Below, piece by piece: positions 1-64,000 of a stretch of 64,000 nucleotides of DNA; the first letter of the stretch is position 1, and every line of letters begins with the position of its first letter. The DNA comes from Candidatus Binatia bacterium. GTDB lineage: Bacteria; Desulfobacterota; Binatia; Bin18. The DNA lies in NCBI GenBank assembly GCA_963422435.1, contig OY729511.1:549420-613419 (forward strand), read 5' to 3'. Position numbers and translations under genes: made by a program. Below the pieces are notes generated by a model. The model saw only the letters and a list, made by a program, of their open reading frames with translations, did no database searches and was not told the origin of the DNA.

Positions 1-1
1 T

Positions 2-430
2 GAGCGAGCGGTGGCTCTCGACCCGAACGACGCGGACAATTACGCCTGGTTCGGAAACGCGCTGACTTTCGCGGGGCGACCACAGGAAGCCCTGCGGCTC
101 ATCCAGCAAGCTATCCGCCTCAACCCCCGCTATCCGTTTCTCTATCTGTACTTCCTGGGGCATACCTACCGCCTGCTCGGTCAGACTGAGGAGTCCATCA
201 CCATCTTGAAGCGCACGCTCGCCCACAACCCGGACTTTCTGCCGGCCTATTATAATCTGCTCCTGGCCTCGGTTGAGTTGGGCCGCCTTGAAGAGGCCCG
301 GGCTTTAGCAACGGAGATTCTCCGCCTCAGCCCCAACTTCTCGGTCACAACCATGAACCAAGTGCTTCCGTACAAAGACCCCGCCAGCCTCGACCGTATT
401 CTGGCCGCCTTTCGGGCGGCCGGCTTATGA
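2..430 (+). CDS. TPR-repeat protein, C-terminal part only (5' end outside window)
   Basis: Frame is open from base 2 (ERAVALDPNDA...). Helical TPR-like units such as ALRLIQQAIRLNPRYP and LAHNPDF resemble C-termini of adenylate cyclase/TolB-TPR proteins. Confidence 0.75.
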   Translation, partial: ERAVALDPNDADNYAWFGNALTFAGRPQEALRLIQQAIRLNPRYPFLYLYFLGHTYRLLGQTEESITILKRTLAHNPDFLPAYYNLLLASVELGRLEEARALATEILRLSPNFSVTTMNQVLPYKDPASLDRILAAFRAAGL

Positions 431-463
431 GGAAGACGCTAAAGATTGAGTTCTTTTTCGAGC

Positions 464-491
464 GCCTGAACGCAAAATGCGTTCAGGCTTT
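464..491. terminator. Hairpin terminator between convergent genes
   Basis: 11-bp perfect stem GCCTGAACGCA/TGCGTTCAGGC with a 3-nt loop, followed by TTT. Confidence 0.6.
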
Positions 492-514
492 GGTCGGCTT
501 TGCGGGAGATTCTC

Positions 515-1468
515 CTACGCCGTCAGCCCGGCCGTCTCGGGCAGCCCCAGCATCAGGTTCACATTCTGAATGGCGACGCCGCAGGCGCCCTTCCCCAGAT
601 TATCGAGAATCGCGACCAACAGGACATGGCCGGCGGGATGGGGCGCGACGTGGATGTCCATACGATTGGTGTCGTTACAGGCCTGCGGGTCGAAGCTGCG
701 TTCGTTGGTTTCCAAGGGCCGCTCGTTGGGCAAAACCCTTATGAAAGGCTCATGTCGATAGCGCTCCCGTAAGACCTCCCAAATCGTATCGCCCGCTCCA
801 GCTTGCAGAAGACCGGTATGAAGCGGCACCTGGACCCGCATACCGCAACGGAACGGACCGACCGCGGGTACGAAGTATGGTGCACAGTCGAGCAGACTGT
901 ACTTCGTCATTTCCGGAACATGCTTATGCACCCGCTCCAGCGCATACGGCGCTTCGTACCCTAACGCGCCCAAGCCCGGCTCGGCATCCTCCCATTTCTC
1001 AATCAGCGGTCGTCCGCCGCCCGAATAGCCGGACAGCGCATGAATGGAAACCGGCGTATATTTCGCGATCAGGCCAGCATCAATTAATGGCCGGACTAAC
1101 AGCAGAAAGGCCGAGGGATAGCAGCCGGGATTGGCAACATATTTTGCCCGCCGAATGGCCGCGCGCTGGGCGGGCTGGAGTTCCGGCAGACCATATACCC
1201 AGCCGTCCTCGACTCGATGCGCCGTACTCGCATCAATCAGACGGGTGTTCGTGTGCGCGGCCCAGCCCGCAGCCTCGTGCGACGCGGCATCGGGCAGACA
1301 CAGAATGGCCACGTCCGCTTCGTCCAACACCGCCCGCCGCGCCGTATCACTCTTGCGCTGCGCTTCGGATACGGTCAATAATTCGATGTCGTTTCGTCCT
1401 CCCAGCCATTCCCGGATACGTAGACCGGTCGTGCCGACATGACCGTCGATATAGACTTTCGGGGGCAT
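515..1468 (-). CDS. argC: N-acetyl-gamma-glutamyl-phosphate reductase (type 2)
   Basis: KVYIDGHVGTTG nucleotide-binding loop, IDASTAHR, catalytic ANPGCYP, SGYSGGG and DNLGKGA. Start chosen at MPPKV. Confidence 0.95.
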   Translation of the reverse strand: MPPKVYIDGHVGTTGLRIREWLGGRNDIELLTVSEAQRKSDTARRAVLDEADVAILCLPDAASHEAAGWAAHTNTRLIDASTAHRVEDGWVYGLPELQPAQRAAIRRAKYVANPGCYPSAFLLLVRPLIDAGLIAKYTPVSIHALSGYSGGGRPLIEKWEDAEPGLGALGYEAPYALERVHKHVPEMTKYSLLDCAPYFVPAVGPFRCGMRVQVPLHTGLLQAGAGDTIWEVLRERYRHEPFIRVLPNERPLETNERSFDPQACNDTNRMDIHVAPHPAGHVLLVAILDNLGKGACGVAIQNVNLMLGLPETAGLTA

Positions 1469-1697
1469 GGTCCTCACCGTCCTCGCGCGATCTTGTTTAT
1501 TATACGGGGTGGTTTCCTGCTGTGGCAACGCGGACTCCTCCCAGCCTCGACCCGGGCGAGCGGATCGAAAACTGAACGCTCACTCAACGTATCTGGCCCT
1601 ATCGCTTGACAGACTGTTTCGGAGTATGCCACAGATGAGGAATCCGTACACACACCATCATTAAGGAAGCAAGGCTTTCTTTGAAGAGGAGGGTAAT

Positions 1698-2807
1698 ATG
1701 GCAAAGCTACGCGTGATCTCGGCAGACTCGCACATGATGGAGCCAGCCGATCTGTGGCAGCAACGTTTGGACAACAAATTCCGTGACCAAGCGCCAAAAG
1801 TGGTCGAAAACCCGAAGAATCCGGGCTTCATCTTTGTGGCGGATGGCATCGCCCCCTTTCCTGTTGCCGGCGGGTTCGGAGCCGGACGGTCTGGAGAAGA
1901 GTTGAAAGACCATATGAGCAAGGGCTATGAAGCCGCCCGGCCGAGTGGCTGGGACCCGATTGAGCGCATCAAAGACCAGGAGATCGACGGAGTCGAAGCC
2001 GAGGTGCTCTACACTACGTTGGGCATGCCGCTCTTCGGGCTGCCGAATGCCGACCTGCAGCGGGCCTGCTTCCGCGCCTATAACGACTGGGTCGCGGAGT
2101 TCTGTTCGCATAACCCCAAACGCTTGTACGGCATCAGCTTGATCTCCCTCGAAGATATTGATGCGGGCGTCAAAGAGTTGGAGCGGACGCATAAGCAGGG
2201 GATGCGCGGTGCCATGATCTGGGGTTCGCCACCGGAAGACAAGCCGTATAGCAGCCACGCGTATAATCCCTTTTGGCAGGCCGCCGCGGAACTCCATATG
2301 CCGCTCTCACTCCACGTGATTACCGGCAAGAGTAAGGAGAGCAAGGTCGATTTTTCGCAGATCAGCCTGTTCTATATGAATGTGATCCACGAAGTGCAAC
2401 GTTCCCTGTCCACCCTCGTGTTTGGTGGCGTATTGGAACGGTTTCCCGAACTGAAAATTGTTTCCGCCGAAAATGACACGGGCTGGTTCCCGCACTTCAT
2501 GTATCGTATGGACCATGCCTACGATAAATTCCACGCTATGGAAAAAGAGCCCCTGCCGATGAAGCCGAGCGAATATGTCCGGCGGCAGATATGGGCGACC
2601 TTCCAGGACGACCCGGTCGGTCCGGCGACCTATAAGATCTTTGGCGAGGACAATTACATGTGGGCGTCCGACTTCCCGCATACCGACTCAACCTGGCCGG
2701 AATCCCGGCAGTGGATCAAGAAGGACTTCAACGGCGTGCCGGAAGACATCACCCGCAAGATCGTCTTTGAGAATGCGGTCAAGGCATACCGGATGGACCT
2801 GGACTAG
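1698..2807 (+). CDS. Amidohydrolase family 2 protein
   Basis: ISADSH metal motif, LYTT, SLHVITG and WASDFPH; GAGG RBS. Confidence 0.9.
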   Translation: MAKLRVISADSHMMEPADLWQQRLDNKFRDQAPKVVENPKNPGFIFVADGIAPFPVAGGFGAGRSGEELKDHMSKGYEAARPSGWDPIERIKDQEIDGVEAEVLYTTLGMPLFGLPNADLQRACFRAYNDWVAEFCSHNPKRLYGISLISLEDIDAGVKELERTHKQGMRGAMIWGSPPEDKPYSSHAYNPFWQAAAELHMPLSLHVITGKSKESKVDFSQISLFYMNVIHEVQRSLSTLVFGGVLERFPELKIVSAENDTGWFPHFMYRMDHAYDKFHAMEKEPLPMKPSEYVRRQIWATFQDDPVGPATYKIFGEDNYMWASDFPHTDSTWPESRQWIKKDFNGVPEDITRKIVFENAVKAYRMDLD

Positions 2808-2834
2808 TCAGCCTCGCCGATTCGTCTGAAGCGC

Positions 2835-2872
2835 AAAGGGTCGGGGAGTCTTCCCTGACCCTTTTGTTTTTC
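2835..2872 (+). terminator. Rho-independent terminator
   Basis: Stem AAAGGGTCGGGGA/TCCCTGACCCTTT followed by a T-rich tail. Confidence 0.75.
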
Positions 2873-2934
2873 TTCGCCAGAAAGGTCCGAGTCGTTTGCA
2901 CCGTGCGGTTTTGGCCAGTACCAGAGGAGAGTCT

Positions 2935-3408
2935 ATGTCTCATTCAGGCAGGATGTTGTTCGCGCTCGTTGGAGGAATAGCCCTTTCTTGTCTGCTTCCC
3001 GCGGCTGCCCTGGCGTGCCGCTGTTTGCCGCCTCCGTCACCGGGTTTTGGGATGGAAAAGTCAGATGTCGTCTTTGTCGGGAAAGCGACCGACGTGGAAA
3101 CGATAGAAGCGGATGGCTGGCTGTACGGCTCGTTCAAACAGATGATGGGCTCAGAGCAGCTGTACGAGTTTGAGACCATACGGGTGACGCTGGAGGTCAC
3201 GACACCGATTAAGGCGGCAGATGAATCTCCCCTGGTTATCGAAACGCTGGCCTCACCGGAACAGTGCGGCATCCCGTTTCAGACCGGGCAAGAGTATTTC
3301 GTGTATGCCTACCGCGGTCCGCAGGGCGATTTGAAAACCGATATGTGTACCCGGACCGCTACGGTCGCCCAGGCGGCTGAGGATATTGAAGACCTCGTTG
3401 AAAAATAA
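2935..3408 (+). CDS. Secreted TIMP/NTR-like protein
   Basis: Signal peptide ending ALA, then CRC; later QCGIPF, YFVYAY and MCTRT; GAGGAG RBS. Confidence 0.6.
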   Translation: MSHSGRMLFALVGGIALSCLLPAAALACRCLPPPSPGFGMEKSDVVFVGKATDVETIEADGWLYGSFKQMMGSEQLYEFETIRVTLEVTTPIKAADESPLVIETLASPEQCGIPFQTGQEYFVYAYRGPQGDLKTDMCTRTATVAQAAEDIEDLVEK

Positions 3409-3442
3409 TGGGCGCTCAGGAAGCGCGACGCCTCAACCCGTG

Positions 3443-4258
3443 TCACGCCTCCCCTCCCCCGTTCAGGAAAACGATCATATCCTCGAACGCTCGGGGGTCC
3501 TGCGTAAAGAAGAGATGGCCGCCTTCAAATAGCGCCATCTGGGAAGTCGCAATCTGCCGGTGCAGCGCTTCCTGATTCGCGACCGGGGCGACCCCGTCAT
3601 ACCGTCCACCACAGATCAGCACCGGCATCCTGAGCTGAGGCAAGCGGCTATAGGTGTCGTGTTTTTGGCGCGCCTCGACCTGGCGGCGTGCCCCGACGGC
3701 CGCGCCGGGCTCGGCTGCACTTCCCGCTCGGATGGCCAGCATCTCATCGAGCAAGGTCTGGAACTCCTGGCCGTTGGCCGCCTGCCAGGCCGCGTCCCGG
3801 CGCACATCGCTCAGCTCGACTACCCGGCGCGCCCAGTCCTGCGGAGAGAGCTGAGCGAGTTCGTGCAGGGGATACGAGGCCCTACCCTCCCCGCCGCTGC
3901 TGGTACAGCCGAGTACTAAACGCTGCGCCCGGTTCGGATAGCGCAGGGCAAATTCCTGCGCGACCATGCCGCCGAAAGAGATGCCCATGACCAGGCACTC
4001 GTCCCACCCGAGCGCGTGGAGGAGTCCATCCGCATCAGCCGCATAGTCCGCCATGGTATAGGCCATGTCAGGTTTGTCCGTTTGGCCCAGGCCACGCTGG
4101 TCATAGGCCAGGACCTCAAAATGCTCGGTCAGCGGCGAATCAAACGCATTCGGCGAACGCCGCAGATCTCCGCCCGTTCCGCTGATGTACAGCAGACGCG
4201 GTCCGGCCCCGCGCATCTCGTAATACATTCGAATGTCCCGGACAGCAGCAAATGGCAT
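3443..4258 (-). CDS. Alpha/beta hydrolase
   Basis: YDQRGLG, GISFGG nucleophile elbow, YDGV and GGH. Confidence 0.9.
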   Translation of the reverse strand: MPFAAVRDIRMYYEMRGAGPRLLYISGTGGDLRRSPNAFDSPLTEHFEVLAYDQRGLGQTDKPDMAYTMADYAADADGLLHALGWDECLVMGISFGGMVAQEFALRYPNRAQRLVLGCTSSGGEGRASYPLHELAQLSPQDWARRVVELSDVRRDAAWQAANGQEFQTLLDEMLAIRAGSAAEPGAAVGARRQVEARQKHDTYSRLPQLRMPVLICGGRYDGVAPVANQEALHRQIATSQMALFEGGHLFFTQDPRAFEDMIVFLNGGGEA

Positions 4259-4297
4259 CGTGGCCCTCCAGCCCTGGCAGCGTTTCCGCCGCCGCGG

Positions 4298-5140
4298 TTA
4301 CGCAACCTTGGAGATAAACGCGGCGTATTTGTCCAACAACGGGAAGACCGCCTCTTTCCCTTCGGACGGCACAAAAAATACCGCCCGCTCCGCTCCCAAC
4401 TCGCGGTAGTTTTGCAGCACCGCCTCATCTTCGGGAGCGCCCAGGAAAGAGAGCGCAATCTCATCCGGTTGACGACCCGCCCTTTCCGCTCGGGTCCGAA
4501 GATCGTTCACGACCGCCGGCAGGTCTTTATACGCCTGCGCATTGGGAAACCAGCCATCGCAGTAGCGCACCACGCGGTCGAGTCCGTTTGCGGTGTGGGA
4601 GCCCAGGATGATGGGCGGATGGGGTTTCTGCACGGGCTTCGGGTAGGACCAGATCGAATCGAAGTCGACAAACTCGCCGTGGTACTCGGCTTCCTCCTCG
4701 GTCCAAATGGCTTTCATCGCCTCAATTTTCTCACGTAAGACCTTCCAGCGGCGTTTGAACGGCGTCCCGTGGTTCTCCATCTCTTCGGCGTTTCATCCAC
4801 CACCGATACCAAAGAGCAGGCGCCCGTCGGAGAGCTGATCAACCGAGGCCACCGCGTTGGCCATCGTAATCGGGTCACGCTCCAGGGCGAGACAAATCCC
4901 ACTCCCGATTTTGATGTGGGAGGTGACGGCGGCGGCGGTGAGCGCCACAAACAGGTCGTGCGTATGCCAGTACTCCTTGGGCAAATCGCCCCCAAGGGGA
5001 AAGGGGGTCCGGCGGCTGGCCGGGATATGGGTGTGTTCCGGGTACCACACGGACTCAAAGCCGCGTTCTTCACAGGCAACGGCCAGATCATCCGGCCGGA
5101 GCGAATAGTCCGTGGCAAACATCTCAATACCGAGTTTCAT
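4298..5140 (-). pseudogene. LLM-class F420-dependent oxidoreductase interrupted by one in-frame TGA
   Basis: The two halves are in frame: GIGGG-TGA(4793-4795)-NAEEMENHG. The intact paralogue at 31679 has W at this position (GIGAGW). Confidence 0.85.
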
Positions 5141-5223
5141 CTGACCCTCCTTAGGCGTTGGCACTCTGCGCCCGTCATGACACCCTGTACAGCCAAAGTC
5201 AAGCAATACACGGGCGAAGCGCG

Positions 5224-5252
5224 TTGACGCTCACCAGGGGGAACGATAGGCT
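5224..5252 (+). promoter_or_regulatory. Putative sigma70 promoter
   Basis: TTGACG-17nt-TAGGCT upstream of the SfnB-like pair. Confidence 0.45.
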
Positions 5253-5295
5253 ACGGGGCTCTCTTTTAGAGCTGGGTAAAGGAGTTATCGTGGTG

Positions 5296-6576
5296 ATGAG
5301 CAGGGAAGACAGTGCAAGCCAAACAGACCATTCAGGAGCGAACGGAGCGCCTCGGACCGAGGACCTGGAGGACTTCGGCCCGCCACGTCCAACCACACCC
5401 GCCCATATTATTCAGGACGACCGGGAAGCGATTGATATTGCCCACCGTTTGGCAAAAGACTTTGCCCAGGAAGCGGCGCTGCGGGACCGGGAACGCCGCC
5501 TGCCAGTCGCCGAGTTGGACGCATTCTCGCAGAGCGGCTTGTGGGGCATGACCGTGCCCAAGACCTATGGCGGCGCTGCGGTCTCCTATGTCACGGTGGG
5601 CGAGGTGATTAAAATTATCTCCGCCGCCGACCCATCGCTCGGGCAAATCCCGCAAAACCATCTTGCCGTCCTCGATCTGATGCGTCTGAGCGCCAGCGAG
5701 GAGCAGAAGCGGTTCTTTTTCGGCGAGGTCCTGAAGGGCCTGCGTCTTGGCAACGCTTTTTCCGAACGAGGGAGTAAAACCGCCGGTCATTTTGAGACAC
5801 AGATCCGTCGCCAGGGAGATGGTTATGTGATCACTGGACAGAAATTTTATTCCAGCGGCGCGCTGCTCGCCCACATGGTGCCGGTCGCCGCTACGGATGA
5901 GCACCAGAAAACCCAGATCGCCTTTGTTGAGCGCGACAACCGGGGGCTGCGCATTATTGATGACTGGTCGAGTTTCGGCCAACGCACGACGGCCAGCGGG
6001 ACCGTTCTGCTGGAGAACGCCTTCGTCCCGGCCAGCCATGTCATCCCGGCCCATCTCGCCTACGATACCCCAACCGCCAACGGCCCGGTCGCCCAGATTA
6101 TTCATGCCGGCGTCGATCTCGGCCTCGCCCAGGCCGCTATTGATGAAACCATCCACTTTGTCCGTAGTTATACCCGTCCCTGGATCGATAGCGGTCAGGA
6201 GCACGGCTATGAGGACCTGTACTCTATTGCGCAAATAGGCGACCTCAAAATGCGCCTGCACGCGGCGGAAGCGCTCCTGGCTCGTTCCGGTCACGCGGTC
6301 GATGCGGCCATTGCCAACCCGCATGAAGACAGCGTGGCCGCGGCCTCGATTGCCGTGGCCGAAGCAAAAGTCGTGACCACGGAAATTGCCATTCAGGCGA
6401 CCAATAAATTGTTTGAACTCGCCGGCACCCGCTCAACCCTGGAGGAGTACAACCTGGACCGCCACTGGCGCAACGCACGCACGCATACACTGCACGATCC
6501 CGTCCGGTGGAAGTTTCAGGCAATCGGCAATTACTATCTGAATAATATCAAGCCGCCCCGCCACGCGTGGCTATAA
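5296..6576 (+). CDS. SfnB/DszC-family flavin-dependent sulfur-acquisition oxidoreductase (acyl-CoA dehydrogenase fold)
   Basis: LGQIPQNH, GNAFSE, DDWSSFGQRTTASG and LDRHWRNARTHTLHDP. Confidence 0.9.
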   Translation: MSREDSASQTDHSGANGAPRTEDLEDFGPPRPTTPAHIIQDDREAIDIAHRLAKDFAQEAALRDRERRLPVAELDAFSQSGLWGMTVPKTYGGAAVSYVTVGEVIKIISAADPSLGQIPQNHLAVLDLMRLSASEEQKRFFFGEVLKGLRLGNAFSERGSKTAGHFETQIRRQGDGYVITGQKFYSSGALLAHMVPVAATDEHQKTQIAFVERDNRGLRIIDDWSSFGQRTTASGTVLLENAFVPASHVIPAHLAYDTPTANGPVAQIIHAGVDLGLAQAAIDETIHFVRSYTRPWIDSGQEHGYEDLYSIAQIGDLKMRLHAAEALLARSGHAVDAAIANPHEDSVAAASIAVAEAKVVTTEIAIQATNKLFELAGTRSTLEEYNLDRHWRNARTHTLHDPVRWKFQAIGNYYLNNIKPPRHAWL

Positions 6577-6595
6577 AAGAAGCCAAGGAGAATAT

Positions 6596-7855
6596 ATGAG
6601 CCAGGCGTCCTCGCAAGCCACCGCCCCACCGGATCAAGCTCTTCGAGTCGCCGCGCCAATGCCGCGGGTTGAGGCTCCCGCCCATATTATTCGTGACGGA
6701 CCGGAAGCCCTGGCAGTGGCTCGGCGTCTCGCCGAGCGCTTTCAGCAGGGGTCGGCCGAGCGCGACCGAGAGCGCCGCCTGCCGCGTAAAGAATTGGACG
6801 AATTCTCGCAGAGCGGCTTATGGGGCCTCACCATCCCGAAAGCCTATGGTGGGGCGGAAGTGTCCTTCTCTACCGCGGCCGAAGTCACGGCCATCATTTC
6901 CGCCGCAGATTCTTCTTTAGGCCAGATTCCGCAGAACCATTACTATATGGTCGAAGCCGTCCGAACAGATGGGACCGAGGAGCAGAAGCGATTCTTCTTT
7001 AGCCGGGTGCTGGAGGGTGATCGCTTTGGGAATGCCTTTGTCGAGGTCGGCACCAAAACGGTCTTTGACTTTCAGGCGCGTCTCACGGCCTCCGGCGACA
7101 CGTTCCTCCTGAATGGCAAGAAGTTCTATTCCACGGGTGCGCTGTTTGCCCACTGGGTACCGGCCGTCGCCAAGGACAACCAGGGCCGGATTGCCATCGT
7201 CTTTGTCACGCGTGATGCGCCGGGGGTCACCATCATCGACGACTGGTCGGGTTTCGGCCAGCGGACCACGGCCAGCGGGACCGCGCTGTTCGAGAATGTC
7301 GCAGTCGAGCCTTTTCACATTATCGACCACCAGGCCGCGTTTGAGCGGCCCACCCCGATGGGCGCCGTCGCCCAGATTTTTCATACCGCGGTCGATGTCG
7401 GCATCGCCCGCGCAGCCCTGGCCGAGACGATCGCCTTTGTCCGTCAGTATACGCGTCCGTGGATCGATAGCGGCCAAGAGCACGGCTACGAAGATCCGTA
7501 CACAATTCATCAGATTGGCGAGCTTGAGGTCCGGGTGCACGCCTCGGACGCCTTGCTCGAACGGGCGGGCCGTTTTGTGGACGCGGCGGTCGCCTCACCA
7601 ACCCAGGAGAACGTCTCTCAAGCCTCGATTGCCGTGGCCGAGGCAAAAGCCATGGCCACGGAAGTCTCTGTGCTGACGACAAACACGTTGTTTGAGTTGG
7701 CCGGCACTCGCTCAACCCTGGAGGAGTACAACCTGGACCGGCACTGGCGCAACGCCCGTACCCATACCCTGCACGATCCCGTGCGCTGGAAATATCACGC
7801 CATTGGGAACTATTGGCTGAACGGCGTACCGCCGCCGCGGCACGGGGCGAGTTAG
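6596..7855 (+). CDS. SfnB/DszC-family oxidoreductase, tandem paralogue
   Basis: Same motifs as the upstream copy (LGQIPQNH, DDWSGFGQRTTASG, RHWRNARTHTLHDP). Confidence 0.9.
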   Translation: MSQASSQATAPPDQALRVAAPMPRVEAPAHIIRDGPEALAVARRLAERFQQGSAERDRERRLPRKELDEFSQSGLWGLTIPKAYGGAEVSFSTAAEVTAIISAADSSLGQIPQNHYYMVEAVRTDGTEEQKRFFFSRVLEGDRFGNAFVEVGTKTVFDFQARLTASGDTFLLNGKKFYSTGALFAHWVPAVAKDNQGRIAIVFVTRDAPGVTIIDDWSGFGQRTTASGTALFENVAVEPFHIIDHQAAFERPTPMGAVAQIFHTAVDVGIARAALAETIAFVRQYTRPWIDSGQEHGYEDPYTIHQIGELEVRVHASDALLERAGRFVDAAVASPTQENVSQASIAVAEAKAMATEVSVLTTNTLFELAGTRSTLEEYNLDRHWRNARTHTLHDPVRWKYHAIGNYWLNGVPPPRHGAS

Positions 7856-7897
7856 CCTCAGCCCCTCTCGCCTGTAAAAGGCAGGCAGCGCTCCGTA

Positions 7898-8620
7898 TTA
7901 ACTCGGGGTGTGCTCCGCCAGAAAGCGCTCGACCGCCCGCTTGACAGCCGGGTGATGCTCAGGCTCTTTCCAGCGCTCAACCAGCGTTGCCTTGGGGGCG
8001 AGCGCGGCAATCTCTCGGGAGGTCTCCTGTGGATGATAGAGGTCATCGCCCAAGAGGACTAAGAGCGGCGTTTGACACTGAGAGACAAACTCTTTCGAGA
8101 CGTTGAAGAGAAAGTCGCCGCTGTACATATTTGTTTTGAACGACTCCCACGCCTCGTTACTCACCTCGGGCCGCCCCGGTTTCAGCTCGGCGGCCCAGCC
8201 ATCAAACATATCAAAAAACGCCTGACGGTTATCGGACAGCCCAATCGTCTGAAAGAGAATGGCCGACGCAACCCGCTGTGGCGCGGCCTGGATGAGGCCC
8301 ATGCAGTAGGGTCCGCCAATGCACATGCCGGCCACATGGAAATTCTCAACCCCCAAATGATCCAGCAATGCCAGTTGGTCTGCCGTGTAGGTATGCCAGC
8401 TATCCGCGGCACTGACCGGGGCGGTTGATTGTCCGGCGTTGCTTTGGTCCATTGCAATAACGCGATAGCTGGGCGCAAGCTGCTCAATCGGGTTCCAGGG
8501 AGTTTTCTCCCAAAAAGACACGGACGAACGCATCCCGCCCGGTGCGATGAGTAAGATCGGAAATCCTGCGCCCTGCTCTTCGTAATACAACTTGGTCTCG
8601 CCACGTTCGAATATCGGCAT
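7898..8620 (-). CDS. Alpha/beta hydrolase (Cys at nucleophile elbow)
   Basis: APGGM oxyanion loop, MDQSNAG and GMCIGG. Confidence 0.85.
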   Translation of the reverse strand: MPIFERGETKLYYEEQGAGFPILLIAPGGMRSSVSFWEKTPWNPIEQLAPSYRVIAMDQSNAGQSTAPVSAADSWHTYTADQLALLDHLGVENFHVAGMCIGGPYCMGLIQAAPQRVASAILFQTIGLSDNRQAFFDMFDGWAAELKPGRPEVSNEAWESFKTNMYSGDFLFNVSKEFVSQCQTPLLVLLGDDLYHPQETSREIAALAPKATLVERWKEPEHHPAVKRAVERFLAEHTPS

Positions 8621-8791
8621 ACCTGTTTCCCTTCACTTTTTTACCGGAGGATAGAAACTTCCGGCGCCCTTTGCAAGCTACACCCGGCACCGATCGGGCC
8701 GGACGCTTGACATGGGCGTACGGCAATAGGCTAAAGTGACCCCATATTGCTCAGGAATTCTCAATCTTCCAGATGAAGGAAGGAATGGACG

Positions 8792-9925
8792 ATGAAACAG
8801 TATCGTGTCATATCGGCTGACTCGCACGCCATCGAACCCCCTGACCTGTGGCAATGCTATCTGCCCCACGCCTATAAAGACCGCGGGCCACGTGTCATTT
8901 CGGAATCCACAGGAGATATCTGGGTGTGTGAGGGCATGCCGTCGCATATCGCAAAACGTCCGATGGGTGCGGTGGCAAGAAACAGAGAGAAGGCCTACGC
9001 CGCGGCGGCAGCCGGCGATAAACGCTACGCCACGGATGCGAACGATTGGAACCCGGATGCGCGGGTGGAGTATATGCGGCAGGATGGGGTGGATGCCGAG
9101 GTGCTGTATCCGAATTACGCCATGCGGGCCTTTGGTATTCCCGACCCGGGCCTGCAACAGGCCGTCTGCCAAGCATATAATGACTGGCTGAGTGATTTTT
9201 GCAGCACCCATCCACGGGAATTATCCGGCATTGCCCTCATACCGGTCTCTGATGTGGGCTGGGCAATACGGGAGTGCCGCCGAGCCAGGGAAAAGGGGCT
9301 GGTTGGGGTGCTGTTGCCCCAGGATACCCTCGACGGCTCACGCTATTCGGCAGCCCAATGGGACCCGCTGTGGGCGACGCTGGCCGAACTCGGCCTGCCG
9401 CTCAGTCTGCATATTATTGCCTCCGGCCATGCCAACACCCATTGGACGCGAGATGAAACGGGCGAAGAAAGCGCGGCGGTCGGCTATGCGGTCCTGCCGG
9501 TACGCATGGCGCGGGCGTTTGGCACGTTTATCCTGGAGGGTGTGTTTGACCGTCATCCGGGTTTGAAGCTGATTTCCGCCGAGAACGAACTGTCGTGGGC
9601 CGCCAATTTTCTGGGTCGCCTGGACTGGGGCTATCATCGTCGCACTATGGCCAAAGACCCCATGGTCCGGTGTCGGCGCTTACCCAGCGAGTATTGGCAC
9701 GAGCACTGTTATCTGACGTTTATTGATGACCTGCCGGGCGTCATGCTGCGCGAGTTCATCGGGGTGGACCGCATCATGTGGTCGTCAGACTTTCCCCACC
9801 TCGACAGCAGTTGGCCCGCATCCCAGCACTTCTTGGAGAAACATCTGGCGGCTGTCCCCGCAGATGAGGCCCGACCGATTGTCGCGGAGACTTGCGCGCG
9901 CTTGTATGGTTTGGGGGAAGTTTGA
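8792..9925 (+). CDS. Amidohydrolase family 2 protein
   Basis: ISADSH, LYPN, SLHII and WSSDFPH. Confidence 0.9.
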   Translation: MKQYRVISADSHAIEPPDLWQCYLPHAYKDRGPRVISESTGDIWVCEGMPSHIAKRPMGAVARNREKAYAAAAAGDKRYATDANDWNPDARVEYMRQDGVDAEVLYPNYAMRAFGIPDPGLQQAVCQAYNDWLSDFCSTHPRELSGIALIPVSDVGWAIRECRRAREKGLVGVLLPQDTLDGSRYSAAQWDPLWATLAELGLPLSLHIIASGHANTHWTRDETGEESAAVGYAVLPVRMARAFGTFILEGVFDRHPGLKLISAENELSWAANFLGRLDWGYHRRTMAKDPMVRCRRLPSEYWHEHCYLTFIDDLPGVMLREFIGVDRIMWSSDFPHLDSSWPASQHFLEKHLAAVPADEARPIVAETCARLYGLGEV

Positions 9926-9991
9926 TCCGATTTTTCTTACTGACTGAGTATAGGTGTAATGGTCATCTTTGAGAGATATGCTCTCTATAAT

Positions 9992-10453
9992 CTACGAATC
10001 AGCCCTCAACAATTCAGCCAAGCGCTCATCGGCGTAATACACGACAATCGCACGTTCGGCGAAGTACCATTCCCCACCATCACGGACAAAGCGGTCGTCA
10101 TAGCGACCAATTGCCTGACGGGGTGAGGTCTCGTCTTTGGCGATAAGGTCGGCGTCCATATAGGACACCACCCGCGCCTCGTCTCCGTTCAGATCAATCT
10201 GAATGTTGGAGATCTTGTGGCGGAGGTGGGTCAGTTTCGCACGGAAGTATTTATGGTAGTTCGCATACCATTCGCGCACAGCCTCACGACCGTTATAGCC
10301 ATCGTTCTCTTCAAGGCTGACCACTAGCCGTCCGTTGGGATGAAAGAGCGCGGCCACCTCATCCGCGTTGCCACGATCGACCGCATGACAGTAGCGATCA
10401 ATTACCCGGCGAATGGCGGCTTCATCCATGACCCGACGCATTTCGTCACTCAT
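9992..10453 (-). CDS. NTF2/SnoaL-like protein
   Basis: IRRVIDRYCHAVDRG, RHKISN and GRYDDRFVRDGGEW. Confidence 0.85.
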   Translation of the reverse strand: MSDEMRRVMDEAAIRRVIDRYCHAVDRGNADEVAALFHPNGRLVVSLEENDGYNGREAVREWYANYHKYFRAKLTHLRHKISNIQIDLNGDEARVVSYMDADLIAKDETSPRQAIGRYDDRFVRDGGEWYFAERAIVVYYADERLAELLRADS

Positions 10454-10479
10454 TGGCTTGCCTCCTTGCATGCAGTATT

Positions 10480-10812
10480 TTCTTCCTCAAGGTCAGTCGA
10501 TTTAGAGACTTCACTACCACCTATCCGGTCAAAGTCTCCATTCGCGGTCGCCAGTTTTGTGAGCCCCTGTTCACGCATATGGGCAATAACAAAAGAGTCA
10601 TGCGTTAGCAGCCCTTCCTCTCGTCGAATTTCCACACTTTTCCTTACGACTTCGGTCGTCAGATCAAGAACGGTGAGATTCATCTGGAGAATGTTGCTTA
10701 TATCATCATGCTACTGGGTGAGTTGTTTCACTAGCTCTGGGCTTTCTCCGAGCTTCCGTACAGCTCTCCCCCCGGAGACCAGCCCTTTCGCAACCGCTTC
10801 AGCGACCATCAG
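10480..10812 (-). pseudogene. PIN-domain (VapC-like) toxin remnant
   Basis: LMVAEAVAKGLVSGG, a frameshift, then KQLTQ-TAG(10711-10713)-HDD, then GLLTHDS...LATANGDFDRI (PIN C-terminal motif). No N-terminus. Confidence 0.65.
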
Positions 10813-10828
10813 GCAAAGTGGTAGTATC

Positions 10829-11287
10829 CTACGCCACCGGCTCCAGCACTACCACCGGAATCTCGCGCTCGGTCTTGGCCTGATAGTCGGTATAGGGCGG
10901 ATAAATGGCCGCCATTTTTTCCCACAGCGCAGCCCGCTCTTCTCCGCGGGTAGTGCGCGCCTTGGCCTTAAAACGTCTGTCCAGCACCTGCACCTCAACC
11001 TCCGCGTTGGCGGCCAGGTTCAGATACCAGCCGGGATGTTTGGGGGCGCCGCCTTTGGAGGCGACGATAATGTAGTTTCCATCCGCCTCGCCATAAATTA
11101 AGGGCATGATGTCCGGCTTGCCTGACCGCCGACCGGTTGTGGTCAGCAACAGTGTCGGGAGGAGCCCCGGGCCGCCAACCGGCGCGGAATCCCACATATG
11201 CCCGTCGGCGCCATCCGTATCGAGGTAGCGCTGTAAATGGTCTGCAATCCAGCTTGGCAGATTATCCGGTATTTTGGCCTCACTCAT
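10829..11287 (-). CDS. Deazaflavin (F420H2)-dependent nitroreductase family protein
   Basis: LLLTTTGRRSG, VASKGGAPKHPGWYLNL and YQAKTEREIPVVVL. Confidence 0.92.
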   Translation of the reverse strand: MSEAKIPDNLPSWIADHLQRYLDTDGADGHMWDSAPVGGPGLLPTLLLTTTGRRSGKPDIMPLIYGEADGNYIIVASKGGAPKHPGWYLNLAANAEVEVQVLDRRFKAKARTTRGEERAALWEKMAAIYPPYTDYQAKTEREIPVVVLEPVA

Positions 11288-11331
11288 AATATCCTCCTTT
11301 TCCTTTGATTGACTATCTGACACACTGAAAC

Positions 11332-11727
11332 TCACTGTTCCGGCAGGTCTTCCAACAGCAGGGTTCGAGCCGCCATGATGACATGCTTTTCAACCCCGTT
11401 CCGCCGATGTTTATTTGCCGCTCCAAACTCCTTGCTTTCCACCATATCAATAAACGCCGCCCGGCTTGGATAATAGACGAGAATCGCCCAGTCCCAGTCC
11501 ACATCGCCACCTTCGTGCAGGGCTGCTTCGGCGACCGGCCCGGCCCACAGCACCCGCCCGCCGCGCTCCTCAACGAGCTTCTGGACCGGTTTGGTATACC
11601 GCGCGTAGGCTTCCCGGCCCGTTCCGTCTCCGTCCAGCGAGCGCGTTCGATACTTGATCAGATTGATCATGGTGACCGGGCCGGGGTCGGACGACTCACG
11701 GAGCAAATCGACGTTGAATGTGCTCAT
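11332..11727 (-). CDS. DUF1330-like protein
   Basis: MINLIKYR, GREAYARY and LVYYPSRAAFIDM. Confidence 0.8.
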   Translation of the reverse strand: MSTFNVDLLRESSDPGPVTMINLIKYRTRSLDGDGTGREAYARYTKPVQKLVEERGGRVLWAGPVAEAALHEGGDVDWDWAILVYYPSRAAFIDMVESKEFGAANKHRRNGVEKHVIMAARTLLLEDLPEQ

Positions 11728-11746
11728 AGACTTCCTCTTGTACTGC

Positions 11747-12163
11747 TCAGAACAGGTCGAGCTGTTGTTTCTCTTCACTCGCGTTTTTCAGGGGATGGAA
11801 ACCGTGCGCTTCGGCCCAATCCGGGTCGGGACCTTGCCAGCCGAAGCGTCCGAGATCGGTCACGCCTTTGATCGTAAAAGTAACCCCTTCCTGCTCCAGT
11901 AAAGCCTGCTGACGTTGCCCGGTGCTCACTCTGCCTTGGGCATTAATGACCCGCTGCCACGGCACGGGCGGATCTGGCTGTCCGTTCCGCAAAGCGGCCA
12001 TGGCGTCACCCACCTCCCGCGCGGTCACCGGCGGTCCCATGACTTGGGCGATTTGGCCGTAGGTTGCCACCCGCCCGTATGGAATTTGCCGGGCAATCTC
12101 GTAAACGCGCAGAAACGCCGGACGCGGCTCGGCGGGTCCTCCGGCTCGATCAGGATGCTGCAT
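11747..12163 (-). CDS. Alkyltransferase-like (ATL, YbaZ-type) O6-alkylguanine-binding protein
   Basis: IPYGRVATYGQIA and PWQRV, with Trp replacing the catalytic Cys of PCHRV. C-terminus is QQLDLF. Confidence 0.88.
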   Translation of the reverse strand: MQHPDRAGGPAEPRPAFLRVYEIARQIPYGRVATYGQIAQVMGPPVTAREVGDAMAALRNGQPDPPVPWQRVINAQGRVSTGQRQQALLEQEGVTFTIKGVTDLGRFGWQGPDPDWAEAHGFHPLKNASEEKQQLDLF

Positions 12164-12184
12164 CCGGCTTCCTCTCCGTCGTTC

Positions 12185-13309
12185 TCAGGTAAAGCGCGGC
12201 ATCACTTTGGTGGCAAAGATCTCGAAGCTGCGCAGAATGGTATCACGCGGCAGGAGCCCATCGCCCAGCAGAAAAAACATTTCGTCCGTCCCGATTTTCT
12301 GGGCCAGCTCGATTTTGCGCGACACGCTGTCCGGGTCGCCGATCAAGGGTTCGGCAACCCCCAGTCCAAACGGAATGCCCCATTTTTCCCAGAACCAGCG
12401 GGTGTCTGCCATGATCTGTGACGTTTCCGAGGGATTTTCCGTGAGCACGAGTTGGCCGCCTAAGGCCAGCTCGGTGCCGGGTTGTACTGTCCGGCCTCCC
12501 TTTTCCGCCTCTTCCCGATAGACCGTTTGCAGGCGGGCGCAGAGCTCCTCGTGCAGGAGAATGATAATCGGCTTCCCGCCTTCCCGACCCCAATATCGAA
12601 TGGATTCCGTATTATGGGTAAAGCCGGCATACAGCGGCGGGTGGGGCTTCTGGTACGGCCGCGGCGCAATGCCGATCTCTTCTATGCTCATGTCGTCCTG
12701 CACCCCGGCGCCGAACTGCGTATACGCTTCCATGGGGTGCGGATTTTTTGCGCCTTCAGGTGGAAACTGCCAGAACTCGCCACGATGGGAAAACGTATCG
12801 TTGCTCCAGGCCTTCTTGATGACCGCGACCGACTCTTCAAACGCTCGGCGGTTTTTGAGATCGGACGCTTGTTTTTTATTCCAATGCCCGACGGCTTCGA
12901 CGCCGGGCAGACTGCCGTAATTCTGGACCCAGCGCGCCTGATAGCCACGCACAAAGGCCACATTCAGGCGGCCCTCCAGCATATGATCCATCATGGCCAC
13001 ATCCTCAGCCACGCGCAGGGGATTGTGGGTATTGAGGACATAGCCCAGCACGTCAACCTTTAAGCGCGTGGAGTGCTGGCCGATAAACATGCTCAGCAAA
13101 CCGGGGCTGCCGGTGGCTTCCATACCCTCGATCTGAAGGTGGTGCTCGGGATGCCCGAAGCCCTCAAAGCCGGCTTGGTCACACACCGTGACGTATTCCT
13201 TGAGGTCTTTGAGCATACGCTGATAGAGCTCGGGCCGCTTGCCGGCCATACCGCCTTCGAGCTCTTTTCGGGTCCCCACCGTACAATAGGCAATCGCGTG
13301 AAATTTCAT
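12185..13309 (-). CDS. LLM-class flavin-dependent oxidoreductase
   Basis: PEHH, HNPLRVAED, GRLNVAFVRGY and PRPYQKPHPP. Confidence 0.88.
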   Translation of the reverse strand: MKFHAIAYCTVGTRKELEGGMAGKRPELYQRMLKDLKEYVTVCDQAGFEGFGHPEHHLQIEGMEATGSPGLLSMFIGQHSTRLKVDVLGYVLNTHNPLRVAEDVAMMDHMLEGRLNVAFVRGYQARWVQNYGSLPGVEAVGHWNKKQASDLKNRRAFEESVAVIKKAWSNDTFSHRGEFWQFPPEGAKNPHPMEAYTQFGAGVQDDMSIEEIGIAPRPYQKPHPPLYAGFTHNTESIRYWGREGGKPIIILLHEELCARLQTVYREEAEKGGRTVQPGTELALGGQLVLTENPSETSQIMADTRWFWEKWGIPFGLGVAEPLIGDPDSVSRKIELAQKIGTDEMFFLLGDGLLPRDTILRSFEIFATKVMPRFT

Positions 13310-13361
13310 ACAGTTTGTACTCTCGCCTTTCGCGTCGTCAGCCTACCCCATATACCCCCAC

Positions 13362-13390
13362 AAAAAAAAGGTGGGTCCGGCGGATCCACC
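13362..13390 (-). terminator. Rho-independent terminator after the TauD gene
   Basis: Minus strand reads GGTGGATCC-GCC-GGACCCACC followed by T8. Confidence 0.8.
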
Positions 13391-13445
13391 CTCCGAGGCA
13401 AAAGCAGCAACAGGAAGAGAGCGCATGGAGTGGTTGCGCGTCTCT

Positions 13446-14294
13446 CTACATTGGCACCGAGCCCTTGAGCAGGATGCGTTGATGGATACGGCGTTGGCCC
13501 GGAGGAAAGTCCATATTGACCGAGTGCGTCACGCTGCGGTTATCCCACATGAGCACATCCCCGACCCGCCAGGCATGATGATACTGATATCGTGGCTGGG
13601 TCATATGGGTATGGATTTGATCAAGCAGCGCATCACTTGCTTCCCGTTCCATCTCCAGGATGCGGTCGGTCCGGTTCGAGTTGAAATAGATCGCTTTTTG
13701 GGCCGTCTCATCATGGGTGCGAATCAAGGGATGAGCGACATCCGGCGTTTCGACCGCTTCTTCCTGGGTACGCTTCACGGCTCGGGCCGGGGCACGCAGG
13801 GTGTCATAGCTGTGAATGGCCCGCAGGCTGTCGAGGCGAGCTTTCATGTCGGTGGATAAATCTTCATAGGCCGCGCGCGCATTACAAAAGCGGGTTTCCC
13901 CGCCGTGTTCAGGAATTTCCAGAGCCTGCAAGAGCGTCACTTTTGCCGGGACCGCAAAATAGGAGTCATCCGTATGCCAACCCGAGCGCCGGTCGAGGAG
14001 CAAGTCGGCGGGTTTGTCTTCCGCCTTTTTATACGTACTATTAAAGACTGAGACTTCCGGGGCCTCCTCAACCCGCATATTCCGCAGCAGTTGGATCTGT
14101 GGTTCTCCAAAATACCGGCCGACTTGGGCAAAGGCCGCCGGCGTCAGCGGCGCTGAGCGCAAACACACGAGGTGACAGGTCAAAAAGGCGTCTTTGATGG
14201 CCGCGACGGTCGTGGCGCTGACCGGCTGTGTCCAATCGACACCGGCTACCTCAGCCCCGAGGGCATCACTTAACGGCTGAATCTGAAGCGTCAT
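13446..14294 (-). CDS. TauD/TfdA-family 2-oxoglutarate/Fe(II) dioxygenase
   Basis: WHTD, GGETRF, HPLIRTH and WDNRSVTH (HxD...H triad). Confidence 0.92.
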   Translation of the reverse strand: MTLQIQPLSDALGAEVAGVDWTQPVSATTVAAIKDAFLTCHLVCLRSAPLTPAAFAQVGRYFGEPQIQLLRNMRVEEAPEVSVFNSTYKKAEDKPADLLLDRRSGWHTDDSYFAVPAKVTLLQALEIPEHGGETRFCNARAAYEDLSTDMKARLDSLRAIHSYDTLRAPARAVKRTQEEAVETPDVAHPLIRTHDETAQKAIYFNSNRTDRILEMEREASDALLDQIHTHMTQPRYQYHHAWRVGDVLMWDNRSVTHSVNMDFPPGQRRIHQRILLKGSVPM

Positions 14295-14385
14295 CGCTCT
14301 TCCTCCCACATGGCCGGACCGATTGGCCGCAGCGCACGAGTTCGTCTCTTCATTTATGCCAGGCGGACGAGAAAAAAATCAACCA

Positions 14386-15165
14386 TCAGAAATGTGCCAG
14401 GTAGCCGCCGTCAACCGCCAGCACCTGTCCGGTGATATACGAGGCCGGCGGCGAGGCCAGGAAAACCGCCGCCCCCGCGATTTCCGCGGGCTCGCCCCAG
14501 CGTCCGAGAGCAGTCCGCCGTTTCAGCATGCTGGCAATTTTTCGGTCCGCGACAAGAGCGCTGTTGGTCGCGGTGGCAAAAAATCCCGGCGCAATGGCGT
14601 TGACGGTAATGCCGAACGGCCCCAGCTCAGCCGCCAGCGCCCGCGTCAGCGCTTCGAGCCCACCCTTGGTCGCGGTATAGGCGGCATCCCCACTATTGGC
14701 AATCGGGCCGGCGATTGAGGTGATATTAATAATGCGACCGCCGCCCTGTCCGGTCATCAGGCGGCCCGCTTCCCGGCTCACATTGAACGGCGCAAGCAGG
14801 TTCACGTCGAGGAGTTGGCGGACCGCATTCAGCTCGAAGTCGAAGAGTTTGCGACGATCGCGCCGGCCAACATTATTTACTAGAATATCGAGCCGACCGT
14901 AGGTCGCTCGAATGTGTTGGAAGGCGGCAGACACGGCCCCTTCGTCGGCAATATCGCATACCAGCGCCTCGGCCCGGCCACCCTCAGCGGTAATGGCGGC
15001 CAGCGCCGGCTCGAGCCGGTCCCGGCTGCGACCGTTGACCAACACCTGGGCCCCCTGCCGCCCAAAGGCTCGGCCGATTTCCAGGCCCAGCCCGCGCCCC
15101 CCGCCGGTAATCAGCGCGATTTTTCCCTCAAGCGAAAAGGCGGATGGTGTCACGACCGTCGGCAT
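14386..15165 (-). CDS. Short-chain dehydrogenase (gluconate 5-dehydrogenase-like)
   Basis: TGGGRGLG, LVNNVG and YTATK; start overlaps the upstream stop (TGATG). Confidence 0.9.
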   Translation of the reverse strand: MPTVVTPSAFSLEGKIALITGGGRGLGLEIGRAFGRQGAQVLVNGRSRDRLEPALAAITAEGGRAEALVCDIADEGAVSAAFQHIRATYGRLDILVNNVGRRDRRKLFDFELNAVRQLLDVNLLAPFNVSREAGRLMTGQGGGRIINITSIAGPIANSGDAAYTATKGGLEALTRALAAELGPFGITVNAIAPGFFATATNSALVADRKIASMLKRRTALGRWGEPAEIAGAAVFLASPPASYITGQVLAVDGGYLAHF

Positions 15166-15998
15166 CAGGCGCTGAGACCGCAGCCCCACTCGATGCCATT
15201 GCGGAGCAGTTGTTCAAACGGCTGGGTATCCCATGAGCCGCGAAAAACCTGAGGCGTTGTGCTCCCAGCATCGACACTCGCATCGACAAACGGCTGCATA
15301 TTGCTAGTCGTTGCGTGGCAGTGCCCCAGCGCAATATAGGCGACCCCTCCCCGGCCTAAGGCGCGGGAAAAACCCAGCACCCGAGTTTTTCCATCCGCTT
15401 GTAGGGCAGTGTCCTCATCGTACACAAAGCCAAAGCCCGGCGGGGACGGGTCTTTTGCCAGCTCAGTAGTCAGCAGAATATCTGAAGCCGCCGGCTCCTG
15501 GAGTTCAATCAGATACAGCTCGTCCATGACCTCAAACGAAGCGGGCAGGTCCTTGGTCAGGACATGCTGCTGATTGACCACATCAACCCGGAACTTGCGT
15601 AGCGGCGGATGGTTCAGAAAGAAACCGCCCAAGGTCGTATGGTGGTCGGCTTTGACCATTTTGCGCACGCGCCGATCATCGCCGACCGGCGCAGCCTTTC
15701 CGCCACTCGTCCCATGCAGCCCCAGCCAACACCCGCCGTCTTCGAGCCACTGCCGGAGAAAGCTATTCTGTGCTTTGTTGGGGAAAGGACCGGCGACATA
15801 GGTCACCAGCAACTGACACCCAGGCAGCCATTTGTCTATGTCGGTAAAGTCGCCGCTGACCGAGGCCGTGAGAGTCGGCTGCTCGTGTAAAAGCTGAAGA
15901 AGCCGCAGCCGGGCATAGTCCATGTCGTGCCCGGCCGGAGAGCCCACCGGGAACCCACCGGTAATCACGTGGACGCGAACGGGTTGGGGATGACTCAT
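15165..15998 (-). CDS. ThuA-like (class I glutamine amidotransferase fold) protein
   Basis: WLGLHG, DELY, GRGGVAYIALGH and LLRNGIEW. Confidence 0.75.
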   Translation of the reverse strand: MSHPQPVRVHVITGGFPVGSPAGHDMDYARLRLLQLLHEQPTLTASVSGDFTDIDKWLPGCQLLVTYVAGPFPNKAQNSFLRQWLEDGGCWLGLHGTSGGKAAPVGDDRRVRKMVKADHHTTLGGFFLNHPPLRKFRVDVVNQQHVLTKDLPASFEVMDELYLIELQEPAASDILLTTELAKDPSPPGFGFVYDEDTALQADGKTRVLGFSRALGRGGVAYIALGHCHATTSNMQPFVDASVDAGSTTPQVFRGSWDTQPFEQLLRNGIEWGCGLSA

Positions 15999-16172
15999 AA
16001 GACGACCTCCTTTTTCCGGGTCCGACCAATCCTCCCGGTAGCCGTCACCCTACCAAATCTGGCGACAGGCGACCAGCCACAGCCCCTCTTTTGACAGCCC
16101 GGAAAAACCCATACTATTCCGGCCATTATCCCGGACGTCGCCTGACCCGTCCGGGACAAGACGAGGAGCACA

Positions 16173-17459
16173 ATGTCAACGCAAGCCATTGAGACTACCC
16201 GCTTTCTTTCTCACAACGCCGTGCGGACAATCGCCCAGCAGTTCGGGACACCGGTGTATATCTACGACGAGGCGCGACTCACGCGGGCCGCCCAAGAGGT
16301 GTTGCACTTTCCAAACGCCTTCGGTCTGACTGCGCGCTACGCCATGAAGGCCCTGCCCAACGGCACTATTCTCCGTTTGTTTGACCGTTTGGGCCTCCAC
16401 TTCGACGCCAGCTCCGGCTTTGAGGTCGAACGGGCCATGCAGGCCGGCATCGCCGCCCAGAAGATTGCCCTGACCGCCCAGGAACTCCCGCAGAATTTTC
16501 AGGCCTTGCACGCCGCCGGCGTCGCATTCAACGCCTGTTCGCTGGCACAGTTGCGCTATTTTGGCGAGCATTTTCCAGGCCAGGAAATCGGCCTCCGTTT
16601 CAACCCCGGTCTCGGCTCGGGCGGGATGAACCGGACCAATGTGGGTGGCCCGGCGGCCAGTTTCGGTATTTGGCACGAAGACAGAGCCGCCGTCCAGGCC
16701 ATTGTCCGAAAACATGCGCTCAAGGTCATTCGTATTCATACCCATATCGGCTCAGGCTCAGATCCCGAGGTATGGCAGCATGTGGCCGGTATGAGTATCG
16801 GCTTGTTAGAGCATTTTCCAGACGCGCATACGCTCAACCTCGGCGGTGGATATAAAGTGGGACGGATGAGCCACGAAACCTCAACCGACCTGCAAGAGGT
16901 CGGCCAGCCCGTGGTTCAGATCTTTGTGGCCTTTGGGGAGGCAACGGGCAGAAGAATCCGCCTGGAAGTCGAGCCGGGGACGTATCTGGTCGCCAATGCT
17001 GGCTGCGTGATTACCACGATCCAGGACCGGACCCGTACGGGCAAAGACGGCTATGATTTTCTCAAGATCGACAGCGGCATGACCGAGGTGCTGCGGCCAA
17101 GCATGTATGGCGCGCAGCATCCGCTCGTTGTTGTCCCGGCAACAGAGGCAGCCGCGCAGGAGCAACGACCGACCAGAGACGCCATTGTTGCCGGCCACTG
17201 TTGTGAATCCGGTGATATCCTGACGCCTTCGGCCGGCGACCCGGAGGCGCTGGAACCCCGCGCGCTCCGTGACGCCGCTATTGGCGACTATCTGATCATT
17301 GAGGGCTCGGGCGCATACTGCTCCGGCATGAGTTCCAAAAACTACAACTCATTCCCGGAAGCGCCGGAGGTGCTCTACCGCGGGCTGAAGCAAGAGCCCG
17401 TACTCATCCGCAAGCGGCAGACGCTGGACCAGATCATTCAGAATGAGGTGTTGGCATAG
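16173..17459 (+). CDS. lysA: Diaminopimelate decarboxylase
   Basis: YAMKA PLP lysine, HTHIGSG, NLGGG, EPGTY and GHCCESGD. Confidence 0.92.
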
Positions 17460-17478
17460 CGCAGACAGGGCGCTGTCG

Positions 17479-18306
17479 TCAGCGCGGGTCGGCCTCCAGG
17501 TTCTTCTGCAGCGAATCGCCGATAAACGGCCGCAACCAATACGGATTCAGAAATTCCTGCTCGATAAAACGCGGATCGTCACTCAGCGACGGGCCGTGGT
17601 CCACCGTCGTCCAGTAGGCATAGAACTGCGCGTGCAGGAGCGGGTCGGAGATGGTAAAATCCCCCGTTTGCTCACGCTGCTTCAGCCAGGCATGCATGGC
17701 GTCAAAGGCTTCAAGCCCGGCCTGTTGCCATAAGATTCGCCCGCCGCCGTACTCCTTGTATAAATGACGCTGGAGTTTCCAGTTGGCAACCATCCAGCCG
17801 GCAAAATGTCGTCCGGGCGGTCTGAGCTGGATGTTAATCGCCTGCCGTTCGTCCTCAAGCCGTTGTTTCTCCTCCGCCGCCAGCCCAGGCTGGGCAAGTG
17901 CCTGTTCGATCTCCGCCCGGCGGTCTTTGAGCGGATGGTCCTGAGCCTTGAGACGTTCATTATGCCAGCCATCAAAATGCGCAGTCGCAGTCGAGACCTC
18001 ACGCTCCGTGGGTTGAAGCGCATTCCTGTGGGCCGCGCGATACTGCCGCATCACCGGATGGCTGAACAGATTGTGCAGCGCATTTGAGAGCGCGACACCC
18101 ACTGTGGCCGTGAGTTGGTCTCTATATACAGGCTGTCCCAGCACTGCGCCAATCTGCTCACGCGGCGTTTCTTCGGCGGAAGCGAAAACAGGCAAGCACG
18201 GCAGCAGACTGAGAATAAACAGTCTTGGCCATTGCCCCCCGGACCTCCGCCCCCCTGGCACTCCGCTTTTCATCGTCAAAGAACGTGCGGCTGTGTTATT
18301 TTTCAT
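17479..18306 (-). CDS. Hypothetical exported protein
   Basis: Hydrophobic signal-like segment (LFILSLLPCLPVFASA) and a helical charged body. Start uncertain. Confidence 0.6.
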   Translation of the reverse strand: MKNNTAARSLTMKSGVPGGRRSGGQWPRLFILSLLPCLPVFASAEETPREQIGAVLGQPVYRDQLTATVGVALSNALHNLFSHPVMRQYRAAHRNALQPTEREVSTATAHFDGWHNERLKAQDHPLKDRRAEIEQALAQPGLAAEEKQRLEDERQAINIQLRPPGRHFAGWMVANWKLQRHLYKEYGGGRILWQQAGLEAFDAMHAWLKQREQTGDFTISDPLLHAQFYAYWTTVDHGPSLSDDPRFIEQEFLNPYWLRPFIGDSLQKNLEADPR

Positions 18307-18415
18307 TGCTTGCTAACATGGCAGAAAACTTGAGGAGAGAAAACTCCGCTCGCGGTACGGACCTGTACCGGCATACCGCAGTTTTCTCATTCACTTCCGC
18401 CGGACCGCATGATAG

Positions 18416-19462
18416 ACCTCTTTTCACACCGCTCCAGAGGAAAGGAAACGCGCAGCCTATCAATATACCGTTTACGGTCTGGAACTCAGCCTGTTCACCC
18501 GCAAACTCGAAGCGGCCCTGATTTTTTATGGCGCACCGTTTGTCCGCAAGCCAAAAACCCAGACCAACCGGCAGGAGATTGAGCACCGGTCAGGGACCCA
18601 TCAAGTCCCGGTCTTACACACGCCCGAGAACTGGATGATCGGCGATACGACGCCCCTGATGATGCTGCTGGACAATCGGTATCCCGCCCGAGCGATGTTT
18701 CCTCACGGTCCGCTTGGCGTGCTGGTGCATATCATTGAAGAATTCTTAGACGAGTGGGTGGCACGGGTGATGGTCCATTACCGGTGGCATTATGAAGAGA
18801 GCAGCCGCTTTGCCGCCGAGCGAATTACCCGAGCGACCATGCCGGACGCGGACGAGGCAACCATTGCTGCTGCTCTCACAAACGCGCCGATTGCAGAATG
18901 GGGAAAGCGCGCTTGTCGTGCCACCGGCACCGCCTCCGAGAAACAACAACGCGCGGCAGAGGCCGAATATACCCGCATTCTTGATGCCATGGACCGACAA
19001 CTTCAGCAGACGCCCTATCTGTTAGGCAGTCGTCCGTGCGCGGTCGATACCATCGTCCTGGGCGGCCTGTGGGCGCACACCTATATGGACCCCGCCCCAA
19101 AGAAGCTCGTCTCTCAGTATCCCCGTATTGTAGCGTGGTGCGAGCAGGGCGCAGACCGCTGGGACGGGACTGGAGAGCTGGCGCCGTTCCCGCAATCGAC
19201 TCCTTTTGCGCAAATGATACTCGCGGAAATGCCCACAACCTATAGGCCCTACATCCTGGCGAACTCCCAGGCCCAAGCCAGCGGCACGAGAGCCTTTGTT
19301 GTGACAACCTATGCAGAAGAGGTCAGCTATCTCTCCCGCCCCTATCCCGAGTTATCCCGGCACATGCTCGTCAACCGCATTGCGAATCAAATCAACGCAG
19401 AAGAACGCCTGACCGTCCAAAACTGGCTGGCCGCGGTTGGGCTGGCAGAATGTTTTCGCTGA
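18416..19462 (+). CDS. Glutathione S-transferase family protein with no canonical start codon for its N-domain
   Basis: The frame upstream of ATG 18635 reads YTVYGLELSLFTRKLEAAL...QVPVL...DTT (GST N-domain). After stops at 18410-18415 there is no in-frame ATG/GTG/TTG before 18635. Confidence 0.7.
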   Translation, partial: TSFHTAPEERKRAAYQYTVYGLELSLFTRKLEAALIFYGAPFVRKPKTQTNRQEIEHRSGTHQVPVLHTPENWMIGDTTPLMMLLDNRYPARAMFPHGPLGVLVHIIEEFLDEWVARVMVHYRWHYEESSRFAAERITRATMPDADEATIAAALTNAPIAEWGKRACRATGTASEKQQRAAEAEYTRILDAMDRQLQQTPYLLGSRPCAVDTIVLGGLWAHTYMDPAPKKLVSQYPRIVAWCEQGADRWDGTGELAPFPQSTPFAQMILAEMPTTYRPYILANSQAQASGTRAFVVTTYAEEVSYLSRPYPELSRHMLVNRIANQINAEERLTVQNWLAAVGLAECFR

Positions 19463-19505
19463 GTTTTCACCATTTGGCCTGATCCGTTCTGAAGGAGGCA
19501 TTTCT

Positions 19506-20600
19506 GTGCCCAAAAAAAAGATGTTGGTGGCGGGCGCGTCCGGTTTGGTTGGCTACGCCGCGGTCGAGTACTTCGCGCAGCAGGACGATTGGGAGGTGGT
19601 TGGGGTTTCGCGCCGTATCCCCGCCGGACTCGAAGGCGCTGAGGTCATCTCGGTCGATCTGACGGATACGGCCCGCTGTGCGGAAGTCTTTGGCCGCATG
19701 GCAGACGTGACCCATCTGCTCTATGCGGCACTGTACGAAAAGCCGGGGCTGGTTGACGGCTGGTTTCAGCAAGACCAGATGGAAACCAATCTGGCCATGC
19801 TGGACAATTGCTTCTCTCCACTCGAAGCCGTCGCCCAGGACCTTCAGCACGTGTCCTTACTCCAAGGGACAAAAGCCTACGGCGTCCATATTGAACCCTT
19901 TCCCGTTCCGGCCCGCGAACGTTGGCCGCGCCACCAACACGAGAACTTCTATTTTCTGCAAGAGGATTATTTGCGCGCGCGGCAGCCTGGCAAAAATTGG
20001 CACTGGACAGTCTGGCGACCGCAGCTCATCCTCGGCCAATCACTGGGTAGCAATATGAACGTCATTCCTGCTCTGGGTGTGTATGCTGCGTTGCGCAAGG
20101 AGGCCGGGCTGCCGTTATCCTTTCCCGGTGGTCCGCCCTTTGTGGTCGAGGCAATTGAGGCAGGAATGATTGCCCGGGCGTGCGAGTGGGCCGGGCTGGC
20201 TGAGAACGCGCAGAACGAAATTTTTAATATCACGAACGGCGATGTTTTTGTGTGGCAAAATGTGTGGCCGGCTATCGCTGACGCGCTCGGCATGGAGGTC
20301 GGTCCACCGGAGCCATGCTCCCTGGCGAAAGAGATGCCCAGGCGCGAAGCCGAGTGGGCAGCAATTGTGAAGACATACGATCTCTACGCGCCAGCCAGCT
20401 TGAAGGAATTTGTGGGGCAGTCCTTTATTCTGGCCGATTTTACCTTCGGCTATGGCAGCAGAAACCAGTCCCCGCCCCCCATGCTGGTGAGTACCATCAA
20501 ACTCCGCCAGGCCGGCTTTCACGAATGCATGGATACCGAAGATAATTTCCGGGCGTGCTTCAAACGCTTCCAGGACGCCCGGCTCTTGCCGCCGCGCTAG
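19506..20600 (+). CDS. PRISE-like (progesterone 5-beta-reductase/iridoid synthase-like) SDR
   Basis: GASGLVG, QGTKAYG, NFYFLQED and WRP; GTG start with AGGAGG RBS. Confidence 0.8.
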   Translation: MPKKKMLVAGASGLVGYAAVEYFAQQDDWEVVGVSRRIPAGLEGAEVISVDLTDTARCAEVFGRMADVTHLLYAALYEKPGLVDGWFQQDQMETNLAMLDNCFSPLEAVAQDLQHVSLLQGTKAYGVHIEPFPVPARERWPRHQHENFYFLQEDYLRARQPGKNWHWTVWRPQLILGQSLGSNMNVIPALGVYAALRKEAGLPLSFPGGPPFVVEAIEAGMIARACEWAGLAENAQNEIFNITNGDVFVWQNVWPAIADALGMEVGPPEPCSLAKEMPRREAEWAAIVKTYDLYAPASLKEFVGQSFILADFTFGYGSRNQSPPPMLVSTIKLRQAGFHECMDTEDNFRACFKRFQDARLLPPR

Positions 20601-20743
20601 CGCGTGAACGTCGTTCCGGCCCGACCGGACCTTCTTCTTCCTTTTTGGGCAGGGCGGCTTGAAAGGCAGGGCGTTCCCGCAGTCGGGCGTAATACTCCAT
20701 CGCCGTTGGGAAGGCGTCAAAGCGGATTCAAGGAAAGCGGAGG

Positions 20744-22387
20744 ATGGCAAAAAACCGACTGTACTACGGCGACAACCTGGACGTCTTACGGCGCTATATC
20801 CAGGACGAGTCCATAGCCTTGGTCTACCTCGACCCGCCCTTCAAGAGTGACAGCGACTACAACGTCCTATTTGCCGAGCAGGACGGCTCCCGGGCCGCGG
20901 CTCAGATCAAGGCATTTGGGGACCTGTGGCAATGGGACGAAGCATCGGCTCGCGCCTATCAGGACGTGGTGGAGGCCGGCGGGCGGGTATCGCAGGTGCT
21001 GCAAGCGTTTCGCGGCTTTCTGGGCGCTAACGACATGCTGGCCTATCTGGCCATGATGACCCCTCGCTTGGTGGAACTCCGCCGAGCGCTGAAGTCCACT
21101 GGCAGCCTGTATCTCCACTGCGACCCGACCGCCTCGCATTATCTCAAGCTGCTGCTAGACGCGGTATTTGGGCCAACGAATTTTCGTAACGAAATCACAT
21201 GGCAACGGACGGAAAGTCACAACACCGCCGGGCGGTACGGAAACGTGGCGGACATACTGTTGTTCTATGTCAAGTCCGAAGAGGCAACCTGGAACCGATG
21301 TTTTCACACCTATTCCGGTCAGAAATACAGCCCCCAGCAGATGCAACGCTTTCGGCATGTGGACGAGAACGGCCGGCGGTACAAGCTTGATGACTTAACC
21401 GCCCCGCGCCCGGATAGCGATTCAGGAAAGTTCGAATGGCGCGGAACGCTGCCCGGCCCAACACGCGGCTGGGGCTATAAAAAAGAACAACTGGAACGTT
21501 GGTGGGCGGAGGGCAGAATACACACGAAGCGGGATGGCACCCCGCGTATGGATGGCCTGAAAGTGTATCTCGACGAGGCGGAGGGCAAGCCGTTACAGAA
21601 CATTTGGACCGATATTCCAAGAATCTCGAATACGTCGTCGGAACGCCTGGGCTACCCGACCCAAAAGCCGGAGGTCTTGCTGGAACGCATCATCACAGCC
21701 AGCAGCAATGAAGGCGATATGGTTTTGGATCCCTTTTGTGGCTGCGGGACAGCCATAGCCGCTGCTCAGAAATTGCACCGGTCCTGGATTGGCATTGACA
21801 TCACCCATCTCGCCATTGGTCTGATCAAGCATCGCTTGCGCGACACGTTTGGCGAGGACATCACCCACAGCTATGAAGTGATTGGTGAGCCAGTGTCTCT
21901 CCCGGATGCGAAAGCATTGGGGAAAGATGATCCTTTTCAATTCCAGTGGTGGGCCTTGGGCTTAGTGGGCGCCCGCCCCGTTGAGCAGAAGAAAGGAGCC
22001 GATAAAGGCATCGACGGACGGCTGTATTTCCATGATGAACGTGCCGGCGCGAAAACCAAACAAATCATATTTTCGGTCAAGGCTGGGCGGACTGCCGTTC
22101 CCCATGTGCGGGACTTGCGCGGGGTCATCGAACGGGAGAATGCGGAAATCGGCGTCCTGCTGTCACTCCAGGAACCGACAAAGCCCATGCGGACAGAAGC
22201 GATGGGCGCAGGCTTTTATGAGTCGCCGTGGGGAACACGCCACCCGCGTATTCAACTATTGACGGTAACGGATTTTCTGCTCGGGAAAGGTGTCAATCGT
22301 CCAGCCCAGCACGGCAATGTCACCTTCAAAAAAGCTCCTAAGCATAACCGGGGAACTGGGCAACAAGGCAGATTGTTCCAGAAGTGA
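20744..22387 (+). CDS. N6/N4 DNA methyltransferase fused to a C-terminal Mrr-like PD-(D/E)xK domain
   Basis: YLDPPF motif IV, YPTQKP, DPFCGCGT motif I and GADKGIDG...SVK. Confidence 0.9.
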   Translation: MAKNRLYYGDNLDVLRRYIQDESIALVYLDPPFKSDSDYNVLFAEQDGSRAAAQIKAFGDLWQWDEASARAYQDVVEAGGRVSQVLQAFRGFLGANDMLAYLAMMTPRLVELRRALKSTGSLYLHCDPTASHYLKLLLDAVFGPTNFRNEITWQRTESHNTAGRYGNVADILLFYVKSEEATWNRCFHTYSGQKYSPQQMQRFRHVDENGRRYKLDDLTAPRPDSDSGKFEWRGTLPGPTRGWGYKKEQLERWWAEGRIHTKRDGTPRMDGLKVYLDEAEGKPLQNIWTDIPRISNTSSERLGYPTQKPEVLLERIITASSNEGDMVLDPFCGCGTAIAAAQKLHRSWIGIDITHLAIGLIKHRLRDTFGEDITHSYEVIGEPVSLPDAKALGKDDPFQFQWWALGLVGARPVEQKKGADKGIDGRLYFHDERAGAKTKQIIFSVKAGRTAVPHVRDLRGVIERENAEIGVLLSLQEPTKPMRTEAMGAGFYESPWGTRHPRIQLLTVTDFLLGKGVNRPAQHGNVTFKKAPKHNRGTGQQGRLFQK

Positions 22388-22395
22388 GCGACAGG

Positions 22396-22599
22396 CTAAG
22401 GGGGTTCAGTGTGGCCAATTTCCCGGCTGCCCTCATACAGGGCAAGCTCTTCATGCAGACGGGCAATCATTTTCCGAACACCCGCCTTGGTAAACCCTTT
22501 GGCCCCAAGAGGATGGTTGTGCTGTAAACGCTGAAGCCGCTCCTCCAAGTCACGCAGTTCCGCTTGGGCCTTTTCGTATTGCTCAATATTCGTAATCAT
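22396..22599 (-). CDS. Small helical hypothetical protein (possible antitoxin-like)
   Basis: 67 aa of coiled-coil-like sequence; its ATG overlaps the TGA of an upstream remnant. Confidence 0.65.
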   Translation of the reverse strand: MITNIEQYEKAQAELRDLEERLQRLQHNHPLGAKGFTKAGVRKMIARLHEELALYEGSREIGHTEPP

Positions 22600-22742
22600 A
22601 GGCGTATCTCCACAAGACCTTTGCGGCGGCCCTCTCGCTCCCGAGTCCGGCTAAAGAAAGCGACCCATTCATCCCACCCGTTTCAGCCTCTTACGACCCT
22701 GAATCCCTTTAATATCTTGTCTAGATCGGGCTTTTTCGCAAT
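22596..22742 (-). pseudogene. Eroded upstream partner of the small protein
   Basis: IAKKPDLDKILKGFRVVRG-TGA(22683-22685)-NGWDEWVAFFSRTREREGRRKGLVEIRL*, ending in an ATGA overlap. Confidence 0.45.
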
Positions 22743-22862
22743 GTAGCGCCGAGGAGTATGAGCAGACCTGTCCTAACGCTTCTCACCCCGCGCGAAAGGG
22801 CCGCTGTCGGAGGTCCATGCCAACGGGGCTGAGCAGGGCGCCTGACTCGGCCTCACAGCCCC

Positions 22863-23726
22863 CTATGCGTCTGTCGCAGACGGCAGGGCCCTGCGCGCCG
22901 CCCGATAGCCGCGTTGGGCGAGAGAAAATTCCAAGGTGGGGGAGAGGCGACTGAGCCACCACAACAACCTCCACCAGCCCGGCACAATGATCAACGCTTT
23001 GTTCCGGGCAAGCGCGGCCAGCACTTTTTCGGCAAACACCGCCGGATCCATGGGCCGGTATTGCCGGATGAATTTTTCCTGGACCTCTGGCGGTAGGGGC
23101 TGCAAGTTCTTGCCGTATTTCCCGCCGTACAGGATGGGCGTCCGAATAAACCCGGGGCAGAGCACGCTGACACGGACGCCATATGACGCGGCTTCAACCC
23201 GGAGGGATTTGGAAAGACCGACCACCGCGTGTTTTGTGGTCGCATAACTAACCGCCATGGGCATGGGCAGCAGGCCGGCCATGGAAGCAGTATTCACAAT
23301 ATGGCCGTAGCCCTGGCTGAGCATAACCGGATAGGCCGCCTGCACCCCGTTGACCACACCGTGCAAATTCACGCTCAGAACACTGTCCCAGTCTTCAATC
23401 TGACAGACCCGGACCTCTCCCCCAATCGCAATACCGGCGTTGTTGAACATATAGTCCAGCCGGCCTTGCGCGTGGGCCGTCGCCCGGACGAGTTGGTCTA
23501 CCGCGCCGGAGTCTGTGACGTCCAGTTCAACCGCGGACACCTTGCCGCCTCTTTCCCGGATACCGGCCGCGGCCTCTTGGGCGAGCGCTATCTGACGGTC
23601 GGCCACGACCACACACGCCCCACGTTGGCCCAGGGCCTCACTCAGCGCGCGGCCAATACCCGAGGCTCCGCCGGTTATAATCGCCACCGCGCCGTCAAAT
23701 ATGCGGAGGGGGCTGTTGGGTTCCAT
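22863..23726 (-). CDS. Short-chain dehydrogenase/reductase
   Basis: TGGASGIG, NNAG and YATTK. Confidence 0.92.
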   Translation of the reverse strand: MEPNSPLRIFDGAVAIITGGASGIGRALSEALGQRGACVVVADRQIALAQEAAAGIRERGGKVSAVELDVTDSGAVDQLVRATAHAQGRLDYMFNNAGIAIGGEVRVCQIEDWDSVLSVNLHGVVNGVQAAYPVMLSQGYGHIVNTASMAGLLPMPMAVSYATTKHAVVGLSKSLRVEAASYGVRVSVLCPGFIRTPILYGGKYGKNLQPLPPEVQEKFIRQYRPMDPAVFAEKVLAALARNKALIIVPGWWRLLWWLSRLSPTLEFSLAQRGYRAARRALPSATDA

Positions 23727-23739
23727 GTCTGTCTAAAAG

Positions 23740-24078
23740 TCAGTCGGCCACCGGCACGACACCGACTACCGCCGGACCGTCTCCGACCACACGGGTCGTA
23801 TGCCCGCTACCGGTCAGGTCTGCGGCGAGCACGGCATCCCCCGCTCCACAGCGCTGGACCGACCCATCCTGAAAGCCGATTTCCATCTGGCCTTTCAAGA
23901 CGATCACATACTGACGGCGGGGAGCATTATGCCAATCCATAGCGGTTCCGGCCGGGAGTTCTCGAAAGAAAATCTCCTGGGTCGCTTGGGGCGTTTCCTG
24001 ACTCGGTTGGGCGCTTAACGCCGGCTCCTCAATATGTGATTGTCCGTCGTCCCCGGTATACATATGGAAAATACCCAT
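23740..24078 (-). CDS. Small cupin-domain protein
   Basis: WHNAPRRQYV and DLTGSGH. Confidence 0.85.
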   Translation of the reverse strand: MGIFHMYTGDDGQSHIEEPALSAQPSQETPQATQEIFFRELPAGTAMDWHNAPRRQYVIVLKGQMEIGFQDGSVQRCGAGDAVLAADLTGSGHTTRVVGDGPAVVGVVPVAD

Positions 24079-24115
24079 GGTCTTCCTCCTTTTGCTCCCG
24101 TATGCGGACGGAGCC

Positions 24116-24622
24116 CTATGCTTTCGTCTCTATTACAGGGCGCTGGATCCCTAAATCTGCGACAACCTCAGCCCCCAGCTTGTGGAAAACTTCTGGTGAA
24201 ATCCCGATCTTGAGACTGCGCCCGCCACCGCCCAGGATCACGGTTTCCAGCTCCATCACCCGCGTATCAACGTATAAGGGTATCTCCACAGGCAGCGAAA
24301 ACGGCGACACGCCGCCGACTTCCATCCCCGTCAGCGCGTGCATCTCCGCGGCCGAGGCAAACGACGCTTTGGACACCCCCATGAGTTTGCGCACCCGTTT
24401 GTTCACATCAAGCTGGGTTGTAGCCAGGACCACACGGGCCACAAACTGCTTGGGATCTTTCTTGGAGGCCACAACAATCGTGTTACCGGACGTCTCTGGC
24501 GGATAGCCATACTGGGCGCAAAACACGGCCGTATCGGCATGGGCCAGATCTATGCGTATCCACTCAAAAGGCAACCCCAGCGCTTCAAGCGCGGCAATCA
24601 CTCGTTGTTCCGAAGACGTCAT
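24116..24622 (-). CDS. YbaK/EbsC aminoacyl-tRNA deacylase family protein
   Basis: ADTAVFC, LTGMEVGGVSPF and LGGGGRS; GGAGGAG RBS. Confidence 0.85.
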   Translation of the reverse strand: MTSSEQRVIAALEALGLPFEWIRIDLAHADTAVFCAQYGYPPETSGNTIVVASKKDPKQFVARVVLATTQLDVNKRVRKLMGVSKASFASAAEMHALTGMEVGGVSPFSLPVEIPLYVDTRVMELETVILGGGGRSLKIGISPEVFHKLGAEVVADLGIQRPVIETKA

Positions 24623-24673
24623 GCGCCACACTCCTCCGTGAGCGACACCGCAACGGAATGCTCGCAGCATACC

Positions 24674-24702
24674 AAAACGCCGGGTCGAAACCCGGCGTTT
24701 TT
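24674..24702. terminator. Bidirectional-type terminator
   Basis: AAAACGCCGGGT-CGAA-ACCCGGCGTTTT is a perfect 12-bp stem. Confidence 0.8.
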
Positions 24703-24742
24703 CTCGGTGCAAACCGAGGGGGAGTCGCTGACTCCTGTTGCG

Positions 24743-26494
24743 TTAGCCGGCGGCCATATCATAGCTGCGCAGCATCTTGCCCGGCAGGGCTCCGCTGCAC
24801 TGACCGTCTTCAAACGTAATCTGCCCATTGATAATCGAATACCGATAGCCGTCAGCCTTTTGGACCCGCCGCCAGTCGCCGTCGGGCAGGTCTCGGATCG
24901 TCTCCATCGGTCGTACGGCCAGCTTTTCCAGGTCGTACACCACGATGTCCGCGGGCATCCCCTCACGCAGCCAGCCTCGGTCCCGGATACCAATCGCCCA
25001 GCCCACCATGGTCGACAGCCGCCAGTGGGCCTCTTCCAGGGTCATGATCTGCTTGTCGCGCACCCAGTGGGTCAGGAAGTGGGTCGGATAGCGGCCCAGG
25101 GTCAGGAACTTGGTATGCGCGCCACCGTCTGAGGCGCCGACCAGACACAGCGGGTGTTTGAGAATGGTGGTCAGGGCTTCTTCATCGTTGTTGATGAAGC
25201 CCTGCATGGCAAACTCGGTTTTGAGCTCTTCTTCTACGGACAGGTCGAGCAGCGCGTCGATCGGATGTTTGCCTTGCTCCTGGGCCAGTTCGGCAACGGT
25301 GCGGCCCTTGAGATGGGCGTTCTTTTCCAGGTGGACGTCATCGATAAACGTCTCCTCCCAGCGGAACATCCGCAACTGCCCCTGTTCCCCGTCGGGATTC
25401 TCGCCCGGCATGACGGTCGGCGCCTTCTCCATATCGGCCTTGAGGGCCGCCCGCCGACCGGGGTCGGCCAGCTTCATGCGGCGCTCTTCCAGGCTGCCGA
25501 CCGTGGCCTCGTTCCAGGCCGGGAGCTGGTCAAACAAGCCGATGGTTTCCAGCGTGAACTCAAACTCAATCGGCATGCAGATATTGACCGGCAGGACCGG
25601 CGCCTCTTTATTCGCCCGTTCGGTCCAGGCCAATTGCTCGCGCCAGGTGTTGGGTGAGGACGGGTCGTGGATAATCGCGTTCCAGTTCACCGGTCGGCCA
25701 CTCGTCTTGGCCAACTCCAAGAGGAAGTCCATCCCCAGCCCTTGCAAGGCATGGCCCATCGTCCACTCGATCGAGCCGCGGTTGAACTCGCGCATGACGG
25801 CCGCCATTTCGAGGAATTCTTCACGCGGTGCCACATGGGTCGGGAGATAGCCGCCATCATAGTCGCGGTTCGCCATACTGAAGCTGGCGGAAAAGCCAAA
25901 GCCGCCGGCCTGCAAGCCTTCTCGCAACAGATGTTTCAACTCCGCTACCTGATCCGAGGTAGTCTGATAGTCCGGGTCCCGCGCCGCATCGTTGCCCAAT
26001 ACCCAAGCACGCAGCGGAGAGTAGGGCACGAGTGAGGCGGCATTGATGCCCAGTCCGCCACGGTCCAGGCTGTCGAGATATTCCGGGAAGGTCTCCCAGT
26101 CCCAGCGCATGCCGGTCTGCATACAGGACAACGGAATGGACTCGGTTCGCTCCATACGACGCATCGCCCGGTCACGGTCTTCCAGACGCACCGGCGCAAA
26201 GCCAAAGCCACAGTTCCCGATCGCCACCGTGGTCACGCCGTGCCAGCCGGAGAGCGTGGCATACGGGTCCCAGGCCGTGCCACCGCTGAGCGCCGCGTCG
26301 TAATGGGTATGAATGTCCATAAACCCTGGGGCGACGATCAGGCCGGTCGCATCAAGCACTCGCGTGGCCGAGCCTTGAATATTCCCCATGGCAACGATCC
26401 TGCCGTCACGAATTGCAATATCGCCTCGATAGCGGGGCACCTGCAATCCGTCGATGATCGTGCCGTTCTTGATAAGCAGATCGTACTCTGCCAT
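24743..26494 (-). CDS. N-acyl-D-amino-acid deacylase family amidohydrolase
   Basis: APGFMDIHTHYD, GVTTVAIGNCG, SDGGAH and GMPADIVVYD. Confidence 0.9.
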   Translation of the reverse strand: MAEYDLLIKNGTIIDGLQVPRYRGDIAIRDGRIVAMGNIQGSATRVLDATGLIVAPGFMDIHTHYDAALSGGTAWDPYATLSGWHGVTTVAIGNCGFGFAPVRLEDRDRAMRRMERTESIPLSCMQTGMRWDWETFPEYLDSLDRGGLGINAASLVPYSPLRAWVLGNDAARDPDYQTTSDQVAELKHLLREGLQAGGFGFSASFSMANRDYDGGYLPTHVAPREEFLEMAAVMREFNRGSIEWTMGHALQGLGMDFLLELAKTSGRPVNWNAIIHDPSSPNTWREQLAWTERANKEAPVLPVNICMPIEFEFTLETIGLFDQLPAWNEATVGSLEERRMKLADPGRRAALKADMEKAPTVMPGENPDGEQGQLRMFRWEETFIDDVHLEKNAHLKGRTVAELAQEQGKHPIDALLDLSVEEELKTEFAMQGFINNDEEALTTILKHPLCLVGASDGGAHTKFLTLGRYPTHFLTHWVRDKQIMTLEEAHWRLSTMVGWAIGIRDRGWLREGMPADIVVYDLEKLAVRPMETIRDLPDGDWRRVQKADGYRYSIINGQITFEDGQCSGALPGKMLRSYDMAAG

Positions 26495-26714
26495 ATGACC
26501 CCTCCTTTGGCTCGTAGAAGCCGGTTGCGGTTACCTCTCATTCCTCCCCGTAGCCACCCGGTTCAGGCCCTTGGTGCAACATCGTGACGAGTCTCCTCAT
26601 CCTGCAACGGAATGCGTCGCAATTGCAAGAGTGACGGACAAGAGTGATGCCAGACAATCGCGTTGCGTCCGGTCCAGCCGTCTTGATGGATTACGGACAC
26701 GCCGAGGGAGCGAT

Positions 26715-27215
26715 TCAAAAAGACCGCGCACTGCGGCAGGCGTCGCTGCCGGCCGGGTGGTGGTCAATGACCAGCGACGTTCCAGCCGGGCAACTGACCG
26801 CAACATCGTCTCCGAAGGGATTTGCACACACGTCTTTCCCGGTCAGCGATTTGAGATAGTGCATGCTCGGGCAGTCCGGTTGTTCATACACCCATTGAGC
26901 AGCCTCGTCGGGTTCGTGTTGCAGTATTTGCAGAGCGGCTTCTTTACTCGTGTAGTCCGGTTCCGGCGGCACTGCCACGGCCGCCGGGGCGGGGGAACGC
27001 GGCGGCACTGCCACGGCGGCCTTCATGGGGGCATTCTCTGCCTGACGCTTTGACTGCTCAGGGGCTGGCGGGTTCAGGTCTTCCCACTGACCCGTATACG
27101 GATTAAACGATTTTCCCCATTCCTGAGACAACACCTGCGCCGAGTACGGCGGAATACATATCAGGCAAAGGCCGAGCATGAGGGGGAGGATCAGACCGCG
27201 CCTGACCAGGCACAT
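26715..27215 (-). CDS. Hypothetical secreted protein with a duplicated AAVAVPP linker
   Basis: GGAGG RBS 7 nt upstream, hydrophobic signal peptide, Pro/Ala linker and four C-terminal Cys. Confidence 0.5.
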   Translation of the reverse strand: MCLVRRGLILPLMLGLCLICIPPYSAQVLSQEWGKSFNPYTGQWEDLNPPAPEQSKRQAENAPMKAAVAVPPRSPAPAAVAVPPEPDYTSKEAALQILQHEPDEAAQWVYEQPDCPSMHYLKSLTGKDVCANPFGDDVAVSCPAGTSLVIDHHPAGSDACRSARSF

Positions 27216-27264
27216 ACGGCTTCCTCCAGTGTAGAGTTGGACCGACTTTTCCATACTCCTCCCC

Positions 27265-27855
27265 TTACCGCTTGGGCATCCTGGGGACAAAACGCGGCAC
27301 CCGCTGTTGATACTGCTCGTAGACCTGCCCAAAGCGCTCGACCAGTTCGCGTTCTTCCATCAGTGTAATGCCATACAGCACCATGCAGGCGAGAGGACAC
27401 AGGAGGTACACGGCCAGATAGTTCGTAAAAAGCGCAACCGCACAGATACTCAGGATCACGACAACATAGCGGGGGTGCCGCAACCGCGCATAGATACCCT
27501 GGTCCAAGAGCGGCTGATTGGTCGGCCTGGGCGACAGTTCGGGAATGCCGACCAGAGTACGCAGGGTCAGATGTTTCCGACACTGCACCTCAACTACCAC
27601 GGCTGCCCCAAAGCACAGCAAGGCCGGCAAACATAACCATCCTGGAGGGCCGAACTCTACGGCTAGAAGCGTCTGACGCAACAGAAAGACACCTGCGCCG
27701 ATGACAATGAGAATCCCCCCCAGCACGGAGTACGAGAGCACCAGCCCAAGTTGTCGCCAGCTCTGGACCAGACCGTGAGCAAACGGCCAGAACAAGATAC
27801 CTGGAATAAAGGTCACCAGCGTCAGGAGGGTCACGTGATAGCGGACAGTATCCAT
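27265..27855 (-). CDS. Isoprenylcysteine carboxyl methyltransferase/PEMT-family membrane protein
   Basis: GIYARLRHPRY, EERELVERFG and YQQRVPRFVP. Confidence 0.85.
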   Translation of the reverse strand: MDTVRYHVTLLTLVTFIPGILFWPFAHGLVQSWRQLGLVLSYSVLGGILIVIGAGVFLLRQTLLAVEFGPPGWLCLPALLCFGAAVVVEVQCRKHLTLRTLVGIPELSPRPTNQPLLDQGIYARLRHPRYVVVILSICAVALFTNYLAVYLLCPLACMVLYGITLMEERELVERFGQVYEQYQQRVPRFVPRMPKR

Positions 27856-27880
27856 ACCGTGAGCGGGCGGGCTGCTCCCC

Positions 27881-28387
27881 TCATACCACGCGATACGAGA
27901 CGTTGAGGTCCGGTGTATTCTGTATGGTCTGGAAGACGACACAGTAACGTTCAGTCAAACGAATCAGGGTTGCCACCTGTTCCGCATCGGCGTCCGTGTC
28001 CAGATCAAACCGGAGGCGAATGTCGCGAAAGCCGACCGGAGCTTCTTTGGAAACGCCGAGGGTCCCCCTGAAATCCAGGTCGCCTTCCGCGATTACCTTG
28101 CCCTCGCGCAGCTCCACCCCGATCGCCGTAGACACGGCCTGCAGGGTTACGCCGGCACACGCCACCAGCGCCTCCAGCAACATATCGCCGGAGCAGGCCG
28201 CCAGCCCGTCCCCGCCGGTCGCCGGGTGCAGGCCGGCTTCGACCAAGGCTTTGCCCGTTTCAACGCGGCAGGTAATGCCCTCGCCGATCCGGCCTTCGGC
28301 GTTCAGCGTCACCACGGCCTGTTCGGGCGCGTCTTTGTAGGCGTTTTTGAGGGGGGCCTGGAGGGTGCGGAGTTCTTCTGCTTTCAT
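27881..28387 (-). CDS. OsmC-family protein
   Basis: CSGDMLLEALVAC and TERYCVV. Confidence 0.9.
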   Translation of the reverse strand: MKAEELRTLQAPLKNAYKDAPEQAVVTLNAEGRIGEGITCRVETGKALVEAGLHPATGGDGLAACSGDMLLEALVACAGVTLQAVSTAIGVELREGKVIAEGDLDFRGTLGVSKEAPVGFRDIRLRFDLDTDADAEQVATLIRLTERYCVVFQTIQNTPDLNVSYRVV

Positions 28388-28411
28388 GGCGCTTGTTCTC
28401 CTTCTTGGTGT

Positions 28412-29167
28412 TCACTGCTCCATGCGGGCCAGCGCGTCGTGCGTACTGCCCGCGTCCCTATAGTTGGCGTCCTGGTCAAAGCTCACGAAAATCATGCGCA
28501 CCCCTGCAGGACCGGCGCTGAACGGCACGGCCTGTTCGCCGCCCGGAATGAAACGCAGCGCTTTCGGCCCCAGCCGCCTGCCGGGAAGAGTGGCCGAACC
28601 GGTATAGACCACTTCATACCGGCCATACTCTGGAACCGGAGGAGTAAACTCGACGCCAGCCGGAAACGCAACCAACTCCGCACTCGGGCCAAAGCTCGGC
28701 GGGATCAGCAGCTTGCGTCGGGCGTGCGCACAGCCGGGCAGGGGCTGCCACTCGACTTCATGCGCGCAGCGCGTCAGCTCGCGTCCGCGCACGTTTGCCT
28801 GCCAGCGCCGTTTTTTGTCGCGCATGACGGCCACACCCCCCGGCCTGGTATGCAGCACGAGCATATCGTGTCCGCCGCTGACCGTGAACGGGCCGTAGGG
28901 CGTGTTATGTTCCGTATAGTGCACGGCCGGCGCGTCCAGCCGGACCAGCGGAAAGGCCATTGAACCTTCGAGCAGGACTTGGAATTGCGCCGCATAATGA
29001 AAATGCGGCTCCACCGTATAGTCTTCCGAGATCTGCGCCCGTACGGCTTCGGGTCCGCCATCTCTGCCGGTGAGATAAAACTGGAGGTGAGCTTCTCCTC
29101 CCCCATCAAGGGCCAACGTTTTCCAAGGCACGGTTGAGGGTTCTCCGATACACTGATGCGGGTCCAT
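28412..29167 (-). CDS. Cupin-like hypothetical protein
   Basis: PHFHYAAQFQV and HTPYGP-like segments. The upstream ORF extension runs through a repeat and is probably spurious. Confidence 0.6.
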   Translation of the reverse strand: MDPHQCIGEPSTVPWKTLALDGGGEAHLQFYLTGRDGGPEAVRAQISEDYTVEPHFHYAAQFQVLLEGSMAFPLVRLDAPAVHYTEHNTPYGPFTVSGGHDMLVLHTRPGGVAVMRDKKRRWQANVRGRELTRCAHEVEWQPLPGCAHARRKLLIPPSFGPSAELVAFPAGVEFTPPVPEYGRYEVVYTGSATLPGRRLGPKALRFIPGGEQAVPFSAGPAGVRMIFVSFDQDANYRDAGSTHDALARMEQ

Positions 29168-29217
29168 AGCGTCCCTTCTTGTACATCTTCTCCCTATAGT
29201 CACTCCCCTTCCAATTC

Positions 29218-29250
29218 CCTCTCTCCCTGGGAGAGGGCTGGGGTGAGGGC
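29218..29250. repeat. G/C-rich palindromic intergenic repeat, copy A
   Basis: Reverse complement reads GCCCTCACCCCAGCCCTCTCCCAGGGAGAGAGGG. Confidence 0.65.
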
Positions 29251-29322
29251 TCTTCTGGGAATTGAATTTCGCAGCATGGGCCTGACGCATCTTCCAAATC
29301 TCTTCGACGCCAGGGTCCGACT

Positions 29323-29574
29323 TCATAGGGCTTCCCGGCCTTCGCCGGACAATTCAGGAACATGTTCTGTCTCGTCCTGTTCAATCAAGACGCCAAGGAT
29401 TTCCATCAATGAGGCAAGAGGAGGCGTTTCCTCCTCTCCAACTTTGTCAAGTAAGCCGTCGAGCAAGGCCACAAGGCGGTCGTACTCGGCCTCAGTGTGT
29501 GGAATAAATAGACAGTCCGCCATGTCTGGCCAATGCGATATGGCAGTCGGGATATCAGGGGTTGTCATACTCAT
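29323..29574 (-). pseudogene. HigA-type antitoxin N-terminal fragment (HTH lost)
   Basis: IPHTEAEYDRLVALLDGLLDKVGE...LASLMEILGVLIE; stops before the HTH. Confidence 0.7.
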
Positions 29575-29666
29575 GGCCTAAGCACTGCGCGAATGTACAC
29601 TCATCTCCGATTATAATGAATAGCGGCAATCAACCGCACTCGATTTCCACCAATATTGAATACTGT
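29571..29666 (-). pseudogene. HigB-type toxin C-terminal remnant (not in ORF track)
   Basis: TVFNIGGNRVRLIAAIHYNRR-TGA-VYIRAVL, then a frameshifted HEYD, directly upstream of the HigA fragment. Confidence 0.75.
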
Positions 29667-29862
29667 CAATTTGCCCCCCTGATCCGCAGTAAGGAAAAAC
29701 TCCTCGCAAATCGGCAAAGGAAGAGAAATTTCTCCGCTTCTATAAATTGATGGAGCATATTTCGGGAGTCACTTGCTGTCGCTAACTTATCCTTACCGGT
29801 GAAGACTCCAACGGAGAAACCCTCCTGCCTGATCATTTCGGTGAGATATGGAACGATGCCCA

Positions 29863-29903
29863 TCACGTACTCCGTAAAAACGACCGTCTTTTTACGGAGG
29901 TGA
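29863..29903. repeat. Inverted repeat at the Fic breakpoint
   Basis: CTCCGTAAAAA (29870-29880) / TTTTTACGGAG (29889-29899) is a perfect 11-bp pair, extended by TCAC/GTGA. Confidence 0.8.
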
Positions 29904-30558
29904 GGAAGGGGTGGATAGTCTCAAACTGCACATGCACCAGACCCGCCCGAAGTAGTACGGACAGCCCGTCGTTCTCGGCGTACAGGAAGCGTTCAAACGC
30001 GGCCATGCAGTCAGGCACGGCTGTATGCGGAGGCGGGACAAAGACGGCATTGCCAGGCCGGGTACCACCGATCCAGTTCTGTGAGCGGCGGAACTCGCCA
30101 GGGGTTTTACCGCTCCCCCGCCCTCGTGACAACAGAACGCTGTGAATCTCGCGGATGAGACGATTCGACAGCCGGAAATTCCCCCGTAGACGGCGCAAAC
30201 CGTGGTTGAGCGCCGCCACATAGTTCGAGACTTCGACCACATCATCAAACGGAACTCCAGGCGCTTCGTCCAACTCGAAAAGCAGAAGGTCCGACAGCGA
30301 CGCTTGCGTTCCCTCGATCTGAGAGGAGAGCACCGCTTCCTTCCGCACATAGGCGTACAGAACCAGCGCCTCGTTCGGCAGGAGCGTCGAGACGCCGTCG
30401 AGCCGGCCCAGAGCAAGCACTGCGGCTTCAAACGTCTGCTGCAACTGGCCATCCAGAACCAGCGCAGGGTTTGGCGGGAGCGGTGCCGGCACAAAGGCTC
30501 TGACTCGCTCGCCTCCGATGCTCGTCACGTCATAGGTGCCGATTTCCCCGCGTTGCAT
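29863..30558 (-). pseudogene. Fic-family protein truncated inside its catalytic motif
   Basis: SSQIEGT, PGEFRRSQNWIGG and FETIHPFL, after which DGNGR and the C-terminus are absent. Confidence 0.85.
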
Positions 30559-30670
30559 ACTAATCAGTGCTTATTTTACTTTTTTCAATAGAGCGTTTTA
30601 TTATTTAATTTTAACAGTCGAAATTGAAATAGAGATGAGGACCACAGGTTCCAACAACTTCGCCCAGCGT

Positions 30671-30870
30671 GCGCATGGGGACATTCGGGTTCAGCCCTTT
30701 GGTGACAGCCTGATTGATGAGCATGGCTTTTTGTTCTTTGAGCAGCGCGATTACGCGCTGCTTTTTGCCGAGGGCTTTGTCAATCTCAGCGGCTTTCTGA
30801 AGGATTCAAGATACGCGCCCTTTCCATTTTCAAAGAACGGCGTAATTTTTGCCGGACAAGAATTATATCT
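30671..30870 (-). pseudogene. Type I restriction specificity subunit (HsdS) remnant (not in ORF track)
   Basis: KITPFFENGKGA (30849-30814), then a frameshift, then AEIDKALGKKQRVIALLKEQKAMLINQAVTKGLNPNVPM. Confidence 0.7.
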
Positions 30871-30998
30871 TTGCTTTGGAACTCAGTTAAGGAATCTGGG
30901 TAATTTGCCCTTCTCCCAATTCTGGTGCCGTCAATGAGGCCATCGACCAGATAAAAGAGAGGAGTGTATTGTGTCCGGTGTGGTCCATTTTTTCTCTA

Positions 30999-31277
30999 TC
31001 AGGCAGCGCGCTGGATATCCTTGGCTTCATATGCCGGGAACATAATGATGGCCGGGTGGACTCCAAACGCCCGGGCGAGATGCTCGGCCCGTCGTTTCCC
31101 TATCTCTATTTTTTCGTTTTCCAACAGGCTGATATTCGTTGCACTGATCTTAGACCGCCGGGCTAATTCCTTCTGAGTCCACCCTTTCAGTTCGCGAAGC
31201 ATACGCAGGACCTCGCCCGTCGATGCTACGGCGTGGGCCTCCGCCGCTACGAACTCATTCTTCGATTGGGATTTCAT
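30999..31277 (-). CDS. XRE-family HTH antitoxin
   Basis: GEVLRMLRELKGWTQKELA...ISLLEN...LARAFGVHPAIIMF; lies downstream of a toxin-like gene. Confidence 0.85.
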   Translation of the reverse strand: MKSQSKNEFVAAEAHAVASTGEVLRMLRELKGWTQKELARRSKISATNISLLENEKIEIGKRRAEHLARAFGVHPAIIMFPAYEAKDIQRAA

Positions 31278-31285
31278 GTCTCCTC

Positions 31286-31558
31286 CTAATAGGTGTGAGG
31301 GGTAATTTCGATAACAGACACAGTAATCGTACTTCGTGAGACTTTGTAAATAACTCGATATTGCAGACTGAGGCGAGAAGAGCGTTCATCCGTCCGTTTT
31401 CCTCTTAACTTCTCATCGTGAAAGCCTGGAAATCCTCGCAATTTCCCAGGCCCATGTCGGAAAACAATATTTTTCCAGAGTTCATATTTCTTGACAGTAA
31501 CCGGGGGTAATGTACGGCAGATTTTTTTAATATTCCGCTGTTCTTTGATCACCCACAT
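31286..31558 (-). CDS. RelE/HigB-family mRNA interferase toxin
   Basis: 90 aa, basic, with HDEKLRG...SSRLSLQYRVIY; toxin-first order. Confidence 0.8.
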   Translation of the reverse strand: MWVIKEQRNIKKICRTLPPVTVKKYELWKNIVFRHGPGKLRGFPGFHDEKLRGKRTDERSSRLSLQYRVIYKVSRSTITVSVIEITPHTY

Positions 31559-31678
31559 CCTTAAACTTGATAACTTATTACTTTCAATAACTCAAGTCTC
31601 TCGCTGTACCGGGTTTTCTTGGACAACAGTTCGGAGTACAGAAGAAGGCGACATAAGACGGTGTAAGGAGGAAGGCAT

Positions 31679-32536
31679 ATGGACATTGGCGTATTCTATT
31701 TTACGTCCGGCGAGTCGGCGGACCCCGCACTTGTGGCGCAAAAGGCCGAAGCGTTGGGCTTTGCCTCGTTTTGGGTGCCGGAACATCCGGTCCTGCCGGT
31801 GCATACCACCACTGGCTATCCCGCAGCCCCGGATCAGCCGATTCCGAGAACGGTCGGGATTATTTCCGACCCGTTTGTGTCGCTGGCGCGGGCCTCGGCT
31901 ACCACAACGAAGATCAAGCTGGGCACCGGGATTTGTCTCGTGCCGGAGCGTAACCCGTTGTTGCTGGCCAAGGAGATCGCCACGCTGGATCACTATTCGG
32001 GCGGACGTTTTCTGTTTGGCATCGGCGCCGGCTGGCAAAAAGAAGAGTGCGAGATCATGGGCGGAGACTTTCCGCACCGCTGGACCCAGACCCGGGATTC
32101 GGTTCTGGCCATGAAAGAGCTGTGGACCACGGACGAATCCGAATATCACGGCAGGTATTATGACTTTCCCGCGGTCAAGTGCTTTCCCAAGCCGGCCCAA
32201 CAGCCACATCCGCCCGTTATTCTGGGCGGCTCGGCCAGGAATGTGTTCAAACGAACGGTGGCGTGGGGCGACGGCTGGATGCCGGTCAGCATTTCGCCCG
32301 ATGAGATTCGACACGGACGCCAGACCTTGAACGAGCTGGCCGCTCAAGCTGGGCGCGACCCCCAGTCCATCTCCGTGCTCGCCTTTGGACAACCGGGACA
32401 GTTGCGCAGCCGAGACCAGGCACGAGCACTGGAAGAGGCTGGCGCGGAGCATGCCATTATCTGGCTCAACAAATCCCAGGAAGAAGAAGTCATTGCGGAG
32501 TTAGAAGGGGTAGCCACAGAGATGCTGGGCTCATAA
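31679..32536 (+). CDS. LLM-class F420-dependent oxidoreductase
   Basis: WVPEH, DPFVSLA, GIGAGW and FPKPAQQPHPP. Confidence 0.9.
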   Translation: MDIGVFYFTSGESADPALVAQKAEALGFASFWVPEHPVLPVHTTTGYPAAPDQPIPRTVGIISDPFVSLARASATTTKIKLGTGICLVPERNPLLLAKEIATLDHYSGGRFLFGIGAGWQKEECEIMGGDFPHRWTQTRDSVLAMKELWTTDESEYHGRYYDFPAVKCFPKPAQQPHPPVILGGSARNVFKRTVAWGDGWMPVSISPDEIRHGRQTLNELAAQAGRDPQSISVLAFGQPGQLRSRDQARALEEAGAEHAIIWLNKSQEEEVIAELEGVATEMLGS

Positions 32537-32559
32537 AAACCCACGCGAGGAGCCGCGCC

Positions 32560-33566
32560 ATGAAAAACATCATGCACCTGAACGCTTTTCTGATTCACAG
32601 CCCCATGAATCATACAGTCGGGTCGTGGACGCATCCGGACAGCACGGTCGGCTCCTCCTTTGCCCAACCCGACATGTGGCAGGACATTGCCAGAACGCTG
32701 GAGCGGGGCAGGTTTGACGCCATATTTTTTGCGGATCAACTGGCCACGTATGGCAATTACCGAGCACGAACCGACGAGGCCCTCATCCATGCCGTTCAGT
32801 TTCCGGTGCATGACCCGGTTCTCCTGGTTCCCATGCTGGCCGCTGTGACTGAAAAGCTGGGCTTTGCTGTCACCCTGTCCGCCACCTATTACCCGCCGTA
32901 TATGGCAGTGCGGAAACTTTCCACACTCGATCATCTGACCAAGGGACGGATCGGGTGGAATATCGTCACCTCTGTCCATGTCGGCGAAGCGCATAACATG
33001 GGCCTGACGGGTATGATTGCGCATGATCGGCGCTATGAGCGCGCAGATGAGTATATGCAGGTGTGTCACAAACTGTGGCAGAGTTGGGAGTCCGATGCGG
33101 TCGTGGCTGACAAAGAGGCCGAAGTTTTCGTCGATCCCGGTAAAGTCCACCCGATCAACCACCAGGGCAAATGGTTCTCCTGTCCGGGTATCTCGCCGGT
33201 TGCGCCTTCGCCCCAGGGCCATCCTGTTCTGTTTCAGGCCGGCGACTCAGGCGCAGGACGTGATTTTTGCGCCAAACATGCCGAGGCCGCCTTCGGAGTG
33301 CAACTCACCACGCGGGCAAAATCTACGGTGCAACCATTGGCTGCCCGCAAATTGTCGGCACGCCGGAACAGGTCGCCGATCAAATGGAAGCCATCCTGGA
33401 GGAGACCGACGGCCACGGGTTTAATATCACCCCCTCGACCATGCCGGGCTCGCTGACGGAATTTGTTGATGGCGTCGTGCCCATATTGCAGCAACGCGGC
33501 CGGCACCGCACGGAGTACACCGGGCAGACTTTGAGAGAGCACTTGCAGCAGGAAGTCTGTGAATAA
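32560..33566 (+). pseudogene. NtaA/DszA-family FMN monooxygenase with internal deletion and frameshift
   Basis: The N-part (FFADQL, HDP, GRIGWNIVTS, QAGDS) jumps at about 33305-33312 into a different frame carrying VGTPEQVADQME...FVDGVVPILQQRG. Confidence 0.8.
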
Positions 33567-33576
33567 AAGTCCGGTT

Positions 33577-33610
33577 CCCTCTCCCCGTGGGAGAGGGCCA
33601 AGGTAAGGGC
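33577..33610. repeat. G/C-rich palindromic repeat, copy B
   Basis: CCCTCTCCCCGTGGGAGAGGGCCAAGGTAAGGGC. Confidence 0.65.
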
Positions 33611-33674
33611 CGAGGAGAAGAAGGGCGAGGAAAGAAGAGTCGCAGGGCCGTCTACAGGCTACTGCGATTTTCAT

Positions 33675-34130
33675 TTAATCCGGCACGACGGCATACGCCC
33701 GATACGTTACCTCGTTGGGTTTGAGTTTGCCCTCACCCACCGCCATCAGGTTGTTGAGCCAAGCATAGCGCTCGTCGCCGGTCTCAAACTGTATCTGTGA
33801 GATAAAATAATTATCCCCGAAATTGGTGGAGCCGCCGCCCGCAAGCGCTTTCCGAATCCCCTCGGTGGCTTCCATACGCGCCCGGTAGGTGACATAGATC
33901 GCCGCCCCATCGTCACTTTCAAAAACCGCCCGCACATCGAGACGCAGGTTGCCGTCCGGGCCGACCAGGGCCCAGTCCGCCCCGCTGGCCCGGACCTTGC
34001 CCTTCATGCGCGGGCCCTCGAAGTGCCCGCCGGTCAGGTCGGCCACAAGGCGCTCGCCGAGCGGCCCTTTGCCCACACTGAGCGGGGTGATGAAGGTGGC
34101 GGTATAATCGCACAGATATTCGAGTTTCAT
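33675..34130 (-). CDS. DUF3237-family protein
   Basis: GGHFEGP, SGADW, LDVR and FETGDERYAWLN. Confidence 0.85.
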   Translation of the reverse strand: MKLEYLCDYTATFITPLSVGKGPLGERLVADLTGGHFEGPRMKGKVRASGADWALVGPDGNLRLDVRAVFESDDGAAIYVTYRARMEATEGIRKALAGGGSTNFGDNYFISQIQFETGDERYAWLNNLMAVGEGKLKPNEVTYRAYAVVPD

Positions 34131-34140
34131 TGCCCGCTCC

Positions 34141-35298
34141 CTACAGACCGTAAACCTGCGCCGCGTTCTGGCCGATGACCTTCTGCCGCGTGGTGTCGGA
34201 CATGGGATCAACCAGGTCGGCCAGCTCGGTCATATAGTTGTCCGGATGGTCGGGGTGCGGAAAGTCCGAGGCCCAGAAGAATTTGTCGGCACCCACGAAG
34301 TCCACCACATGACCAAAGGCTTTTTCGTCTGGGTCGCCGGAAATCCAGCAGTTGCGATAAAAATAATAGCTAGGCTTTTCTTTGAGCTTGACGGTATCGC
34401 CCAGAGGGCTGTCAAACACCGCGTCCATGCGGTTGAGCAGATAGCCGGCCCAGCCCGCACCCGATTCCAGCACGACCACTTTAATCTTGGGGAAACGCTC
34501 AAACAGGCCGTACTGGAACATCGCCGTAAAGGCCTGCAGCGGTCCCTGCGCACCGTGCACATTGTAATGCCACAGCGCCCACTTCTGCATATCCTTGAAG
34601 CGTTGGTGCACCCGCTTGGCTGGTGGCTCACCACTCGGGTGGATACCGACCGGGACGTCCAACTCCTGGGCCTTTGCCCAGAACGGGTCGTAGTCCGGAT
34701 GGGCGTGAGATGTATTGGTTGGCGTAAACGGCACGAAGAACGCGCCCTTGGCTCCGGCGCGCACCGCCCGCTCCAATTCCTGAGCCGCCACATTCCCATC
34801 CCCCATTGAGATATGGGCAATCGGAATCAGCCGGCCGTCGGAATCGGAACAGAAATCGACCACCCAGCGATTATACGCCTCGGCGTAGGCCGCCTGGAGT
34901 TCAAGGCTCTCCACCTCTTCGGTTTCCCATAAGAGGCCGATGCTCGGGTAGATAATGGCCTTCTCCAAGCCCTCTCGATCCATGCGTACCAGCCGCTCTT
35001 TGGGATACATCGAGCCAAAGGGTGCCTCGCCAACATAGGTCCGGTCCGGGTGGGGGGCGGTTTCTTCTTCCGATTTTTTTCCCATCGCCCCGAACTGGGC
35101 CAATTGCCCCGGCTGGGAATACTTCGCGGGTCGTCCATCCAGTTCCAGGACCTCAAGCCCGTCCTCATTGGTCCGTAGGCGGATGGCCCGGTCCTTATAT
35201 CTCGGATCAATATACTTCTCCCAGGTATCGGGCGGCTCAAGGATGTGTCCGTCGGCATCAACCGCCCCGCTATAGGGAAACTGTCCGTTTGCGGCCAT
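34141..35298 (-). CDS. Amidohydrolase family 2 protein
   Basis: VDADGHILEP, IYPS and WASDFPHPD. Confidence 0.9.
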   Translation of the reverse strand: MAANGQFPYSGAVDADGHILEPPDTWEKYIDPRYKDRAIRLRTNEDGLEVLELDGRPAKYSQPGQLAQFGAMGKKSEEETAPHPDRTYVGEAPFGSMYPKERLVRMDREGLEKAIIYPSIGLLWETEEVESLELQAAYAEAYNRWVVDFCSDSDGRLIPIAHISMGDGNVAAQELERAVRAGAKGAFFVPFTPTNTSHAHPDYDPFWAKAQELDVPVGIHPSGEPPAKRVHQRFKDMQKWALWHYNVHGAQGPLQAFTAMFQYGLFERFPKIKVVVLESGAGWAGYLLNRMDAVFDSPLGDTVKLKEKPSYYFYRNCWISGDPDEKAFGHVVDFVGADKFFWASDFPHPDHPDNYMTELADLVDPMSDTTRQKVIGQNAAQVYGL

Positions 35299-35371
35299 TC
35301 TGCATTCCCTCCGTTTTTCTCTGTTGTGAATTGAAACGTGAAAGTATCACTTCTAACCTACACGGTTTGTT

Positions 35372-35562
35372 CGGGCAAGAGTTTGGAAACTCCGGTAGTG
35401 TCTCCGTTTCACATCTCCCTTTCCCGCTGCCGGCGCAACGCCCCCCCCTGGCCCTCCCCCTCAGCGGGGGGAGGAGAAAATGAATAAACGTGCCGACATC
35501 CGCCTGTCTGTTGAGGGCGCGTTTATTCATTAAAGGCAGACACTACCGGAACTCTTGGCCCG
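35372..35562. other. Nested inverted-repeat element (MITE-like or structured ncRNA)
   Basis: 13-bp IR 35391-35403/35538-35550, 7-bp IR 35376-35382/35551-35557, inner 12-bp IR 35479-35490/35520-35531 and a G/C hairpin 35441-35474. Confidence 0.7.
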
Positions 35563-35624
35563 GCTGCTGTGTCTCATCCCCTCCCCTTCAGGGAAGAGAG
35601 TCTTAATCAGTGCCCGGCAGATCG

Positions 35625-36683
35625 TTATCCGCACGCCAGGGTATAGACGTTCTGACATCCGTCCGGCAGCGCGGACTCGCCCCAGGTCGTGCCGCCGTCT
35701 TGAGTACCGAACACTTGGCCCTCCCGCGTGCCACAGTACACGAGCTGCGGGTCCTGGCGGCTGAGAGCGACGGTCATCATCGTACTCCGGGGGGTGATAC
35801 CCCGGTCAAAGCGCCGCCAGGTCTGACCCAGGTCCAGGCTGCGATAAACGGAGCCATTCAGGGTGAGCGCCCCCGGACTCAGCGCCGCGTAGAGCGTATT
35901 CGGGTCACCGGGAGCGACCTGGATATCGCGCGCGTAGGTCAACGGCGAAGAACGCCAGATTTCCATATCCGCCCAGGATTGTCCCTGATCCGGGCTGTGG
36001 AACAGGCCCATGCGTGTGGCCAGAAAGACGCTGCCCGGCTGGGCGGCGCTCAGCACCACGGCGTGCGTGTCCATCATGCCTTCGGCATCGGTCTTGCTCA
36101 GAATACGACTCTGCAAATAATCCTGCTCGGCAAACCGCAGCAGTGCGGCGCTACAGTCCTCCCAGGAGTCGCCCCCGTCCCGACTGCGAATGACTCCGCC
36201 GACCTCCAGGCCGGCATACACCGCCTCCGGGTCGTTCGGGTCAGCCGCCATGCCGATAATGCGGCACGGAAAACCCATTTCAACCATGCCGGCCGGCGCG
36301 GCAAAGGTCAGCCGTTTCCAGCTATCGCCGCCGTTATCGCTGCGATAGATGGCCGCCGGTGCGGTGCCGCAATACACGACCTGGGGATCGTTCGGGCGAA
36401 ACAGCAGCGACCAGACCGGCATCCCGGCATCTGGAAAATCCAACCCTTCCCAGTGCGCCCCGCCGTCCGTGCTGCGGTACGGCCCGTGCTGGGTGCCGAC
36501 GTACAGCAGGTGCGGATTATCGGGGTGAACAAGAATGGCCCGAATCTCGGCCTGTTCCGGGAGGCCCTGGCTTAAAATCTGCCACTCCGTTTCTCCGACT
36601 CTTTGACGACACAGGCCGCTGGACGGAGTCGTGTGTCCGTTCTTGGAAAACTGCGACGCCCCGGCGTAGACATACTGAGCCAT
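35625..36683 (-). CDS. BNR/Asp-box beta-propeller protein
   Basis: Repeated S-x-D-x-G-x-x-W boxes (STDGGAHW, SDNGGDSW, SRDGGDSW, SPDQGQSW, SLDLGQTW, TQDGGTTW). Confidence 0.9.
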   Translation of the reverse strand: MAQYVYAGASQFSKNGHTTPSSGLCRQRVGETEWQILSQGLPEQAEIRAILVHPDNPHLLYVGTQHGPYRSTDGGAHWEGLDFPDAGMPVWSLLFRPNDPQVVYCGTAPAAIYRSDNGGDSWKRLTFAAPAGMVEMGFPCRIIGMAADPNDPEAVYAGLEVGGVIRSRDGGDSWEDCSAALLRFAEQDYLQSRILSKTDAEGMMDTHAVVLSAAQPGSVFLATRMGLFHSPDQGQSWADMEIWRSSPLTYARDIQVAPGDPNTLYAALSPGALTLNGSVYRSLDLGQTWRRFDRGITPRSTMMTVALSRQDPQLVYCGTREGQVFGTQDGGTTWGESALPDGCQNVYTLACG

Positions 36684-36830
36684 GGTTTTCTCCCTTCTTT
36701 TTCGCGCTGGAGTTTCATTATTGGGTCAGCGGTCAATATTCAACCCAAACCCCACTCATTCGACCTCCGGCCCTGACAGTGCTCTTCGGAACGGATACAC
36801 TCCGCTATCACTCCTGTGCGAGGTTACTGT

Positions 36831-38192
36831 ATGCCGAGTACCAAGCCGCCGAGCGGCACCCGAGATTACTTACCTGAGGCGGTGGCAAAACGACGCTACG
36901 TTGTGGTGAAAATTGAGCGCGTCTTTCAGCGCTATGGGTTTCTGCCCCTCGAAACGCCGGCCATCGAAAATCTGACCACGCTGTTGGGCAAGTATGGCGA
37001 GGAGGGCGACCAACTCCTCTTTCGCCTCCTCCACCGGGGCGACAAACTCACCCGCGCCCTGGAAAAACCGACCCCCGAAGCTGGAGACCTGGCCGAGCTG
37101 GGACTGCGCTATGATCTCACCGTCCCGCTGGCTCGCGTCGTGGCCCAGTACGGCAACAGCCTGCCCAGGGTGTTCAGGCGCTACCAGATTCAGCCCGTCT
37201 GGCGGGCGGACCGTCCGGCAAAAGGGCGCTTTCGTGAGTTTTATCAGTGCGATGTTGACCTGACTGGCACAACCTCGCTGCTGGCCGAAGCAGAAGTGGT
37301 GAACGCGGTCAGCAGCGCGCTGCTTGAACTCGGCTTTTCCAACTTCTCCATTGCGCTCAACCACCGGATGATTCTGCGCAGCATGATCGGGGCGGCCGGC
37401 ATAGACCCCAGCCTTGAGGGGTCTGCTCTGATCGCCCTTGATAAGCTGGACAAAATCGGCGTTGACGGCGTGCAGGCGGAACTCACGCAACGCGGCATTG
37501 CTGAGGAGTCGGCCCAACGTCTGCTCGCCCTGACCTCAACGGCAGCAGACAATCATGGGGTGCTAGAAGCTCTGCGTGGACAGTTATTGCAACCTGAGGC
37601 GCAGCAGGCACTCAGCGAGCTTGAAACGCTCGTGTCCTTGACCATAGATGCCCCGGCAGGTTCGCATATCCGCCTGGCCCCGGCGCTGGCACGAGGTCTG
37701 AGCTATTATACCGGTCCTATCTTCGAGGTCGTCTCAACCGACTTCAGCGGCTCCTTAGGCGGCGGCGGGCGCTACGACAACCTGGTCGGCATGTTCAGCA
37801 ACAAGCAGGTGCCGGCGGTTGGCTTTTCCCTGGGTCTGGAACGTATCCTGCTCTTAATGGAAGAGCGAGATATGTTTCCGGCCCTGCACCCGACCGCCCA
37901 GGTGATGGTGTGCGTCCTGCCCGATACCCCGCTGCCACCGGCGGTCGGACTGGCCTCGCGCCTGCGTCGGGCCGGCATTACGGTTGAGGTTTATCCAGAA
38001 CAGAGCAAGCTCAAGCGCCAGCTCTCGGCCGCCGACGCTCAGCAGATTCCCTACGCGCTCATTCTTGGACCTGACGAAGTTGAACGCCGACGCTATACCC
38101 TGAAGGACTTGGCAACCGGGCAGCAGCAAGCCCTGGGTGAAGACGATCTCATCGCCGCGCTCCAGCCTAGAACACCACCTCAAGCTGCGTAA
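36831..38192 (+). CDS. hisS: Histidine--tRNA ligase
   Basis: GTRDY, LRYDLTVP, RADRPAKGRFREFYQCD, LARGLSYYTG and GGGRYD. Confidence 0.97.
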   Translation: MPSTKPPSGTRDYLPEAVAKRRYVVVKIERVFQRYGFLPLETPAIENLTTLLGKYGEEGDQLLFRLLHRGDKLTRALEKPTPEAGDLAELGLRYDLTVPLARVVAQYGNSLPRVFRRYQIQPVWRADRPAKGRFREFYQCDVDLTGTTSLLAEAEVVNAVSSALLELGFSNFSIALNHRMILRSMIGAAGIDPSLEGSALIALDKLDKIGVDGVQAELTQRGIAEESAQRLLALTSTAADNHGVLEALRGQLLQPEAQQALSELETLVSLTIDAPAGSHIRLAPALARGLSYYTGPIFEVVSTDFSGSLGGGGRYDNLVGMFSNKQVPAVGFSLGLERILLLMEERDMFPALHPTAQVMVCVLPDTPLPPAVGLASRLRRAGITVEVYPEQSKLKRQLSAADAQQIPYALILGPDEVERRRYTLKDLATGQQQALGEDDLIAALQPRTPPQAA

Positions 38193-39996
38193 TCAGATTG
38201 TCCCGGTCCCGCAGCAAGCCGATGCCGTTGTACTGGCCATCGAGGTAGTTGTACTGGAGCGTCAGACGGAACGGGTCGCGCGTCAGGGTGATCCCCGGCT
38301 GGACCAGCCAGGAACCCTGCCAGTCGTAGAAGAAGACCAACTGGGGTTTAATCACCCCGGAGCGGAAGGAGGTCGAGATACTCAGCGTATTCACAAACTG
38401 GTGTTGATCGATATTGACCAGAGAGCGGTTCTGGCGACCCGGCTCACTGACCGGAATCGCAAAATGGCCAAAGCCATACGGCCCGGCTGAGGCCAGCGAG
38501 GTGTCGTTAAAATCGACGATATGGGTGCCGAACATCTGCCCGCTGATAATAAAAGACTGCTGGGGGTTGAGGGCACGGATATAACGGTTGATGTCGATGC
38601 CCAGCACCCAGCGCACAACGTGTGAATGGGCAATATCGTTCTCATAGGCCAGCAGCGGCGAGCCGGTGAGGGGATCGATCCCGACCTGGCGGTAACCGGG
38701 TGTGATCTGGCCGCCGGACAGGACCGGTCCGAGGAGGTGCGCGGCGTCAGTATTCTTAAAGAACGGCTCGTCCCAGAAAACGGCGGCCTCGCTGCGGATG
38801 ATCGCGTACCACTTCGGTACGGGAAAAGAGGCGGTCAGGCCGGAGATCGCAATTTTCGGATACAGCACCTTGGCCTGAAAGTGATCGACAATAAATTGAG
38901 AGGCCCGCCCCGCGTTGACCGCCTGCTCAAACGCCGCCAGACTGATCGGGGGACGCTTCCGGGGCGTGACAATGCGCACCTCGGGCGCATCCAGAAACGT
39001 GTAGTAATGCGCCGCAGAGAGCGTCAGCTCGCCGACTCTGGCGGTGACGCGAAAGCCGCCTCGGGTGTCCTTGAAATTCTGTGCCGGCTTTTTGATGACA
39101 CTGCGCATCCCCGGCGGGTTCGGGGTGGACCAGGGTGAGCCGACCGGCACCGGGCTGGAGATATTCTTGTCAAAGGCTCCATAGCCCTCAATGTTCAGTT
39201 CGGAGAAGGGGCCGACATCCTCAAAGCTGTACACGGCCCGCACCATGTCCAGGGGCACGCGGCGGTCATCCAGGGAAACGAGGAAACCGCCGAAGCTGGC
39301 ATCGAGCGGATTGATCTGATCCAGCAGCCGAAAGGCGTCGGTCTCTCCCCAGGACAGGTTTTGGCGTCCAATGCGCAAAAAGAGCGCCTCCCACGACAGA
39401 TCGACATAGGCTTCAAACAGCCGATGCCGCATGCGCAGGCTGCGGCGCGTGTTGACGCGCGAGCAGTCGGCAAACTGACGCGGACTGGTCCGCTTTTGCT
39501 TACTGGGCTGCCCACAGTTGGAGAGCAGGGGAAAGCGCTCGCGGAACACGTCGGGCCCATAGTCCCAGACACCGTCGTACTCCCCCCGATAGGTGATGAA
39601 ATAACTGATGTCTTCAAGCTGGAGCCACTGCAGCGGCTTGCGCAGCGGTGCCAGCAGGCTGAGATGGCCCTCATAGCTGCCCTCAACCAGGTCCACCAGG
39701 TCGTGTCGCAATTCGACTTGGACGAAGGAGCGGTTCTGGAGCATATTGAAGGCATTATACGGCGTCTGGAGACGGGTGTTCCCGCCCGCGTTCTCCACGG
39801 CCAGAGCCGTCCGATTATACACCCGGCCGTTAAAGCGCAGTGTTTGGGCCTCGTCCAGAAAGCGGGCGTCTATCAGGGCCGGCCAGAGCAGGACGCCCGC
39901 GACCAGGCTGCTCACGCACAACAGCCCGGCCCGCCGCAGGCACGCGGGAGTGCGCTTATTCGTCGTCGTTTGCCTACCCTGCACGCGGTGCCTCAT
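38167..39996 (-). CDS. DUF1302-like outer-membrane beta-barrel protein
   Basis: Signal-like N-terminus, RIGRQNLSWGETD, DQINPLD and C-terminal Phe; adjacent to a DUF1329-like gene. Confidence 0.7.
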   Translation of the reverse strand: MRHRVQGRQTTTNKRTPACLRRAGLLCVSSLVAGVLLWPALIDARFLDEAQTLRFNGRVYNRTALAVENAGGNTRLQTPYNAFNMLQNRSFVQVELRHDLVDLVEGSYEGHLSLLAPLRKPLQWLQLEDISYFITYRGEYDGVWDYGPDVFRERFPLLSNCGQPSKQKRTSPRQFADCSRVNTRRSLRMRHRLFEAYVDLSWEALFLRIGRQNLSWGETDAFRLLDQINPLDASFGGFLVSLDDRRVPLDMVRAVYSFEDVGPFSELNIEGYGAFDKNISSPVPVGSPWSTPNPPGMRSVIKKPAQNFKDTRGGFRVTARVGELTLSAAHYYTFLDAPEVRIVTPRKRPPISLAAFEQAVNAGRASQFIVDHFQAKVLYPKIAISGLTASFPVPKWYAIIRSEAAVFWDEPFFKNTDAAHLLGPVLSGGQITPGYRQVGIDPLTGSPLLAYENDIAHSHVVRWVLGIDINRYIRALNPQQSFIISGQMFGTHIVDFNDTSLASAGPYGFGHFAIPVSEPGRQNRSLVNIDQHQFVNTLSISTSFRSGVIKPQLVFFYDWQGSWLVQPGITLTRDPFRLTLQYNYLDGQYNGIGLLRDRDNLITQLEVVF

Positions 39997-40012
39997 CGCT
40001 GGGAGCTCCGCT

Positions 40013-41296
40013 TCACTTCCCCAGACGGACCATCTCTTTGACCGTGAACTTTCTGGGTTTGAGCGGTTTGTTGACCAGGACCTCGTCGGCGGTCCACAGG
40101 GCGGCGCGATTGCTTTTGTAGTCAATCCAGACATTGCCCAGGTGGAGATGCGTGCCCTTTACCTCGGCATTGTCGGGGTCATCGGCCGGGTCGCCAAAGG
40201 TGTGGAACAAGGTCCGCCAATGATTGCCCTCCCGGTCATACACGACAACGCAAAAGACCGAATAAATCTGCCGGTCAATATAAAAGCGCCGCATGCCATA
40301 CGGATGGCCGGCATCGTTGGGGGTTGCTTCCAGAACGACGACCTTACGCAACTCCCACGGCGACTGGGGATACCAGCCGCCTTTGCCGCCATACTCCGGG
40401 GGCGCTCCGCCAATGAAACCCGGCATCAGCATCACCTGCTCGCCCAGATACTTCCAGGTGTAGTTGTGAAGATAGCCCTGAAAGCCGGCGTGATCTTCGA
40501 TGAGAAAATTCGCCTCGAATGAGGACGCCTGATGATTGACGACGATACTCCGCGTGCGGCGGCTCTGCGGGTCGTACGCCCAGCCCTTCTGGTTGGTCGT
40601 GTCCGCCGCGTAGTGAAAAGTGAGACTCTGGGCCCCTTCAAGGTCCTGGGGGCTCATGACAATCGAGTGTTCTCGCCACCAGGTCCCTTCCTTTTCCCAT
40701 TTCGAGACGTTGAATCCTGGATTCGGACGGAACATGCCGTACCTGCGTGAATAGCGGGTGTCTACCGCCCGTTCGGTATTGCCGGAGCTGTTGATCGTAC
40801 GCAGCACCCCCGCGGTGACAAGCGTGTCACCCATATAGCGCATGCGATAATTCTAGCGCATGCGATAATTCCAGGCGGCCTGGAGCCCGGCTTGCGGGTC
40901 GGCTGGATCAATCAGGGGAAAAGGCTGGCCCAGCGTATAGTTCTGGAGTTCGCCGTTGGCGTCGAGTTGGGCCTGGCCGGCGTGTTGGATCGACGCCTGC
41001 CTATAGGCCTCAAGGATAGGAAAATCCGTTGTCGCCTGCACGGGAATCTCAAAATCTCCGGCTTGGACAACGCGGACGATCTCCGGCGGCAACACCTTTT
41101 CGGCAAGCTGAACATTCTCTTTGGTCAGCGTCATGCCGGGCGTAATTCCCTCAATCTGGGGGCTGCCGTTGCGGTACGGCAGAAAGCCGTCCAGCAGTTT
41201 CTGGTCTCCGTCCTGGGCATACGCGCCGGCCGACAACAGGCCCAGCAGGCTCAGTATGCCGACGAGAAAAAGAACGCTCCGGTTTCTTATTCGCAT
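40013..41296 (-). pseudogene. DUF1329-like (LolA-like) exported protein split by an 18-bp tandem duplication that creates TAG
   Basis: TAGCGCATGCGATAATTC occurs at 40836-40853 and 40854-40871. Removing one copy restores WNYRMRYMGD. Confidence 0.85.
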
Positions 41297-41385
41297 GCGG
41301 CCCCCTCATCTGAGTGAATGTTCATTTTCTTGTAGAGACGCACAGCTTCACACGCAAGAGGCAGGCTTGAGAAGCGCCTTATCTC

Positions 41386-41415
41386 TTGACAGCCCCGAGT
41401 GCTCTCAGATAAAAT
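41386..41415 (+). promoter_or_regulatory. Putative sigma70 promoter of the DyP gene
   Basis: TTGACA-18nt-TAAAAT. Confidence 0.55.
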
Positions 41416-41460
41416 GGATGCATATTCATTCTTAATAATTTTGGAGGCAAGGAGGGCCTT

Positions 41461-42381
41461 ATGGCAACACCACAACCAGCAGTTCTCAATAGAAATATGG
41501 GCCAGCACCAGTGGTACGTTCACCTCAGCCGCCTGGACGGCGCTGATATGGGCGTGATCAAGTCCGCGGTCCAGCAGTTGCGCAAAGACTGTGCCGACAA
41601 AGACATCAATCTGACCATCGGTCTTGGACCATCGCTCCTCTCCGATCTCACGGATGATGTGCCCAACGATTTTCAGCCCTACGAAACGTTCAAGTCGATT
41701 GATGGCAGTGGCAAGGAAGCCAAGGGCACCCAGGAAGAACTCCTGTTCTGGCTGAACAGCGACAAAAAGGATGAGGTCTGGAAAGCCCAGTGGGACGCTC
41801 GGGAAGCTCTGAAAGGGCATATGCGGGTGGCCCGCGAGACCATGACCTTCATCTTTGGCGATTCGCTCGACCTGTCCGGCTTCAAAGATGGCACCGGCAA
41901 CCCCGAGCCCGAGCGGGATGTTGAAGTCGCCGTCGTTCCAGATGGCGGGCCGGGCGCGGGCGGGAGCTTCATTATCGCCCAGCGTTGGATTCATGACCTG
42001 GAAGCCTTTAATCTCCTGCCGGTTGAAGAGCAGGAGAAAGTCTTTGGTCGGACCAAGGCTGACTCAACCCGCCTGTCTCCCCAGCCCTCTCCCTCCCATC
42101 TCTCGCATGTCGAGTTGCGAGAGGGCAGAACGGGCGACGACAGCACTCCCAAGCGAGACGAGATTTCACGCCGTTCGACCCCGTACGCCTTCCACGATGG
42201 CACGGTCGGCCTGTACTTCATGGCCTTCTGTAAGAGCCAAGCCCCGCTGCGGGAGCGGATGCGGGCCATGTACGGCATGGACGGCCAGGAACGCGACCGG
42301 CTCACCTCGTACAGCAACCCGGCCTCCGGTTCGTTCTACTTTGCTCCGTCGGTGGAAACGCTCGACGCCGCGCTGTCGTAA
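41461..42381 (+). CDS. DyP-type peroxidase
   Basis: GFKDGTGNP, AQRWIHDL, FGRTK, SHLSHV and RRSTPY. Confidence 0.88.
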   Translation: MATPQPAVLNRNMGQHQWYVHLSRLDGADMGVIKSAVQQLRKDCADKDINLTIGLGPSLLSDLTDDVPNDFQPYETFKSIDGSGKEAKGTQEELLFWLNSDKKDEVWKAQWDAREALKGHMRVARETMTFIFGDSLDLSGFKDGTGNPEPERDVEVAVVPDGGPGAGGSFIIAQRWIHDLEAFNLLPVEEQEKVFGRTKADSTRLSPQPSPSHLSHVELREGRTGDDSTPKRDEISRRSTPYAFHDGTVGLYFMAFCKSQAPLRERMRAMYGMDGQERDRLTSYSNPASGSFYFAPSVETLDAALS

Positions 42382-42412
42382 ACCGTTTTCGTACAGTCCA
42401 GACGCTCTTGTC

Positions 42413-42447
42413 AAAAGAGGGACGGCCATGCGGCGCGTCCCTCTTTT
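42413..42447. terminator. Bidirectional-type terminator
   Basis: AAAAGAGGGACG / CGTCCCTCTTTT is a perfect 12-bp stem. Confidence 0.8.
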
Positions 42448-42502
42448 CGTCTGTCAAGCGGCAAACCCGCTATCTTCCCGTCCTCCACCCTCTCCCTGGA
42501 AT

Positions 42503-42598
42503 TAGAGCAAATCACGGCGCCCGTCCTCTGGGTGCCGGATCACGTCCGGCATGACGCGAGCCCCCCGGAACGGTGAGCGCCTATTGTGAAACGCTCTA
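42503..42598. mobile_element. Putative MITE with TA-flanked imperfect terminal inverted repeats
   Basis: TAGAGCAAATCAC ... GTGAAACGCTCTA (10/13 complementary); internal hairpin TGCCGGA-TCACG-TCCGGCA at 42533-42551. Confidence 0.5.
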
Positions 42599-42667
42599 GG
42601 GATCCCTCTTTCACTTGGCCCACCTGCGCGCGCATCAAGCGCACCGGAGAGAGTGTTCGGCCCATCC

Positions 42668-43273
42668 TTACTCGGAATCGGTCTCGGGCCGTAAGATGGC
42701 AATATACGGCAGGTTGCGATAGCGGCCGGCAAAGTCAAGCCCATAGCCCACCGCAAACACGTCTTCGATGACAAAACAGCGAAAGTCCGCCTCACACTCT
42801 ACTCTCCGACGGACAGGTTTGTCGAGCAACACACAGGTTTTGACTTCACGCGCGCCGTGTTGCAAGAGCGCTCCGCGGAGAAACGTGAGCGTCCGACCCG
42901 TATCAAGAATGTCATCGACCAGGAGAATACGCTGCTCCCGGATTTCCTGCTCGGTCGGGAAATAGTCCAGGCTGAGCCTGCCGCTCGTTGTCCCGTCTCC
43001 ATAGCTCGATACAGCGGCAAAGCTCAGGTAGAGCGGGAAGGGAAGCCGACGGATAACATCCGCCGTAAAGAGACAGCCGCCTTTGAGCACCGACACCACC
43101 GTACAGGGCGCGTCCCGGTAATAGGCCGCGACTTCCTGGGCAACGCGGCCTATCCCTGCTCGGATTTCTGTCTCCGTGAACAGAATACGCTCAATATCCT
43201 TTGCCACGTCGTCGCTCCTGGACCATTCCGCAGTGTTTCTCCGTTCCGCGGGTGGAGCAGAGAGATGCTTCAT
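42668..43273 (-). CDS. hpt: Hypoxanthine phosphoribosyltransferase
   Basis: VLKGG, VSSYGDGT, LLVDDILDTGRT, LLDKP and VGYGLD. Confidence 0.93.
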   Translation of the reverse strand: MKHLSAPPAERRNTAEWSRSDDVAKDIERILFTETEIRAGIGRVAQEVAAYYRDAPCTVVSVLKGGCLFTADVIRRLPFPLYLSFAAVSSYGDGTTSGRLSLDYFPTEQEIREQRILLVDDILDTGRTLTFLRGALLQHGAREVKTCVLLDKPVRRRVECEADFRCFVIEDVFAVGYGLDFAGRYRNLPYIAILRPETDSE

Positions 43274-43703
43274 CTGGGCGCGGCTTCGGTCTGGAGTGCC
43301 AGCGTTTGTCAGGACCCTCGTCAAAGCGGGGCAGGGCATCCCGGATCTCATACCAGGGCGCTTTATGACTCACCCATATATGGCCCTTGGGGCGTACGCC
43401 CGGATCATCGTCCAAGGTTCCGATACGAAGGAGGATGGTCTGTGGATCACGGTCACAATACGCATACACGTGCGAGCCGCATCGAGAACAAAAACAGCGC
43501 CTTTTTCCGGGCGACGACTCATAGGCGGTAAGCGCCTCCTGGCCGGTCACAATGGTGAACCCCGTCGTCGTCACCAGCGCACTCGACCCATATAGCGTGC
43601 CATTGATCTTGCGACACGTATGGCAGTGGCAGTGCAGGAAGCCGCGAATCTCCTCGGTGATTTCAAATCGAACGGTCTGGCAGTGACAGCTTCCTGTGAC
43701 CAT
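43191..43703 (-). CDS. GFA/CENP-V family protein
   Basis: GSCHC, CHCHTCRK and FCSRCGS. The last ~35 aa overlap hpt and look non-homologous. Confidence 0.85.
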   Translation of the reverse strand: MVTGSCHCQTVRFEITEEIRGFLHCHCHTCRKINGTLYGSSALVTTTGFTIVTGQEALTAYESSPGKRRCFCSRCGSHVYAYCDRDPQTILLRIGTLDDDPGVRPKGHIWVSHKAPWYEIRDALPRFDEGPDKRWHSRPKPRPDEASLCSTRGTEKHCGMVQERRRGKGY

Positions 43704-43718
43704 ATCTCCCCCTCCGGC

Positions 43719-44558
43719 TTACTGTCCTTCTGGAGCGTTGGGAAAAAAGAGCGGCTGGCCGGCGATAGTATAGCCGGCAATCAGACTTTGGCCTTCCGGC
43801 CCGACCAGCCAGTCGATGAACTGCTGGCCCAGGCCGGCTTTCACATGCGGGTGTTTGGCCGGATTCACCAGGATCACTCCGTATTGGTTGAAAAGCTGCG
43901 GGTCCCCTTCCACCAGGATAGTGTAGTCAGCCTTGTTCCGAAAACTCAACCAGGTGCCGCGGTCGGTCAGCGTGTAGGCCCGCATCCCGACCGCTATGTT
44001 CAGGGTTGCCCCCATGCCGGCGCCGGCCTCTCGATACCATCTCCCGGCACCCGCCCGCGGATCGACCGCGGCGACTTTCCACAACGCCTGCTCTTTTTTA
44101 TGGGTGCCGCTCTCATCTCCGCGCGAGACAAATGCCGCTTGGGTTTGGGCAATTTTTCCGAGTGCCGCTCCGGCCCCCGGCAGACCAGCAATGGCCGCCG
44201 GGTCGTTCGCCGGCCCAATAATCACAAAATCGTTGTACATGACATTAGAGCGTTTCACCCCCCAGCCCGCGGCGACAAAGGCTTCTTCTTCAGGCTTGGC
44301 ATGTGCCAGCAGCACGTCGCCATCGCCGTTGCGGGCGTTCTTGAGCGCCTGACCCGTCCCGACCGCGACTATGCGTACTTCGATTCCCGTCTTGGTTTGA
44401 AAACGGGGCAGGATGGCGTCAAACAAGCCGGAGTTCTGGATCGAGGTCGTTGACTGGAGAATAATAAAACGCCCCTCGGCCTGTCCTGTCCCGCCGCAGA
44501 GCAGCCCCAGCACCAAGCTGAGAGCGGCCCGGGCTCCCCACAGTCGCAGTGTTGGCAT
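43719..44558 (-). CDS. tupA: Tungstate ABC transporter substrate-binding protein
   Basis: STTS, AVGTGQAL, YNDFV and SRGDESGTH. Confidence 0.88.
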   Translation of the reverse strand: MPTLRLWGARAALSLVLGLLCGGTGQAEGRFIILQSTTSIQNSGLFDAILPRFQTKTGIEVRIVAVGTGQALKNARNGDGDVLLAHAKPEEEAFVAAGWGVKRSNVMYNDFVIIGPANDPAAIAGLPGAGAALGKIAQTQAAFVSRGDESGTHKKEQALWKVAAVDPRAGAGRWYREAGAGMGATLNIAVGMRAYTLTDRGTWLSFRNKADYTILVEGDPQLFNQYGVILVNPAKHPHVKAGLGQQFIDWLVGPEGQSLIAGYTIAGQPLFFPNAPEGQ

Positions 44559-44573
44559 ACGACATTCTCTTCC

Positions 44574-45266
44574 TTACGGAACGACCCGCCCCTGCTCAAG
44601 CAAAACAACTTCGTCGGCGAGACGCCAGGCCTGACCTCTATCGTGGGTCACCAGGATGATCTTCGTCCCCCGCTTATGCGCGGCGAGAATCAGCTCTTCA
44701 ATCGCTGCGACGGAAGCCGGGTCCAGACTGACGGTCGGTTCATCGAGCAGCAGCACCTCCGGCTCAAGGACCAGGGCGCGCGCCAGGGCAACGCGTTGTT
44801 GCTCGCCCTGGGAGAGGACTCGGGCCGGGCGGTCCACGAGGTGAGAGAGGCCGGCAAGTTCCAGGATGTGCCGCAGCCGCTCTTCTCTTGCGGCACGGGT
44901 ATACCGGCGCAGCTTGAGCACGAAACGCAGGTTGGCTCCCACAGACCGCCGCAGTAAAACCGGGCGCTGGAACACGAGCGCTTGTCGCGGTCGAGCCTGG
45001 TCTATCCGCAGGGTTTCCCCCCAGCGGATCTCCCCGGCGGTTGGGGGAAGCAAGCCGTGCAGCAGTCGCAGGAGGAGGCTCTTGCCCGCTCCGTTCGGAC
45101 CCATGATGATCGTGCGGCTGTCCTGCTCGATGGTCAGGTCGATGCCATCAATGAGGCGATGTGTACCCACCCTATACACAAGCTGGCGCACCTTGAGCGG
45201 AAACAAGGACTGAGCGGCATCGGTCGATACACGCGCGCGTTGCGCGGTTGCTACGGCGCTAGGCAT
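44574..45266 (-). CDS. tupC: Tungstate ABC transporter ATPase
   Basis: GPNGAGKS, LSQGEQQR and LLDEP. Confidence 0.82.
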   Translation of the reverse strand: MPSAVATAQRARVSTDAAQSLFPLKVRQLVYRVGTHRLIDGIDLTIEQDSRTIIMGPNGAGKSLLLRLLHGLLPPTAGEIRWGETLRIDQARPRQALVFQRPVLLRRSVGANLRFVLKLRRYTRAAREERLRHILELAGLSHLVDRPARVLSQGEQQRVALARALVLEPEVLLLDEPTVSLDPASVAAIEELILAAHKRGTKIILVTHDRGQAWRLADEVVLLEQGRVVP

Positions 45267-45966
45267 AGGCGCGGTTGGATGCGCCGAGGCGCAGGAACGA
45301 CACGGTGGCATTGACGCTCAGCGCAATCAGCATGAGAATCAGACCCAGCGCCAGGGCAAGCGCCAAGTCCCCCTTTGAGGTTTCCAGCGCAATGGCAGTG
45401 GTCATCACCCGCGTGACGTGCTTGATATTTCCCCCAACAATAATCACCGCGCCCACTTCCGCAACGGCCCGCCCGAAGCCGGCCAGAGCCACGGTCAGGA
45501 GGCTATACCGGGCGTCCCACAGCAGGGCGGCGGCAGCCGTCTTCGGCGGAACCCCCAGCGATAAGAACTGCTCTCGGTATTCGCTGTAGAGGTCCTCGAT
45601 CACTTGTCGTGACAGGCTGGCGATAATGGGCGTGACCAGAATGGTCTGGGCAATAATCATGGCCGTCGGCGTGTATAGGAGGTGCAACCAGCCAAGCGGG
45701 CCGGCATTGGACAGCGTCATATAGACCAGCAGGCCAACCACAACCGGGGGGAGGCCCATCAAAGCGTTGAAAAGGACGATGACTACACTCCGACCGGGAA
45801 AACGGGCCAGGCCGAGGGTAGCACCAATACAGAGCCCCATCATACTCGCCAGCACAACCGCACTGATGCTCACTTTGAGTGAAAGGAGGACGATTTCACT
45901 CAACATGGGGTCCGTCGAGACGATGAGCTGAAAGGCCAGGATAAAAGCTTGTCCGAAATCCTGCAT
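45259..45966 (-). CDS. tupB: Tungstate ABC transporter permease
   Basis: LPPVVVGL, GFGRAVAEVGA and RVMTTAIALET. Confidence 0.88.
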   Translation of the reverse strand: MQDFGQAFILAFQLIVSTDPMLSEIVLLSLKVSISAVVLASMMGLCIGATLGLARFPGRSVVIVLFNALMGLPPVVVGLLVYMTLSNAGPLGWLHLLYTPTAMIIAQTILVTPIIASLSRQVIEDLYSEYREQFLSLGVPPKTAAAALLWDARYSLLTVALAGFGRAVAEVGAVIIVGGNIKHVTRVMTTAIALETSKGDLALALALGLILMLIALSVNATVSFLRLGASNRAYA

Positions 45967-45973
45967 GGGATCG

Positions 45974-46897
45974 CTATAGAGTGAATGCGACTTTACCGGC
46001 CTCACGAACCTCATAGCCCCCGAGTGAGGCCGCGCGTTCTTGTAATGCAGGTGAGGTCACGACGTCCAGCAGGGCTTGGACCGGTTTGGCAAAATACAGC
46101 GCTTTGGAAACCAGCAAATCAAACCGCTCCTCAACTATTTCGGTAAATGAGAGGCCCAACAGCTCGGCCACCGACTGGACGGCCAGCCCGACATCCGCCC
46201 GCCCTCGGAGTACGTGCAAGCCCACCTCCCAGTGCGTCCGGGCTTCGACGTCATACCCTGTGATTCGTTCCGGTTTGATCCGGGCCTGCCGGAGTTGCTG
46301 ATCGATGAACCAGCGGACCCCGGACCCAGCCTGGCGGTTCACCAGACGTTTCTTCTTACGCGGCAGTTCGGCCAGCGAGCGTATGGGCCGACTGTCGGGC
46401 CGGGCAATCAATCCGAGCCGGCGGTGCCAGAGGGTCACGGCCACCAGGTCGGGCCGGCCGGCTTGCGACACGAACGGCGCATTATACTCGCCGGTCTCAG
46501 GGTCCAGCAGATGGGCCAGCGCCACATGGGTCTTCGCTTGCTTGAGGGCTTCCAGACCACCGAAGCTGCCCAGATTGGTCGTGTAAAAGAGGTGTTCGGG
46601 GAAACGCCGCCCCGCCAGGTCAAGCAATGCATCAAGCAAGAGATCGTTGCTGCCCGCGATTAAGAGCCCCCGTTCGGGTTCAAACTGGACCGCTTCCGGG
46701 GGCACGGCGGGCGGTATCGTGGTTTGCGCCAGGGAATGCTGCTTGACCCAATCTTCCACCAGGCTTTGCGGAAACAGCCATTTGCCGGTAACGCGCGTAC
46801 ACGGAATCGTGCCGTTTCGGATCAAACGGTAGACCTGCTTTTCGTTGATATGCAGATACGCCGCAACTTCGCGCGTACTCAGCAGGGTTTCGGGCAT
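45974..46897 (-). CDS. Excisionase-type HTH plus PBP-like transcriptional regulator
   Basis: LSTREVAAYLHINEKQVYRL...GKWLF followed by AGSND, GSFGGL and NRQAGSG; first gene of the tup operon. Confidence 0.85.
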   Translation of the reverse strand: MPETLLSTREVAAYLHINEKQVYRLIRNGTIPCTRVTGKWLFPQSLVEDWVKQHSLAQTTIPPAVPPEAVQFEPERGLLIAGSNDLLLDALLDLAGRRFPEHLFYTTNLGSFGGLEALKQAKTHVALAHLLDPETGEYNAPFVSQAGRPDLVAVTLWHRRLGLIARPDSRPIRSLAELPRKKKRLVNRQAGSGVRWFIDQQLRQARIKPERITGYDVEARTHWEVGLHVLRGRADVGLAVQSVAELLGLSFTEIVEERFDLLVSKALYFAKPVQALLDVVTSPALQERAASLGGYEVREAGKVAFTL

Positions 46898-46924
46898 AGC
46901 TTCCTTATGAGAAAAAACTGACTG

Positions 46925-46954
46925 ATTACTACTTATTCAAACTTATTCTGTCAA
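46925..46954 (-). promoter_or_regulatory. Putative promoter/operator of the regulator-tup operon
   Basis: TTGACA (46954-46949)-17nt-TAGTAAT; ACTTATTC direct repeats at 46931 and 46941. Confidence 0.45.
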
Positions 46955-46971
46955 ATACAGACTAGATTCAG

Positions 46972-47112
46972 GCGTGTCTCAGATTCAAATCTTCCTGCAC
47001 CTCTGCCGGCGTAACATCCCCCTCTCCCGCCAGGAGAGAGGGGAAGATCAGAGCCCTTCTCTCAGGGGGCGAGGGGGGAGAGCCACCTGTTGATTTCAGA
47101 CTACGACACTAG
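46972..47112. mobile_element. Degenerate MITE-like element carrying a G/C hairpin
   Basis: GTGTCTCAGATTCAAATC (46974-46991) versus GATTTCAGACTACGACAC-TA (47092-47111), 13/18 complementary; hairpin at 47017-47044. Confidence 0.45.
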
Positions 47113-47180
47113 CCTGTATGCTGACGCTCCTTGTCTCTCCCTCCGGTCTCTGAACACGTCTCATCCAGCGGTCCTGGCGC

Positions 47181-48368
47181 GTGCAAACGGCGCAAAAATG
47201 CGCTACATGCGAGGGGCAAGGAGGGAATATGCTGCACGGAAAAATCATTGATGCGGACGGACACATACTGGAACCGGTTGATCTGTGGCAGAACTACCTG
47301 GAGGCCAAGTTCAAAGACCGTGCCATTCGGATGGACACCGGCGATGATGGCGTTGAATACCTCGTGGTTGAGAACAAACCGCTGCCCATTACCCGTGGCA
47401 TAGGCCCGACCGCGGCGGGTATCGGACAGCCCCTCCGCTCTATTTTTGAGCCGGGCCGTTTTGGCTACCGTGACGGCCCTCCGGGGGCCTACGATGCACA
47501 GGCGCGTCTGCAACGCATGGATGCGGACGGCATCGATATCTCGGTGCTCTTTCCCACCCTCGGACTCATCTGGGAACCCGGCATTACCGATGTCGAGCTC
47601 TCGTCGGCCTACTGCCGCGCCTATAACAACTGGATTCTTGATTTCTGTTCCGCCGACCCGAACCGACTCATCCCGGTTGCCCACATCGTTCTGCTGGATA
47701 TTGACGCGGCAATTGAGGAAGTGCAGAGGGTGGCAAAGCTCGGGCATAGAGGCGTGTTCGTGTGTGCCGCACCAGCCAATAAGCGGGCCTTTTGGGACCG
47801 GGCCTACGATCCGTTGTGGGCCGTGTTGCAGGACTGTGATTTGTCCATCGGTTTCCACACCGCGGTGCATGCAGACTTTCTCGGCCATCAGTGGATTGCC
47901 CAGGAAAACACCGACTTCATGGATGCGTCGTTTGTGTATTTTCAGTGTCTGCCGCTCGTGGCTGACGTCCAGGCGGCCTTTGCCGCGCTCTTTCAGGGCG
48001 CAGTCTTTGATCGCTTTCCCAGCCTGAAAGTGAACCTCTTGGAGGTCGGCGCCGGCTGGATTCCGCACGCCCTGGACCGCTGGGACTCCAAATACCAGAA
48101 AATCGGCTATAAGACCGGCCTCAAGCATCTGCCGAGTGCATACTTTGCCCGGCAGTGCTGGATTTCGTTTGACCCGGATGAAACCACGATCCCCCATATG
48201 GCCGAGCGCTATGGCGCCGAGCGCTTTTTGTGGGCCTCGGACTTTCCGCACTGGGACGGCAGCCTTGACGCGCTGGGCGAGACAAGAGAAGCCATTGCCT
48301 CGTTATCTGCGGACGCCCAGCAGTGTGTGCTCGGGGACAACGTGGCCCGGCTGTATAATCTGGCGTGA
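47181..48368 (+). CDS. Amidohydrolase family 2 protein
   Basis: IDADGHILEP, LFPT and WASDFPH. The likely start is the internal MLHGK. Confidence 0.9.
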   Translation: MQTAQKCATCEGQGGNMLHGKIIDADGHILEPVDLWQNYLEAKFKDRAIRMDTGDDGVEYLVVENKPLPITRGIGPTAAGIGQPLRSIFEPGRFGYRDGPPGAYDAQARLQRMDADGIDISVLFPTLGLIWEPGITDVELSSAYCRAYNNWILDFCSADPNRLIPVAHIVLLDIDAAIEEVQRVAKLGHRGVFVCAAPANKRAFWDRAYDPLWAVLQDCDLSIGFHTAVHADFLGHQWIAQENTDFMDASFVYFQCLPLVADVQAAFAALFQGAVFDRFPSLKVNLLEVGAGWIPHALDRWDSKYQKIGYKTGLKHLPSAYFARQCWISFDPDETTIPHMAERYGAERFLWASDFPHWDGSLDALGETREAIASLSADAQQCVLGDNVARLYNLA

Positions 48369-48389
48369 GTCCCGGAGGGCGGGTTCGCA

Positions 48390-48890
48390 GCGCGTGAGCC
48401 GCTCTATTGTTTGTGCGGCTTGGGCGAGGGCAACCGCGCGGTCGATGCGCGGTGTCCGTTCCGCGGTTGGAAGCAGACGGGCGAGAGCGTCCGCGGGTTC
48501 TCTGATATACAGCCTGCGCGGGCCGTACTTGAGAATCTCGCCGCGTTCCTCGGAATGGATCAGCCCTTCGACCGAGAGGTCAACAATGAAGTCAACCTGC
48601 TTCAGCATCTCAACCACCTCGGGGAATCCGTGCAGCAGCGTGGAGCAGACGTTCCCCCGGTTCACCGCGGTGTCGTTTTGCTGCGTCGGGTCAATGGGCA
48701 GCATGAGCTGAAACGGCCGCGCCCCACAGGCGCTCAGGCGCGCCAGACTCGTCGCCAGATATTGCGCCGAAGAGTCCGGTTCGGTCAGAATCGCCGCAGT
48801 CTAGCCGGACTGCACCTGACACCAGGCAAACTCCTGGGCAAACAGGGCGGTCAATGTCGGGGTGGGTTGCAACATGCGGTCTGCCCTCAT
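48390..48890 (-). pseudogene. NicX-like (M29-fold) remnant with nonsense codon and 3' truncation
   Basis: LFAQEFAWCQVQSG-TAG(48801-48803)-TAAILTE...VDFIVDL...EPADALARLLPT aligns by eye to the 50969-52021 product. The catalytic C-half is missing; the 3' boundary is approximate. Confidence 0.75.
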
Positions 48891-48923
48891 CGGAACACGT
48901 CCTGCACCGGACCCGGGCGCGCT

Positions 48924-49391
48924 CTAGTTGGTGGCCGGGCGCGACACTCCGGCCATAGCGCCTTTGACGGTCGTCTTGAGCGGGTATTGGGAATAGTCGG
49001 CCTTCAACTCAAGGGTATGGCCGTTCGGGTCGGTGACGTAGACCGAGGTGCCATAGCCGGTTGCGCCGTACAGCTCGACGGGTCCGAAGGTAATCGGCAC
49101 AGCGTTGTCCTTCAGATACTGGACAATGGCGTCAAAATCGCCGTGCATATGCAGACAGACATGATCGACCCCCCGCCGGTCTTTGTCCGCCAGCGTGCTC
49201 CCTTCCGGCAGGACCCGCAGGTCGATCAGATTGCGGCCGCACCGCACCTGATACAGCCCCATATCCTCGATGACCCGCTCGACGCTCAGGCCCAGGACCG
49301 TCGCATAAAAGTGCAAAGTTTTTTCGATATCCGTGACTTGCAGCACGACATGATCGATACCGTGAAACTGAATCGGGCACTCGGATTTCAT
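48924..49391 (-). CDS. VOC/glyoxalase family protein
   Basis: IDHVVL, VDHVCL and YVTDPNGHTLELK. Confidence 0.9.
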   Translation of the reverse strand: MKSECPIQFHGIDHVVLQVTDIEKTLHFYATVLGLSVERVIEDMGLYQVRCGRNLIDLRVLPEGSTLADKDRRGVDHVCLHMHGDFDAIVQYLKDNAVPITFGPVELYGATGYGTSVYVTDPNGHTLELKADYSQYPLKTTVKGAMAGVSRPATN

Positions 49392-49717
49392 ACATCCTCC
49401 ACTGGCGCAAAGCGTCTGACATCAAAGCCATTGATCACGGCCGGATTTTGAAACATCTCCACGGCGTTGGCCACTTCCATTAAGGACAGACTCAGATGGA
49501 ACAGCCGCTCCGCCTCGGGCGGTAGGGCATCGAGCGGCAAGGCGTTCAGATAGGCCATAACGGCTTCCACGCGCGCGGACATGCGGTCATAGAATGCCTG
49601 GATATCTTCCATGCTGCTGGCCAGGCGCTGGCCGGTCCGCTCCTGCTCCGTGGCGAGCGCCCAGTCGATAAAAGGCTCAAGATCGGCAAACTCAGCGGGC
49701 AGTGTCGATGCGCTCAC
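49388..49717 (-). CDS. Small acidic helical protein coupled to a Rieske oxygenase
   Basis: 109 aa, 3 nt downstream of the Rieske gene and overlapping the VOC start (ATGA-type overlap). Confidence 0.75.
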   Translation of the reverse strand: MSASTLPAEFADLEPFIDWALATEQERTGQRLASSMEDIQAFYDRMSARVEAVMAYLNALPLDALPPEAERLFHLSLSLMEVANAVEMFQNPAVINGFDVRRFAPVEDV

Positions 49718-49720
49718 GGT

Positions 49721-50953
49721 TTATCTTGCCCCCTCTCCCTCGCGCCGCTCGGTCGGCCCCCCAAGGGAATAGGGGGGCGCCTCGGCGTAAAAGCGTTCGA
49801 GTACGGTGTGGAAATACCGAATCTGCATTTCTTCGTCCTGGAAATACAACTCCTTCTTGGCCCGCGAGGCCAGCCCGATATGAATCTGTTCGTGGGCGGT
49901 GGCATCTTCTTGCAGGAGGTCCCGGAGCAGGCACTTGAAATACTCCTGGCCGACGCGCTGGCCGGCGTTTTCAGCCGGACGAAAATAGAGCTTGATATCC
50001 CAGTCGGTCCGGTCGACCGCCTGTGGCCAGAAGTTATAGGACATATAGAAGTCGTGCGAGACGCCGCGAAAGAGCAGCAGCGCCATATTGGGAAAGATCG
50101 TATAAAAATCAAAAGAGCCGATGCGGGGCAGGCGGTGTTCGGTCTCGGCGACGCTGAACCGGGCGGCCAGCCTTTCGGTGGCCGGGCCAACGCGATCATC
50201 GGGCGGGTCTGACGAATACATGCTGTGATGGTTGAATAGGCGGACATCGAGCAGGCGCGTGAATTGCCCGTCTTTCAGCACGCAGAACTTGGGAATGGTC
50301 CGGCGGTGCTGAAACGGCAAATGATACAACTCGTTCTGGGCGTCAAGGGCGATTTTCCAGTTGGCGTGCTCGTCCACTTTATACCGTGCGGTCAGCGCCA
50401 GTTCGCCAAAGCCGCCACCCTCAAGCTGGTCGGCCACCCCGCCCAGATATGCCCGGAGGCTCTCGGGCGGACGCTCGGCCAGATGAATAAAGATAAAGCC
50501 TTCGAACACCTCGGTGTGGACCGGGGTCAGGCCCAGGTCGCACTTGGGCAGATCGAAAAAGTTCTCCTCATCCGGCACCCAGGTCAGCTCGCCCCTGGTG
50601 TTATACGCCCAGGCGTGAAAACCACAGGTAAGCGTGCCTTTACAGGTGCCCTTTTCGTCCCAGACGAGCTTGTTGCCACGGTGGGAGCACACGTTGTGAA
50701 AGCCCCGGACCGCACCGTCCCTGCCCCGAATGATCAGAACCGAGGCGCGACACATGGCCAGGTCTTTGGCAATATAATCGCCGGGGTTCGGAACCTCCTC
50801 GACCCGGCCGATATTCAGCCAGGTGCGCCGGAAGATATTCTCCCGGTCGAGCTCAAAGTGCTCCGGCGAAATCAGTGGCTCGGCGGAAACCGGGCCGGTA
50901 CCGATCTCCGGGTATTTCTCCGCCCAGCGTTTATCCGCAATTACGGTCCGCAT
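49721..50953 (-). CDS. Rieske non-heme iron oxygenase alpha subunit
   Basis: CSH...CGFH Rieske ligands; ELYHLPFQH...QED iron site. Confidence 0.92.
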   Translation of the reverse strand: MRTVIADKRWAEKYPEIGTGPVSAEPLISPEHFELDRENIFRRTWLNIGRVEEVPNPGDYIAKDLAMCRASVLIIRGRDGAVRGFHNVCSHRGNKLVWDEKGTCKGTLTCGFHAWAYNTRGELTWVPDEENFFDLPKCDLGLTPVHTEVFEGFIFIHLAERPPESLRAYLGGVADQLEGGGFGELALTARYKVDEHANWKIALDAQNELYHLPFQHRRTIPKFCVLKDGQFTRLLDVRLFNHHSMYSSDPPDDRVGPATERLAARFSVAETEHRLPRIGSFDFYTIFPNMALLLFRGVSHDFYMSYNFWPQAVDRTDWDIKLYFRPAENAGQRVGQEYFKCLLRDLLQEDATAHEQIHIGLASRAKKELYFQDEEMQIRYFHTVLERFYAEAPPYSLGGPTERREGEGAR

Positions 50954-50968
50954 GTGACTCTCTCCTTC

Positions 50969-52021
50969 TTATCCAGCCGCGGCCCGCATCTCTTGGGGGA
51001 TCACGTCGCCGTCTTGCACAATGAGTTCATCATCAAGGTATAGCGTACAGCCTTTCATGGGCAGGTCCATATGGCAGGCCGTATCGTTGCTCCCGCCGAG
51101 TTCGACGTTGGGACCGGTTGAGAACAGGACGTTGCCGTAAAAGGCCCGCCCGTCCATACCGACCGTAGGAGCGCCGGTGGCGAGATAATCCCAGCGGGCG
51201 AGGTCGTTGAGACCCCAGCCGATGTGTGAGATGGCAAACGCCCGAGGGTCGTGAAAGCCGTCCATATAATTCTTCACCAGCATGGCATCGAAGCCACCAC
51301 CGATATCAACGACCAAGCCGTCCCGAATGGTGAAGGTGATCGGCTCCTGGACGTATTTATTAAACGGAAACAGAATATCGCCGCGGTCCATGACGACCGT
51401 GCCGTTGACCCCGGTCTCGCTGCCCTGGGTCGCCAGAAATCCGCCCGGCCAGTGGTCCCAGCGACCGGGGGTGTCCGTAAAGCCGTATTCGGTCAGAATC
51501 GGGAATTGCCCCAACTCGTAGCGTACATCCGTTCCGGCCGGGTTGGTAAAGCGGAGGTTCTGGGCCTTGGCCAAACGCGCTTCCGCGGCCTCGACACGCT
51601 CGCGCAGTGCCTGGGTGGGGAAGAGACGCGCCAGGACCTCAAAGGGTTCAACCACCAGCAGGATGCGGGTGTCCGCGGCCTGAATCTCCAGTTGCTCTTT
51701 TGAAAACAGCAGAAAAATAAGGTCTACGACCAGGTCCGCGCTTTTAAGGGCCTCGATGGCCGGCCGGTTCCCGGCCAGGGCGTTCTGGCCCACCTCGCCG
51801 GCCACGTTTTGCGCCCCACCCGCGCTCCGCGCCGGCAGGTTGACGTTGAACACATCCACCCCCAGCTCACGCGCGGCAATCATAAACGCCGACGCATACG
51901 CCACCGCTTGTTCCGCCTCTGACAGAACCGCAAGGGTTTCTCCCGGCTTGACTTTGCACAGGTCAAGCTCCTGCTGGAACAGACTCACCATCGTATTGGT
52001 CTGACTGATTGAGAGAGACAT
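50969..52021 (-). CDS. 2,5-dihydroxypyridine 5,6-dioxygenase (NicX)-like protein
   Basis: PGRWDHWPGGF, SHIGWGLN, FSTGPN and CHMD (His...HxD). Confidence 0.78.
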   Translation of the reverse strand: MSLSISQTNTMVSLFQQELDLCKVKPGETLAVLSEAEQAVAYASAFMIAARELGVDVFNVNLPARSAGGAQNVAGEVGQNALAGNRPAIEALKSADLVVDLIFLLFSKEQLEIQAADTRILLVVEPFEVLARLFPTQALRERVEAAEARLAKAQNLRFTNPAGTDVRYELGQFPILTEYGFTDTPGRWDHWPGGFLATQGSETGVNGTVVMDRGDILFPFNKYVQEPITFTIRDGLVVDIGGGFDAMLVKNYMDGFHDPRAFAISHIGWGLNDLARWDYLATGAPTVGMDGRAFYGNVLFSTGPNVELGGSNDTACHMDLPMKGCTLYLDDELIVQDGDVIPQEMRAAAG

Positions 52022-52163
52022 GGGATCGCTCCTTTGGAAAATTCGCCCCAGCGGGCCGATAGACCGCCACCCCATGCTGTGCGTATACCGTTCGCTTATG
52101 CTCTGTCAAGCAAAAGTCTTGACACCATTTTCCCACACTGCCAGACTCACGCCGGAGCGATTT

Positions 52164-52204
52164 CTCCCCCTACCCTGACCCTCTCTCCAACGGAGAACGG
52201 GGAG
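52164..52204. repeat. G/C-rich palindromic repeat, copy C
   Basis: CTCCCCCTACCCTGACCCTCTCTCCAACGGAGAACGGGGAG. Confidence 0.55.
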
Positions 52205-52222
52205 TGATGCAAGGAATACACT

Positions 52223-54613
52223 ATGGCAACCAGTCTGGCTGGCACGGGAAAGATGGTCGGCGCGGAGGTCAAGCGGGTGGAAGACCCCCGCCTGCTCCTG
52301 GGCAAAAGTCAGTATGTGGACGATATTCATCTGCCCGATACGCTGGCCGTTGCCTTTGTCCGTAGTCCGTATGCACACGCGCGGATTCTCAGCATTGATA
52401 CGAGTGCGGCTACGGCCCACCCCGGCGTCCAGGCAGTCATCACCGGTGAGGATATCGCCGACGTTATCACGCCGCTGCGGGTTGAATTTGATCCCAGCGC
52501 CGCGCCCACTCACAAGTCCTGCGACTGGCCGGTCCTGGCGCGCGGAAAAGTCCGGTTTGTGGGTGAGATGCTGGTAGCCGTTATTGCCACCGATCGCTAT
52601 ATAGCCGAGGATTCCGCCGCGCTGGTCGCGGTCGAGTACGACCCGCTCGACGCCCTCTGGGACATGGAGCAGGCCCTGGAGCCGGACTCCCCCCTGGCCC
52701 ATGAAGACTGGGGCGACAACGTCATGCAGACCCTGGAAGCAGGCATGGGCGAGGTCGAGATGGCCTTTGCCTCTGCCGACACGGTTGTGGCTGAGCGTTT
52801 CACAACGGGTCGTCACATGTCCCTGCCCATGGAAACGCGCGGCTGTCTGGCCAGCTATGAAGCGGCCACAGACTCACTGACGGTGTGGTCTTCGACCCAG
52901 ATTCCGCACATGCTACGCACAAACTTGGCGCTCTTTCTGGACTTTCCCGAACACCGTATCCGTGCCATCGCCCCGGATGTGGGCGGCGGCTTTGGACCCA
53001 AGGCGCACGTCTTTCCCGAGGAAATCCTGACGGCCTTCTTTGCCCGTCGGTTTGGCCGTCCGGTCAAGTGGATTGAAGATCGGCGGGAAAACCTGGCAGC
53101 CGCCATGCACGCCAAGCACCAGATTGTCGAGGCCGAGATCGCCCTGAAAAACGACGGGACGATTCTGGGCCTCAAGGCCCGCTTTCTGAACGACGTTGGC
53201 GCGTATTCGGCCTTTCCGTTCAGCTCTGCTCTGGAAGCCGGACACGCGGCCTCCGCACTCCCCGGTCCGTATAAAATCCCGGCCTATCGCTATAAGGCGG
53301 TCTCTATCGTCACCAATAAGGTCACCCTGGGTGCATACCGCGGCGTGGGCCTGCCGATTGCCATCCTGGTCATGGAGCGACTGCTGAATCTGGGCGCGCA
53401 GCGGCTCGGGCTCGATCCGGCGGAAATCCGCCTGCGGAATATGATCCGCCAGGACGAGCATCCCTATACCACCATTGCCGGAGCCGAAATCGAGAGTGGC
53501 AGCCACCAGGAGTCCTTACGCAAGGCCCTGGACATGTTGGGCTATACGGACTTCCGGGCCGAACAGGAACGCGCCCGCCAAGCCGGTCGCTATGTTGGGG
53601 TGGGTCTGGGTTGTTACATCGAGGGCACGGCCCTGGGCTCTTCGTTCTGGAATATCATGGGCTTACCCATTGGCGGCTATGAATCGGCGACGGTCCGTAT
53701 GGATATTGACGGCAAAGTGACCGTCCTGGCCGGCTCGTCGTCACACGGCCAGGGCCATCAGACGACGCTGGCCCAGGTGGCCGCCGACGAATTAGGGGTC
53801 GCCTTTGAGGATGTCAGAGTGATCCAGAACGATACTACCATTGTGCCGTACGGCTGGGGCACCTGGGGGAGCCGGACCGCGGTGACCAGCGGGGGCGCAA
53901 TTATTGGAGCCGCCACACGAGTCCGCGAAAAGATTTTGCGCACGGCCTCACGTCTCAGTGAGATTCCACCAGCCGACCTCGAACTCGCCGGTGGTATGGT
54001 GACCCGCAAACAGGACGGGACCAGCCTCATGCCGATTAAGACGATCGCCTACCAGGCCATCGTCGCGCCCAGCAATTTAGCCCCGGAAGATGAGCCAGGG
54101 CTGGAGGCCACCACACATTACGAGCCCCCGCCGGCCACGCATTCCAATGCCACCCATCTGGCGACAGTGGAAGTCGATCCTGAGACCGGCCAGATCAGCC
54201 TGCTCCGCTATATCGTTGTTGAAGATTGCGGCCGGATTATTAACCCCATCATTGTGGATGGACAGATTCAGGGCGGGGTCGCCCAGGGAATTGGCACGGC
54301 CATGTATGAGCAGGCCCTCTACGACGAGAACGGGCAGTTCCTGACCGGCACGCTGATGGATTACCTCGTCCCCACCGCCCTGGATGTTCCTCGGGTTGAG
54401 ATTGGGCATATTGAAACGCCATCGCCTTTCAGCAAGGGCGGCATCAAAGGCATGGGTGAGGGGGGAGCCATTGCGCCACCTGCCGCGATTGCGAATGCGG
54501 TCGCCGATGCGCTCTCCCCGTTCGGAGTCCAGGTAAGCGAAATTCCGCTTACGCCGGAGCGGGTGTTGGCGTGTCTCGAACGGGCGAGAAACGCGGCCGG
54601 GACACCCGACTAG
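52223..54613 (+). CDS. Xanthine dehydrogenase/CoxL-family molybdopterin-binding large subunit (not form I CODH)
   Basis: VGGGFGPK, AYRGVG (not AYxCSFR), SHGQG, GQIQGG and KGMGE. Confidence 0.92.
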   Translation: MATSLAGTGKMVGAEVKRVEDPRLLLGKSQYVDDIHLPDTLAVAFVRSPYAHARILSIDTSAATAHPGVQAVITGEDIADVITPLRVEFDPSAAPTHKSCDWPVLARGKVRFVGEMLVAVIATDRYIAEDSAALVAVEYDPLDALWDMEQALEPDSPLAHEDWGDNVMQTLEAGMGEVEMAFASADTVVAERFTTGRHMSLPMETRGCLASYEAATDSLTVWSSTQIPHMLRTNLALFLDFPEHRIRAIAPDVGGGFGPKAHVFPEEILTAFFARRFGRPVKWIEDRRENLAAAMHAKHQIVEAEIALKNDGTILGLKARFLNDVGAYSAFPFSSALEAGHAASALPGPYKIPAYRYKAVSIVTNKVTLGAYRGVGLPIAILVMERLLNLGAQRLGLDPAEIRLRNMIRQDEHPYTTIAGAEIESGSHQESLRKALDMLGYTDFRAEQERARQAGRYVGVGLGCYIEGTALGSSFWNIMGLPIGGYESATVRMDIDGKVTVLAGSSSHGQGHQTTLAQVAADELGVAFEDVRVIQNDTTIVPYGWGTWGSRTAVTSGGAIIGAATRVREKILRTASRLSEIPPADLELAGGMVTRKQDGTSLMPIKTIAYQAIVAPSNLAPEDEPGLEATTHYEPPPATHSNATHLATVEVDPETGQISLLRYIVVEDCGRIINPIIVDGQIQGGVAQGIGTAMYEQALYDENGQFLTGTLMDYLVPTALDVPRVEIGHIETPSPFSKGGIKGMGEGGAIAPPAAIANAVADALSPFGVQVSEIPLTPERVLACLERARNAAGTPD

Positions 54614-54627
54614 AAGGAGGACAGATC

Positions 54628-55401
54628 ATACAGTTCGGCGTGTGTATCGCCACGAAGATCGATGACTGGCAGTTGATCCAGTATGCCGAAGAGTTGGGCT
54701 ATGACCGAGCCTGGGTGCCCGACTCGCGATGATCTGGTCGGACTGCTACGCTACCTTGGCCCTGGCCGCCCAGCACCCCTCACGTATCCGTATTGGAACG
54801 GGAGTGGCCATCCCTGGGACGCGCATCGCCCCGGTCACCGCCCACTCCATTGCTTCCCTCAATCGCCTCGCGCCGGGCCGGGTCTTTTTGGGGATTGGCA
54901 CCGGACATACGGCCATGCGGGTCATGGGGATGCAGCCGATGCGGATCCGAGACCTCCGGGAGTATCTGCGGGTGGTCCGACCGCTCCTGCGGGGGGAAGA
55001 AGGAGCGGGTCAGTGAGATGTGCGGTTCTCAGGTCGCCGCCATCATCCACTTTGTGTACGAAATCTATCAACAAACCGGCCGTGAGGAGGTCATCCCCGC
55101 CGGCTATCGAGGCATCTGGGATGGATACTGCGCTCATGTCGAGCAGATGCAGACGCCGGCGGACAAGCGCTCCCTCCAGCTTCACAACGGCCACTGCACC
55201 TTTCTCGTGCCCGAGGAGCGCCACTTTGTCACCCCCGAAGCAATCCGGGCAACCTGTCTGATTGGTGAACCGGCGGCCATCATCGAGCAGCTCCGGGCGG
55301 TCGAAAAGGCCGGTCTGAAAGAAGTGACGCTCCTGCCGCCCATGGCCGCGGCACGCACGGTGTTCAAGGATTTCTCCGAGCAGGTCATGGCGCGCTGCTA
55401 G
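54628..55401 (+). pseudogene. LLM-class oxidoreductase pseudogene
   Basis: Good RBS but ATA in place of ATG; 1-nt loss at about 54727 (DS[Q]MIWSD); second frame change with missing central region at about 55000-55020. Confidence 0.82.
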
Positions 55402-55464
55402 CGCCCGCGTCCGAACCGCTGCGCTTCTCGGCTGAGCCTGCATAAACGTGCTATAAACTCAGGC

Positions 55465-55842
55465 ATGCAGCGGAAGAGACCCTTTGGTCCTGGGTTGCTC
55501 GTTGCAGCCGCTTTTATCGGTCCTGGAACGGTCACGACTGCCAGTGTCGCAGGAGCCCAGTTTGGGTTTGCCCTGGTGTGGAGTGCGGTCGTCCTGCTGG
55601 GGACCGGACTGGCCTTTTTGGGGCAGCAGCCGCTGGTGGCCCTCCTGCTTGCCCAGGCGGTCAACGCCTGCTTACTGCCCTTCCTGGCCGGCTGTCTCCT
55701 GTTTGTCATGAATAAGCAGAAGCTCCTCGGTGCGTACACAAACGGAACGCTGGCCAATATGGCGGGCGGCGCGGTTGTGCTGATTGTGACGGGCTTGGGT
55801 GTCTTTCAATTTTTTCGCGTATGGGGGGTGCTCCCAAGCTGA
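55465..55842 (+). pseudogene. NRAMP-family transporter collapsed by an in-frame internal deletion
   Basis: N-terminal GPGLLVAAAFIGPGTVTT is joined directly to C-terminal AQAVN..LLP..LLFVMN..LLGAYTN; only 125 aa. Confidence 0.78.
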
Positions 55843-55887
55843 CGCGGTCTCACCCCCCGACTGGAGCGGAACACAGCGGAGTCTCGT

Positions 55888-56466
55888 ATGAGCCATTTGT
55901 TTGCCTATCTTTCTCGGATGAAATTTATTCGGCGCTGGAGTTTGATGCACAGTACCTATCCTGAGAACGTCCAGGAGCACAGCCTGCAAGTCGCGCTGGT
56001 GGCTCATATGTTGGCCGTTATTCGAAATCGGCTCTTCTCCGGCGAGGTGAACCCGGAGCGGGCCGCAACCCTGGCCCTCTACCACGATGTTGGCGAGGTC
56101 TTGATTGGCGACCTGCCCACTCCCGTCAAGTATTTTAACCCCGAGATCAAGACCGCCTATCAGACCATTGAGCAGACCGCGGTGCACAAGCTGTTCGGTA
56201 TGCTGCCCGAAGAACTCAGAGACGACTACCAGTCGTTCTTTGCATCGGCTGACACTGACCGCGCCCATCACGATCTGGTCAAAGCCGCGGACAAGCTGTG
56301 TGCCTATCTCAAATGCCTGGAAGAGGTCAGCGCGGGCAATCAGGAATTTTCTCAGGCCGAACAGACGCTCAAGGAGACGGTTGAACGGATTGACCTGCCG
56401 GAGGTGCGCTATTTTCTGGAGACCTTTGTCCCGAGTTTCCGCCTGACCCTCGACGAGCTGGGTTAG
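55888..56466 (+). CDS. yfbR: HD-domain 5'-deoxynucleotidase
   Basis: MSHLFAYLSRMKFIRRWSLM, ENVQEHS, YHDVGE..GDLPTPVKY and ADKLCAYLKC. Confidence 0.9.
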   Translation: MSHLFAYLSRMKFIRRWSLMHSTYPENVQEHSLQVALVAHMLAVIRNRLFSGEVNPERAATLALYHDVGEVLIGDLPTPVKYFNPEIKTAYQTIEQTAVHKLFGMLPEELRDDYQSFFASADTDRAHHDLVKAADKLCAYLKCLEEVSAGNQEFSQAEQTLKETVERIDLPEVRYFLETFVPSFRLTLDELG

Positions 56467-56593
56467 AAGAGAAGACGGACCGAACGGGCGGCTTTTTTCG
56501 TTCCGAGCCGCAACCTGGCTGGCGTGAGCCCCCTCTCTCAATTACAGTTAAGAAGTACCGCAGGCGCAATCCAGGACACGTCAGGAGGGGAAA

Positions 56594-64000: not shown

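What the first reader, a model, noticed from the sequence alone, without database searches (positions are those of the whole stretch)
35372..35562. ~190-nt nested inverted-repeat element: Russian-doll MITE or unannotated structured RNA
Seen: this intergenic stretch folds into a multi-stem structure. There is a perfect 13-bp stem TCCGGTAGTGTCT/AGACACTACCGGA (35391-35403/35538-35550), extended outward by CAAGAGT/ACTCTTG and CGGG/CCCG. It encloses a G/C hairpin (35441-35474) and a 16-bp hairpin AATGAATAAACGTGCC/GGCGCGTTTATTCATT with one G-U pair (35479-35531). TA sits at 35396 and 35544, and removing the interior leaves the palindrome TCCGG-TA-CCGGA. Knowledge: IS630/Tc1-type elements insert at TA and duplicate it, and 6S-like RNAs are about this length. 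Inference: either a non-autonomous TA-targeting element inserted into a pre-existing hairpin, or a functional RNA upstream of the 34141-35298 amidohydrolase.
Basis: partly seen in the sequence, partly recalled or inferred. Interest (0 to 1): 0.72.

Follow-up and report, generated by a model that had tools for sequence, protein, structure and literature searches.

The report
Decayed IS1-family miniature transposon (MITE)
The nested hairpin is a worn-out 154-bp non-autonomous transposon (MITE) from a widespread IS1-family insertion-sequence lineage, inserted with an 8-bp target duplication into a small hairpin between two genes; it is ordinary mobile-DNA debris, not a structured RNA.

Summary
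It is a MITE sitting in a pre-existing host hairpin, but it is not a TA-duplicating IS630/Tc1 element and not a functional RNA.

The element proper is 35394-35547 (154 bp). Its ends are GGTAGTGTCT.. / ..AGACACTACC, flanked by a decayed 8-bp target duplication (GAAACTCC / GGAACTCT, 6/8).

The same termini bound 183 distinct 136-166-bp elements in MAGs labelled as Bacteroidota, Binatia, Acidobacteriota, Nitrospirota, Planctomycetes, Proteobacteria and others. Of 178 with both flanks, 98 have a perfect 8-bp duplication and 34 have 7/8; no other length fits.

The same 20-bp ends with 8-bp duplications also bound 1.3-4.4-kb elements. These encode a ~290-aa single-ORF transposase that passes Pfam's IS1 threshold and is annotated 'IS1 family transposase' in cultured bacteria. 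Its stop codon lies inside the right end.

A 95%-identical syntenic locus lacks the insertion. A second, more decayed copy lies at 46970-47113. Rfam and covariation give no support for an RNA.

Verdict: a new member of a known kind, of low interest.

The parts
35394..35547 (.). The MITE proper (154 bp), from GGTAGTGTCT... to ...AGACACTACC
   Evidence: The same termini and size class (136-166 bp) occur in 183 distinct elements. The boundaries are fixed by the family-wide 8-bp duplication. The element is absent from the syntenic locus L003.
35394..35412 (+). Left terminal inverted repeat, GGTAGTGTCTCCGTTTCAC (3 mismatches to the family consensus GGTAGTGTCTCAGTTTGAA)
35529..35547 (-). Right terminal inverted repeat; reverse complement GGTAGTGTCTGCCTTTAAT (5 mismatches to the consensus)
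35386..35393 (.). Left copy of the 8-bp target-site duplication, GAAACTCC
   Evidence: Matches the right copy at 6/8. The family norm is 8 bp.
35548..35555 (.). Right copy of the 8-bp target-site duplication, GGAACTCT
35372..35383 (.). Host sequence: 5' arm of the pre-existing inverted repeat (CGGGCAAGAGTT). It is conserved in L003 right up to the insertion point.
   Evidence: (I5)
35550..35562 (.). 3' arm of the pre-existing host inverted repeat (AACTCTTGGCCCG). Its first 6 nt lie within the right duplication copy.
   Evidence: (I5)
35413..35478 (.). Subterminal region plus G/C-rich hairpin module, shared with MITE copies from Binatia MAGs (L034, L052, L055, L056, L068) and with the second window copy
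   Evidence: alignments A2 and A3
35479..35531 (.). A/T-rich 16-bp hairpin. It is specific to this copy and replaces the second G/C hairpin of the subfamily.
   Evidence: I2; no match in any of the fetched loci except the identical copy L002; A3
35480..35533 (+). 17-codon ORF MNKRADIRLSVEGAFIH* behind a GGAGGAG run. It is judged fortuitous: its start and stop codons are simply the two arms of the hairpin, it is antisense to both neighbouring genes, and it is not conserved.
46970..47113 (.). Second, more decayed copy of the same MITE subfamily (144 bp; ends with 5 and 4 mismatches; flanks CTAGATTC / CTGTATGC, 5/8), intergenic

Best explanation
The region is a non-autonomous miniature inverted-repeat transposable element (MITE). 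It derives from a widespread single-ORF clade of the IS1 family.

How it works. The 13-bp 'perfect stem' is the pair of terminal inverted repeats, which are the presumed binding sites of the transposase. An IS1-family DDE transposase supplied in trans by a full-length element would bind these ~20-bp ends. It would then join them to target DNA cut with an 8-bp stagger, and gap repair would produce the 8-bp flanking duplication.

This copy landed in the loop and 3' arm of a small host hairpin. That hairpin lies in the spacer between the BNR-repeat gene and the amidohydrolase gene, about 88 bp upstream of the amidohydrolase start and just outside the block conserved with the relative L003. This explains why host arms extend the stem outward.

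The copy has since decayed: 3 and 5 mismatches in its two ends, 6/8 in the duplication, and one half diverged into an A/T-rich hairpin. It is probably no longer mobile and has no demonstrated function.

Shown: the family, its ends, the 8-bp duplication, absence of the insertion in a relative, the cognate transposase gene and its IS1 affiliation. Inferred: trans-mobilisation, the cut-and-repair mechanism, present immobility and neutrality.
For: 1. Family. The pattern GGTAGTGTCTNNNTTT-N(104-134)-AAANNNAGACACTACC (26 fixed bases; I estimate about 0.004 chance matches) found 85 loci in reference genomes and at least 120 in metagenomes. These give 183 distinct elements of 136-166 bp.
2. Duplication. 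It is perfect at 8 bp in 98/178 copies and 7/8 in 34. There are 0-1 perfect matches at 6, 7, 9 or 10 bp.
3. Only the ~20 terminal nt are conserved. The interiors fall into 89 clusters, many confined to one MAG or lineage.
4. The left ~85 nt of the window copy aligns with copies from Binatia MAGs, and the flanking amidohydrolase's named homologs are from Binatia.
5. Insertion polymorphism. L003 (95% aa-identical amidohydrolase, same DUF1302-HisRS-BNR-amidohydrolase order) has a 115-bp spacer against 326 bp here. Homology breaks at the element's left boundary and resumes right after it. L005 also lacks the element.
6. Cognate elements. The same ends with perfect 8-bp duplications bound elements of 277 bp to 3.8 kb. 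Thirteen of those between 1.3 and 3.4 kb carry a 289-337-aa ORF that ends within a few bases of one element end, and transposase homologs were found in about 30 of the viral loci. Five of the seven transposases read out end in ...ISN*, with the TGA stop inside the right repeat.
7. That ORF hits Pfam DDE_Tnp_IS1 at 29-37 bits (threshold 24.1). NCBIfam transpos_IS1 is its best match. PGAP names plasmid homologs 'IS1 family transposase'. One, in cultured Acidiphilium multivorum, sits in a 2634-bp element with these ends and the duplication AAGCCGAG.
8. In reference genomes at least 592 loci encode the transposase. All 80 retrieved carry the repeat motif, and 64 are complete elements with at least 7/8 duplications, including one in a Binatia MAG (L377).
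9. E. coli IS1A shows the same architecture: ends GGTGATGCTGCC / GGTAATGACTCC, an 8-bp duplication and a stop codon inside the right end.
10. Deletion origin. Short derivatives retain transposase C-terminal coding remnants (L240, L252, L328; the 155-bp L062 copy).
Against: - No full-length partner is present in the 64-kb window, and the rest of this genome could not be searched.
- The duplication here is only 6/8.
- L003 is not a base-perfect empty site: it also lacks about 9 nt around the target.
- The transposase scores below NCBIfam's strict IS1 cut-off (59-78 bits against 100). It is only weakly similar to E. coli InsB (E = 4e-5 over 40 aa), so it is a distant IS1-family branch.
- Mobilisation in trans has not been tested.
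Confidence: 0.93

Rival explanations
1. A structured non-coding RNA or cis-regulatory leader (6S-like RNA, riboswitch or attenuator) for the amidohydrolase gene.
For: The predicted fold is very stable on both strands. On the - strand the element lies in the spacer upstream of the amidohydrolase gene.
Against: - No Rfam family reaches threshold in the whole window, and the relaxed scan gives only noise (E at least 0.5).
- The stem is the sequence-conserved transposon end, found at hundreds of unrelated genomic sites, each with its own 8-bp duplication.
- The interior is not conserved.
- RNAalifold on the Binatia subfamily gives an unfavourable covariation term (+4.3), and the window copies are the ones that break pairs.
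- The 95%-identical ortholog does without the element.
Confidence: 0.02
2. A TA-targeting IS630/Tc1-mariner-type MITE, with TA duplicated at 35396 and 35544.
For: TA occurs symmetrically near both ends, and excising between the two TAs leaves a palindrome.
Against: - The TA is invariant because it is part of the terminal repeat GGTAGTG in all copies.
- Flanks match at 8 bp, not 2 bp.
- Full-length elements with these ends encode an IS1-type transposase, with no IS630/Tc1 hit.
Confidence: 0.01
3. A MITE that the host has co-opted. If the BNR and amidohydrolase genes are co-transcribed, its long hairpin could act as a transcription barrier or attenuator, or as an mRNA-stabilising or RNase-processing structure between them.
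For: Position between two same-strand genes. Very stable hairpin. From general knowledge, not tested here: other bacterial MITEs (Correia, ERIC, RUP) are known to affect mRNA processing and stability.
Against: - No terminator-like or promoter-like site is detected.
- The copy is decaying rather than conserved.
- Close relatives lack it.
- No expression data are available.
Confidence: 0.08

Closest known systems
IS1 family insertion sequences (prototype E. coli IS1; single-ORF, cargo-carrying members such as the ISMhu11 subgroup listed in ISfinder, the latter recalled from memory)
   Same: - Ends of the form GGnnnTG: GGTAGTG here, GGTGATG / GGTAATG in IS1A.
- An 8-bp target duplication.
- The transposase stop codon lies inside the right end.
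- A DDE_Tnp_IS1 domain.
- The duplicated 8-mers are enriched for G/C at both ends, and A/T dominates inner positions 2 and 4-7. As I recall, this matches the target preference reported for IS1.
   Different: - The window element has no transposase.
- Its cognate transposase is a single ~290-aa ORF with an N-terminal helix-turn-helix. It is not the InsA/InsAB' frameshift pair with a zinc finger.
- That transposase is only distantly related to E. coli InsB.
- Nearly all full-length copies found carry 1-3.4 kb of passenger genes.
Bacterial MITEs in general (e.g. Correia elements, ERIC/MITEEc1, RUP, MITEAba12, Sulfolobus IS1-related MITEs)
   Same: Short (about 150 bp), non-coding, with terminal inverted repeats identical to those of a full-length IS. 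Also a fixed-length target duplication, many copies, intergenic location and strong hairpin potential.
   Different: This is a different terminal sequence and partner family. No paper in the held library contains GGTAGTGTCT or AGACACTACC in a transposon context. Unusually, the same 20-bp end is shared by copies in many phyla while the interiors differ widely between copies and lineages.
IS630/Tc1-mariner MITEs
   Same: MITE architecture.
   Different: The duplication is 8 bp rather than TA, and the transposase family is different.

Membership tests
MITE (non-autonomous derivative of a DDE insertion sequence) | Short (under about 300 bp) with no transposase gene | tested here: met
   154 bp. 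The only ORF wholly inside is a fortuitous 17-codon one. No transposase similarity in the window.
MITE (non-autonomous derivative of a DDE insertion sequence) | Terminal inverted repeats identical or near-identical to those of a full-length autonomous element | tested here: met
   GGTAGTGTCTC.GTTT... is shared with 1.3-4.4-kb transposase-encoding elements.
MITE (non-autonomous derivative of a DDE insertion sequence) | Target-site duplication of fixed length flanking each copy | tested here: met
   Family: perfect 8 bp in 98/178 copies, 7/8 in 34. This copy: 6/8.
MITE (non-autonomous derivative of a DDE insertion sequence) | Multiple copies at unrelated sites; presence/absence polymorphism | tested here: met
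   183 distinct copies. Several MAGs carry 3-5 exact-pattern copies. A second copy lies in this window. The element is absent from syntenic L003 and L005.
MITE (non-autonomous derivative of a DDE insertion sequence) | Mobilisation in trans by the cognate transposase | not testable with these tools
   Needs a transposition assay.
IS1 family (for the cognate autonomous elements) | Transposase with an IS1-type DDE catalytic domain | tested here: met
   Pfam PF03400 at 29-37 bits, threshold 24.1. NCBIfam transpos_IS1 is the best hit but falls below its equivalog cut-off (59-78 against 100). PGAP names homologs 'IS1 family transposase'.
IS1 family (for the cognate autonomous elements) | Ends of the form GGnnnTG and an 8-9-bp target duplication (ISfinder family description, recalled; checked against E. 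coli IS1A) | tested here: met
   GGTAGTG with 8 bp here. IS1A: GGTGATG / GGTAATG, with 8 bp at that copy.
IS1 family (for the cognate autonomous elements) | Two overlapping ORFs (insA, insB') joined by a programmed -1 frameshift, as in classical IS1 | tested here: not met
   A single ~290-aa ORF. This fits the single-ORF branch of the family rather than classical IS1.
IS630/Tc1-mariner | TA target duplicated on insertion | tested here: not met
   Only 11/180 flanks match at 2 bp; the 8-bp duplication dominates.
Known structured RNA family (Rfam) | Covariance-model match at the gathering score | tested here: not met
   0 matches in the window. Best sub-threshold E = 0.52, to an unrelated miRNA model.
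Structured RNA (any) | Compensatory base changes that support the helices | tested here: not met
   The RNAalifold covariation term is +4.3, i.e. unfavourable. Matched changes in the two ends across subfamilies (e.g. CAG/CTG against TAA/TTA) are also expected for transposase-binding ends, so they would not be evidence for an RNA.

The most novel reading that the evidence does not exclude
The MITE itself is ordinary. The lineage it reveals may not have been described as such. It is a single-ORF IS1-family clade whose 20-bp ends are almost invariant across MAGs labelled as roughly ten phyla (Bacteroidota to Binatia to Planctomycetes). Its full-length copies found here almost always carry passenger genes, including a recurrent small protein with no Pfam match. 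It has also spawned many separate ~150-bp MITE subfamilies that carry G/C-rich hairpins. A bolder reading is that the hairpin cargo of these MITEs, or this particular copy, has a host-level role in transcript processing between the BNR and amidohydrolase genes.
Probability: 0.3. Interest if true: 0.4.

Novelty: new member of a known kind. Interest (0 to 1): 0.22.

Why it matters
For this window it matters mainly as annotation. The striking ~190-nt nested hairpin should be labelled as a decayed IS1-family MITE plus host hairpin arms. It should not be pursued as a riboswitch, sRNA or leader peptide.

More broadly, the terminal motif GGTAGTGTCTCAGTTTGAA with an 8-bp duplication is a simple, highly specific signature. 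It can flag hundreds of unannotated MITEs and cargo-carrying IS1-family elements in environmental genomes and in contigs labelled viral. These can mislead searches for structured RNAs, because the matched changes in the two ends mimic covariation. They can also produce spurious ORFs, and their presence in a contig is not evidence that the contig is viral.

Tried and rejected
- Rfam at gathering and relaxed thresholds: nothing.
- Sigma-70 promoter and intrinsic terminator scans of 35200-35750: none found.
Reading that hit showed that the true boundaries are GG...CC with an 8-bp duplication, which redirected the search.
- Looking for an autonomous partner among the first 213 loci by pairing distant ends and by inspecting solo ends (L077, L176): nothing. 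The partner appeared only after a single-end scan of viral contigs.
- Literature search for the terminal sequence strings returned only primer coincidences. Keyword searches found no description of this MITE. Two attempts to open the Siguier et al. 2014 IS review failed, so IS1 family features are cited from memory and checked against E. coli IS1A.
- The A/T-rich inner hairpin as a separately inserted element ('Russian doll'): no relatives in any fetched locus and no duplication around it. This remains unproven.
- The 17-codon ORF behind GGAGGAG as a leader peptide: rejected. It is antisense to both neighbours, unconserved, and a by-product of the hairpin arms (ATGAAT / ATTCAT+TAA).
- L004 (94% homolog) is not syntenic upstream, so it was not usable as an empty site.

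Full report
**1. The observation**

- The repeat finder reports the 13-bp perfect stem, which extends to 19 nt at 89% (35391-35409 / 35532-35550).
- It also reports the outer arms (35373-35383 / 35550-35560), the G/C hairpin, and the 16-bp A/T-rich hairpin with one G-T pair.
- As RNA, the 206-nt stretch folds at -94.4 kcal/mol (+ strand) and -98.5 kcal/mol (- strand). That is z = -5.9 and -5.8 against dinucleotide shuffles, and none of 200 shuffles folds as well.
- The stretch lies in a 326-bp spacer between two genes on the - strand: a BNR/sortilin-like gene (35625-36683) and an Amidohydro_2 gene (34141-35298). A histidyl-tRNA synthetase gene and a DUF1302 gene lie beyond.

**2. What the stem is**

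It was not the source genome but a low-GC Bacteroidetes MAG with a completely different interior.

In that hit the sequence GGTAGTGTCTC...GAGACACTACC is flanked by a perfect 8-bp direct repeat (GGATTTCC). This moved the element's boundaries inward by three bases: the element runs GG...CC, and TCC/GGA is target sequence.

A pattern without those three bases (GGTAGTGTCTNNNTTT-N104-134-AAANNNAGACACTACC) found much more:
- 183 distinct elements of 136-166 bp.
- They come from MAGs labelled Bacteroidota, Ignavibacteria/Chlorobiota, Binatia, Acidobacteriota, Nitrospirota, Nitrospinota, Planctomycetes (Gemmataceae, Fimbriiglobus) and alpha-, beta-, gamma- and 'delta'-Proteobacteria.
- Several MAGs have 3-5 copies even under this exact-match pattern.

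The eight bases on either side of the element are identical in 98 of 178 copies and differ at one position in 34 more. At 6, 7, 9 or 10 bp there are 0-1 perfect matches, and at 2 bp only 11 of 180.

This is the signature of DDE-transposase insertion with an 8-bp staggered cut.

**3. The window copy**

- The element proper is 35394-35547 (154 bp).
- Its flanks GAAACTCC (35386-35393) and GGAACTCT (35548-55) match at 6/8.
- Its ends carry 3 and 5 mismatches to the 19-nt consensus GGTAGTGTCTCAGTTTGAA.
- Across the family only about 20 terminal nucleotides are conserved. The interiors fall into 89 clusters, many of them confined to one MAG or lineage.
- The window's left ~85 nt, including the G/C hairpin, align well with five copies from Binatia MAGs. 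This fits the window's likely Binatia origin, since the named amidohydrolase homologs are from Binatia.
- The right half, the A/T-rich hairpin at 35479-35531, replaces the second G/C hairpin of that subfamily. It has no relative in any fetched locus.
- So the 'Russian doll' idea is neither needed nor shown. The G/C hairpin is an integral part of the subfamily, and the A/T hairpin is a copy-specific divergence of unknown origin.
- The 17-codon ORF at 35480-35533 behind GGAGGAG is a by-product of the hairpin arms. It is antisense to both neighbouring genes and is not conserved.
- A second, more decayed copy of the same subfamily lies at 46970-47113 in another spacer.

**4. Insertion polymorphism and the host hairpin**

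L002 is a contig from another sequencing run and carries the identical locus.

L003 encodes a 95%-identical amidohydrolase in the same gene order (DUF1302, HisRS, BNR, amidohydrolase). Its spacer is only 115 bp.
- Aligned to the window, homology runs from the amidohydrolase start up to ...CGGGCAAG(A/G)GTTT, which is the left boundary of the duplication.
- Homology resumes at TG(G)CC(C/G)GGCTG, immediately after the right duplication copy.
- L005 (86% identical) also lacks the element.
- L003 is not a base-perfect empty site. It also lacks about 9 nt around the target and a further ~50 nt nearer the BNR gene.

Removing the element and one duplication copy from the window gives CGGGCAAGAGTT-TGG-AACTCTTGGCCCG. 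This is a hairpin of roughly 12 bp with one bulged base.
- The outer stems (CAAGAGT / ACTCTTG and CGGG / CCCG) are host sequence.
- The 8-nt bulge is essentially the left duplication copy.

**5. The autonomous partner**

No long element was present among the first 213 loci.

A scan of viral contigs for a single 19-nt end found many contigs with two inverted ends far apart. Pairing ends that share an 8-bp duplication gave 36 elements from 277 bp to 3.8 kb, 35 of them with perfect duplications.
- Thirteen of the elements between 1.3 and 3.4 kb carry a 289-337-aa ORF that ends within a few bases of one element end. Transposase homologs were found in about 30 of the viral loci.
- Five of the seven transposases read out end in ...ISN*. 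The codons ATT TCA AAC TGA are the repeat itself, which helps explain why the end is so conserved.
- This protein hits Pfam DDE_Tnp_IS1 at 29-37 bits (threshold 24.1). NCBIfam transpos_IS1 is its best match at 59-78 bits, below the strict cut-off of 100. It has an N-terminal helix-turn-helix.
- PGAP annotates homologs on plasmids of cultured Hoeflea and Acidiphilium multivorum as 'IS1 family transposase', and the Mesorhizobium loti GenBank record carries the same name.
- The Acidiphilium copy sits in a 2634-bp element with these ends and the duplication AAGCCGAG.

In reference genomes at least 592 loci encode the protein.
- All 80 retrieved loci contain the repeat motif.
- 64 are complete elements of 2.0-4.35 kb with at least 7/8 duplications. 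One is in a Binatia MAG (L377, 2645 bp, GGATAAGT).

E. coli IS1A, read for comparison, has the ends GGTGATGCTGCC / GGTAATGACTCC, an 8-bp duplication at that copy, and its stop codon inside the right end. Its InsB aligns weakly with the new transposase around the ER.NL..R motif.

Short derivatives still encode fragments of the transposase C-terminus: 735-895-bp elements in L240, L252 and L328, and a 155-bp MITE in L062. This supports an origin by internal deletion.

**6. Mechanism**

Shown:
- the ends and the 8-bp duplication;
- absence of the insertion in a relative;
- cognate IS1-family elements with the same ends, including one in a Binatia MAG.

Inferred from what is established for DDE insertion sequences:
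- the transposase binds the ~20-bp ends;
- it inserts the element at an 8-bp staggered cut;
- the MITE is mobilised in trans.

Given its mismatched ends and degraded duplication, this copy is probably an old, inactive insertion. It sits about 88 bp upstream of the amidohydrolase start, just outside the block conserved with L003. That is consistent with a tolerated, neutral position.

**7. The RNA alternative**

- Rfam has no match at the gathering thresholds in the whole window, and only noise with relaxed settings.
- RNAalifold on the Binatia subfamily gives an unfavourable covariation term (+4.3), with the window copies breaking pairs.
- No promoter-like or terminator-like site is detected.
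- One caution applies to RNA screens. Across subfamilies the two ends change together (e.g. ...CTCAGTTT / AAACTGAG... against ...CTTAATTT / AAATTAAG...). This looks like covariation, but it is expected when both ends must be recognised by the same transposase.

A co-opted role as a barrier or processing hairpin between the two genes cannot be excluded without expression data, but nothing here points to it.

**8. Comparison and novelty**

This works like, and qualifies as, a MITE. Its partner belongs to the single-ORF branch of the IS1 family. It is not classical two-ORF IS1 and not IS630/Tc1.

I found no paper in the held library that describes this terminal sequence or MITE family. However, ISfinder and the main IS reviews could not be consulted, so 'undescribed' is uncertain.

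As a kind of thing it is well known, so it rates as a new member of a known kind and scores low. The breadth of the lineage and its cargo-carrying habit are recorded as things noticed in passing.

Noticed in passing
window 46970-47113: A second, more decayed copy of the same Binatia MITE subfamily (144 bp; ends AGGCGTGTCTCAGATTCAA / ...TTCAGACTACGACACTAGC; flanks match 5/8). It lies in the spacer after the 45974-46897 (-) ORF.
   Followed up: partly
L335-L414 (e.g. L377 1744-4388), L213-L332, L333 1267-3900: Full-length elements of this IS1-family clade almost always carry 1-3.4 kb of passenger genes; 64 of 80 are complete elements of 2.0-4.35 kb. The smallest transposase-bearing element found is 1323 bp (L233). 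The clade was found in at least 592 reference-genome loci across many phyla and in many contigs labelled viral.
   Followed up: partly
L227 2885-3118 (-), L377 about 1844-2092 (+); fused remnants in L240 2726-2935 and L252 925-1104: A recurrent small protein sits next to the non-transposase end of the elements: M(P)(R/K)GP(K/Q)G(E/Q)KRP.DV(I/V)G.AV ... (S/T)PERR(A/S)EIAK.AA..RW. It has no Pfam match. It could be an element-encoded accessory or DNA-binding protein.
   Followed up: partly
window 35563-35620: About 50 nt between the MITE and the BNR stop codon are absent from L003. They contain another G/C hairpin (35575-35600, 77% similar to the MITE-internal one) bracketed by GCCCGGCTG / GCCCGGCAG. 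This may be a remnant of an older insertion; the origin is unknown.
   Followed up: partly
window 33577-33597: A CCCTCTCCCCGTGGGAGAGGG hairpin lies between convergent genes (luciferase-like and DUF3237). It is the same kind of G/C hairpin as inside the Binatia MITEs but has no transposon ends. Such hairpins therefore also occur on their own.
   Followed up: no
L001 230-376, L166 about 1389-1479: MITE copies from Bacteroidetes-labelled MAGs carry internal hairpins of the type GTCATTCCGA...GGAATCTC. As I recall, this motif is common in Bacteroidota intergenic regions and spurious ORFs. Some of those repeats may belong to this MITE family.
   Followed up: no
L204 699-853 and 3411-3566; L126, L165, L197: Two inverted MITE copies lie 2.6 kb apart with related flanks, possibly a composite arrangement. 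Elsewhere, MITE copies are inserted next to or into one another.
   Followed up: no
98 perfect target duplications from the 183 copies: The duplicated 8-mers are enriched for G/C at positions 1 and 8 (57/98 and 71/98), and A/T dominates inner positions 2 and 4-7 (about 60-66%; position 3 is mixed). The pattern is weakly palindromic. As I recall, it resembles the target preference reported for E. coli IS1.
   Followed up: partly
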